Shown here: in pieces, positions 1 to 64,000 of the stretch
Layout of the letters: the number at the start of each line of letters is the position of its first letter
How positions within the stretch are numbered: position 1 is the stretch's first letter
NCBI RefSeq assembly: GCF_006345805.1
Contig: NC_042998.1
Span: 164,424,001 to 164,488,000 of the forward strand
Direction of reading: 5' to 3'
DNA length: 64,000 nt
Source: Octopus sinensis
Lineage: Eukaryota
Made by a program: the position numbers and the translations under genes
Notes under the pieces: model-generated
Told to the model about the DNA's origin: nothing
Databases searched by the model: none
What the model saw: only the letters and a program-made list of their open reading frames with translations

Positions 1-325
1 TGCTCTTACTCTCCCACTTTCTTTCTCTCTCTCACTCTCTCTTTCTCTCTCTCTCTTTCTTTATATATACATACATATTTTTGTATGTGAGTGAGTGTAT
101 GCGCTTATGTGTGTAAAATGTATATTTCCATATATGTATATATATATATACATATATCTATATATATATACATATATACATATATATATATGAATGTTTA
201 TATATCTTAACTAGTACCCTTCTTTTTTCTCTCTTTCTCCCTACCCTCCTCCCCACTCACACGAAGACGGCTCTTATACACACACATATATATATACACG
301 TACACGCACAGAGTTAATGAGTTAT

Positions 326-405
<80 letters not shown>

Positions 406-1379
406 GTGTGTACGTACATATATGTGTACGTATGTATATATGCATATCTATATTTATGTGTGTGTGTTTGTGTATGTATTAACATACATAATTCGGCACT
501 CCTACTCACCATTCGTACTGACATAAATGCGGTTGGCATATAGTTATTACACAAGAAAAATACTCCAACGAAAGTAGTGATCGTCTACGTCAGCCCGTCA
601 CAATAAAATCCATTAAACAAAATGAGTCAGTTAAGTAACAGAACGTTGACTCTCCGCCATTTTGCTCTAACATCATAAAATGAATTATCGTCTATTCTTG
701 TTTCTTTGGGGTTTTTCTTTCTTTCTTTCTTTTTTTTTTTTTTACTTTTCTTTCATTATTCCTAAAATCTTGAAAGAGAACTTACTAACGCAGATCCCAT
801 TTTGGGGCTATTCAGAACCGAACTGAACTAACGTCAGTTATTTTTGAGTTATGGAATGCTAATGTACATCAGAGACATTGTTGGTCGTTATAATTGAGTT
901 TATCTAAAAATTAGCTTTAATCGTAGGTAATTAAGTCACAGGACTAAATGACCTAATGGTTTCTCTTTTCACTTATATTTCTTAAATTAGCAGTCTTGTC
1001 TCACTAATGGTAGTTTAACCCTTAATCCGTTGTTTTTCAACGTGGGGACTATATGGCTTCAAGGAGGTCATGACAAAGTTCAGTGGGGCCTCGGAAATCT
1101 TTGGAATTAGTTGGGGCACAGGCTCAATGAATGAAGCCATGCAACTACAACTCCGTCTCTTTTTAAATTTTTCAAAAACCTTCATACGCACACACAAACA
1201 CATACGCATACACACAATGTATTTTCAATATCTTAAGTTCCGTCATGACAAAAAAAAAAAGCAAAAAAAACTTCATTTGACACTTCGATGATAATTTATT
1301 ATTGATGAATAAAGAATCAAGTAGGCATTTTGAAAGTCTTGTATGAATTAAATATTATGTTACTGCTTTGAAGTTCATG

Positions 1380-2540
1380 CATCCGGTGACAATCCTTTAG
1401 GGTAAATGCCTGCGTCGCCTCGTTGAACTTTGGAACAGCGTTGTAATGTTTTTGAATGGAAAACAGCTTGGAGAAGAAATACAAACTGCCAAATTTGAAG
1501 TATTCTACCTTTCAAATATACTTGAAAAGCTGAATTTGCTAAACAAACAGCTACAAGGTAAAAGTGCAAATGTTTTAATTTACAAAGAGGCTACAAATGG
1601 AAAAATTCATCTTTTCTGGATAAATATTAGGCATAAGGAGTAGATGCATTTTCCAACCCTTGCTTCTGCCGAGGAGGAGTTGCAAGAGGACGCACATTGA
1701 ACACGTGAATAAATTGCACAATGATATGCAAATTAGATTCAAAGATCTCCTGAAACGAACATTCCAAGTTGGGTGTTAGACTTATTTGAGTCAAATACAA
1801 CAAATGTTGATATCAGATGACCAGAAATCCATATTGAGCTGCAAAGTAATCAAACTGCTCAAGTTAAATTTAACCTTATGAACAAGGAGTGAAATTGCTA
1901 TGAAATTTCCATTGCTTCGACAGGAAATTAAATTATATATTTCTTTACTACCCACAAGGGGCTAAACATAGAGGGGACAAACAAAGACAGACAGAGGGAT
2001 TAAGTCGATTACATCGACCCACTGCGAAACAGGTACTTTATTTATTGACCCCGAGAGGATGAAAGGCAAAGTCGACCACGGCGGAATTTGAACTCAGAAC
2101 GTAGGGGCAAACGAAATACCTATTTCTTTACTACCCACAAGAGGCTAAACACAGAGAGGACAAACAAGGACAGACAAACGGATTAAGTCGATTATATCGA
2201 CTCCAGTGCGTAACTGGTACTTAATTTATCGACCCCGAAAGGATGAAAAGCAAAGTCGACCTCGGCGGAATTTGAACTCAGAACGTAACGGCCAATGAAA
2301 TACTTCTAAGCATCTCGCCCGGCGTGCCAACTCACCGCCTCACAGGAAATTAAATTATATTTCGTTGTTTATCCTTCTTCTTGCCAGATGAGTCAGGTTT
2401 CAACAGAGTTATCTTTCTTACTATACCAAAAGCTCGTCATTGTTTAGAAATTGTAAGTGGAGTTGTTTCTTCGTTTGTCTCTAACAACCACAGACTCTGA
2501 AATCTTGCAGAACTGCATCAGCCACTAGGATGTCACTGAA
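1380..2540 (+). mobile_element. Decayed hAT (Charlie/Buster, SCAND3/ZBED8-like) transposase C-terminal fragment, split by a SINE dimer
   Basis: Translation gives FYLSNILEKLNLLNKQLQGK (Buster-type YLxDIFxKLNxLNxQLQG), then HFPTL, LHNDMQIRFKDL and ELQSNQ. After the SINE, ESGFNRV and LRLSLT resemble the hATC dimerisation domain. Frameshifts and stops are present. Confidence 0.75.
1939..2341 (-). mobile_element. tRNA-derived SINE family A (octopus type), dimeric, with 19-bp target-site duplication
   Basis: B-box-like GAGTTCAAATTCC and central GTCGACTTTGCCTTTCATCCT..GGGGTCGATAAA core, present twice. Identical ACAGGAAATTAAATTATAT flanks it at 1920-1938 and 2342-2360. Confidence 0.9.
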
Positions 2541-2734
2541 TAGATACATCGTTTTGATAAAGGATTTTTGAGCTTTAAAAGTTATCACCTTTTAGAAGTT
2601 ATTAATTTTCTGTGAGTCAATAGTAACTTTTTTTTCTTTGTTTCTTTTTGCGTGTTACATCAGGAAAATAATGCATGATTATAAAAGGTTACTGAGCCCC
2701 CAAAATAATTTTGTTTTTGAAATGAAATCATCCT

Positions 2735-2923
2735 TTCTACTATAGGCACAAGGCCTGAAATTTTCGGGGAGGGGCTTAGTCGATTTCATCTATCCCAGTA
2801 CTTAACTATTACTTGTTTTATCAATCTCAATCTCGCGCTACTTGGACTTAGAAGGTAAAGCTGGAAAAATTGTTGCCAAGCATTTTCTCCGGCGTGCTAA
2901 TGATTCTGTTACCTCTCCGCCTT
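2735..2923 (-). mobile_element. SINE family A, diverged copy
   Basis: Head AGGCGGAGAGGTAACAGAATCATTAGCACGCCGG and tail TTTCAGGCCTTGTGCCTATAGTAGAAAGG on the minus strand. Confidence 0.7.
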
Positions 2924-3608
2924 TGTGATAAACATCGTGATAAAGTGAATTTCCATTATTCTGAAGTGCCAGGGACCAAACCATCATGCTAAAATATTAA
3001 TGGAAGGATACATCATTACGAGGGCTTTTTGAAAATTTCCTGACTTTGGGTGAAAGAAAACAGAGGAGGATAAGTTAATTATAATATTATTCAACATATT
3101 TCCTTCTCAGATTCGGGCTCAGAAGTTACAACCTGAGTTGTTATCTATTATAGTAAAAATTAAAAGTAATTCAAATTCAATGGTTTCTTGAAACAATAAA
3201 TTTCAATAGAGATTAGGATTTAAATTCCAATTTATGAAAAGTTTCCGTTCTACAATATTCTTAAAGGAACGAAAAATTATCCAGCAATTCGGGCTAATAC
3301 GAACGAGCCTGGTAGGTGTAAAAGACTAACTAGCATCTCCTGTCAAGAGTACAGGCCACAGTCAGATCGCTGATGTTTGTTGTGCACTCCGCTGTCGATA
3401 TTTGATTGCTGTTATTCTGTGTGTCTGTGTTTAAAGATCAGTTGTGTTTTGCAAGGGTACTTTATTTTTAGTCTTACCTTAGAAATGGAAAAAAACATAG
3501 TGCTAGATATGAAAAAATAAGTCACTCGGGGCGGAATCTGTGATGAGCCAGACAGACGCTGATGACCTGGAGTCGCCGATGATATATATGTATACACACA
3601 CACGCACA

Positions 3609-3814
3609 CGAGGGGGTGCTGAAAAGTTCCTGGCTTTGGGTAAAAGAAAATACATGGGGATCAGTTAATTATGATTTTATTCAACATATTCCCCTCTCAG
3701 ATTGGCACACTTATTGCAGCGGTCTTTCAGTTTTTCTAAGCCCTATGAAAGGTTGGGCTTATAACCTGGCCTTTCGCAACACCCTTAAAGCCAGGAACTT
3801 TTCAGAACCTCCTC
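3609..3814. mobile_element. Mariner-derived MITE (~205 bp)
   Basis: TIRs CGAGGGGGTGCTGAAAAGTTCCTGGCTTT and AAAGCCAGGAACTTTTCAGAACCTCCTC. A partial related copy lies at ~3018-3112. Confidence 0.75.
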
Positions 3815-5098
3815 CTAAATATGGAGAAATACTTTATACATCATGGAAGGAAATAAATCATACAGTGCACAGAAAAAGATAAAGAAAGAAAAAATTCTAG
3901 AAAATAAAAGAAAGAACAGATGCCAAAGGTTGCCTTGTCTATTCATTAAATGAAATTTCAGTTGAACTGAGATTTTGTGTAATGAATGTGTAACAAATAC
4001 CCAAAGTTGAAGAAATATAATAATAGCAAAGTTCACATGATGTCATCATCTGAGTTTCTATTAGCTTATTGCAATTGTCATTCAAGATGGTAGACTTCCA
4101 TCACCTGGTTTCTATGAGTCTTTAACGAAGTCCACTCTGTTGCAATCATCCAAACCAGATTTCCGCTCTGATGTTTATTCCTCTCTCTCTCTGCCGTCAA
4201 CTCCAGTTTCAGAGGCCCTGCAAAAGGTCACTGATACTGTCCTTCCACCTGTGAATAACTCATTTATAAAACAACTGTGTTCTTGACAACCTTTTCTGTC
4301 TCTTTAGCGAGATGTCTTTTTAAGTGAATAAAAGCAGTTGGAGAGAAAATGACTCAATGACAGAACACTAAATTAATTGAAAACTCAGATAGTTCCGTAG
4401 ATTTTTTTGTTTGTTTTTTTTTGTTTCTTTTTGTTGTTTGTTTGTCAATGTTTTGATTGACTCCGTTGAGATGTCTGCAGTGAAACTAATTTTATAAAGG
4501 AATATACTTCTATCTTTGCGCTAAACCAATTTTGAAGTTGTAACCTACAGAGAAAACATGTGGAGAACATATGGGTCTAACAACCTGGGTCACATCAGCT
4601 TCGGTGCAATTAGAGCCACACCTCTTATCTCAGTTAGACAGACTATTTATATAAGAGCCAAAATCTAGATTAAATCATCAGATGGTGGAAATTTAGTAAT
4701 TAGTACACGAAGAAAATTACGTAGTGCTGTATAGAGTATATGAAGAACCAAACTGTATGTAAGAGTATATTTCTAGTTTTGTTCTAAATCAGTTTTAGAG
4801 ATGTATCCCCTACAGAGCACATGTAAGTGTAATAACTGATGTTTCAAGATTGCAGCTTAGTTGGGTCCCATTCAGATTAAGTGCAGTTAAAACACAGATG
4901 TTACCCCTGTCCCTTTTGTTTTATTATAATTATTACGGGTTTTCGTCAAAGTTAGGGTAAGCGTATCTGAACTTTGCAGGAAGTGCATATGAGCTTTGCC
5001 AGAAGTAAACATGACATTTGCAGGAAGTGCACATGACCTTTGTAGGACATGCTAGATTACATGATGGAAAGTGGGGAAGAAGTCAAGCAACTCTTAGA

Positions 5099-5430
5099 CA
5101 GAGGTTCTCAACAATTTTTTATCTACAGACACCTTTGATTACTATTCAATTCAGATGGACACCCATAGCTGTTCACTAACTAGTTTTATAGAAACCTCTT
5201 TCAAAATTCTTATTTTGTTTTTCACCCTAACCCTTTTTGAACTATGTAAAATGTTAAAGAAAAAACCCTTTCCTTGGGAAACATATCAATACATACATTC
5301 AAAGTAAAGTTTTTTTCAGAGGCCCTTAAAATACTATTGTGGATACCCACTTTACTATTTTGTAACGAAGCACAACAAAAATCTTATATGGACTTTCAGG
5401 AGCCATATGGACCCCGATTGAGAACCACTG
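5099..5430. mobile_element. hAT/Charlie-type MITE
   Basis: Termini CAGAGGTTCTCAAC and TTGAGAACCACTG, with TCTTAGA on both flanks (near 8-bp hAT TSD). Confidence 0.65.
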
Positions 5431-6039
5431 TCTTAGAATGTTGTGAACTAGGATTTGAGTTTCTGTTAGTAACCCAAATGGAAGTTAGTGGTTGCGGGTG
5501 GGCCCTACTAGAAAACAGAATAACTTTCTGAGGCGTTACTCATGGAGCCTGTATCTGGCAGTAACCATCTACTGAGAAATGACTTTAACGGTGATATGAT
5601 TTTTAGGGAGTATATCTTTGAGTTCTTCGTAGGATGTGAGTGGAAAATTATTTCCTTTATATTTCACCGAGGTATGATTTTTTTCCAGTGTGGAACTCTA
5701 CTATAGAATGACCAGCGGGAAGCGGAGATTCGTGGCAATTACTTATCCCTGAACCAGAGACCTTGTCTGTGTGTTTATAACAGAGAAAACTCCACCAAAA
5801 GTAATTAAGAACCAATTTGTGGTGCTAATCTAGGAGATGGATAAGATTTAGTTGATATCATCGACCACAGTTCTTGATTGTTTCTTTATTTTATCGTCCT
5901 CGAAGAGATGAATAGCAAACTTCACCTTGACGAAATTTGAATCCATCCGTAAAACTTTGGCATAAATACTGCCACTCTAATGATTCCACCAATTCAGTGT
6001 CCGCGTGTTTTAAATATATTTCAATTTTAATTAACTTTT

Positions 6040-6495
6040 AGGCGTGGCTAATGGGTAAGAAGTTTGCTCGCCAATTACATGGTTCTGGGTTCAGCCACAC
6101 AGCGTAGCGTAACACCTTGGGCAAGTGTCTTCTACAATAGCTTCGGAGCAACCAAAGCCTTGTGAGTGGATTTGGTAGATGGAAACTGAAAGAAGCCTGT
6201 GTGTGTGTATGTGTTTGTGTGTGTGTGTGTGCTTGTGTGTATTTGTGTGTGTTTGTGTGTGCTTGTGTGTACGCGCGTGTGCGTGTCTGTGTCTGTGTTT
6301 GTCCTTCCACACCACTTGACAGTGTTAGTATCTCTATATCTCGTTAACCTAGCGGTGCAGCAAAAGCAGTCGATAGAATAAATACAAGGCTTTAAAAAAA
6401 AGTACTGGAGTCAATTCATTCGGCTAAAAATTCTTCAACGCGGTGCTCCAGCATAGCCGCAGTCTAATGATTGAAACAAATAAAAAGTAAAAGAT
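6040..6495 (+). mobile_element. tRNA-derived CORE-type SINE family B with internal (TG)n, full length
   Basis: tRNA-like head GGCGTGGCT..GGTAAG..GGGTTCAG, CORE-like ACCTTGGGCAAGTGTC, internal microsatellite, and tail GGTGCTCCAGCAT..GAAACAA with TAAAA repeats. Confidence 0.85.
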
Positions 6496-6499
6496 GTAA

Positions 6500-6995
6500 A
6501 TAATACAACTGAATAAGAATAAAACATTGCGTATCGAGGCAGAATCGAATAGGTTCGATCTCAGTTATCGATGCTTAGGCAATTCCCGTTGGCCAATCAG
6601 TAACTTGCCTTCCAGTTTGCTTCTGTTGTGCTTCTCCGTGATAACGCAAGACTATATTCGGCAAGAATCACGCAGGATAGAATATTGGATTTGGGCTGGT
6701 CTTTTCTATCCTATACATCACATTCACCAGACATTCCACCTACTGATTTACATTTTATTCGCGTTCTGCAAAATGCTCCGATGGGGAAAAAATTTCTCAT
6801 GAAGATCAGGTGAAAACGTGTGCGGAAGGCGTCTTCATGTCGAAGCCAGCTGAATTTAACTCGAGAGAAATCGAAAAAGCTACCTGACAAATGACAAGAG
6901 GTCCTTCAAAATAATGTAACTATACTGATAATTGAAAATAATTCCTTGTAAAATTTTTCATGGTTAAATCGGAAATTATTTATGCCTCAACCCTA
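6500..6995 (+). mobile_element. Mariner transposase C-terminal remnant
   Basis: HSPDIPPTDLHFIRVLQN corresponds to the mariner YSPDLAPSDFHLF motif. Ends in a TIR-like TTATTTATGCCTCAACCCTATA. Confidence 0.7.
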
Positions 6996-7000
6996 TATAT

Positions 7001-7520
7001 ACAGGGTGTCTCGAGATTTAGGCAACCGCAGTTTCGGGCTTTAATAACTATCAATAAATGTTATAAGAAAATTATACACCCCTATAGAATTATACGCTAC
7101 TGAAAAATTATACACCACTATAAAAGCTTAATGTGTCCTTTTTGCTTCAGTCTAAAAAATTCGGATTTATAAATTAGATAATGGCTATAGACCGAAGTAC
7201 AATCATAACTCTCCCCAAAGGAGGCGAAAGTAATACAGCTATAGCAAAAAAAAAAGCTTAAAATTAACCGAACAACAGTCTGGAAAATTGTCAAGAAATT
7301 TCAAGAAACTGGTTTCATCGCTGATTGACCTGGACGTAGCCGAAAAAGGAGTGTGCGGACTCCTCAGCTTATCAAAAGTACCAGAGAAAAGATACAGCGA
7401 AATCCTTGTCGTTCCGTCAGAAAACTGGTTGCCATAGAAAAAATAAACCGAACATCAATGATTCGAGTGCTGAAAGAGAATCTCAGGACCCATCCCTACA
7501 AGATGATCCGCCGTCACGCA
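7001..7520 (+). mobile_element. Tc1/mariner (maT/DD37D-like) 5' end with N-terminal HTH region
   Basis: Starts TA|CAGGGTGTC. Frameshifted reading from 7181: MAIDRSTII..AIAKK..INRTTVWKIVKKFQETG..PGRSRKRSVRTPQLIKSTREKIQRNPCRSVRKL..LKENLRTIPYK. Confidence 0.75.
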
Positions 7521-8142
7521 AGTTTATAAGACCATGAGACTGGGGAGAAATCGACTTATCCTGCGCCTGAAACAAGTAAAAGAGAAAGAGTATATAAAAT
7601 ATAGCGTGTCTTGAATGGCACAACAATGTAGAGTGGACTATATAGTAACTTTTATAATTTAATCATCGATAGTTTGATATAATAATATTTCCGAATTCAA
7701 AAAATTCCTTCTTCAGATATTGCTAGGAATTGATCGAGTCACTGCTATTAAGCTCAGGTCGACGCGAACATGCATTTGCAGCAGACACACCTATATATAT
7801 GTGAAGATGTATACATACATCTTCTGTGTGTGTGTGTGTGTGGTGTGTGTGTGTGTGTGTGTGTGTGGTGTGTTTAGAGCTAACAAAGCCAAACGTTAGC
7901 ACGTCAAGACTCTGCAACCCGACCTCGACTACACATCACCCCAATGCCCCTGTGCACACCATTCTGAAGCTCGACACAGAGTAAAAGAAAATATAGAAGT
8001 AAGCAATTTTTATGGGTGGCACCAAGTGGTGCTTGTGACGGTCTGGTGTCTAGGACCCTGTCAGTAGAGATGTATGCACACGTACGCATGTTTGTGCATA
8101 TACTACATATATATGTGCATGTGTGTGTGTATACATATTAAC

Positions 8143-8185
<43 letters not shown>

Positions 8186-8697
8186 TATACGCATACATAT
8201 AAATGTGTATGTATATATGCATATATATATGAATGCATGTCTACAATACCAATTTCAGATACACTCAAACACACGCGCACGCACGCACACACACATATTC
8301 ACTCACACTCATACACATACACACACACACACTCGCCCCCCCCCCACACACACACATAGTCACACACACTCACTCGCATGCTTGCACTTACATACAGACA
8401 TATAAATATTCATGTATGGACATGTGCTTCGCTAATTTGTAATGTGTGTTTGAGTATGTACGTGTGTCTCTGTCTTATCTGTACTATACATACATGTATG
8501 TGTGTGTGTGTTATGTAATACAACGTTAATCTGAAGTATTACAATAAATTAAAAATTACCCCGCCCGTTGAAATATACAGAAGTGAAATCTCTGCATTGT
8601 AATATGCTTCATTATCACAGCCCAGACTATCTGAGGTATATATTCATGCATAAATACATACGTGTGTGCGTCTGTGTGCCTGTCTCAGTATATGTAT

Positions 8698-8731
<34 letters not shown>

Positions 8732-8759
8732 GCACACACACATATATACAGCATTATTT

Positions 8760-9574
8760 TAATTTATAATTTTAATTTCGCGCATGCACCTTGTTTATTT
8801 TTTATTTTGTCGCCTACACAGTATAGTAGGGTCAGTTGGGTACCGTCTGTGAGAAAAACAACACCATGACACAATTCACTCTGCCAAAAATTTTGAAACA
8901 ACTTGCTGTACTATTTGGCAAACTCCAATACCAATATTTCAGAGTTTGGGTGTCAATCTGAGCATATGTACCGAGAATGATAAAAATCAAACATCCAACC
9001 AACAACGTGTTTGGAGTGATCACTAGTGATGGCGATGTTATGCCTCCATTCATCTTCTCCTACTCAGCACGGTGACCCACATCAAGTGCCTGGAGGGGAT
9101 AGTGCTGCCCTGGATCAAGAGGATGGCTGATGGAAAACCGTATGTCTGGCAACAGGACTCTGCACCATGCCACACAAGCAGGAGAACCCAGTCATAGCTG
9201 TCAGACAATTTCTGCGACCACATCACCCCTGGTCACCTAACTCCCCGCATCGCAACCCCCTTGATTATTATGTGTGGGGCGCAGTTGAGCGAAAGACCAA
9301 CAAACCTCCTTGTAACACCAACGATGAACTGAAGGCAAGGATTATGGCAACATTCACCAACTTAAAGAAGGTGACCGTCCAGTAGAGTTGCAGGAGATTC
9401 CGAAGTCATCTAGAGGCCGTGGTTGAAGCCAACGGCGATTTTCTTGATTAACTTTACTCTGAAGTATTTCAAGACATTTTTATGCTATTTTGATAAAATA
9501 TATCTGCTAAAATGAGATGTCAGTGTTATTTTCATTTTTGCATAATTTAGACGAGTTTATTCACCGCAGCCTGT
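8760..9574 (+). mobile_element. Internally deleted Tc1/mariner (DD37D/maT-like) element
   Basis: WQQDSAPCH and WSPNSPHRNPLDYYVWGAVERKTNKPPCNTNDELKARIM. Right TIR GAGTTTATTCACCGCAGCCTG|TA. Same family as 23734-24586. Confidence 0.8.
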
Positions 9575-9705
9575 ACATACATACATACATACATACATAC
9601 ATACATACATACATACATACATACTTACATACATACATACATACACACACATATACATACATACACACACACATACATACATACATACATACATACATAC
9701 ATACA

Positions 9706-9735
<30 letters not shown>
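9574..9735. repeat. (TACA)n microsatellite
   Basis: Direct inspection. Confidence 0.95.
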
Positions 9736-9736
<1 letters not shown>

Positions 9737-10257
9737 TCAGCACAAACGCGCGCGCACACACATACACATACATATTGCTTATAGAGAGTCTAAATTATAT
9801 TTGTTTCATGTAATCTTGTACTATTGTATTATTGGCGAAATTAACCGCGCCTGTCGTAGTCCCCATTACGTCACTGACATTGCAGGATATACAAAGACAC
9901 TAGTTTTCTTTATTCTGGCTGAGCTAAAAGCTACAAGAGACGGTGCTGTTATTGATTTCATCGAATCCCGCAATTTTCTACTATGTTTAAAAAGATCCGG
10001 TACTTTATATCCATCCATGTACCAATATGATAAAACTTACAAAACGAAACTATGCTATGATCTGCAGAATAATAATAACAAAGCCGTTGAAAAAATGACT
10101 TAGGTATAAAGTCATACGTTTTGCAGGTGTCAAATCATTTCTCACTGACTCTTCTGAAGCTGTTTGGACTGAGAGAGTCTAAAGCCTTGCTATTATATGA
10201 AACATGAAGTAGCTGAGATATTTTGTTGAGGGAAATAAATACTGAGACGTTCCTGTT

Positions 10258-10660
10258 ATGAGCTGGCAGAACTATTAGAACGCCGGACAAATTGCTTAAC
10301 GTTAGAGTTCAGATAGCACTCAGGTCGACTTTGCCTTTCATCCTTTTGCGGTTGATAAATTAAGTTCCAATTAAGGACGTCCATGTAAGGGACATCCTCT
10401 TCTCTTCGTAAGCTGTTAGCCCTGTGCCAAAATTTGACAACATTATAACTTTCACGTCTAAGACGGCGAGCTGTCAGGGTTGTTAGCACGCCGAACTAAA
10501 CGCGTTGGCTTCACGTCCTGAGCTCAAATTCCGTCGAGATTGACTTTGCCGTTCATCTTTTTGGGCTCAATAAAATAAGTACTACTTAACCGCTGGATCG
10601 ATGAGATGGGCTATCCCCTTTCCTAAAATTTCAAGCCTTGTGTCTATGATAGAAAATATT
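10258..10660 (+). mobile_element. Two tandem diverged SINE family A copies
   Basis: Heads GAGCTGGCAGAA and GGCGAGCTGTCAG, each followed by the GACTTTGCC.TTCATC core. Confidence 0.75.
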
Positions 10661-11240
10661 CTATTCACGCCTTCTGAATTTTGCATCTATCCTGCAAAAC
10701 AAGTTTTCAACTAACGCTGGTGTTTTAGAGCCATATCAAATAACAGTCATGCGAGTATTTGAACAACCAATAGTAAATGGATTTCATCAGCCATTACGAT
10801 CTGAATGAGATTATATGCGGCCAGGTTGTATTTGTTCTTCTGCTAGTGATTCTATACTAGAGTCTGTTCAAAGCATGTGCAAGATTATTTCAAGGTGAAA
10901 CTTCGACAATTTGTCCCCAAGGAAGACTTTTTTTAACTCACCAGATTTGTATCCTTGTAGTATTTTAATGGAGGACGTGTCATTGAGGACAGACTCCGGT
11001 ACAATACTTCAAAGCAGCATTGCTACGTTGAGATCTGCCATTAGGAAGTCATTCAGGTTTAAACATGTATGAGATGGGAAAGGGCATGCACAACCTTCTC
11101 CATCCGTATTCGTCGATAACACTCAATGTCGGGGACGGACACACGCGTGCGCGCATACATACATACATACATACATACATACATACATACATACATACAT
11201 ACATACATACATACATACATGCATACATACATACATACAT

Positions 11241-11617
11241 ATGGGAACCAGACAAAAACCGCTGCAGCTCGGCTGGGATGTGTCACCCCACCCTCCATAT
11301 TCACCAGATATTGTTCCTTCGGATTTCCACTTATTCAGGTTTCTGCAGAATAGTCTTAATGGTAAAAATTTCAATTCCTTGGATGACGTAATAAGATACC
11401 TTAATGAATTCTTTGCCATGAAACCAACCACCTCAATTCTGGGAAGAGGGTATTTTCAAGTTACAGGTAAGATGGAGACGCATTGTGCAACAAAATGGTT
11501 CATATTTGGTTGATTAAAAATGTTGATTATTTGGTTGATTAAAAATGTAATGGCAAGTATTTATTGACCTTTTTCTTTCCTTTAAAAATCGGCGCGAACT
11601 TTCCGGACAACCCAATA
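11241..11617 (+). mobile_element. Mariner transposase 3' fragment with right TIR
   Basis: LGWDVSPHPPYSPDIVPSDFHLFRFLQNSLNGKNF is the canonical mariner motif. Ends GAACTTTCCGGACAACCCAA|TA. Confidence 0.85.
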
Positions 11618-11768
11618 GTTTGAAAAGACTTGCGGAGCTTAACATTGAAAATATTGTCAATTAAAACAAAAAATTGTTTCTTTCACGCATTGTGATCGTT
11701 AATCAGCTAATATTTTTTGTTTCATGTATGAATGAGTATAAACATATCTACATCTCTCTCTCTCTTTC

Positions 11769-11820
<52 letters not shown>

Positions 11821-11888
11821 CCTATCTATCTACCTATCTGTCTGTCTGTCTCTGTGTCTCCTGTCTGTCTGTCTGTCTGTCTGCCTTC

Positions 11889-11942
<54 letters not shown>

Positions 11943-12176
11943 TATATAGAGAGAGAGAGAGAGAAGGGAATGAGAGACTTGTGTTTACATCTGTGTTTCT
12001 GTGTGCGTGTATGCGTTTATCAGTCTATCCATTTATCTCTGTCGGTCTTATGTATATATATATAAATGATAGTCATAACATATTTCTTTATCGTAGTATA
12101 TGTATGCATGTATGAATGAATGTATGTATGTATGTATGTATGTATGTATGTATGTATGTATGTATATATATATTCA

Positions 12177-12220
<44 letters not shown>

Positions 12221-12239
12221 ATATACATATATATATATA

Positions 12240-12274
<35 letters not shown>

Positions 12275-12932
12275 TGTGAAACCACTCTGCACGAAAGCAT
12301 ATCACCATGTACTTAGCAATCCACATACAGACACTCTCTTAGAACACACACACACACACTCACACATACACATACACACACTCACACACTCAAATACATT
12401 CAAGTACTTTCTCATGCACACAAGCAGGGGAAAAGAGAAGCAGAGACATAACAAAAAGAGAGAGAATAACAGAAAGGTAGAGAACGTAAGACAAAGATAT
12501 GTACAGAGAGAAGGTGAGAGAAAGTAGAGGAAAGTAATAGATAGGAATAACACGCATACAGGCATAATCACTCATACTTCTCCCCTGTATTTAGTCGACC
12601 AGCTTATAACACTGACATGTACTCGCTGGTCCAAATTGCACGCAAAGCCATTTATTGTCGTTTGTTAAGCCGGGCTAACGACACGAATATACTGCCAAAG
12701 TGTTTTTCTACTATTCTGCACGCATTGATCTCCGTTTGTCTTAGAGCTGACGGTTAGTTATAGCTTTAAGAGTGGCAGACAGACAAACTATAGAGAGTTT
12801 TATGACATTGCGGAGGAGATCGTGAAACAAATACAGGTTGTGAATGGGGAAGGATTTCGTGATGAAGTTTGTATGAGCTAGCTGCTCTCTCTCTACATTA
12901 CGTACATGCATATGCTAGCTGCCATCTCTACC

Positions 12933-13387
12933 ATACATACATACATACATACATACATACATACATACATACATACATACATACATACATACATGCATGC
13001 ATGCATACATACATACATACATACATACATACATACATACATACATGCATGCATACATACACACATACATACATACATACATACATACATACATGCATGC
13101 ATGCATGCATACATACATTCATACATACAAACATACATACATACATACATACATACATACATACATTCATACATACATACATACATACATACATACATAC
13201 ATACATTCATACATTCATACATACATACATACATACATTCATACATACATACATACATACATACATACACACATACATACATACACACATACATACACCA
13301 ATACATACATACATACATACATACACACATACATACATACATACATACATACATACATACATACATACATACATACATACATACATA
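12933..13387. repeat. Long (TACA)n microsatellite (~450 bp)
   Basis: Direct inspection. This tract is the source of the YIHT/MYVC ORFs. Confidence 0.95.
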
Positions 13388-13774
13388 GAATATGGAGGGG
13401 AGGAACATGCCCAATCATGGAAGCTGTACATACACAGAAAGAAAACAAACAACGAAATATGCAACGGCACATACCTACGTTTATACACCTGTGCGTGCAG
13501 GCGTGCAGATCGCACTGACTTACAAAGGAAACATGCGCGTATGCGCGCACACACACAGAGGCATACACGCACACAGGTAGAGACATACACAGATATATAT
13601 GTGGGAAGGTTAAGGTGTAATTATATACGCATATAGATATCTATCATATTAGACGCTGGTACACAGAGGTGACATCGAAGAAAGCAAATTCCATTTATAG
13701 AACAGTATGAGATGTTCATATTTAATATAATTTAATGTAATATAATATATGTCTATGTATATATATATTATATA

Positions 13775-13821
<47 letters not shown>

Positions 13822-13989
13822 ATATAATATATATAATATATATATATATACCCATACATACATGTACACATACATTCACAAGTATGTATGTGTATGTGCA
13901 TGTGCAGATATATACATACTTTACAGAGTATACATATAAATGTTATATATATATATATATATATATTATATAATATATACATATAAATG

Positions 13990-14058
<69 letters not shown>

Positions 14059-14254
14059 GTATAAAGGTATGCTCACAAATATGTGCATATAGACTAATAC
14101 ACAAATACACGTACATATGTTTATATAGTGAGAGAGCAGAAGTGAAGAGAGATAGAGAGACAGACAGACAGACAGATACACAGAGAATGAATGGAGAAAA
14201 CAAATGAGGATAGAAAATCTAAGTAATTAGTATGAAAAGAACTCAAAATCCTTG

Positions 14255-14825
14255 ATGATGACTGCGGCGGCGGCGGCTGTGGCAGTGGTGGTGGTGGCAG
14301 TGGTGATGGTGGTGGTGGTGGTGGTGGTTTTGGTGGTGGCGATTGTGTTACTGTTTATTTTATTTTTTTTATTCTGTTTTCTTTTGCGTATGTTTTTTGG
14401 CCCCGGGGAAACCCCGATCAAATGGACTTAGGATCAAAGGTTATTTCAGCCCTGATCATCTCGTATTTCTTTTAGGTATAGTGATTTCGGGACTATGATG
14501 ATGATGATGATGGTGGTAATCATGGTCATGATGATGATCATGATGATGGAGTTGCTAGTGGTGGCAGTAGTAGTAGTGGTGGAGTCGGTGGCAGTGTTGA
14601 TAACAATAATGATGATGATGATGACAACATTGATAGTGGTAGTTATGATGATGATTATCATGACGACAACGATGACGGTGATGATGACGTCATCGATATT
14701 GAGAAACATAATGATGCTTATAATGATGTCTATGATAATATTTATTGCTATTGCTGCTACTGCTCCTGCTGTTACCGCTTATGATGATGGTGATGATGTT
14801 GGGCATGATTATTTTGACTATGAGC
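14255..14825. repeat. Degenerate triplet repeats (GGT/GAT/GCT)
   Basis: Direct inspection. Confidence 0.85.
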
Positions 14826-14940
14826 ATAGTTATGCAACCAGTCAAATAAGCTGAAAGGGGGACTGGAGTTTATCAAGTGCGTCTTCCTCGCAATTTCTAT
14901 CAGTCATTATAGTACACATGCTCATACATACACTCATATT

Positions 14941-15645
14941 GGTTTCAAATTTTGACACAAGGCCAGCACTTTGGCGGGAGAAGTTAAGTCGATTGCATCG
15001 ACCCCGGTGCTTAAACGGGGTACTTATTTTATCGAGCCCAAGGTAATGAAAGGCAAAGTCGACCTCAGCGGAGTTCGATGCTTACACTCATATTTTTGGG
15101 GAGGAGAACAGTCGATTAGATCGACCCCAGTATTTTACTGATACTTAATTTATTGACCCCGAAAATATGAAAGGCAAAGTCGACCTCGGCGGAATTTGAA
15201 CTCAGAACGTAAAGACAAACGAAATATCTATTTCATTACTACCCACAAGGGGCTAAACACAGAGAGGACAAACAAGGACAGACAAACGGATTAAGTCGAT
15301 TATATCGACCCCAGTGCGTAACTGGTACATATTTAATCGACCCCGATATATGAAAGGCAAAGTCGACCTCGGCGGAATTTGAACTCAGAACGTAGCAGCA
15401 GACGAAATACCTGTTTGTTTATTACCCACAAGGGCCTAAACATAGAGGGGACAAACAAGGACAGACAAACGGATTAAGTCGATTACATCGACCCCAGTGT
15501 GTAACTGGTACTTAATTTATCGATCCCTAAAGGAGGAAAGACAAAGTCGACCTCGGCAGAATTTGAACTCAGAACGTAGCAGCAGACGAAATATCGCTAA
15601 GCATTTCGCCCGGCGCGCTAACGTTTCGGCCAGCTCGCCGCCTTA
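14941..15645 (-). mobile_element. SINE family A cluster: a 5'-truncated copy plus a trimer, with shared TSD motif
   Basis: Four cores. TACACTCATATT occurs at 14929, 15083 and 15648. Confidence 0.9.
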
Positions 15646-15953
15646 CTTACACTCATATTCTGACACAAATACTACGAAAGCATAGATACATAGAAACACA
15701 CACACACAAATATATTCACTCATATGAAATAAAAAGCAAAAGCTGACCTTGGCGGAATTTGAACTTAGAACGTAGTAAGCCGTAAAACTTTTTCTCCGAT
15801 GCGGGGGCCTCCAACAGTCTCAGACTAAATATCAACTTTTAAAAAAATGGAAACAATGGTTATGCGATGCCACAGTACATTATACGACTTGATATCGAAT
15901 GTCCCCATGCATTACAGTTCTACTTGGTCACATTTTTTATGAAACCAACGATC

Positions 15954-16016
<63 letters not shown>

Positions 16017-16018
16017 TA

Positions 16019-16054
<36 letters not shown>

Positions 16055-16064
<10 letters not shown>

Positions 16065-19000
16065 TATTAAGGGCTAAAGAGGGTTATTCTAAAGCCAAAT
16101 ACACTGTTTTATCCACTTATAATCCGCTTGTTACAGGAAAATTGAAACTGAAAACGGGCAACTACCTTTAAAAATTTAAATTTCGTTATCTCTATATTGA
16201 ATCAATTTCGGACTTATCTTATAAAAAAAGATATATTCCTTCTTCAGTAGAAATTTCGATGGGATATAAATAAAATACTCACGTATGATCATGGAAAAAG
16301 CACAAGCTAAAAACATAACTACACTTGAGTACATCATTTTATCTAAAAATAAAATTTCTTTGGTCAGCCTCAGAAAACAACGTCCAGACCTTTCGCGCGC
16401 GCTACAAATTGTAATGGTTACCAGTCCTCCTGTAGCAAGCATCGAGTTTACTACTAAGCAATATAGGATGAAGTCCCTTACTCTACAGCAAAGGAATTCA
16501 TCAGGAAGCGTGGGCAGTATATTTAAAAAAAACCGTTACGGTTGCAATATACATCATATAATTAAGGGCTAAAGAGGGTTATTCTAAAGCCAAATACACT
16601 TTTTTATCCACTTATAATCCGCTGGTTACAGGAAAATTGAACTGAAAACGGGCAACTAACCTTTAGAAAATTTAAATTTCGTTATCTCTATATTGAATCA
16701 TTTCGGACTTAATCTTATAAAAAAAGATATATTCCTTCTTCAGTAGAAATTTCGATGGGATATAAATAAAATACTCACGTATGATCATGGAAAAAGCACA
16801 AGCTAAAACCATAACTACACTTGAGTACATCATTTATATCTAAAAATAAAAATTCTTTGGTCAGCCTCAGAAAACAACGTCCAGACCTTTCGCCGCTACA
16901 AATTGTAATGGTTACCAGTCATCCTGTAGCAAGCATCGAGTTTACTACTAAGCAATATAGGATGAAGTCCCTTACTCTACAGCAAAGGAATTCATCAGGA
17001 AGCGTGGGCAGTATATTTAAAAAAAACCGTTACGGTTGCAATATACATCATAATAATTAAGGGCTAAAGAGGGTTATTCTAAAGCCAAATACACTGTTTT
17101 ATCCACTTAAATCCGCTTGTTACAGGAAAATTGAAACTGAAAACGGCAACTAACCTTTAGAAAATTTAAATTTCGTTATCTCTATATTGAATCAATTTCG
17201 GACTTAATCTTATAAAAAAAGATATATTCCTTCTTCAGTAGAAATTTCGATGGGATATAAATAAAATACTCACGTATGATCATGGAAAAAGCACAAGCTA
17301 AAAACATAACTACACTTGAGTACATCATTTATATCTAAAAATAAAAATTCTTTGGTCAGCCTCAGAAAACAACGTCCAGACCTTTCGCCGCTACAAATTG
17401 TAATGGTTACCAGTCCTCCTGTAGCAAGCATCGAGTTACTACTAAGCAATATAGGATGAAGTCCCTTACTCTACAGCAAAGGAATTCATCAGAAGCGTGG
17501 GCAGTATATTTAAAAAAAACCGTTACGGTTGCAATATACATCATATAATTAAGGGCTAAAGAGGGTTATTCTAAAGCCCAATACACTGTTTTATCCACTT
17601 ATAATCCGCTTGTTACAGGAAAATTGAAACTGAAAACGGGCAACTAACCTTTAGAAAATTAAATTTCGTTATCTCTATATTGAATCAATTTCGGACTTAA
17701 TCTTATAAAAAAGATATATTCCTTCTTCAGTAGAAATTTCGATGGGATATAAATAAAATACTCACATGATCATGGAAAAAGCACAAGCTAAAAACATAAC
17801 TACACTTGAGTACATCATTTATATCTAAAAAAAAAATTCTTTGGTCAGCCTCAGAAAACAACGTCCAGACCTTTCGCCGCTACAAATTGTAATGGTTACC
17901 AGTCCTCCTGTAGCAAGCATCGAGTTTACTACTAAGCAATATAGGATGAAGTCCCTTACTCTACAGCAAAGGAATTCATCAGGAAGCGTGGGCAGTATAT
18001 TTAAAAAAAACCGTTACGGTTGCAATATACATCATATAATTAGGGCTAAAGAGGGTTATTCTAAAGCCAAATACACTGTTTTATCCACTTATAATCCGCG
18101 GATTATAACAAGCGGATTATAAGTGGATAAAACAGTGTATTTGGCTTTAGAATAACCCTCTTTAGCCCTTAATTATATGATGTATATTGCAACCGTAACG
18201 GTTTTTTTAAATATACTGCCCACGCTTCCTGATGAATTCCTTTGCTGTAGAGTAAGGGACTTCATCCTATATTGCTTAGTAGTAAACTCGATGCTTGCTA
18301 CAGGAGGACTGGTAACCATTACAATTTGTAGCGGCGAAAGGTCTGGACGTTGTTTTCTGAGGCTGACCAAAGAATTTTTATTTTTAGATATAAATGATGT
18401 ACTCAAGTGTAGTTATGTTTTTAGCTTGTGCTTTTTCCATGATCATACGTGAGTATTTTATTTATATCCCATCGAAATTTCTACTGAAGAAGGAATATAT
18501 CTTTTTTTATAAGATTAAGTCCGAAATTGATTCAATATAGAGATAACGAATTTAAATTTTCTAAGGTTAGTTGCCCGTTTTCAGTTTCAATTTTCCTGTA
18601 ACAAGCGGATTATAAGTGGATAAAACAGTGTATTTGGCTTTAGAATAACCCTCTTTAGCCCTTAATTATATGATGTATATTGCAACCGTAACGGTTTTTT
18701 TAAATATACTGCCCACGCTTCCTGATGAATCTTTGCTGTAGAGTAAGGGACTTCATCCTATATTGCTTAGTAGTAAACTCGATGCTTGCTACAGGAGGAC
18801 TGGTAACCATTACAATTTGTAGCGGCGAAAGGTCTGGACGTTGTTTTCTGAGGCTGACCAAAGAATTTTTATTTTTAGATAAATGATGTACTCAAGTGTA
18901 GTTATGTTTTTAGCTTGTGCTTTTTCCATGATCATACGTGAGTATTTTATTTATATCCCATCGAAATTTCTACTGAAGAAGGAATATATCTTTTTTTATA

Positions 19001-20250
19001 AGATTAAGTCGAAATTGATTCAATATAGAGTAACGAAATTTAAATTTTCTAAAGGTTAGTTGCCCGTTTTCAGTTTCAATTTTCCTGTAACAAGCGGATT
19101 ATAAGTGGATAAAACAGTGTATTTGGCTTTAGAATAACCCTCTTTAGCCCTTAATTATATGATGTATATTGCAACCGTAACGGTTTTTTTAAATATACTG
19201 CCCACGCTTCCTGATGAATTCCTTTGCTGTAGAGTAAGGGACTTCATCCTATATTGCTTAGTAGTAAACTCGATGCTTGCTACAGGAGGACTGGTAACCA
19301 TTACAATTGTAGCGGCGAAAGGTCTGGACGTTGTTTTCTGAGGCTGACCAAAGAATTTTTATTTTTAGATATAAATGATGTACTCAAGTGTAGTTATGTT
19401 TTTAGCTTGTGCTTTTTCCATGATCATACGTGAGTATTTTATTTATATCCCATCGAAATTTCTACTGAAGAAGGAATATATCTTTTTTTATAAGATTAAG
19501 TCCGAAATTGATTCAATATAGAGATAACGAAATTTAAATTTTCTAAAGGTTAGTTGCCCGTTTTCAGTTTCAATTTTCCTGTAACAAGCGGATTATAAGT
19601 GGATAAAACAGTGTATTTGGCTTTAGAATAACCCTCTTTAGCCCTTAATTATATGATGTATATTGCAACCGTAACGGTTTTTTTTAAATATACTGCCCAC
19701 GCTTCCTGATGAATTCCTTTGCTGTAGAGTAAGGGACTTCATCCTATATTGCTTAGTAGTAAACTCGATGCTTGCTACAGGAGGACTGGTAACCATTACA
19801 ATTTGTAGCGGCGAAAGGTCTGGACGTTGTTTTCTGAGGCTGACCAAAGAATTTTTATTTTTAGATATAAATGATGTACTCAAGTGTAGTTATGTTTTTA
19901 GCTTGTGCTTTTTCCATGATCATACGTGAGTATTTTATTTATATCCCATCGAAATTTCTACTGAAGAAGGAATATATCTTTTTTTTATAAGATTAAGTCC
20001 GAAATTGATTCAATATAGAGATACGAAATTTAAATTTTCTAAAGGTTAGTTGCCCGTTTTCAGTTTCAATTTTCCTGTAACAAGCGGATTATAAGTGGAT
20101 AAAACGTGTATTTGGCTTTAGAATAACCCTCTTTAGCCCTTAATTATATGATGTATATTGCAACCGTAACGGTTTTTTTAAATATACTGCCCCGCTTCCT
20201 GATGAATTCCTTTGCTGTAGAGTAAGGGACTTCATCCTATATTGCTTAGT
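16055..20250. repeat. Palindromic tandem array of a ~495-bp unit (~4.1 forward and ~4.3 inverted copies), embedded in (TA)n
   Basis: GGGCTAAAG recurs at 16071, 16566, 17061, 17553 and 18043. Its reverse complement (AGCCC) recurs at 18164, 18657, 19146, 19640 and 20135. The inversion point is at ~18089-18108. Confidence 0.97.
18394..18448 (+). CDS. Putative signal-peptide exon (MMYSSVVMFLACAFSMII, phase-1 end) within the array unit; one of 8 copies
   Basis: CTGAC branch-like motif, then TTTTTATTTTTAG acceptor (exon starts 18388), ATG at 18394, and AC|GTGAGT donor at 18448/18449. The peptide is hydrophobic. Other + exons are at 18879-18937, 19369-19429 and 19865-19925; mirror copies lie on the minus strand (e.g. 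16283-16342). No downstream exon was identified. Confidence 0.45.
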
Positions 20251-20483
20251 ATATATATAATATATATATATATATAATATATATATATATATATGTATAT
20301 ATATATGATCTTTATCTTATATTACTCTTTATATACTCTTTATATTATATTATATACTCTTTATCTTATATTAAACTTTTAATACTTTTTGATACTTTAA
20401 AATTTTTTTTTAAATTAAATTTAAAAAAAAATTTTTAATTAAAAAATAAATAGATAAATAAATAAATAAAATAATAATAATAT

Positions 20484-20519
<36 letters not shown>

Positions 20520-20744
20520 TTAAAATTTACAAGTTTAATTTATTAATTTAAATAATTTTTTAAAATTTTAACTTTAATTTAATATTTTAATTGAATTTTA
20601 TATTTTATATTTTATATTTTTTATATTTTTTAATTCATTTTATTCTATGTATTGCTTATGATTTTCACTGTTTGATTTGCCTAATAGTGGTTTTATCTCT
20701 AATTTAATATAATATATATATATATATATATATATCTTCTTATC

Positions 20745-21400
20745 TTCTTCTTAATCCTTTTTGCCCCTTGTAATGCATAGGGCCTCAACAGTTGTTTTCC
20801 ACTTTTTACAGTCATTGGCGTGTTTCTTAGCTGCTTCCCATGTCAGGCCGGTGGTCCCGAGCTCGTCCAAAATGCTCTGCTTCCATGTCTGCTTCGAGCG
20901 TCCTCACTTCCTTTTCCCCTGCGGGTTCCAGTCAAATGCTTGTCGTGTCATATTTGAGGGTCCTTTTCGCAGTGTGTGTCCGATCCATCTCCATTTCCTT
21001 CGTCTAATCTGAACATGTATGGGCTCCTGGTTGGCTCTTTCCTACAGGTCGGTGTTTGGCACTCTGTCGAACCACTTCAGATGGTGGATCTGCCGGAGAC
21101 ATTTATTAATGAAGGTCTGGATCTTCTTGTAGTTGCTGCAGGTGGTTCTCCATGTTTCAGAACCATACAAAAGCACAGATTTTACGTTTGAACTAAATAA
21201 GTAAATAAGCGGAGTTTAGTTCGGGTTGAGATGGCAAGCCTTCTTGCTTCTTGCCGTGATGTCCTCGTCTGATCCACCTGATTTGCTGATCTTGCTGCCA
21301 AGATAGACAAACTCACTAACGTCCTCCACAGGTGTCCCCTCGATTTTGATTGGCTTTCCTTGCTTGTTGTTGATACGCAGCACTTTTGTCTTTTCCATAC
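20745..21400 (-). mobile_element. RTE-clade LINE 3' end (5'-truncated)
   Basis: [58 protein letters not shown] and WNPQGKRK. Ends in a short AAG-rich repeat tail. Confidence 0.9.
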
Positions 21401-21473
21401 AATTTGTCTATCCATAAAATTTCAAAGTAAGGTGATTAAAATCAAAATAAGCAACAAGGATATCCTTATTGCT

Positions 21474-21575
<102 letters not shown>

Positions 21576-22174
21576 ATGCTGAATAAGTAAAAGTAAAATG
21601 CTGCGTACCGTTACAAGTGATAAGTTCTAAAATTTAAACAGAAATACCAGGGAAAACATGGAAAATTCTCACATGAGACGAGACGTTTCTTATTCAGTTA
21701 TCATCCGGTATGAAATTGTAAGGATCTTTTCAACAATAACTGACAAACAGTGGTGGGTACAGCTAACCAAAAACTGCTTCGCTAACTGCTAATCCGCTAA
21801 CTAAAAGTTAACCTCACAAACGCTATACTGCTAAACAGGTAAAATGAATTAGCGGAAGCTAACGCTAACTGATAACTACTCACTTTTATCATATAAATTT
21901 AGCTTTGGTTTGGCCTTTTTATGCTGTAGCTTAGACATAGAGATTTCCTATGAGGTATAGCATGCAAAGATCAGATGCTGATCATGATGTATGCAAATAA
22001 TTAAAAAATAATCAGTCAAGTCGACCATATACTAAAACTCCGATCACGTGTATAAGAAAATTGTACCCGGATTCCAGGAGGGGGCCATTGCACCGCGGAT
22101 TTGCTGACATAAAAGCAAGCACGTCTTTTTTATCCACTTTATATTTGGAGCGTGTATATATATATATATATATA

Positions 22175-22215
<41 letters not shown>

Positions 22216-22939
22216 AGGGTTGTTCATTGTGACCCTATATGTATTCACGCAAGCATATACATAGAGAATGCATGCATACGAACAGGCACACGCTCACACA
22301 AATACACACAAACTTAGAACAAAAATGTTGGGTATAGTTTTATTGTAACCCACGGTTTTAGTTCATTGAAATTGATACTAGCGTGGGGAAAAACCCTTCT
22401 AAGCTAACTCACATTTATCGTCTAGTCTCCTAAAACTACAGGCATTTCTTCGTTTCATTCTTTATGGATTTCACGTAATATCCCAATGGAGACATGACTA
22501 GGTGTCTCTTGTACAGTTTTAGTCCTCTGTTTAAATTAGAAATTCTGTTATTTCTCTACACAAAGAGGGGGTATGTGCTCGCATGATATGTATTGTCGTG
22601 ATGTTATTATCTTAAAATATTTACTCTCTTCACCTCTTTCTTGTGTGTTCAAATCTAGCCAGAGTGAGATTTGCTTTTTCTTCTCCTAGGGCAAATAAAA
22701 TAAGTGCTAATAATTCATTCGTTGCCCAACAACATATTCAGTAAAAACATCCAAGAAGATACCAAGACACTGTCCTCTTCCTCATGAGCAATTAAGTTAG
22801 TACAAGGGAGGTAATCATTTCTTCCTAATACTTGGAAGGATTAGTCGTTTGAATTTGAAGTAAAGGATGCATACATATCTACACATACATCTCCATATAT
22901 TCACGCACGAATGATTAGATTAATTATATATAATTATGG

Positions 22940-22989
<50 letters not shown>

Positions 22990-22991
22990 TA

Positions 22992-23662
22992 TGTACAGTC
23001 ACCGGAAGTAACTTGCACGGACACCGGAATACATCTGCCATCACCAGAGAAAACAAAGCAACTACCTCCAGCGACTTGCCTGACCTTTCATTGGACAAAA
23101 GCTACCTACCTGCCATTCTATTGGACACTGGCTAAACATCACTGCTGATATTTTTGTATAAATAGACATCATAAATCGCTGTAAAGGCAGTTGGCTTTTT
23201 GGCACTCGACTGATGTAAATCGTGTCCCTCTCGCCTGCCACGCTCGCCACTCACGCCGCCTCGAACCTTTGTACTGCTATTTCACGCCTGAAATAAATCG
23301 CTGTATAAACTTACACCTCTTGTCTGCTCGTCATTTCAACTACTGCTTTCGTCTGTCCAGTTTTGCTGATTACGACCACAGTCCTTTTCAGGGCTAATTC
23401 AAGTCTGATCTGAATGCGATAACAGTCTTTTTTAGGACTACTCTCAGATCCGATCTAATTACGATAACAGTCCTTTTTAGGACTATTCTTGGATTGGATC
23501 TAATTGCGATAACCGTCCTTTTCAGGACTACTCTCAGACCCGATCTAATTACGATAACAGTCCTTTTTAGGACTATTCTTGGATCGCATCTAATTGCGAT
23601 AACCGTCCTTTTAAGGGCTACCCTCAGATCAGACCAGAAGTAGTGGCCAAGAATCATACCCG

Positions 23663-23667
<5 letters not shown>
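22992..23667 (+). mobile_element. Probable solo LTR containing a 45-bp tandem array
   Basis: TGTA...TACA termini, TATAAATA at ~23157 and AATAAA at ~23292. GC-richer than its flanks and bounded by (TA)n and (CA)n. The TSD cannot be read. Confidence 0.45.
23375..23632. repeat. 45-bp minisatellite (~5.5 copies, alternating 90-bp dimer)
   Basis: GATCTAATT(A/G)CGATAAC(A/C)GTCCTTTTTAGGACTA repeats every 45 bp with alternating variants. Confidence 0.9.
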
Positions 23668-23715
<48 letters not shown>

Positions 23716-23733
23716 TACATATACATAAACATA

Positions 23734-24586
23734 CAGGGTACGGTGAATAAACTGTCGTCCAAATTATGCAAAATAACAGATATATTTACCAAAATTACAT
23801 AAAAATATCTTGAAATACTAAAGAGCAAATTTATTCAATAAAATTGCCATCGGCTTTAACCACGGCCTCCAGACGACTTCGGAATATTCTACAATTCTTC
23901 TGGACAGTCTCCTTGTTTAAGTTGGTGAATGCTTCCATAATCAGTTCATCTTTGGTTTTACAAGGAGTTTCGTTGGTCTCTCGCTCAAGTGGACCCCACA
24001 CGTAATAATCAATGGGGTTGCATTCAGGGGAGTTAGGTGGCCATATGTTAGGGGTGATGTGGTCGCAGAAATTGTCTGACAGCTATGACTGGGTTCTCCT
24101 GCTTGTGTAGCATGGTGCAGAGTCCTATTGCCAGTCATAGGGTCTTCCAGCAGCCAAAACCTCTTAACCCAGTGCCGCACTACCTCCTCCAGGCACTTGA
24201 TGCAAGCTTCCGTGTTGAGTCTGAGGCCGTGTGGGAAGATAAATGACGGTATAACGTCGCCATCACTAGTGGTCACTCTAAACACCATGTTATTGACTGG
24301 ATGTTTGATTTTTATCACTCTCGGTACATGTCCTTAGATTACACTGTCTTCAGATTGACACCGAAACTCTCTGAAATGTACGTATTATAGCTTCCGGCGC
24401 GAATGGTATGCAGCACAGCATGTTGTTTCCAAATTTTTCGCAGAATGAATTGCATCATGGTGCTGTTTTTCTCACAGGTAGTAACCAACTACCCCTACTA
24501 TAATGTTTAGTTGACAAAATCAAAATCAATGTGCATGCGCGAAATGAAAAATATAAAATAGCGACAATTTACCCATCGCATCCTGA
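23734..24586 (-). mobile_element. Internally deleted Tc1/mariner (DD37D/maT-like) element with both ends
   Basis: TIR CAGGGTACGGTGAATAAACTGTCG and a degenerate opposite end CGACAATTTACCCATCGCATCCTG. Encodes KHPVNNMVFRVTTSDGDVIPSFIFPHGLRLN. Homologous to 8760-9574. Confidence 0.8.
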
Positions 24587-24713
24587 ATATAGTGTGTGTG
24601 TGTGGTGTGTGTGTGTGTGTGCCTGTGTGTCTGCATACCTACATATATTTACATATATATGCATATTATTATTATTGTGTGGTTAGTTTCTTCCTATGTC
24701 TCTTCATATTGGG

Positions 24714-24758
<45 letters not shown>

Positions 24759-25639
24759 ATATGTATATATATATGTATATATACATATACATATACATAC
24801 ATATACATATATATATATTTATATTTATATATAATTGTGTGTATATGTAATTGTATGTGTACACGCATGTATATTTATGCAACAAACACGGACGAGTACA
24901 TTTTGAAATATGTTCTCGTATATGTATATAAGTGTCTTATAACTGCATATACATACACACACACACACATGCACGCACATATACATATAAGTATTATGTA
25001 TTCATACACAAAAGGAAACGTACTAAAATTATCACGGTTAGTACATACAATCGTTGAAGAGGTGTACTTGTGAAATGGGATTTTCATAATCCCTATTTCA
25101 GTTGTGGCCAAAATACTGTATAAGTGAAATCTTAGATCATGAGAGCAGAATAAGAAAAATGGCGTATTGTTATTTGACATGGCTGCAGACGGTGGTGGAC
25201 ACACTGCTTCAGTTCTCTTTAGAACGTACAATATTTCTTCTGTTGTTGTAGTTGTTGTTGTTGTTACTGCTGCTGCTGCTGTTGTTGTTAAGCTCCAGGC
25301 GAGCCGCATTGGAACAGACTTATATTCAAAGACATTCTAGAAGCGTCGTGTCTATTTTCTGGAAGATAATGTATCTTGGAATATATTCTCCAATGTGTTG
25401 TTATTTTCTGAAGAATGCAGGATGTAATATAGTTTCAAATTTTGGCACAAGGCCAGTAATTTCAAGGATTATGGATTAGTCGATTACATCGGCTTCAGTG
25501 CTTAACTGGTATTTATTTTTTCGACCCCGAAAGGCATCATCGACCACAGAGGAATTCGAGTTCAGAACGTAAAGACACACACACACACACCCATACCCAC
25601 ACAATATATGTATATGTGTATGTGTATATATATACATAT

Positions 25640-25744
<105 letters not shown>

Positions 25745-25784
25745 GTACGACAGGCTTCATTCACCTTTCGTCGACTATAGACGC

Positions 25785-25931
25785 TAACATGGCTGTGTGG
25801 TAAGAAGCTTGCTCCCAATCTCATGGTTCCGGTTTCACCTTGGGCAAGTGTTAGCAACTATAGCCTCGGGCCGACCAAAGCCTTGTAAGAGGATTTAACT
25901 GACGTAAATTGAAAGAAGCCTGTCGTGTGTT

Positions 25932-26020
<89 letters not shown>

Positions 26021-26230
26021 TGTATGTGTGTGTGTGTGTGTCTGTATGTCTGTCTTCCACACATCACTTGACAACCGATGTTGGTGTGTTTGCCTCCTCG
26101 TAACTTTGCGGTTCGGCAAAAGGAGTGGATAGAATAAGTACTAGGATTACAAAGAATAAATCCTGGGGTTGATTTCTGCGACTAAAAACCCTTTATGGCG
26201 TTGGTAGATGACTGACACAAGTAACAGAAT
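25785..26230 (+). mobile_element. CORE-type SINE family B with expanded internal microsatellite
   Basis: TGGCTGTGTGGTAAGAAGCTTGCT, ACCTTGGGCAAGTG and GATAGAATAAGTACTAGG. Confidence 0.85.
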
Positions 26231-26613
26231 AACTGGAAGAAATTGCCTCTAAGGATTTCGACCGACGGGCTAACGATTCTACCAGCTCGCCACCTTAAAA
26301 TAGGATGTAATATGAAGAAGATTCAGCTGCTATTTCTAGCATGCTGTGTAAGTGTGTAGAGGCTCCTTTGTTGGCTCATGGAGTAATGGTCAAGTTTACT
26401 GGTGGTACAGTCAAAATAGTATGACGTATTAATCGCATTATTGTACTGGTATAATAGAGAGATGATCTATGAAATTGCCAATAGCGCAACAGCGGAACGA
26501 TGTAACTGCGTAATACTGCAGATGTATATATGAATATAATAGTATAATTGTCTAATAGTAGTTTAGTAGTGCAAAATCGTGCATCATGCTTTTAATAATG
26601 GTTTATTATGTTA

Positions 26614-27124
26614 CTAGCAGTATCGCCCGGCGTTGCTCGGGTTTGTAAGGGAAATAACTATATAAGCATTTTTAGAGAGTTACTTCCCTTATAGATGCCA
26701 ATTCGGGCTTTCTTAGCCATTTCTGTTTTGGTGTCTTCAAGCCATGAAGTCGTTGTTCTAAAAGAACGCTGGTCTCCTTGACAACGCTTTACGACGTTGA
26801 TTTCCTTACACTCCCTTCCCCACAGCTTCACGAGGGAGGGAAGAAGGGGGAGAAGCAAACAGGTGCAGGTGTGACGCTGGACGCCAACTCCGCCGCCATC
26901 GACACACGAAAAATTATGCATGAAAATGGAATAAAAAATGATGTTAAATTATTTTTAAAATCGTAGACTCATCGTAGACGCGCGCTAATACTCAGACGGG
27001 CTCGATATGAATCACGACTATAGGATACCCGAATTTGGTTAAACTGCACCGCAAAATGTGGGAGTAGTTAGGAATCTAAATCGAAGGGGACAGACACTCA
27101 CACAACTAGTTTTATATATATAGA
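26614..27124 (-). mobile_element. Non-autonomous Helitron (~510 bp), complete termini
   Basis: On the minus strand: A|TC 5' end at 27124 and CTAG|T 3' end at 26614. GC hairpin CCCGAGCAACGCCGGG (26626-26641) lies 12 nt before the end. No TSD. Confidence 0.85.
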
Positions 27125-27129
27125 TATCA

Positions 27130-27530
27130 TTTGTCCCCTACGGCGCAGAAACCTGGACAATGTACAAAGCAATGGAAAAGAAGATAAATAGATTTGAGAG
27201 GTGGATCATTCACAGAAAGGGCAGAATAAACCGGAAAGACAAGGTAACAAACGCTGCAGTGCTAAAAAAAAAAAAAGCTGAAGGTCCAAAGATTTAAATT
27301 CTTAAAGCTATGTTTTGGTTATAAACATCCGCAACATGCCCAAGATCATTCTGACAGGAAGTGTGACGGGGAAGAGACCAAGAGGTCGTCAAAGACATTT
27401 GTGGGCTGACGATGTCAAAGAATAGAATGGAAACAAGAGCTTGGCTGAATATATTCATGTAATTCCATACAGACTGAGGAAGCTGGGCAGTCTTGGTAAG
27501 CCACCCCCAGGAACATAGGCAGGACACCTG
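27130..27530 (+). mobile_element. RTE/RTEX-like LINE 3' fragment
   Basis: YGAETWTMYKAMEKKINRFERW..KDKVTNAAVL and IILTGSVTGKRPRGRQRHLWADDVKE. Confidence 0.8.
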
Positions 27531-27888
27531 ACTGATAGCTGAATAATGATTTCTGATTTTGGCAAAAGGTAAAAAAATTTGAGTAGTGCAGAAGATTCGT
27601 CGATGTCATCGATTCCAATACTTCCCTTCCTTTTATCGACATCGAATGGATGAAAAAAAATTTGACCTCTGTAGGGTTAGGGTTAGGGCAGAACACAGGA
27701 CGTAAAGAGCCGGAAGAAAAACCGCAAAATATCGCGCTTTAACGATTGAGCCAAGCCACTTCTCTTTGTTATATATTTATCCTCGTTTATCACTGATTCA
27801 TTCATCATTGATTCTGGATATCATGGTACACTCAATTGATGAAAATGTTAATGGTCAGAAATGGGCCGTCTATCGTTATATGCCTAGT

Positions 27889-28555
27889 CCAGTGGTTTTT
27901 AACCATTTTTTAACCTCTGAACCCCTTTCATTACTATTTTATTCTGGTGGACCCCCTCCCCAGCCATTCGATATTCAAAAATTCTTATTTTGTTTTTTTC
28001 ACACGTTCACTTGTGAGGCCACCATGCTGCGGTGCACATATGGTTGTGATGCAAGTGCCTGGTGCACCCTTATGAGACGGGTAGTCATGATGGACATTTA
28101 GGGTTCTTTGTATTTGTATTCCAGCGTCTAAGAGCACATGATTCACAGTACGGGTTATACTATTTATCCATTCCATCGCTTGTTATAAAGCATAAATTAC
28201 GAGATCACCTTTTGGGTAATTTTCCTGAGTCGCCAACTCAACCGTATGTGCCAATCGGTTGCAATGGAAATCCTTTACAGCCGCGTGGACTGGAATAAAG
28301 CGGACTGAAGTGTTGTGCTCAAGAACATTACGCACAGCTCGTCTGAGAATCGAAACCCCGGTATCGCGATCGTGAGTGCAGTGCCTTTACGACCAGGTCA
28401 TGAGCCTTTAACTTTATTTCTGGCAATGTATACGTCTAAAGCAATATTTCTTTCATGAATCCCCTAAAACAACACTACCGTAGGGCCCCAATCCTACTAT
28501 TTTGCTTGTGTGAACCCCAAAACATCTTATATGGCTCCCCAGGGATCCATATATG
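27889..28555. mobile_element. hAT MITE remnant with a nested SINE family C fragment (~28200-28405, minus)
   Basis: CAGTGGTTTTTAACC terminus and similarity to 5099-5430. The nested part reads GTGCTCAAGAACA..GAATCGAAACC. Confidence 0.5.
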
Positions 28556-29284
28556 ACGTCAAGGCTGACATGGGCTAAACAATAACGTCACAACTATGCG
28601 CCACCATTAACTTAAGACTAACCTACCTCTAACCCTTACTATCATCATGACCCCCAACCGACAACTTTGTCCCACCGTCTCGTTCGAAATGACGACAGCG
28701 ATCCTTACCACTACACCCACTCCCCGCTTAACCATTATCACCAAATACTACGGCCGCAGTTCCCACCACCACCCCACCACCACCACCACTACTACCACAA
28801 CCATCACAACAACAACACTAACAGTCACCATTACTTCACTCACCCTCCTCCATCACTGCTGCTACCACCACGACCTCCAGCATCAACAACATCGCAGCCA
28901 CAACTGCCTTTGCCACCACCGCCACTGGCGCCACCACCGCCACTGGCGCCACCACCGCAACGGCTACCACAGCTGCCGCTAGCACTGCCACCAACAGGAC
29001 GAATTCCGCCACCAACACCACCACAGCTACAACCACCACCACCACCACCATCGTCACGACCATCGCCACAACCGCCGTCACCATCACCAGCAACAACAGC
29101 AATAACATCACCACCACTACCAACACTACCACTCCCAATACCACTGCTACCAACACCGCCGCCACCACCACCACTACCGACACCTCCACCACCACCACTA
29201 CCGCCACCATTGCCAGCACCATCACCAACGACACCGCCACTACCGCCACCACACTACAACCACCACCACTACCACCACCACCGC

Positions 29285-31050
29285 CACCACCACTACCACC
29301 ACCATAACCCCCATCACTACCACCACCACTAACACCACTACCGCCACCACCACTACTGCCACCATAACCCCATCACTACCACCACCACCACCACCACCAC
29401 TAACACCACTACCGCCACCACCACTACTGCCACCATAACCCCATCACTACCACCACCACCACCACACCACTAACATCACTACCACATACCGCCACCACCA
29501 CTACTGCCACCTAACCCCATCACTACCACCACCACCACCACCATACAACACCACCCTACCACCGCCACCGCCACCACCACTACTGCCACCATACCCCCAT
29601 CACTACCACACCACACTACTAACACCACTACCCGCCACCCCACCACTACTGCCACCATAACCCCATCACTACCACCACCACCACTAACACCACTACCGCC
29701 ACCACCACTACTGCCACCATAACCTCCATCACAACCACCACCACCACTAACACCACTACCGCCACCACCACTACTGCCACCATAACCCCCATCACTACCA
29801 CCACCACCACTAACACCACTACCGCCACCACCACTACTACCACCATAACCCCCATCACTACCACCACCACCACTAACACCACTACCGCCACCACCACTAC
29901 TGCCACCATAACCCCATCACTACCACCACCACCACTAACACCACTACCGCCACCACCACTACTGCCACCATAACCTCCATCACAACCACCACCACCACTA
30001 ACACCACTACCGCCACCACCACTACTGCCACCATAACCCCCATCACTACCACCACCACCACTAACACCACTACCGCCACCACCACTACTGCCACCATAAC
30101 CCCCATCACTACCACCACCACCACTAACACCACTACCGCCACCACCACTACTGCCACCATAACCTCCATCAACTACACCACCACCACCACTAACACCACT
30201 CCCTACCCAACCACCACCACCACTACTGAACACTGCCACCATAACCCCCATCACTACCACCACCACCACTAACACCACTACCGCCACCACCACTACTGCC
30301 ACCATAAAACCTCATCACTACCACCACCACCACTACACACTACCACATACCACCGCCACCACCACTACTGCCACCATAAACCCCCCCCCACCCTCACTAC
30401 CACCACCCCACTACACCACTACCGCCACCACCACTACTGCCACCATAACCACCATCACTAAACACCACTAACACCACCACCACTAACACCACTAACCTAT
30501 ACCAAAAACACCCCAACCCACCACTACTGCCACCATAACCCCCATCACTACCACCACCACCACTACACCACTACCCCAAACACCTCCACCACCACTAACA
30601 CCACTAACCCTCCCCACCGCCACCACTCCAACTGCCCCCAAAAAACCACCACACACCACTACTGCCAACACCATAACCTCCATCACAACCACCACCACCA
30701 CTAACATCACTACCGCCACCACCACTACTTCCACCATAACCCCCATCACAACCACCACCACCACTAACACCACTACCGCCACCACCACTACTGCCACCAT
30801 AACCTCCATCACTACCACCACCACCACTAACACCACTACCGCCACCACCACTACTGCCACCATAACCCCCATCACTACCACCACCACCACTAACACCACT
30901 ACCACCACCACCACTACTGCCACCATAACCTCCATCACTCCACCACCACCACCACTAACACCACTACCGCCACCACCCTACTACTGCCACCATAACCCCC
31001 ATCACTACACCACCCCCACTAACACCACTACCGCCACCACCATAACCTCC
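29285..31050. repeat. 63-bp minisatellite derived from (ACC)n
   Basis: Unit CCACTACTGCCACCATAACCCCCATCACTACCACCACCACCACTAACACCACTACCGCCACCA; roughly 25-28 copies with indels. Confidence 0.9.
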
Positions 31051-31897
31051 ATCCACCCACACTTCACCACTAACCAACCGCCATCAACCACTACCGCCAC
31101 AACCATTACCACAACCGCCACCATTACCAACACCACCACCGCCACCACCACCAGCAATAAAATTGCTGCGTCAGAATTGTTACAAGCATTCCTCCTCCAC
31201 TAATAAATAAATAAATGAATAAAGAAACGAGAAACAAAATAACAAAAATGCAACAAACAAAACATCCCATATAAAACAATGTAAAGTAATAAAGTATAAA
31301 AACAATCACCATGGCAACCGTCAACATAATCTCTTGAAAATGTACTAAACTAGACAACATCCAGTACGAGCGGATTAACACCATCATCACTACTAACACA
31401 TATTACTATGGTTGTGGTGGTGGTGGTGGTGGTAGTGGTGGTGGTGGTGGTGGTGGTGGTGGTGGTTGCGGTGGTGGTGGTGGTGGTGGTGGTGGTTGCG
31501 GTGGTGGTTGCGGTGGTGGTTGTGGTTATGGGGATGGCGAGGCGGAGGAAGACGAAGACGACGGCGAGGTAGAGGTGGAGGAGGAGCAGGAGAGTGAGAA
31601 TGATGGTGGTGATGGTGGTGATGGTAGTGGTGGTAGCAGTTGTTTTTGTTGTTGTTGTTGTGATTGTGGTGGTGGTGGTGGTGGTGGTGGTGGTGGCGGT
31701 GCAGCAGCTGGTTGTGGTGGTTGTGATAATGATGATGATGATGATATCACATAAACTCGCAACACCAGTATCATTACCAATATTAACGACGTCGTTATCA
31801 TCCTCCTCCTCATCATCATCATCATCATAATCATCATCATCATCATCATCATAATCATCGTCGTCGTCGTCGTCGTCGTCATCATCATCATCATCAT

Positions 31898-31933
<36 letters not shown>

Positions 31934-32956
31934 AATTATCATCATCATCATCATCATCGTCGTCGTCGTCGTCGTCGTCATCACCACCATCGTATTCGCG
32001 TTCGTCTTCGTTGTCGTCGTCATCATCACCATCGTCACCATCATCATCATTGTCGTTGTAAACGTCTTAATGGTCGCTGCAGTTGTTGTCTTCTTCATCA
32101 TTATCAGCATCATCAGCATCATCTTTATCGTAATTGTCGTCGTCGTCATCGTCGACACCATCGCAATCGTCATGACCGATGCCGTGTCATCATCGCCTTC
32201 AACATCATCGTTATCATCATTACCACTAATGTCGTCCTCCTTAACATGATACCACTACTATGCCGATCAGCCTCGTCACTACTACCTCTACAACCACCAC
32301 CGCACCCACCCCCATCAGCATTACCACCACTACCACCGCCACCATCACCACCACTACTGCCACTATCGCCACCATCGCCACCACTACCATCGCCTCCATC
32401 ACCACCACCTCCACCACCACAACCATCACTACCGTCACCGCCACAACTACTACTGGCACCATCACCACTGCCACCACTTCCACTACTACCATCACCACCA
32501 TCACACCACCTCCACCACCAATACCATCACTACCACCACCGGCTACCACTACAGCTAATATCACCACCACCGCCTCCGTCACCACCACTTCCACCACCAC
32601 CACCATCACACCACCACTTCTGCCACCGCCACCATCACTACCATCACCGCCACAACTACTACTGTCGCCACCACCACCACCACGACCACCACTAATAGTT
32701 GAGATAATTACACTCTCCTACCATGATTTGCTCTATTACCATTCCTACCATCAATCCTACTAGTACCATCGCAACAGCTCTACCTCCACTATCAGCACCT
32801 CACTACTACAGCTAATACAACTGCAGATGCTTTATAACCGCCACACTTCTACTTCCAGCACAGCAACATTTGTTACATCACCACCTTGACTATTTCTGCT
32901 GCCTCTAAAACTAATAGGAACCGCACCATTGAACATTTACTGCGATCAACAGTACC

Positions 32957-33161
32957 TATTTCTTTATTGCCCACAGGGGGCTAAACACAGAGGGGACAAA
33001 CAAGGACAGACATAGGTATTAAGTCGATTACACCGACCCCAGTGCGTAACTGGTACTTAATTTATCAACCCCGAAAGGATGAAAGGCAAAGTCGACCTCG
33101 GCGGAATTTGAACTCGGAACGTAGCGGCAGACGAAATACCGCTAAGCATTTCGCCCGGCGC
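32957..33161 (-). mobile_element. SINE family A, young 5'-truncated monomer
   Basis: Near-identical to the units at 1939-2341 and 40750-40985. CAGTACC occurs on both flanks. Confidence 0.9.
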
Positions 33162-33237
33162 CTCAGTACCACCATCATGTTCCTAACAGCGGCGCTACCT
33201 TGAGCGGGACATAACTTTGAAGCCTACAACCTCCACA

Positions 33238-33281
<44 letters not shown>

Positions 33282-33387
33282 CACCACCACCACCATCATA
33301 CTACTACAACAACTACTACTATTACTTACTACTAGCAGCACCGTCACTACTACTACTACTATTAATATTAATACTAAAGTTATAATA

Positions 33388-33935
33388 ATGGTTTCAAATT
33401 TTGGCACAATGCCAGCAATTTTTTTAAGGTATGTGAGTTAAGTCGGTGACGTGGACACCAGTACCTGACCGGCATTTTGTTTTATTGATCTCGAAGATAT
33501 GAACAGCAAAGTTAACCTCAGCGGTATTGTAGACTCAGAACGTAAAGAACCGGAATAAATGCCGCAAAGTGATTTGTCCGACGCGCTAACGATTTTCCCG
33601 GTGAATCGTCTCAGTAATAATGGTTTCAAATTTTGACACAAAGCCAACAATTTTAGGGGAGAGAAATCATCGATTACATAGACCCTAATGCTCGACTGGT
33701 GCTTATTTTATCGACTCCCGAAAGGATGAGAGACGAAGTCGACCACCATGGGATTTGAACTCAGGGCGTAAAGACGGACAATGCTTTATGTTCTGAGTTC
33801 AAATTCCGCTGAAGTTAACATTGCCTTTCATCCTTTTGGGGTCGATAAAGTAAGTACTAACCGAGCACTAGGGTCGAAGTAATCGACGTACCCTTTCCCT
33901 CTAAATTGCTGGCCTTGTGTCAAAAGTTGATATTT
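33388..33935. mobile_element. Cluster of diverged SINE family A copies (two minus, one plus)
   Basis: Tails GGTTTCAAATTTTG.CACAA with the family cores. The last copy is inverted relative to the others. Confidence 0.75.
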
Positions 33936-34022
33936 ATAACAAAATACATCACTTTTACCAAATATTATTCTATCTTGTTCAACCACCACTACTACAACTG
34001 CTGATACCAACAACAACGACAT

Positions 34023-34090
<68 letters not shown>

Positions 34091-34435
34091 ACTACTATGT
34101 GCGAAGTGTTACTGTAGTCAATATACAAGACTAATTGCTCTAAAATGAAAGCTGGGCAACATAAAAATCCAATACAAGATGAATCATTGAAAAAACATCA
34201 GCAGCAACAACAACAACAAAAATATAAAGAATAACAAGAATGGCAACAACAGTAACAAAAGCTACAATAACAACAACAACAATTAGAAATACAACAACGA
34301 TAATAATAATAAAAAGGCAAAAAACAACAATAACATTTATAAACGCAACTACAAGAACTGTGTAAAAATAAAAGCCAGCCTATTAAAAAAAATACTGAAA
34401 TACAATGAAATAGCTACGGAAGAAAATGTAAAATA

Positions 34436-34960
34436 TAGGCACAGACGTCGCTATGTGGTAAGAGGCTTGCTTCCCGACCACAGAGCTCCGAGTCCAGTCC
34501 CGTTGTGTGTGATTTTGGGCAACTACCTTCCACTATAACATCGAGCCGACCAAAGCCTTGTCAGTGGATTTAATAGACAGAAACTGAAAATCTGTTATGT
34601 GTGTGTGTGTGTCTGTGTTTGTCCTCCACAACTGCTTGTCGACCTACGTTGGTGTGTTTACGTCCCCGTAACCTAGTGGTTCGACAAAAGAATTCGAGAG
34701 AATAAGTACTAGGCTTCAAAAAGAAGTACTAGGTTCGATTCCTTCGACTAAAACTTCAAGATGGTGTCCCAGCAAATACGATAAAATACATGTAACAATT
34801 CGAAGATTATGTTAACAAAAAATTATTCTAAAATAATCATGGGAGTGTGAGATTACGTAGCTCGCTTTGTAACCATGTGTCTTACAACCATGGCTTCAGT
34901 TCCACTACGCGGCACCTTGGGCAAGTGTTTTCTACAATAGTAGATCATGGCCGACCAATA
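34436..34960 (+). mobile_element. CORE-type SINE family B plus a second head fragment
   Basis: GCTATGTGGTAAGAGGCTTGCTTCCC, CCGACCAAAGCCTTG and AGAATAAGTACTAGGC, with a second ACCTTGGGCAAGTG at ~34915. Confidence 0.8.
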
Positions 34961-35059
34961 TACATATATAACAATAAAAAATACATACATTAAATATAGG
35001 ACCTCATCAACGAGCGAAAAACACACAATGAGATATAAGTATGGGACAAAATACCAAAA

Positions 35060-37230
35060 GAAGTCTAACTCCTTCTCAGTTGTCGACTACTTATTACTAC
35101 TTGTTTCGTTCTTTTAAAGACAAGACAGGAAGATTTTATAAGACAGTAGCATCCGAAATTTTAAAAGTATAAAATTTGTGGTGAGTTAGGGCGTCGAACA
35201 AACGAACGACACCAGAGTGAACATGCGGAAGCAAACGATCGACGAAGATAGATGTTTAGGGCCATTAGGCCAAGGCAAATTGTAATGGGTAACGCTTGCG
35301 AGAAATTTTGAAAGACTATAGAATAAATAGAAAAGAAAAAAATAGAAGAGAAAAAAGATATCGAGAGGCGAGAGAAGTGACGTCCGGCTAGTAGACATCC
35401 CATGCAGAAAAGACATATATATATATATATATCTGGTTATGATCACTAATTTTAGCTTATAATTATAAGGGCATGGGAAAGAATTTATAGTATATGAGGG
35501 GTTACTATATAAATAAATTTTTATATATTTATTAATCTTATAAGATTTTTGAATATATTTAATAATTAGTGGCTTTTAATCATTTAAATCATTTAATTTA
35601 TTTTGTATTAAGTTTCATTTATCATAGTTATTTTATTAATAAATATTATAGTATAGAGAGATTTTATTCTTTATTTGTGACTTCATTCTATTTACAATGA
35701 TAAACAAATAATTTTCCCATTCACAATCATTAATAAAACGTAGGTTCCTCACGCGTAATGAATTCTTCAACAATTTATTCTTTTTTTGCTAATAACGTAA
35801 TTCCACGAATTTTCTTATAAACGCTGTATAGACGTTTTCCGATTCAAAATTTTAGTTCATTGCTAAACCTCGCTAAGATAAGTATGTATTTATTTAAGAT
35901 CTTCAAATTGTAAATTTTAATATTGTATAAGTCTTTGGAGTAATAATATTTTCCTTATGTAAATATCGTTGTTTATATAATGATCTTATTATCGTAATTT
36001 TCTATATTATTAGATATTAAATTTAAGTTTATTCGTAAGATACTTCCTAGCGATAGATTTGTTATTTGATAGCAAGCATACGAGGTGTATTAAGTTAGGC
36101 TTTTGTATATACATGTTTTAATAGTATTAATTGTAGTTTTAAATTTATAATTAAATTAGATAAACTTTGATAAACTTAGATATGTGTCGACTAAAGATTG
36201 GTCCAGGCCATGTCTAATTTAATAGCATAACTTAGTTATTTCTTTAAATTGATATTCGCTAGTATATGTGGTTGTCTGTGTACGTATATATGTGTATATG
36301 ATGATGTGTGTGTATATATATGTATATGTATATACATTTATTTATGTGTATGTGTGTGGGTGTGTATATATAGGTGTAAGTATATATATTGAGTATTGTA
36401 TGTACAAGTAATATGAGTGTGCATATGTGTATGTTTGTATGTGTGAGTATATATGTGTGTATATATGTATATGTATGTATGTGTGTATGTATGTGTATGT
36501 GTGTATGTATATGTATGTATATATATATATATGTATATATATGTATATATATATGTATATGTATGTATATTTCTTTTATATATTTATGTATACGTATGTA
36601 TAGTTATACTACAAATTTTTATAAGTATTTATAGATTTGGTAATGATCACTAATTTTAGCTTATAATTATAAGGGCATGGGAAAGATTTTATAGTATGTT
36701 GAGACATTTATTTATAGAGATTATTTTAGATCTTAATTATAATATTTATATACTTTTATATATTTTCATTGATAATTTATATATATTAGTCATTTTTAAA
36801 TATTTATGTACTTAGATATAGACTAATACCGATATTAAATTATGGGTGGTTTCCTACCTTATAAATTAAAATTAATATTTAGAATTATAGTCGATTTTGA
36901 TATAATCATAATTGTTAAGTTTTATGTTTCTAGTTTGATAATAGAGTTTATTATAAGTAAAATTATTATATTATTTATATCTTTAAAATATTGTTTAAAT
37001 ATTTCTGATTATATTTTAGATATTTCAATTACCTGAAGATTGACTGTAACCATAACTCGAATTATTACGAATTGGACAGCCATGAAACGATCGTAGTGTT
37101 TTACTCATTATCTTTTATTAAACTTTTGATATATATTTAAAGTAATATAAATTAATTAATTTTATGTATTGGCTGAAGTTTTTCATTGTTTGATTTGCCT
37201 AATAGTGGTTTTATCTCTAATTTAATATAA
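35060..37230. mobile_element. Very AT-rich decayed element, probably Penelope-like
   Basis: A ~55-bp direct repeat (GATCACTAATTTTAGCTTATAATTATAAGGGCATGGGAAAG) at ~35441 and ~36645, and a hammerhead motif at 37033. Its terminal ~55 bp (TTGATTTGCCTAATAGTGGTTTTATCTCTAATTTAATATA + (TA)n) is shared with 20670-20730. No convincing protein motif. Confidence 0.4.
37030..37098 (+). ncRNA. Minimal type I hammerhead ribozyme motif (Penelope-like-element type)
   Basis: TAC-CTGAAGA (37033-39), stem II TGACTGT...ACAGCCA, then GAAAC-GATC-GTA|GTG. Stem III is palindromic (ACGATCGT), the cleavage triplet is GUA, and stem I is only 3 bp. Confidence 0.6.
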
Positions 37231-37243
37231 TATATATATATAT

Positions 37244-37312
<69 letters not shown>

Positions 37313-37386
37313 AAGAGAGAGAGAGAGTGAGTGAGCGAGATAGAGATATATTGATATATTTCGGGAAGATATAACAATATATATAA

Positions 37387-37427
<41 letters not shown>

Positions 37428-37516
37428 CTATATCTTTTGAAACTATTATTTTAAAACAATTTATTGTGATATCATTATCATGTCACCTTCGATATATATA
37501 TATATATATATATATA

Positions 37517-37764
37517 TGCCAAATAAACACAGGCACTATATATTCGTTCTTCTCTTGTTTATCATTGTTCTTATTTATGTCCATCGTCTAGAAATCTTTC
37601 GTCACACACCTGTGACCTCTTCAGTACAGGAGGACACACGTGAGATACGGAAGAGTCGCTGAAGAGGTCACAGGTGTGTGACGAAAGACAATGGACATAA
37701 GATAAAATAAGAACAAGAATAATTGAGCGAATGACAAATATATTATGCGTGTGTTTGTTTGGCA
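37517..37764. repeat. Palindromic element with a hammerhead core on each arm
   Basis: Perfect 30-bp inverted repeat 37595-37624 / 37659-37688 = CTGAAGAGGTCACAGGTGTGTGACGAAAGA. The outer arms are diverged. Confidence 0.85.
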
Positions 37765-38199
37765 AAAAAAAAGTGACTATCACTAAATAGATTTCAACAC
37801 ACGATTTCACATCAGGAATCTTGCAAAACAAATTCATAAAAGTATATGATTATCTCCCTTTCTTTTTTTATAATCATTCGCCATGCTGGACCGCTGAACT
37901 TTACACGTTTTTTTGTTTTCTCATTCTCTCTCTTTATTTTCTATGATTCCGCTCTGTTGAAGAGCGTAGGCTTTTTCATTTTTCCTGAGCGTCAAACTAA
38001 CAAACTTGCTTGTTTTTCATACACTTGTCTTCGTCTTTCGTTTTTCTATAAATCTCAACTGTATATATATGTGTTTAAGTCACAATATAATGTATTCAAC
38101 TAATCCGGTGGTACTCATGAAAAAGATCCTTAATGTATAAAATTATAAGCAAACAGAGAAATATACTATGATACAATTTATTTTACCATTAGATATTCA

Positions 38200-38388
38200 T
38201 ACTTGACAACTGTTTCGTAGCTTAATAAACATGTATAAATAATTTATTTTATTATATTTTATAATAAATAATAAATTACTTACATGTCTGCATTAATGCA
38301 TATACAATTTTTAATAAGCGTGCTCGTCAGATTAAAAGAATTCTATGTTTAAAAGGATATCCCAACAGAATTCTTTTAATCGCACGAG
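38200..38388 (-). ncRNA. Hammerhead-like motif with long stem II, next to a central inverted repeat
   Basis: Minus strand CTGACGA (38324-30), GCTTATTAAA...TTTATTAAGC pairing, then GAAAC-AGTT-GTC (38205-16). ATTAAAAGAATTCT/AGAATTCTTTTAAT inverted repeat at 38331-38380. Confidence 0.5.
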
Positions 38389-38424
38389 TGTGTAGGTAGA
38401 TTACATATTATGCAGCAGGAGTTT

Positions 38425-38650
38425 AGCCGAAGCGTATGGTTTAGTGGTTAAGATGTTGAACTCATGATCATGAGGTTGTGGTTTCGATACCTGGACCGAA
38501 CGATGCGTTGCTCCAGTCCACTCAGCTGGCAAAAATGAGTAATCCTTCAACGAACCGGCATCCCGCCAAGTAGAGCATATATACCCCACAGAATCAGGAG
38601 TCTGGCCCTATTGAGTCTATAGGGCTCATGAAAGAGTTTTATCCTTTTTT
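38425..38650 (+). mobile_element. tRNA-derived SINE family C
   Basis: TGGTTTAGTGGTTAAG..GGTTTCGATACCTGGACC..GTTGCTCCAGTCCACTCAGCTGGCAAAA. Homologous to 63087-63345. Confidence 0.8.
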
Positions 38651-39683
38651 TTTATCCAATAGTAATTTATACAGGCTCTAGGGATCATCAATTGACCGAG
38701 TACACCGTACACCAAAATCCAGAGACGATGACAACAATAAAAACAGCAGGACTTTTGCTTAATATATAGGATACATCATGTGTGGAAAAAATCTGTGATG
38801 TTAATTACAGACCCGCTGTGTCAGGGTTGGGTTGAACGTAAACAATCACAAAAATAGTTTTAGAGTTACAACCACTCAAATTACTGCAGTGCATGTATTA
38901 AAGTGCATCTTAGAGAAACGAACTTTCTCTTGAAGCAGTGAAAAGAGTCTATATATAATCGCCTGACTTGCTAGAATTATCAACCAAATTTCCCTCAAAG
39001 CACATTGTATTGTCATGAAAAAAAGGGGTGGAAACATTGAACAGCTCTTGATGTTCTGTCTGAAGAAAGAAAAGAAAAATTCAAATATATAAAAGTAAAA
39101 AGACGATGTAACCTCAGTTGGGACATCTTTGATCGTAAGTCTGCTTGATCAAGGGTAACTGAAATTAAAAAGCTACGACTACTACTAAAACAACTACCAC
39201 TACTACAACTACTACTACTACTACTGATAGATCACACCACGGTGAAATATAATAAATACGCATTCAAAGCAAAATGATATTTGAATCAGTCAAAGCATCA
39301 CGCTACATTCCACTCTAATGCACTAAATAAGAAATATTTCGTTACGCTACACTACATGAAACTGTACTGCATTACACTACACTAAACATCGCACACACTC
39401 TAGTACAGTTTACTATAGAACACTAAAACCCATACCATACTAGTTCATCATGCAATGCACTCTTCTAATAAAAGAGAAAAAAAATGCTTCGCATTTATCA
39501 GCCAGCAAAGAGGTCTTTTGGCCAATTAGAAATAGTAGCCAATTTTTTTCTGAAATTACAAGGGGTTTCTTTTTTTTCTGTTCGAGCGTTTATATCTTCG
39601 TTTACACAAGGGCTGTTTGCTTTATTGATACTATCGAGTTCATCATTCTATCAGACATACCATGCCTTTGTTCCAAGAAATAA

Positions 39684-41460
39684 TGACTTCAAAGTTTGGT
39701 GCAAGGCCAGCAATTTCGAGGGAGGGATAAGTCAATTACATCAACCTCCAGTGCTCAACCGGTACTTATTTTATCAACCCTCGATAGCATGGAAAGGAAA
39801 GTCAACCACGGTGGAATTTAAGCTCAGAACATGAAGACGGGCGAAATGCCGCTTAGTATTTCGCCCGGCGTGCTAATGATTCAGCCGGCTCGCCAACTTT
39901 TTGCCCCAAGTAACAATGGTTTCAAATTTTGACACAAGGCCAGTAGTTTTAAGCATAGCCCGAAAAGATGAAAGGCAAAAATCATCCTCGGTGGAATTCG
40001 ACCGCAGAACGTTAAGATCCGGAAGAAAGGCCGCTAAGCATTTTACCTGACCTCCTAACGCTTCTGCCAGATCGCTGCCTTATCCCAAACATTAATCTTT
40101 CTAATCTGGGCGCAGTACCAGCAATTTTGAGGGAAAGAGCAGTCGATTACATCAATTCACAGTGCTCAACTGGTACTTTTTTTATCAACCCTAAAATGAT
40201 GAAAGGCAAGGACGGCCTCAGTGGAAGTTGAACTCAAATCCGAAAGAAATGCTGCAAAGTGTTCTGTTCGGTATGCTTACGATTCTACCGGGTCGCCGCT
40301 TTAACTCTAAACATTAATGATATCAAATTTCAGCACAAGGCTACCAATTTTGGAGGAGAGATTAAATCGATTACATCGACCCCAGCTCCCAACTACTACT
40401 TATTTTATCGACTCCGAAAGGATGAAAGGCAAAGTCGACCTCAGCGGAATTTGAACTTAGAATGTAAAGCGGACAAAATGCCGCTAAGCATTTTACCCGG
40501 TGTGTTACGATTCTGCCAGATCACCGCCTTAAAAATGTTGTAAACCATTTTGTCTGGCGTGCAAATGAATCTGTTAGTTCGCAGCAACCCCCAAATATTA
40601 TAGGCATAAGGCCAGAAATTTTGATGAGAGGACTAGTCGATTACATCGACTCCAGTGATTCACTTGTACTTAACTTATCGACTCCGAAAGGACGAAAGGC
40701 ATAGTCGACCTCGGGGGAATTTGAATTCAGAACGTAGCGACGGACGAAATACCTATTTCTTTACTACCCACAAGGGGCTAAACACAGAGAGGACAAACAA
40801 GGACAGACAAACGGATTAAGTCGATTATATCGACCCCAGTGCGTAACTGGTACTTATTTAATCGACCCCCAAAGGATGAAAAGCAAAGTCGACCTCGGCG
40901 GAATTTGAACTCAGAACGTAGCGACGGACGAAATACCGCTAAGCATTTCGCCCGGCTTGCTAACGATTCTGCCAACTCGCCGCATTAGCAACCCCAAGTA
41001 ACAATAATACTGGATTTTGGCTCATGTACAAGGTCTCAAATGAAGGAGAAGTTGGATCAGTAGAAGCAGCTCAACTGCTTAACTGATAATTATATTAAAG
41101 ACACCAAAAGATCAAAAAGGAAAAAAAAAGGTGCCTCGAAAGTGATTTGAACTCTGAACGTAAAGAAACATAACTAAAATATTTTGTGTAGTGCTCTACT
41201 CATTCTACCATTCACTACCCTCTCGAGTACTTAGAATTGACTTATAGAATATCTACAGAACTGGTTCCTGACATGGGCACAGAGCCACAAATTCAAGAGA
41301 ATAGTAAAGCCGATTATTGATTCACAGAATTTAGTTGGTAGTTTATTTTATGAAACTTGGAATGACGAAAGACAAATATTAACCACTACTGAATATGAAC
41401 TTAGTACGTAAACAGCTGGAACAAATAGTGCAAGATATTTTTTTTTCCGATGCTCTAAAT
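39684..41460 (-). mobile_element. Head-to-tail cluster of ~8 SINE family A copies
   Basis: Repeated cores, all on the minus strand, separated by short related spacers (CCCCAAGTAACAAT / CCCAAACATTAAT). Confidence 0.85.
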
Positions 41461-41574
41461 CTACTAAAAAGTAAAAACAGTAAATCCCTTAGACATTACT
41501 GTCTCGAGTCCTAAGAGTCGCAGAACTGGTCAACCAATTGCTATGGCGTATAAGCGACTGAGATCACAGCATCA

Positions 41575-41730
41575 CCACCCTACTCTAAACGGGACGCCAG
41601 TCCATCGTAGGGTTAATTCATTTACAGCAGAATGGGCTGGAACAAAGTGAAAGGAAATGGTTTGTGCAAGAACACAATGCACTACCCGGTCCCGGAGTCG
41701 AAACCACGATCTTGCGTACAACGCCCTAAC
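41575..41730 (-). mobile_element. SINE family C
   Basis: ACGGGACGCCAGTCCATCG..GCAAGAACACAATGC..GTCGAAACCAC..CCCTAACAACTAGGCCA. Confidence 0.75.
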
Positions 41731-42483
41731 AACTAGGCCATATGCCTTCACTCTAATGTCACTAGACTTTAATACATTTCTAACATTGACACAAGGCCAG
41801 TCATTTTGGTGGTTGCATTTGCCGATTAAATCAATCCAATATTTGAGCGGCATAATGTATTCTTGACCCTTGAAGGATGAAAGGTAAACCGGCGCTCAGC
41901 AGGATTTGAACGCAGTACATAAAATGCTGTAAGTAGATACTTGACAAATATTTTGTCTAACACTCTATAGCTTCTGCCCTCACGAATCTATGCCAGCTAC
42001 TGTGATAATATAGAGACAACAGCAGTAACAACACTATTAACAACAGCAACAACAAAATAGAATAACATTATTAACAGTGAAAGGAAAAAAAATCGGCCGG
42101 TCTAATCCTATTAGAAGCCAATTTATAAGTCTTTTGTTCTCAAGCTGTAAAGCTACCTAAATCGGCTTAGTACATTCCATTTAAGAGGACACTTTAGTAC
42201 AATCAGTATAGCTGATCAATATGGTTTTTGTGTATTTTGGCGCGTAAATTATAAACGTTAATCAAATACGCAGATATATATATATATATATATATACACA
42301 TACACGCACATATATATATATAAGCACGCACGCGCATACAGTTATATTCTAATTATTCTGGCGGTTACTGATAACATATAGTCTCAACATACCGCTCCTG
42401 CTGAGTCATTTATTTGAATTGTGCATATCGCTAATCTTACGACCACACACACACACACACACATACACACACACACATATGGG

Positions 42484-42561
<78 letters not shown>

Positions 42562-42569
42562 TGGAAACC

Positions 42570-42725
42570 ACCTTAAATGGTTTTGGTCGAAGACTTATTC
42601 TTTGTAAGCCTGGTACTTTATCGGTCATTTTGCCGAACCGCTAGGTTACGGAGACGTAAACAGACCAACACCGGTTGTCAAGCGATGGTGGGGAATGGGG
42701 ACAAATATACACAGAAACACACATG

Positions 42726-42780
<55 letters not shown>

Positions 42781-44329
42781 AGAATTCACAAAAAAAAAAC
42801 AAACAAAAGACGAAGACAGGTGGTGTAGACAACAAACAGATGTGTTAGTTTAACGCTCGGAAAGTGAAAAAGTCTTTAACGTTTCGATCCTACGCTCTTC
42901 CACAGAAAAGAACACAGAAAGAAACAAGGAGAGAAAATAAAGAATGTGTAGTGGTTAGCGATCTATCATGGCGAATGCCAGACAGAAGGGTCACACAGGT
43001 GTGCTAGGAAGAAGGGGAGATAATAAAGTAATGGTGATCCCAAAACGAAGGTGCGCGTGCGTATGTATAAGAGAGCATGTGTGTACGTGTGGAAGAAGGC
43101 TGGTGACCTTGACGTTTGTGTGTATGTGTAGGTATGAAGATGTGGGGCTGGGAAGTGGTAAATGCTAGTGTGTGCGTGGTGGCGTGATGTGTTGTGTGGT
43201 ATGGTGGTATATGGTTTAGTGGTGTGTGGTGTGGTGTGATGGTGTAGGGAGATGGGGGAGGCGAGAGTGAGGAAAGCAAGGGTGAAGTGTGGGTTAGGCT
43301 GTGGATGGGGGTAGAGGTGGGGTACGTGGGTAGGCAGAAGGTGGGGGTAGAGGTGGGGTACGTGGGTAGGCAGAAGGTGGGGGTAGAGGTGGGGTCTGTG
43401 GGAGGGGTGTAAGGGATAGGGATGGGATGGGAAGGATAGGGAAGGTGGGGTTGGAATGTGTAGGTGTTGGGTGGGGTTACAAGGGAGGGGTGACGATGAA
43501 GGGGCAAGGAGAAGGTGGGTAGGAGTGAAGAGAAGAGAGGAGATTAGGAGAAGTAGGAGTGGGGGCAAGAGAGGAGAGGTGGGTGGGAGGAAGTAGGTGA
43601 GAGGGAGACATAGGCGAGGGGAGGAGGTTAGATGAAGAGGGGAGGAGAGTTGAGCTCATATGGCGCAATGAAGCAAAGAAAGAATATTAATCCCTGTTCA
43701 CGGCGCAAACGGCAGTCCGGATGGCCCCTGTGCAAGGACAATCCGAACATGGACAGGTGTTGCAAAGAGTAACCAGTAGAGCGGAAATGGCGCGAGGCCG
43801 GGGTGTCATTGCCGAGTCGGATGTCTTGGAGGTGTTCCGCGAACCGGTCAGCCAAGCGGCGTCCGGTTTGCCCGATGTATAGAGAAGGGTAGAGAGCAGG
43901 AGATGCAGTAGATGACATTGGTAGAAGTGCAGGTAAGGAGTCGGTGATGTGATAGGGTCGACGATGGGTGCCGGTGAGGAAGGTGGTTTTGGAGAGGTAA
44001 GGGCAAGTGCGGTAGCGTGGGCGGGAGCAGGGGGGCGAGCCGGGTTGGGAGGTTGGGTTCGGAAAGAAGCTATGGACCAAGAGGTCTCGTAGGTTATGGG
44101 CTTGTTTGAAGGAAGGAAGGGGTCGGTTAGGGAAGATGTGCGATGTGGAGGGGTCGGACTGGAGTCGCCAGAAGGCTCGGAGAATGGTGCACGACGGGCT
44201 TCTTTTCGTTTCCGTCTACCAAATCCACTCACAAGGCTTTGGTCGACTCGAGGTTATAGTAGAAGACACTAACCCAGGGTATCATGCAGCAGGACTGAAC
44301 CCAGAACCCTGTGGTTAGGATGCTAACTT

Positions 44330-44393
<64 letters not shown>

Positions 44394-44570
44394 AAGTTAG
44401 CATATATATATATATATATATATATATACGACGTGATTCTTTCAGTTTCCGTCTACCAAATCCACTCACAAAGTTTTGGTGAGCCTGGGGCTCTAAAAGA
44501 AGACACTTGCCCAAGGTGTCTCGCAGAAGAAGTGAACACGGAATTGTGTGGATTATAGGACTCTTTTTAC
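42570..44570 (-). mobile_element. SINE family B split at its internal microsatellite by a Penelope-like element, plus a second B head
   Basis: 3' half at 42570-42725, 5' half at 44190-44330, and another 5' half at 44428-44570. Confidence 0.75.
42778..44190 (-). mobile_element. Penelope-like retroelement (Neptune-type), 5'-truncated: GIY-YIG endonuclease, pyrimidine-rich 3' region and terminal repeat
   Basis: PCSRPRYRTCPYL Cys linker; a shifted frame gives TCTSTNVIYCISC; then LYIGQTGRRLADRFAEHLQDIR..RHF..RLRREQGLIF..LN. The terminus abuts (TA)n. Confidence 0.88.
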
Positions 44571-44573
44571 CAC

Positions 44574-44604
<31 letters not shown>

Positions 44605-45016
44605 TGTATGTATGTATGTATGTATGTATGTATGTATAAGTGTGCGTAATATTGAAGAGTATACGCCTGGTATGGTCGGATGGTTAACAAGTTCGCTTCA
44701 GGGCCACGAGTTTCCGGGTTAAAACCCACCGCGTGGCATCAAGGTCAAATGTCATTTCCTATATTCTCGAGTCGATCCATGCTTTATGAATGAAACTGAG
44801 TCAAAGGAAAGTGTAAAAAAGCCTGGCGGATGGATTACATCCTTAATTCAAAAGTACAGCCTTGTTAAAAATTTCGATTACGCTTATTCTCAGTTCGAGA
44901 ATTACATTAAGAGTACACGTGTCTATATGATGTTTAATCCCTTACATGTTAATTTCCAGATGTACTTCAGGTAATCAAGAAGCTAAATCCTTTTCACCAA
45001 AACCGACCGAGAACCG

Positions 45017-45091
<75 letters not shown>

Positions 45092-45490
45092 GTCTGTCTG
45101 TTTATCTACCCCTCTATTTGTCTCTCTGTCTCTTTATCTCTCTCTCTCCATCTCTCTCCCCCCCTCTCTCCCTCTCCCTCTCTGTATAACTGCAAACCTA
45201 ACGCTGAGGTGTTTGAGTAAGTTAACAGAATCAGTGTAACTGGTCATTTCCCAGACTGCTTTCTTATGGAACACTTTCTGCATTATTAGAATCTTTCTTA
45301 GTTTCCCTTTCATTTCCTTCCTCATATATATATATATATATGAAACAAATGCACACGCACACAAGGTATAAGATATAAGAATTGGATTCAAAGAAATAAG
45401 TGGAATCTACCGTAAGCACATCGAAGTGGATTATGAAACAGCTGTAAATATTAAAATTTATCTCTGGTCTACTCGCTTAATTTGCATATA

Positions 45491-46824
45491 CAATACCGCG
45501 CAAAAGTCTTCGGCCTCTTTAAACTATTGTGAATTTCTGCTAATTGCCAACTTATTAGTGGATATTTTGCATTGTGTTTTTTACATATGAAACATTGACC
45601 CTGTTGGAGTAATTTCCATACCTAATCGTTATATTTTGTAGTAGGGGTTCTGAATCAGAGGGGAAGATGCGAGACGACCATCAAGAATGACCGTGCAAAA
45701 GTTTCTGCCACATCATATAAACAAATCAAGATACAGTGTTTTAAAATAAAAAGATGTCTATAATGAAAATTTATTACATAATATTTATTTCAAGTTACTA
45801 TACATTGTTAATATTTCGTGTGACCTCTCTTAGCTTGAATAACTGCTTCATTGCGCCTAGGAAGAGATGCGTACAAATCCTTTACCATCTTTACAGGTAT
45901 GACATAACATTCTCTGTGGCTGAGCGCCCATAACTCTTCAAGATGACGTGGATTCTTCTGATGAACACTTGTCTTTAGTTCTGTCCACCTTTGCTCGATG
46001 GTATTTAAGTCAGGGTTCTGAGCTGGCAAATCTTTCAACTCGGTAACACCTCCATCATTCAGGCTCTGTAGTGTTAGACGCGATCTGTGGCATGGAGCTC
46101 CGTCAGCTGAAAATTCTAATCTTCATCCAAGTCTGGTATCAAATTGTCCATCAGCAACTGGATGTATTTGGCACCATTCAAGTCACTGTCAATTTTAACT
46201 AACTTTCTTGAATCATCTCTTTTTATGTATCCCCAAAGAATCAGACTCTTACCCCCCAACTTCACTGCTTTCGTCGTGTAACGTGGGTCATTTCGCTTTT
46301 CTGGAGGCCTTCTAACTAATTCTCGTTTATCAAGCCCTGACTTAAATATCATCGACCAAACGCAGACAGAACTAAAGAGAAGAGTTCGTCAGAAGAATCC
46401 ACGCCATCTTGAAGAGTTGTGGGAGCTGTCACAGAGAATGGCATTTCATACTTCTGAAGATGGTGAAGGATTTGTTGGCATCTCTTCCCATGTGCATTAA
46501 AGCAATTATTCAAGCTAAGGGAATCCACACGAAATATTAAGAATGTACAGTAACTTCCTGAGATGAAGATTATGTAATAAAGTTTCCTGTTTTAAAATAT
46601 TGTATCTTGATTGGTTTATCTGAGGTGGCCGAAAATTTTTGCACGGCCATTTTGGCGGTCATCTCGTATTCAGAATCCCTACAACAAAATATAGGCATGG
46701 AAATGACTCCAACAGGACCAATGTTTAATCTGTACAAAACGCAATGCGAAACATCCACTTTTAAGTTGGTAATTAGTAGAAATTTACAATAGTTTAATAT
46801 GGCTGAAACCTATGCACGGTACTG
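45491..46824. mobile_element. Tc1-like element composed of two oppositely oriented 3' halves
   Basis: TA-flanked TIRs CAATACCGCGCAAAAG and CCTATGCACGGTACTG. Minus strand: KLGGKSLILWG..YIQLL..DGAPCH..PAQNPDLNTIEQRWTELK..RRNEAVIQAKRGHTKY*. Plus strand from ~46333: SPDLNII..TELKRRVRQKNPRHLEELWELS..AIIQAKGIHTKY*. Confidence 0.85.
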
Positions 46825-47399
46825 TATATATATGTGTATGTCCGTGTGTGTGTGTGTACATATATATATGTGTACATACATATATATATATGTATGCATG
46901 TATATGTATATGTATGTATGTATATGTATATATGTCCTGCTGTTGCTAAAAAATAGCTAAGAACGAAAAGCTGTTTAACGACGGAGTAAATCAACGGCTT
47001 TGTACAATAATTTTAGTCAACAACGCGTATTAAGTATTCTTTCTGTAATTTCTTAAACAAAGACGTATGTATTTATGTATGCATGCGTATATTGTATGCG
47101 TGCATGCATGTATGTATGTGTGTGTATATACTCATGTGTGTTGTAATAAACGTGTTTGTCTCAATGTGTGCTTTTGTGTCTTTCTCACTAACAATATCAT
47201 CTTGTTTGCAAGTTGAAGTCTCAAGTCAACTACAAAGCCATCTCCGATTTTATTCTATTACTTAAAGGTCAAACAGAAACATAAACTGAATGACACTGTG
47301 TTGTTTTGTCACTCTATACTCAAATATCGCCGAGCTTACGTTTCCCTTTTGTGTTCCAAATCAAGCAAAGGGGTTGATTAACTTGGCTATACATTATTT

Positions 47400-50240
47400 T
47401 CATTACAAATTAGTAGTGTTGTGTCGTTGTGAGAAATCTAAAATATTATTCTATTTCTTACAATGAGCGTTGAAATATTTACACGATTAACAACGTTAAC
47501 TATGGAAGGAAATTGAGGACAATCGAAATTTTTGACATAATGAGACAAATGCAATTGTTAAATGTGGACCGGTGTTAACTGTGGAAGCAACTGGATGATA
47601 CAATTGAAATGTTTAACATTGAAAGACAAACAATTGTTAATTGATAAACGACGGAAGGTAACTATGGAAGGAATTTGAAGACACAATAGAAAATTTTCAT
47701 ATAAGACAGGTGCAAATCTAACGTTAAACAGCGGTAACTATAGAAGGAATTCGAAAGCATAATTAAAATCTTTAACGTTATAAGATAATTGCAATTGTTA
47801 CGTGTTGGAAAATGGGTTGATTAAATTGGTTAGGGCTGTGACCATTTAAGAAATCTAAGATATTAGTCTACTTGTTACAACGAGTGCTGAAATATTTCGC
47901 GTTTAACGACATTAACTATGGAAGGAATTGGAAGACACAACAGAAATCTTTTACATAATGTGACAGGTACAATTGTAACATGTTAAGCAGCGGTAACTAT
48001 GGAAGGAAATCGAAGACATAATTGAAATCTTTTACATAATGAGACAGGTACAATTGTAACATGTTAAACAGCTGTAACTATGGAAGGAAATCAAAGACAT
48101 AATTGAAATCTTTTACATAATGAGACAGGTACAATTGTAACATGTTAAGCAGCTGTAACTATGGAAGGAAATCGAAGACATAATTGAAATCTTTTACATA
48201 ATGAGACAGGTACAATTGTAACATGTTAAGCATCGGTAACTATGGAAGGAAATCGAAAACATAATTGAAATCTTTTACATAATGAGACAGGTACAATTGT
48301 AACATGTTAAGCATCGGTAACTATGGAAGGAAATCGAAGACATAATTGAAATCTTTTACATAATGAGACAGGTACAATTGTAACATGTTAAGCAGCGGTA
48401 ACTATGGAAGGAAATCGAAAACATAATTGAAATCTTTTACATAATGAGACAGGTACAATTGTAACATGTTAAGCAGCGGTAACTATGGAAGGAAATCTAA
48501 GACATAATTGAAATTTTTTACATAATGAGACAGGTACAATTGTAACATGTTAAGCAGCGGTAACTATGGAAGGAAATCGAAGACATAATTGAAATCTTTT
48601 ACATAATGAGACAGGTACAATTGTAACATGTTAAGCAGCGGTAACTATGGAAGGAAATCGAAGACATAATTGAAATCTTTTACATAATGAGACAGGTACA
48701 ATTGTAACATGTTAAGCAGCGGTAACTATGGAAGGAAATCGAAGACATAATTGAAATCTTTTACATAATGAGACAGGTACAATTGTAACAAGTTAAGCAG
48801 CGGTAACTATGGAAGGAAATCGAAGACATAATTGAAATCTTTTACATAATGAGACAGCTACAATTGTAACATATCAAGCATCGGTAACTATGGAAGGAAA
48901 TCTAAGACATAATCGAAATCTTTTACGTAATGAGACAGGTACAATTGTAACATGTTAAGCAGCGTATCTATGGAAGGAAATCGAAGACATAATTGAAATC
49001 TTTTACATAATGAGACAGCTACAATTGTAACATATCAAGCATCGGTAACTATGGAAGGAAATCTAAGACATAATCGAAATCTTTTACGTAATGAGACAGG
49101 TACAATTGTAACATGTTAAGCAGCGTATCTATGGAAGGAAATCGAAGACATAATTGAAATCTTTTACATAATGAGACAGGTACAATTATAACATGTTAAG
49201 CAGCGGTAACTATGGAAGGAAATCGAAGACATAATTGAAATCTTTTACATAATGAGACAGGTACAATTGTAACAAGTTAAGCAGCGGTAACTATGGAAGG
49301 AAATCGAAGACATAATTGAAATTTTTTACATAATGTGACAGGTACAATTGTAACAAGTTAAACAGTGTTGACTATGGAAGGAAATCGAAGACATAATTAA
49401 AATCTTTCATATAATGAGATAAATGCATTTGTTACGTGAAGGGAGTGATTAAATTGGTTAGTGCTTTGTCAATGTAAGAAATCTAATATATTATTCTACT
49501 TGTTACAACGAGTACTGAAATATCGCACGTTTATGAACGTTAACTATGGAAGGAAATAGAGGACAATAGAAATATTTGACATAATGAGACGAATGTGATT
49601 GTTAAATGTGAATCAACGTTAACTATGGAAGTAACTAGGAGATGCAATTGAAATATTCAACATAGTGAGACAAGTGCAATTGTTACGTGTTAAACAGCTA
49701 TAACTATGGAAGGAATTTGAAGACACAATTGAAATCTTTTACATAATAAGACAAGTACAATTCCAACATGTTAAGCAGCATTAACTATAGAAGGAACTCG
49801 AAGATATAATTAAAACCTTTAATTTAATAATATACGTGTCACGTGTTGCCAAAGAGGTTGATATACGCTCTTTTCACTACAAATTCGTAATGTTGTGTCA
49901 ATGTAAGAAATCTAAAATATTTTTTTATATGCTGAAGTGTCACGTGCTTAACAACATTATCTATGAACGGCAATCGAAGACTTTAACATAAGGAGACAAA
50001 TGCAATGTGAAACAGCGTTAACTATGGAAGAAATTCGAAGACACAATCGAATTTTTTTTTACAGAATGTGACAGGTAAAATTCTAGTATGTTAAGCAGCG
50101 TTAACTACCGAAGGAGCTCGAAGATATAATTAAAATCTTTAGCTTATAAGATAAGTGCAATTTTTACGTGTTAAACAAGGCTAACTATGGAAGGAAATAA
50201 GAGACATAATGAATATCTTTAACATAATGAAACACAGTTA
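47400..50240. repeat. 81-bp minisatellite with a homogeneous core (~47915-49410, ~18 copies) and diverged flanks
   Basis: Unit AACTATGGAAGGAAATCGAAGACATAATTGAAATCTTTTACATAATGAGACAGGTACAATTGTAACATGTTAAGCAGCGGT. The period is 81 (e.g. 48001 to 48082), and all six frames contain stops. Confidence 0.95.
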
Positions 50241-50244
50241 TGGA

Positions 50245-50640
50245 AGTCAATGGATTTATGCGTCATCAGTCGCTCGGTTTAATGCCGTTGTCACCTGGAC
50301 TTTGACTTTCATTAGCAGAGTTTCTTCTAATGCTAGATGCCGTACAGGTCTCCAGTCGGTTTAAAGATAACTGCCTCCCTTCCCTCAACAAAGAGGTCGT
50401 GGAAGAAATGGGCGTTAATCTTCCCTCCCTTGGGATTACGATCATTAGTATGATGCTGAAAGCCCCCGCATCTGCTAACCACCTTGCATCCAACTCTACA
50501 TAGCATATGCTAAATAAATCTCAAAATCTATCCCACTCCACTCCCTTAACAATTTGGTGTAGTCAAGAGTTCAAATGACCTATTTCCCATCATCTCCAAA
50601 CACTCCTAATATCAGCGGCCTGTCAACGGGGATCTCAGTC
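50245..50640 (-). mobile_element. Possible LINE fragment (region just upstream of the RT domain)
   Basis: TASSIRRNSANESQSPGDNGIKPSD resembles the ITxxEIxxAL..K..SPGPDGI motif. Weak. Confidence 0.35.
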
Positions 50641-50827
50641 TGCACAGTATCAAAGTAAGATATACATACATATATATATGGCCACTTTAATGCGGGTATC
50701 CTCTAAGAGACGATACTACCGTTTCAACCCAGGAAGACATCTCCTCCAGCTGGTTTATTCGGTGTGCTTCTTGCACCTGATATTTATTGCAAGCGGGAGA
50801 TAACTCATGCTACCCTACCTTCATGGT

Positions 50828-50873
50828 CACCAGACCACGTTGTTTCTATGCTTATTGGATCTCTTCGGTGGTG
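50828..50873 (-). ncRNA. Decayed minimal hammerhead motif
   Basis: CACCA-CCGAAGA-GATCCAATAAGCATA-GAAAC-AACGTG-GTC|TGGTG. Stem I is 5 bp, and the core has a U4>C change. Confidence 0.45.
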
Positions 50874-50876
50874 GGT

Positions 50877-50909
<33 letters not shown>

Positions 50910-50964
50910 CACAAATGCATACATGTATACATACAACATAATATATACAGTATATATATATTTT

Positions 50965-51166
50965 TTATTCTTTTATCTTTTTACATGTTTCAGTCATTTG
51001 ACTGCAGCCATGCTGGAGTACGCCTTTAGTCGAACAAATGAACCCCAGGACTTATTCTTTCTAAGCCTAGTACTTATTCTATCGGTTACTTTTGTCGAAC
51101 CGCTAATATATATATATATATGTAAATACACCGAAACACACACACAGCAACACACACACACAGAAA

Positions 51167-51180
<14 letters not shown>
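50965..51180 (-). mobile_element. SINE family B 3' half
   Basis: GTTTCAGTCATTTGACTGCAGCCATGCTGGAG..AAGCCTAGTACTTATTCTATCGG. Confidence 0.8.
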
Positions 51181-51197
<17 letters not shown>

Positions 51198-51846
51198 GCG
51201 CGCACACATGCCTTCTCTTTTGAAGACTTTCAAACATTTTCGAAAGTGAGGAGAGCGATCCGACTGTTATTTCTAGCAAATCTAGCGGTCATAGTGAGAG
51301 CCCTCGCATTGGCACCTTTGTTGTTGATGTTGCTACTGATAAGACTCCAGCTTGACTTTTTCGGTCTATATACACATCCATGTCTGGTACACAGTCTATA
51401 ACTAAACAAAGGAGACAACTTGGTCCAGTTTGGCTCTGACAACAGGCACGAAAGAGAGAAACATCGAGCTAACAAACTTCTAAATTGAACAAACAGAGGT
51501 TTCACACCTTTACCTGTGTTACTAATGTAATTTAGGCCTAACCTATATTGGATTGTTTACAGTTCTTCGCCTGCATAGACGCACACATGCGCACGCATAC
51601 ATACAAATAGACACGCACACACGGATACATTCACATTCATACACACACGCGCGCGCGCGCGCGAGCACACACACACAAGCACATACACACATTCTCAGAC
51701 ATGCACGCACACAGATACTTACATACGGGTGCTGGCGCACACATACACAAACACTAAGGTGAACTCGATGAGCAAGAATAGAACGAAAAAGAGTGGATAG
51801 AGATAGATGCATAGACAGACAGACAGGTAAATGAACAGACTGATAC

Positions 51847-51981
<135 letters not shown>

Positions 51982-52069
51982 TACATATATGAGCGTGTAT
52001 ATGAATACGTATATATTCACACACACACACACAAACACACATATATATATATATAAATATAGGAATGTA

Positions 52070-52111
<42 letters not shown>

Positions 52112-52499
52112 ATATATGTATATAAGAATTTTTTGCGTAATGAGATAAAAAAAACCAAGGCTGTGTAGATATTAGAACATCTATAGATAGGTCTTACAGC
52201 TGTTTCCGGAGACGGTGTGAGAGGATAATTAAGTCATAATTAGTTTAGATGTGATACAAAATAAAGAGTGAGATGGAAGAAAGAAAACAGATGCAAGATA
52301 TCTATGAATATTGAAGTTGCAAATCCATTTTTTAGGCAGAATGGTATATATGTAATATTCCAATACCCTATGAGTAAAGTCCAAAAGTCCAACAGAGTTC
52401 CATAAACAACCTTGCCCGGACTTGTACCTGGGAGGGTAACTTTCTAGGTACAATCCCACGGTTAGTCATGACCGAAGGGTGTCTATATATATACATACA

Positions 52500-52533
<34 letters not shown>

Positions 52534-52585
52534 CATATATATATGTGTATGTATGTATACAGACACACATATCTATCTATTTATC

Positions 52586-52674
<89 letters not shown>

Positions 52675-52686
52675 CTCTTTCTCGCT

Positions 52687-52717
<31 letters not shown>

Positions 52718-52852
52718 TCTCTCTCTCTCTCTTCTCTCTCTCTCTCTATATATATTATATATATATATATATTATATATATATATATATATATTCAAATA
52801 TGAATGAGAAGCAGCCTGTGGAATATAAACAATATTGAACTAACACACACAA

Positions 52853-53120
52853 GGTATGTGCATTGCCAGTTCGTATGCAGGATGCGATTTATAGGCATGA
52901 GATAAAATTTTCTCATCAGTACACCTGGTGTAAAAACACCTTTAAATCATAGACAAGTGAGATAACTCACTCCAGGTCTCGTTGCATGAGTGGTAGACAT
53001 TAATGTTTTGTCATCTCTGTGATTTATAAATACCGCGTACCCAAAACGAGGCCCAGATGTAAGCAAAATCGCGTGTGCCTATAAATCGCAGCCTGTCCGC
53101 AAACTGGCAGTACACATACC
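52853..53120. mobile_element. ~270-bp palindromic, MITE-like element
   Basis: ~45-bp imperfect terminal inverted repeats GGTATGTGCATTGCCAGTT..GCGATTTATAGGCA and TGCCTATAAATCGC..AACTGGCAGTACACATACC. Confidence 0.65.
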
Positions 53121-53230
53121 ATGTGTAAGTTGGCCTCTCTCGCCGAATCGCTAAGTTACAGGGACGTAAACACACCAATTCCAGTTGTCAAGCGGTGGTG
53201 GCGGAGAAACACAGACACAAAGACATACAC

Positions 53231-53299
<69 letters not shown>

Positions 53300-53309
53300 C
53301 ACATATATA

Positions 53310-53555
53310 TCTGCGCACACCTATAAATGCCGTGTAAGCCATACGGTCTGCAAATCTAACGGCAGCCTCAGAAGACATTTTGAGATCCACAAAGATAAGA
53401 ATTTAACTGCAGCTCATGGTGGTCCAAATGAGATATGCAATCTATGTGGGTGTCGTTTCAATATATAGTCTGGTTTAAAAAGCCACATCAGACTCCATGA
53501 TGGATCTAGGGTGTAAATGCACGAAGCTGTCAGACTATGCATATGGAATAGACAA
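53310..53555 (+). mobile_element. Decayed C2H2-like zinc-finger pair, likely an RTE LINE C-terminus
   Basis: YKCRVSHTVCKSNGSLRRHFEIH..ICNLCGCRFNI*SGLKSHIRLH, with an internal stop and flanked by microsatellites. Confidence 0.55.
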
Positions 53556-53680
53556 CCACCACACACAAACATATATATATATAATTTTATTTTAATTCTC
53601 TCGCAGGAAGGCTTAGTTAACGAGTGTCCTGTCTCGCCTTCGAAACACGCCTGAGTTAACTAGCGATAGCTGATAACGGT

Positions 53681-53830
53681 GGATTTTCCCTTGTGTAGCA
53701 TGTCCTGTACTTGTTTTCTTGTTGTAAATAATTTTTGGATTTTTCCTTGTGTAGCCTGTCCTGTACTTGTTTTCTTGTTGTAAAAAATTTTTGGATTTTT
53801 CCTTGTGTAGCCTGTCCTGTACTTGTCGTA
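53681..53830. repeat. 56-bp tandem repeat (~2.7 copies)
   Basis: GGATTTT(T/C)CCTTGTGTAGC.TGTCCTGTACTTGT at 53681, 53737 and 53793. Confidence 0.9.
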
Positions 53831-53992
53831 AAATTTTTGTTTTTCCCGTTTCTACGTCTTGTTGTGGCGTCCTGTACTTACGTATATTTATTTATATGTG
53901 CATGTATATATACATGTAGATGTAGGTACGTACATATATGTTTGCATGTATGCTTATATTTTTATTTATCACATATATATTTATATATATAT

Positions 53993-54153
53993 AGGGCTTC
54001 TTTCAGTTTCCGTCTACGAAATCCGGCCACTAGGCTTTGGTCGGGCCGAGGCTATAGCAGAAGACACTAGCCTAAGGTGCCACGCAGTGAGACTGAACAT
54101 GGAACCATGTGGTTGGAAAACAAGCTTTTTACCAAGCAGCCACACCTGCTCCT
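53993..54153 (-). mobile_element. SINE family B 5' half
   Basis: GGGCTTCTTTCAGTTTCCGTCTAC..AAGGTGCCACGCAGTG..GGAACCATGTGGTTGG. Confidence 0.8.
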
Positions 54154-54646
54154 ACATTAAAAACACATTAATTCGCAAACACCAAGAAAGTGCAGTCAAG
54201 TTTCATCATTAAACCGACATTCAATCTGACCAAAAAAGAAGGCTTGGAACAGTATTTTCCAACGACAAACAGGCTTTGGAAATTTTTTTAATATGAGAGG
54301 AATTTAGCTGTTATTTCTAGCAGGACTGAACAACCACACTTAGGTTACACCACCGTTCTTGCAACGTGAAAAGTAATGTAATATAGATATAATCAATTCC
54401 GTATTCTCATATGTCGTTGACACTGACCAATTTATGCAGTAAATGCCCGTATATAATCCGGTGACTGGATGACGGGGGCATATCTTTCTCGGTATGAAGT
54501 GATATATAACGTTACTTCATCGAAGATAAACAAAGTTTCATTGTTTAGAATGATATCGTTAACCATCTTTTCTAGATAAGCACGCAAAGCTTAATCTTCT
54601 GTTGCTAGGCAATGTGTTACCTTCAATGCAAGCTGGAACGAAACTC

Positions 54647-54667
54647 TGTGTGTGTGCGAGTGTGTGT

Positions 54668-54715
<48 letters not shown>

Positions 54716-54966
54716 ATGGGTGGGTATGGTCGTGTGTGTGTGTGTACACACTTTAAACACATACTTGCATATTTTTATATTTACATATAAGCACACATAT
54801 ATACATACCTACATATATATATACATAGATACATGTGTATATATATATGTGTGTGTATGTGTGTGTATGTGCATGTATATATACATATATGGGTTTATTA
54901 CCATACACATGCAGCATACGTGCATAGATCACACAGGAATTTATATGTCCATGCTTTCATATATAT

Positions 54967-55047
<81 letters not shown>

Positions 55048-55810
55048 ATATATATATATATATACAACACACATATATATATATGTGTATTTATATATGC
55101 ACATACATACATATAAACACATATACGTATGTATGTATATATATATATACATACATACATGCATGCATACAAATATACATACATAAGTATGAATCCATGC
55201 ATTTTGATATATACACACATGTATATACATATAGGCAAATATATATATATATGTATGTATGTATGTATATACTTAAATACATATCTGCTTATATATATAT
55301 GCATATATGTATCTGTGCATGTGTACATGTAAACATCTATAAGTGTTTTTCGATGTGTATGTGTGTAAGTTGACACCACATAAAATATATGAACATGAAT
55401 GTTTCGGTGTGTTTTCGGTAACAAAAATAGCTCTTCTACGATGTAATTGTTTTACACACACACACACACACACACACCACACACACACACACACATTCAC
55501 ACATTCTATTTCCCTCCCCTGACATATATACACACAAACATACACATACACCTATTATTCGTGTCTATATATACAAATATATATATATGTACGTATGTAT
55601 GCATCTATGTATGTATACTTATACAAATATATACATATATATATATATATATATAATATATATATATGTACATACATATATATATATATTATATATATAT
55701 ATATGTACATACATATAGAAACATACACGCACATATCTATTCATATAGTATGCATATACAATGTATATATATACTTAGCTATTCATCTAAGTATGCATAT
55801 ACAATGTGTG

Positions 55811-55868
<58 letters not shown>

Positions 55869-55872
55869 ATAA
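54647..55872. repeat. Compound TG/TA/TACA microsatellite field
   Basis: Direct inspection. Confidence 0.9.
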
Positions 55873-55888
55873 AGAACGCAAGTGGGGT

Positions 55889-56127
55889 TTAAAATCTACT
55901 ACAGCTGTTTCGGTAGCCTTTTATTGGTGCGCTTTTAGATGACTTCATATTAAAATCAAACCATCATCATATAGATTTTAAGATTACTTGTTTATCATGA
56001 GTGTTGGTGAATGGGTTATTATCTGATTTTATTTTGCCTGTTTATGTGCTTAAAATGTACCTGTGGGCGTTTGCTATGATGTAATCTATGAATGTATCAA
56101 TAAACTGCTACCGAAATACCTGTAGTA
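55889..56127. repeat. Palindromic hammerhead-derived element
   Basis: Minus strand: TTAAAATCTAT-ATGATGA...GAAAC-AGCT-GTA|GTAGATTTTAA, with an 11-bp stem I and C3>A. An inverted copy GCTACCGAAATACCTGTAGTA lies at 56107-56127. Confidence 0.6.
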
Positions 56128-56346
56128 TATTATGTATCAAGCATGTGCTCGCGTGCACGCGCGTGCGTAGTTACATACCTATACAATGCTACCAACAAGT
56201 TTCAACTGATGGTTGTTTTTCCTCACTCAGAGTTCAATACTAAGTTACTAAGTACGCAGCCAGTCCATGCGTCCTACTAGTTGATATGCCTAGATTCCAA
56301 CGAGCCCTGCACCTAATCAATGCATACACACAGATATATATATATA

Positions 56347-56377
<31 letters not shown>

Positions 56378-56544
56378 TATGTGTGTGTGTGTGCGTGCGT
56401 GCGTGTGTGTGTGTATGGGTACAAATAACACGGAAAAAAATAAATAGTTACCAGCGTAGCAAAAATTCACATAAGTACCAAGGATGTTACAGCCTACTTA
56501 TAAAGAGAGAAATGCCAGGGTTTAGTTAAATGTTTTTGTATAAC

Positions 56545-56757
56545 AGATAAATGGAGTTAAACGCAGGTGTTATTCAAATCTTTCTACTTCCGACATATAT
56601 TTCAAAGAAAACATTGGTATTATTCCAGAGGGAATAAATTAATGTAAAACAATGCGATCTTCCCATCGGGGAAAAGACGTGAATCAAAACACATCTTCGA
56701 AACATATGTAGGAAGTATAAAGATTTCAATAACACCTGCATTTATCTCCATTTATCT
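56545..56757. repeat. Palindromic element with ~64-bp arms, each carrying a hammerhead stem-III motif
   Basis: 56545-56608 is an imperfect inverted copy of 56694-56757. Plus strand GAAAC-ATAT-GTA|GGAAG; minus strand GAAAT-ATAT-GTC|GGAAG. Confidence 0.7.
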
Positions 56758-56787
56758 CCATTTATATATATATATATATATATAATA

Positions 56788-56847
<60 letters not shown>

Positions 56848-57771
56848 ACAAATGATAGAAACGGAAAGTGAAATGTACAAGAAGCTTTATTGCCCACAAC
56901 GATCGTTTCGATCCATCCTGCATCGATCGATTGCGTGTGGGATACTGCACTTCGGGGTTATGATCCCTGGAAAAGGGGATCATAACTCCAAAATATAGAA
57001 ATATAAAGTAAGTATCCAACTTCGTTTTGTCTTATTTACGTAATTTACCTTTACTTTATACTTCATCTTGTTCCAACCTTGCCTAGCCAGTATCTTTAAT
57101 GTAATATCATTCACCGTAACTATTCTATATGAATTTCATAATGTAGACGTTAATGTGCTCCGTGAGAAAAAAAAAAGGAGGGTCTGTCATGGCTGGAATG
57201 CCTTTGAACATAGATCTACTTGATCGGCGTTAATCTGGAGCCCAGCAACAAGTTCATTGTTGTTGTTGTTGCTGTTGCTATTGTTGTTGTTGTTGTCGTC
57301 GTCGTTGTTGCTGCTGCTGCTACCTCTGCTGTCATCGTCGTCGTCGTAGTCGTCTTCGTTGTCGTCGTCGTCGTCTTTGAGCTACGGTCCCTTTGAATCA
57401 TTTCGCATCTACTACACACTGCTGACACAAATGCCGAAATATTTGACGTTGCGAATTGCTTGTTTAAGTTAATCTCTTCACCTTCCCCTGTGTCTATGAC
57501 TGACGCGCCATCAGCTAACAATGACGTTTTCACGCTTTAAGCTAGGAGAAATAGCAGCCAAATCTCCCACACTACACCTTTTCTTTTTTCTTTAAAAAAG
57601 GGTAGGTGTTAAAAGATGAAAGACATTGGATAATATAGTTCTAGATACACCAAACTCGATAAGGTGTCACTTGGACCTAAGACGACAACAGTAACAGTAA
57701 CATGCAGTACGGCGTTTCCGTAGACCTGATGAAACATAACATTTTCTCATTGCATTATCTGATCAAGGTAA

Positions 57772-57986
57772 GTATAAAGTAAGTAAAGTGACCTTCTCAT
57801 AGGGCCGGTTTCCCGGTTTCCCGGTTTCCATGGGGTAAATGCTGCCCACCTGGACGGGACGCCAGTCCATCGTAGGTTTACTCATTTTTGTCAGCCGAGT
57901 GGATTGGAGTAACGTGAAATGAAGAGTCTTGCTCAAGAACACAACGCGTCGCCCGGTCCAAGAATCGAAACCACAATCTTACGATC
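57772..57986 (-). mobile_element. SINE family C
   Basis: GGGCCGGTTTCCCGGTTTC..GGACGGGACGCCAGTCC..GCTCAAGAACACAACGCGTCGCCCGGTCC. Confidence 0.8.
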
Positions 57987-58579
57987 ATATATAGATATCT
58001 GTCTCTGGCATTTTGTTCTTTTTCATCTTTTACTTCTTTCAATCAATAGTCTGCGGCCATGCGGAAGCACCGACTTGAAGAATCTTACTCGAAAGAATCA
58101 ACACCAATACTTTTTTAAGGCCGGTACTTATTCTATGCTGTTGTTTTTCTGTTAAATTGAACCACTAGATCACAGGGACGTAAATATGGCAACACCGATT
58201 GTCAAGTAATGTAGGACAAACACAGACACAATCCCCCACCTATATATATATATATATATATAAAGAAGCCCTTCGTGTAATCAGCCGAAATTGCTAAGAT
58301 GATCTGGTTCTTGACTGATGACTGAGGGCTTCGAATGTCCCGTCCTGTGGTTCTTGTGTCGTCTCTGTGGTGTTTCATGTTCTTGTCCATGTCTGTAATT
58401 ATTTTTACTGTTACCTATATATATATATATATATTATATATATATATATATATATAAAGAAGCCCTTCGTGTATGTATGTATGTATGTATGTATGTATGA
58501 TGTATGTATGTATGTATGTGTATATATATATATATTATATATATATATATATATATAACCGGTAAATCTACAAGATTTT

Positions 58580-58747
58580 TAAAATTCTCTCTCTGTTTAT
58601 TTCCTCGTGTTCCTTTCTGTTGAAGAGCATAGGCTCGAAACATAAAAGACTTTCTCTCCTTTCCGACCGTCAAACTAATACACCTGCTTGTTATACACCT
58701 GTTTATACACCTGTCTTCGTCTTTTATTTTTCTGCAAATTTAAACTA
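58580..58747 (+). mobile_element. Solo terminal repeat of the Penelope-like family at 42778-44190
   Basis: CTTTCTGTTGAAGAGCATAGGCTCGAAACATAAAAGACTTT..CGTCAAACTAA..CACCTGTCTTCGTC matches 42780-42930 (minus) and 37950-38060. Ends in a microsatellite. Confidence 0.7.
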
Positions 58748-58790
58748 CACACACACACACACACACACATACACACACACACACACACAT

Positions 58791-58824
<34 letters not shown>

Positions 58825-60074
58825 TTATACATAGAGAGAGAGAGAGATACGAAGGGCTTCTTTTCAGTTTTTGTTTCTGTCTACCGAATCCAATTACAGG
58901 GTTTTGCCTCAGGTGTCACGTAATAAAACTGAACGTGGAACCATATGGTTGGGAAGCAGACTTCTTAGAGCTACTCTTGTCTTTCTTTTTTCTTTTTTCA
59001 TTCCCCATTACAGCCTCGACCAAATAGACTCATAGGGAGAAGCGTTCTAACCATATAACTATTATACTTAAAGCTGCATGATTCAATATGCACCCTTAAA
59101 AGAAAAACGATAGACTATTATTCAGAGGACTTTCGTTGCTATTTCTAGCTTGTCGATCACGTAGGCACCTTACCAGTTTATTGTATGTGTATATTTGCAT
59201 ATGAATGATTGTGTTTGTCTATGTATTAGACGCTTGTGTGTATATGTGTGTATGCGTGAGAACGTGTGCTTATGCGGGTATGCGAGTTTGTCTAGCGTCA
59301 TGTCGACGCATATACGTATTTGTGCATAACTACTTCTATATGCTTGTGTATCAACTTATTTCTCTGTACTTCAATGCGTATGTGTTTGTCTCTGTACGTG
59401 GATATGTCTGTATGTGAATATATGAATGCATATGTGTATATGTCTGTGTATGTATTATATATACATGTATGTATGCGTACTTAGAATCTGTTTGCTTGCT
59501 CTCCTTTTGTGAGGTGTGTGTGTAATTGTGAATAGCTTTGTATCTGTGTGTATATATACATGTGTATGCGAGTTTAATGTGTGACAGTATATTTGTATAT
59601 AATTTAGTTTTACTCTGGGCGACGCATACATCAATAAAAGTGTATGTATATATATATATATATATAAGCAACCATGTCTATGCTAGTATATCTGTATATA
59701 CGAAACGTACGTATTTATATAGAAACACGCATGTATGTATGTATGTATGTATGTATGTATGTATGTATGTATGTATGTATGTATACGTGTATTTATGTGT
59801 GCGTTTAGATATGTGTATAAGTGTATACATTTCCCGGATCGATTAAGCAGTTTTCGCCTAAACTAACAAAGCACACATTAAGATCGATACACAGCCGAAA
59901 GACTGTGTTGACCGAATGCATTCTTCTACAGCAAGGTGTAGCCAAGACGTCCCGTCTTCAGCAAGCCGTGCATTCATTGGAAAGCAACGCGTGGTTGTAG
60001 CGATAATAAATGAATTAGATTCTGAACCAAATGATATTATTGCTACTGCGGTGTAGCCATTATTAACTATAAAA

Positions 60075-60995
60075 GGCTGAACGGCAGATCAGTTGTCGGA
60101 CTAAATCCCTTCTGGTCATTAGTTTTGTATTTCACCGTTATCAGTTCAACTCCCATCCGGCATAACTTTTCCTTTTCATCCGTCGTATAAACCACTATTA
60201 TTATAGTAGACTTCAAGGCGACAAGCTAGCAGAATCGGTAGCACGCCGAACGAAATGCTTAGCGGCATTTCGTCTGTCTTAACGCTCTGAGTTCAAATTT
60301 TGCTGAGGTCGACTTTGCCTTTCATCCCTTCGGGGTCGATAAATTGAGAACCAGTTGCGTACTGCGGTCGAGGCAATCGACTGGCCCCCTTCCCAAAAAT
60401 TTCGGGCCTTGTGCCTAGAGTAGAAAACAACATAAGACTAAACGGCAGATCAGTTGTCGGACTAAATCCCTTCCGGTCAATAGTTTTGTATTTCACCGTT
60501 ATCAGTTCAACTCTCATCCGGCATAACTTTTCCTTTTCATCCGTTGTTTAAACCACTATTATTATAGTAGACATGAAGGCAGCAACCTGGCAGAATCGGT
60601 AGCACGCCGAGCGAAATGCTTCGCGACATTTCGTCTGTCTTAACGTTCTGAGTTCAAATTTTGCTGAGGTCGACTTTACCTTTCATCTTTTCGGGGTTGA
60701 TAAAATAAGTACCACTGGAGTCGATGTCATCATTTTGTTCCCTCCCAGAAATTCCAGGGATTATGCCTATAGTAGAAAGTCTTATCAAAGTAGACTTATT
60801 TGAGGCGGTGGGCTGGCAGGGTTATTACCGTATCGGACAAAGCGCTTAGCGGCATATTTTCTGGTTCTTTACGCTGTGAGTTCAAATGCCGCCGAGGTCA
60901 ACTATACCATTTATCCCTTTGAGTCTATAAAATAAAGCACCATTTCAGACGAGTAGAAGATGTAATCGACTTGCCTGTTCCTTCAAAATTATAAT
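60075..60995 (+). mobile_element. Three SINE family A copies; the first two lie within a ~360-bp tandem duplication
   Basis: AACGGCAGATCAGTTGTCGGACTAAATCCC at ~60080 and ~60441, each followed by a SINE. Confidence 0.85.
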
Positions 60996-61467
60996 AGGCA
61001 CAATGAGCTCAAATAAACACTTCTTTATACAAACATTTTCACTGAGTATAAAATGTTGACCGACAGAAGCAGTAGAGCATCAAGCTAAATTTTGTGATAT
61101 TTATTTCCCGTCTTTTACATTAATGTTCCGTGTTCAAAATCTGAGGAGTGAATATCTTTGTCTTTCATTCTTCCAGAGATCGATAAATGAAGCACCCGTT
61201 GTGTACTATGACAATTAAACTCTCTTCGTGAATTATGCAGCCTTGTAGCTATGTTAGAAATCGGAGCAGATGATTGCAGATTCGGTAGAGTGTTTGATAA
61301 ACTGATATACATTATGTAGTCACGTCGATTCACATTGTGAATTCAAATTCTTCTTTTACGTGCAAATTTCATGGACGTGGCCGCAGAAATTTCACGCTTT
61401 ATAAATGTTTTTGAGGCACATTCTTATAATTTATTTTTATAGAACATTGTAATATTATGTTAATGTA

Positions 61468-61675
61468 AGGCTGGCAGAATCGTTAGAACGCCGGACAAAA
61501 TGCTTAGCGACATTTCGTCCGTCTTTACGTTTTGAGTTCAAATTCTGCCAGGTTCGACTCTGCCTTTCATCCTTTCAGGGTCGATAAAATAAACACCAGT
61601 TGACCACTGGCGTGTATGTAATCGACTAACCTTTTCCCTCAAAATTACTAGCTTTATGCCAAAATTTGAAACCAA
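61468..61675 (+). mobile_element. SINE family A, full length
   Basis: GGCTGGCAGAATCGTTAGAACGCCGG..GAGTTCAAATTC..GCCTTTCATCCTTTC..AAAATTTGAAACC. Confidence 0.85.
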
Positions 61676-61764
61676 TATTACATTTATGAATTTATGTGTT
61701 CGTTGTTGCACCCATAGTTAAAGTTGATTAATGCGCGACATTCGAAGAACACATATCCTGACAA

Positions 61765-61983
61765 CTCTTTACTCTTTACTCTTTTACTTGTTACAGTCAT
61801 TTTGACTGCGGCCATGCTGGAGCACCACCTTTAGTCGAGTAAATCGACCCCAGGACTTTTTTTGTAAGCCTAGTACTTATTCTATCGGTTTCTTATGCCG
61901 AACTACTAATTTACACAGACATAAACACATCAACATTAGTTGTCAAGCAATGGTGGAGGGACAAACACAGCACACACACAAAT

Positions 61984-62024
<41 letters not shown>

Positions 62025-62141
62025 CACGATGGGCTTCTTTTAGTTTCCCTCTACCAAATCCACTCACAAGGCTTTGGTCGGTCCAAGGCTACAGTATAAG
62101 ACACTTGCCCAAGGTGCTTGCCAAGACACTTGCCCAAGGAC

Positions 62142-62203
<62 letters not shown>

Positions 62204-62373
62204 TATATTTTGTAAGCCTAGTACTTATTCTATCGGTCTCTTTTGCCGAACCACTAATGTTACGGGGACGTAAACACACCAGCATCGGTTTTCAAGCGAT
62301 GTTGGGGGGACTAACACAAACACACAAACATAAACACACACACACACACACACACACACCACACACACACACA

Positions 62374-62413
<40 letters not shown>

Positions 62414-62572
62414 GACGGGCTTCTTTCAGTTTCCGTCTACCAAATCTACTCACAAGGCTTTGGTCGGCCCAAGGCTATAGTAGAAGACACTTAACCAAGG
62501 TGCCACGCTGTGGGAGTGAACCCGGAACAGTGTTGGTAAGCAAGCTACTTACCACACAGCCATTCCTGCGCC
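61765..62572 (-). mobile_element. Two adjacent or nested SINE family B copies separated by (TTA)n
   Basis: (CTCTTTA)n tail at 61765, two bodies, and a head ACCACACAGCCATTCCTGCGCCT at 62551-62573. Confidence 0.85.
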
Positions 62573-63086
62573 TGACAAGGAGAAAAATATTAATGGTTAT
62601 TATGAAAATTCTTGAGTATCAGAATTGGTGGAGCCCAAGGGTCATAAGCACTGCATTCAATCGTGACTAAAAGGTTAAAACAATTCGAGTACATGACTCC
62701 AGTGATAAATTTAATTTTTGACTGAAGTAAGCACAGACATAGTTGCGTAGTTGTGTAATTGTATTTTAGCGTAATCTTCAATTGACTTAAAGCTTGTGAA
62801 TGAAATTTGATAGGTGGAAACTATGTGGAATCCCGAGGAAGAAGCTCTTCGATAGTAGACTGAATCAGTCTAACACCACTACCCGGCCTCAGGTAATTTT
62901 AGCAGAACCCACTCTGTTGCAAACATCCGGACCAGTTCTCTCTTTTTTTCCTTTCCTCATGAACAAGGCTATGAATGCAGTAAATTCTCTATTTGCACTA
63001 ACAAATTTTAAGCGTGAAAATGTTGCACTAAATACCAAACAGTCTTCAATCACCTGTTTTACCGTTTCTATGAAACCTATTCTGTT

Positions 63087-63345
63087 GAGGCGCGTGGCTT
63101 AGTGGTTAGGGTGTCAGCACCATGATCGTAAGATTGTGGTTTCGATTCCTGGACCAGGCGACGCGTTGTGTTCTTGAGCAAAACACTTCATTTCACGTTG
63201 CTCCAGTCCTCTCAGCTGGCAAAAGTGAGTAACGCTGCGATGAACTAGGGTCCCGTCCAGCTGGGGAACACATACGCCATTGAAACCGGGAACCGGGCCC
63301 ATGAGCCTGGCTAGTCTTTAAAAGGGCGCATTTATTTATTTTATG
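63087..63345 (+). mobile_element. tRNA-derived CORE-like SINE family C, full length
   Basis: A box TGGCTTAGTGG, B box GGTTTCGATTCC, TGTGTTCTTGAGCAAAACACTT core and a (TTTA)n tail. Confidence 0.88.
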
Positions 63346-64000
63346 CATTTTATTCTATCAATAACAATTATTATTCTGATGAACCTGAAAAAGTAGTTGA
63401 AACGAAATACAGGTAAACTATGATGATAAGCCATAATTGACACATTTCATAAATGCCGATTATGTTCTTGTAAAAGACATAGACATGACACAGTCATCTG
63501 CTCTCTCTGAAATCTATCACTCCATCTCTTTTATAAGATCATTGCTTTTGATACGCCAATTAAAACGAAATTACAAATCTTGCTGGTGTTTTTGTTGCTG
63601 TGGTGCACGTGGTGTTGACGGTAGGGGCCATGGTAATTTTGTTGTTGTTGTTGTTGTTATTGCGTTTGTTATTGTTGTTTTTGTTATTCTTGTTGTGACG
63701 TTGATAGCGAGGTGAAGGAGATGGTAGTTTTCGCTCAATGTAAAATAGAAGCGAAATTAATAGAGATAAGGATTGATTCTGGTTTTATTCCAATCTCTTT
63801 CTTTCGTTTTATTTATTTATTTATTTTTGGAACAGCCTGTAGTTTCCTAGTCATGATGCAATTAGGATTGGTGGTGGTGGTGGTGGTGGGGGTGGTGGTG
63901 GTAGTTGATGGTTGGACTTTTCTCAATGCAAGAGTACAGAACACCTATCGGTATGTAGTACTTGTCAATATATTGATTTATGCAAAAGGTTACACATCTG

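What the first reader, a model, noticed from the sequence alone, without database searches (positions are those of the whole stretch)
16055..20250. 4.2-kb palindromic array of a 495-bp unit inserted into a (TA)n tract
Seen: ~4.1 head-to-tail copies, one orientation switch, then ~4.3 inverted copies. Copies differ almost only by 1-bp indels, and both ends run into (TA)n. The arms are not exact mirrors: the right arm continues ~100 bp beyond the point where the left arm begins, and indels are not mirrored. That argues against a simple fold-back read artefact. The unit resembles no transposon I recognise. Inference: rolling-circle amplification of a small circular DNA with one template switch, followed by integration, or a very young satellite with an inversion.
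Basis: partly seen in the sequence, partly recalled or inferred. Interest (0 to 1): 0.75.

Follow-up and report, generated by a model that had tools for sequence, protein, structure and literature searches.

The report
Two-armed hammerhead retrozyme insertion
This mirror-image repeat is one of about 200 young, scattered insertions of a 496-base non-coding unit that carries a predicted self-cutting RNA motif, and its two back-to-back arms, each ending at its own fixed point in a TA repeat, likely record a borrowed Penelope-type retrotransposon enzyme copying one probably circular RNA from both sides of a DNA cut.

Summary
The palindromic array is really in the sequence, but it is neither unique nor a satellite. 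It is one insertion of a young dispersed family (at least 186 exact end-junctions genome-wide). Every unit carries a type I hammerhead motif (1 of 20,000 shuffles match; compensatory changes in sister families), so it fits the animal non-LTR retrozymes. Of 111 insertions examined, 58 are two-armed. All 58 are head-to-head, 52 pair end A (unit 139-145) with end B (about 231-243), and none pairs like with like. Arms read through the ribozyme cut site (306 of 310 approaches), and each array is mostly a clone of one monomer haplotype, which favours a circular RNA template. In 8 of 52 cases, this one included, both arms stop at the same template point (1.8 expected), suggesting coupled enzymes. An intact (TA)n-targeting Penelope-like element is present, but no partner sharing sequence was found. 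Cleavage, expression and this locus's junction are unverified. The scan noted this kind of element and the two-end rule before, in this genome and others.

The parts
15954..16057 (.). Left (TA)n target tract
16053..18099 (-). Left arm, 4.15 copies; RNA-sense reads outwards (leftwards); outer end = family end A (unit 140-145, last unit-specific base at 16058); inner end unit 70
18089..18108 (.). Centre junction: perfect 20-bp palindrome. The left arm continues through a 2-nt self-complementary overlap into an 11-nt copy of unit 70-80, which joins the right arm over a 3-nt overlap (unit 64-66)
   Evidence: sequence; reading as a templated end-join is inference
18106..20251 (+). Right arm, 4.36 copies; inner end unit 64; outer end = family end B (unit 238-240)
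19458..19525 (+). Predicted type I hammerhead, example copy (7-bp helix I, core with one extra nucleotide between 9 and 10.1, G10.1-C11.1, palindromic helix III; predicted cut between 19518 and 19519). Further copies: + 18477-18545, 18966-19033, 19954-20023; - 16187-16254, 17177-17245, 17670-17737, and one near 16726-16746 with a 1-bp deletion in helix III
20250..20306 (.). Right (TA)n target tract

Best explanation
This is one insertion of a young, protein-free, dispersed 496-bp repeat with a predicted type I hammerhead ribozyme in each unit (a non-LTR retrozyme), likely pasted into (TA)n by the reverse transcriptase and GIY-YIG endonuclease of a Penelope-like element that copied one probably circular RNA from both cut DNA strands. 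Steps: (1) tandem units would be transcribed, cut by the hammerhead (probably as a dimer, given the palindromic helix III) and ligated to a 496-nt circle [inferred from the family; not shown here]; (2) both strands of a (TA)n tract are nicked and each 3' end primes reverse transcription inside the RNA, one at site A (unit 139-145) and one at site B (231-243) [ends and polarity shown; enzyme inferred]; (3) each enzyme runs round the template a variable number of times, here about 4 [clonal arrays and read-through shown; circularity inferred]; (4) the two cDNA ends are joined by short microhomology, here with an 11-nt templated insert, giving a head-to-head palindrome [junction sequence shown; repair pathway inferred]. 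In this copy both arms stopped within 6 nt of the same template position, which suggests the two enzymes moved as a coupled pair [inferred].
For: Dispersed young family: 235 unit matches at 40 scored places of 806 candidates; the 150 listed are 96-100% identical; 186 exact A-end junctions and 328 exact hammerhead 21-mers genome-wide. Hammerhead: 1 descriptor hit in the unit, on the outward-reading strand only; 1 of 20,000 shuffles has any hit and 0 are as good. Sense circle folds at z -4.8. Among 13 aligned family members, 10 of 18 pairs change on both sides and 91.9% of cells pair. One sister copy was found by a different region and has the intact core. Extra nucleotide between 9 and 10.1, G10.1-C11.1 and palindromic helix III are the marks listed for Penelope-type hammerheads in PMC4209133. 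Anatomy: 58 of 58 two-armed insertions head-to-head; 52 A+B, 2 A+185, 4 B+other, 0 A+A, 0 B+B; single-armed 47 A and 6 B. Sets not selected on the partner end agree: 15 of 15 from the end-blind set (13 A+B, 2 A+185); of 42 A-end hits on contigs 1-3, 20 are two-armed with 19 B partners. The same two ends recur in sisters 76-90% identical. Template: 306 read-throughs and 4 stops in 310 approaches to the cut site, 5.5 stops expected; exact junction 12-mer in 192 of 203 passes; variants fixed in all passes and in both arms, e.g. L044 8/8, L048 5/5, L047 10/10. Coupling: 8 of 52 stop within 15 nt, permutation mean 1.8, P=0.0003. Enzyme available: young intact 781-aa RT+GIY-YIG element whose 3' end abuts (TA)n. 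A purified Penelope-like protein cuts and extends both strands and starts at two internal RNA sites (PMC11167929).
Against: No autonomous partner sharing sequence with the unit was found: no Penelope ORF within 1.5 kb upstream of 40 sister-hammerhead loci, and the only unit-like hit in 50 GIY-YIG loci was an old sister copy carried along in a flank. In the 781-aa family the inverted pieces seen (L077, L080, L090) end at internal sites, not at its second 3' end, so it may not be the partner. Rfam found no hammerhead at E<=10. A variant in about half the passes (437G, 111 of 201) leaves a mismatch in helix I, and an 8/8 variant in L038 breaks a helix II pair. The covariation set was mostly picked by a pattern containing the core, so core invariance there is circular, and related sequences inflate the shuffle test. 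In vitro, hammerhead cleavage was dispensable and uncut RNA was the main substrate for the anole element, and 8 of 9 Xenopus retrozymes did not cleave. The matched stops fit run-off from a linear RNA as well as coupling on a circle. Several variants first taken as private are shared sub-lineage marks, and some variants are present in only part of an array (L032/33, L045, L209, L210, L212).
Confidence: 0.7

Rival explanations
1. Same element, enzyme and two-site priming, but the template is a linear, uncut multimeric transcript of an existing array; matched stops are run-off at its 5' end.
For: Uncut RNA was the main substrate in vitro for a Penelope-like protein. No discontinuity at the cut site is expected either way. 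8 of 52 matched stops. Some haplotypes are shared between arrays (202G+471T, 66G+195T).
Against: Long arrays fixed for variants seen in no other of the 111 insertions (L047, 9 copies; L209, 7.6 copies; L044; L048) need a one-monomer bottleneck followed by re-reading. The longest arm (about 17.5 copies) would need a longer source array, and none was seen in the sample. The sample is not a full census, and source arrays may be unassembled or in other individuals.
Confidence: 0.17
2. DNA-level origin: rolling-circle copying of a small extrachromosomal DNA circle with one template switch, then integration, or local tandem amplification of an inserted monomer by unequal crossover (model in bioRxiv 10.64898/2026.07.22.740005).
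For: Clonal arrays are expected from any single-monomer amplification; the tandem-growth model is argued in print.
Against: Neither model predicts constant head-to-head polarity (58 of 58), two fixed and mutually exclusive outer ends, free inner ends, variants shared across oppositely oriented arms of different phase, or a conserved ribozyme fold.
Confidence: 0.06
3. One arm is a fold-back (snap-back) DNA copy of the other, made in the cell after B-primed first-strand synthesis, and ends at A by TA microhomology.
For: The centre is mirror-symmetric within 6 nt here and within 15 nt in 8 of 52; site A is TA-like in this family.
Against: 44 of 52 are not symmetric, and in many the A arm is the longer one. 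A zero-loop 20-bp palindrome plus a second 3-nt join is more simply explained by two separate ends annealing. Sister family copies end at A where the TA likeness is weak (L103, L104).
Confidence: 0.04
4. The family is real but this particular palindrome is a long-read chimera or misassembly.
For: Near-mirror centre; many singleton 1-bp deletions typical of uncorrected long-read consensus (inference); junction not confirmed in any independent run.
Against: A fold-back read would repeat end A and the left flank. The right end is instead the recurrent family end B, the flanks are different unique sequences, and errors are not mirrored.
Confidence: 0.03

Closest known systems
Animal non-LTR retrozymes (Cervera and de la Pena 2020, PMC7229834, passages and Discussion read; Li, Clavereau and Pollet 2026, bioRxiv 10.64898/2026.07.22.740005, parts 1-3 of 5 read)
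   Same: Short non-coding tandem units, low GC (33%), one type I hammerhead per unit, dispersed, found alongside Penelope-like elements; DNA-primed reverse transcription of a circle was proposed for them.
   Different: The 496-nt unit is longer than the ~300-nt typical monomer but inside the 51-972 range of Li et al. The text read describes no insertion ends, inverted arms or (TA)n targets (0 hits for 'inverted', 'microsatellite', 'target site' in PMC7229834). No pLTR homologue was found here, unlike 21 of 57 Xenopus families. Supplements (e.g. Fig. S9) not seen.
EN+ Penelope-like elements (Craig et al. 2021, PMC8557442, passages; Frangieh et al. 2024, PMC11167929, parts 1-2 of 4; Cervera and de la Pena 2014, PMC4209133, passages)
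   Same: 5' truncation, partial tandems, an inverted 5'-truncated copy, (TA)n preference, an optional 'tail' between two start sites, both strands cut and extended, predicted protein dimer, hammerhead with extra nucleotide and palindromic helix III.
   Different: No ORF. The two ends are about 95 nt apart rather than 30-40. Here the two sites are split one per arm, whereas the in vitro work reported no difference of start site between strands. Ends fall at short TA matches to the target, whereas the anole start site lacked homology.
L1 twin priming (recalled, no call)
   Same: Two target-primed cDNAs on one RNA give a head-to-head inversion joined by microhomology.
   Different: No poly(A) tail, the second site is fixed rather than random, both arms are multi-copy, and target-site duplications are mostly unreadable in (TA)n.

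Membership tests
Non-LTR retrozyme | Tandem repeats of a short non-coding, low-GC unit | tested here: met
   496-bp unit, GC 0.32-0.34, longest stop-to-stop frame 119 aa
Non-LTR retrozyme | Type I hammerhead motif in consecutive units | tested here: met
   Core 21-mer in 8 of 8 units, whole motif matched in 7 of 8; shuffle test; covariation. Rfam gave no hit.
Non-LTR retrozyme | Dispersed, mobile copies | tested here: met
   186 exact A-end junctions genome-wide; matches on most large contigs
Non-LTR retrozyme | Self-cleavage of the RNA | not testable with these tools
   Needs an in vitro assay
Non-LTR retrozyme | Expression as monomeric circular RNA | tested here: inconclusive
   No holder on record as RNA; only contigs available
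Non-LTR retrozyme | Co-occurrence with an autonomous Penelope-like element | tested here: met
   Intact 781-aa RT + GIY-YIG frames in several copies
Non-LTR retrozyme | Homology to the pLTR of an autonomous Penelope-like element (Li et al. 2026; found for only part of their families) | tested here: inconclusive
   None in 50 GIY-YIG loci or upstream of 40 sister loci, a small part of 5029 GIY-YIG candidates
Penelope-like insertion footprint | Fixed 3' end, variable 5' truncation, inverted 5' copy, two alternative 3' ends, microsatellite target | tested here: met
Autonomous Penelope-like element | Encodes RT and GIY-YIG endonuclease | tested here: not met
   No ORF in the unit; no tblastn hit of the 781-aa protein in the window
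Satellite DNA | Long head-to-tail arrays at few loci | tested here: not met
   Median arm 0.69 copies, longest about 17.5, about 200 dispersed sites; collapsed unassembled arrays cannot be excluded
Foldback / terminal-inverted-repeat DNA transposon | Identical termini at both ends | tested here: not met
   0 of 58 two-armed insertions have like ends; 53 of 111 have a single arm

The most novel reading that the evidence does not exclude
A Penelope-type protein dimer engages one 496-nt hammerhead RNA circle asymmetrically, one subunit at site A and one at site B, each primed from an opposite strand of the cut (TA)n. The pair rolls round the circle together and often stops together. The genomic arrays are then a direct record of rolling-circle, double-primed retrotransposition, and they explain the 'tail' and the inverted pseudo-LTR of Penelope elements as two outcomes of one mechanism.
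Probability: 0.4. Interest if true: 0.75.

Novelty: new member of a known kind. Interest (0 to 1): 0.52.

Why it matters
How Penelope-like elements form their tandem and inverted insertions is described in print as still undefined (PMC8557442), and how animal retrozymes become tandem arrays is disputed: reverse transcription of a circle (PMC7229834) versus local amplification after insertion (bioRxiv 2026). This young family gives countable footprints that separate the models: constant polarity, one arm per start site, read-through of the ribozyme site, clonal arrays and matched stops. It also supplies a short defined RNA with two mapped start sites for an in vitro test. The element itself is an ordinary member of a known class. 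Six literature searches (open-licence library only) found no paper on the one-arm-per-site rule or on retrozymes in octopus.

Tried and rejected
Rfam: only hairpin-like matches below gathering score at the palindrome centre, no hammerhead. Sequencing runs: the unit is held by 20 of 24 listed runs from 8 studies under 6 organism codes; no RNA holder listed. Two runs guessed to be RNA hold the whole monomer as one closed contig, but tandem DNA gives the same, so this was not used as evidence. The window's centre junction was not covered in 4 of 4 other runs laid; these are contigs, probably of other individuals, so no verdict. Search for the autonomous partner failed; one Pfam accession tried from recall was not in the library. 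A second CUGAUGA in the unit (about position 188) gave no descriptor hit. The mirrored GATC(AT)n in the two flanks is a 15-nt match, ninth longest among the insertions scored, so it was treated as chance. Target-site duplications could not be read reliably in (TA)n; a few candidates only (L022, L210). Sites A and B lie at predicted small hairpins, but pair probabilities are only 0.3-0.6 and sister families keep them unevenly, so this is weak. A stop excess at the ribozyme site, expected for a linear monomer template, was not found. No empty orthologous site could be checked: no related genome is held. The sequence look-up in earlier scan notes returned nothing.

Full report
Observation. The array is as described: 4.15 copies at 16053-18099 and 4.36 inverted copies at 18106-20251, unit 496 bp, (TA)n on both sides. 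Among the 8 full copies there are 30 deleted, 5 inserted and 9 substituted columns against their consensus, none mirrored between the arms. The singleton deletions look like long-read consensus errors (inference).

It is a family. The unit matched 235 times at the 40 places scored of 806 candidates in the own genome; the 150 matches listed are 96-100% identical. Exact patterns gave 186 junctions of one end with (TA)n, 328 copies of a hammerhead 21-mer, and 117 overlapping matches at roughly 50 places for a second end (lower bounds, including a few assembly duplicates and older sub-lineage copies). The unit is also held by 20 of 24 listed sequencing runs from 8 studies, so it is not an assembly product.

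Hammerhead. Numbering below starts after the predicted cut (window 19519). On the strand that reads outwards in each arm there is a type I motif: 7-bp helix I, core, one extra A, G10.1-C11.1, a two-part helix II, GAAA, and a helix III that is a palindrome round one U. My descriptor hits the unit once, on this strand only; 1 of 20,000 dinucleotide shuffles has any hit and none is as good. Rfam does not detect it. The circular sense RNA folds at z -4.8, against -2.4 for antisense. In the monomer, helices I and II form (P 0.7-0.9) and helix III does not (0.02), as expected for a dimer-type motif. Sister families 58-90% identical keep the motif. In 13 aligned members 91.9% of cells pair and 10 of 18 pairs change on both sides, while slid controls give at most 47.5%. 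Caveat: the patterns contained the core, and relatives inflate the shuffle control. One sister was found independently through unit 330-424 and has the intact core. The extra nucleotide, G10.1-C11.1 and palindromic helix III are named marks of Penelope-associated hammerheads (PMC4209133, passages). Cleavage is predicted, not shown.

Insertion anatomy. I mapped 111 insertions from four sets: the window plus 40 stretches chosen for full units, 37 chosen on end B, 31 further A-end hits from contigs 1-3, and 5 from the hammerhead list. Dropped: two duplicate loci (L015, L043), a duplicated copy in L151 and a 14-nt piece in L146; L032 and L033 were merged by hand at about 17.5 copies. Three mini-arms of about 12-14 nt seen by eye (L017, L034, L201) were counted as single-armed by the script. 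Result: 58 two-armed, all head-to-head; 52 with ends A+B, 2 with A+185, 4 with B+another site, none A+A or B+B; of 53 single-armed, 47 end at A and 6 at B. Because sets were chosen on one end, the fair tests are these: the end-blind set, 13 A+B and 2 A+185 of 15; the 42 A-end hits on contigs 1-3, 20 two-armed with 19 B, 1 at 185 and no A partner (L201 included by eye); the 37 B-chosen, 28 with A, 3 other, 6 single. Inner ends are spread round the unit. Sisters use the same two ends. The window is an A+B case, which explains the ~95-nt overhang.

Template. Arms cross the predicted cut 306 times and stop there 4 times in 310 approaches (5.5 expected), and the junction 12-mer is exact in 192 of 203 passes, above the median. 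So the template was continuous there: a circle or an uncut multimer. Arrays are largely clonal. Two sub-lineage marks (353G, 437G) are nearly all-or-none per array, and variants such as 188T (L044, 8/8, both arms), 90G (L048, 5/5, both arms) and 105C (L047, 10/10) are fixed. Some such variants proved shared between arrays, and a few are partial. Long arrays fixed for a variant seen nowhere else in the sample favour repeated reading of one monomer, but the sample is not a census.

Centre. In unrolled coordinates the window's arms stop at -1914 and -1920; 8 of 52 A+B insertions stop within 15 nt of each other against 1.8 by permutation (P=0.0003), and arm lengths correlate (rho 0.39, 58 pairs). 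35 of 58 centres show overlap of at least 1 nt by BLAST ends, 6 are blunt and 17 carry inserts. Here the left end runs through a self-complementary GC into 11 nt copied from the partner strand, then rejoins over TAA. This reads as two separate cDNA ends joined by microhomology with a templated insert (inference; polymerase-theta-type joining is recalled). Matched stops suggest coupled enzymes on one template, or run-off from a linear RNA.

Enzyme. The genome has 5029 GIY-YIG candidates (150 scored) and a young family with intact 781-aa RT + C-terminal GIY-YIG frames, a Cx4CxxC linker like that described for Neptune/Nematis (clade not tested), 3' ends in (TA)n and an optional tail of about 50 nt. 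It shares no sequence with the unit, and its inverted pieces did not end at the tail, so it is a candidate only. In vitro, a Penelope-like protein cut and extended both strands, started at two internal sites and did not need hammerhead cleavage (PMC11167929, parts 1-2 of 4). The first two points support the model; the last supports the linear rival.

Comparison and verdict. The element meets the sequence-level tests for an animal non-LTR retrozyme and shows the Penelope insertion footprint (PMC8557442, passages). It fails the tests for autonomous Penelope element, satellite and foldback transposon. Expression, cleavage, the partner and this locus's junction remain open. Six searches of the open-licence library found no description of the one-arm-per-site rule; supplements of the cited papers were not seen. 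Earlier notes of this scan report the same kind of element and the two-end rule in this genome and others. My retrozyme and twin-priming reading was written before those look-ups; the strict one-A-one-B count was made after and tested on my own data. New member of a known kind, with a useful mechanistic footprint; interest 0.52.

Noticed in passing
window 15110-15780: A 183-bp tandem (2.6 copies) plus partial copies; the left-flank query hits 73 fetched loci, so it is a common dispersed, possibly SINE-like repeat.
   Followed up: partly
window 20310-20710: Very AT-rich stretch that resembles a repeat in L081 and ends in a motif also seen abutting (TA)n in L081 and, inverted on both sides, in L142: probably another (TA)n-inserting element.
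   Followed up: partly
window 47913-49820: 81-bp tandem array, 23.5 copies, 87% matches, with an older 83-bp relative at 47497-47692.
   Followed up: no
L081 484-2153 and 6417-8091 (G000:C1:207.47 Mb): A Penelope-like element with 479-aa and 781-aa frames lies between 1.67-kb direct repeats (99.3%) that include its 3' end plus flanking DNA holding an old sister retrozyme: apparent 3' transduction.
   Followed up: partly
L101-L140: At least four older lineages of the same hammerhead unit (58-90% identical; periods about 470-493 where tandem) use the same ends, so the lineage has been mobile in several waves.
   Followed up: partly
L014 and L015 (G000:C4:10-12 kb and 85.7-87.8 kb): The same insertion with the same flanks appears as mirror images near the start of contig 4: a large inverted duplication or assembly fold-back.
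   Followed up: no
L157 1083-1247: 165 bp of unrelated sequence sits between the two arms of one insertion.
   Followed up: no
L054, L083, L084, L087, L100: Several other, unrelated type I hammerhead motifs lie near GIY-YIG loci, one as a head-to-head pair 500 bp apart.
   Followed up: no
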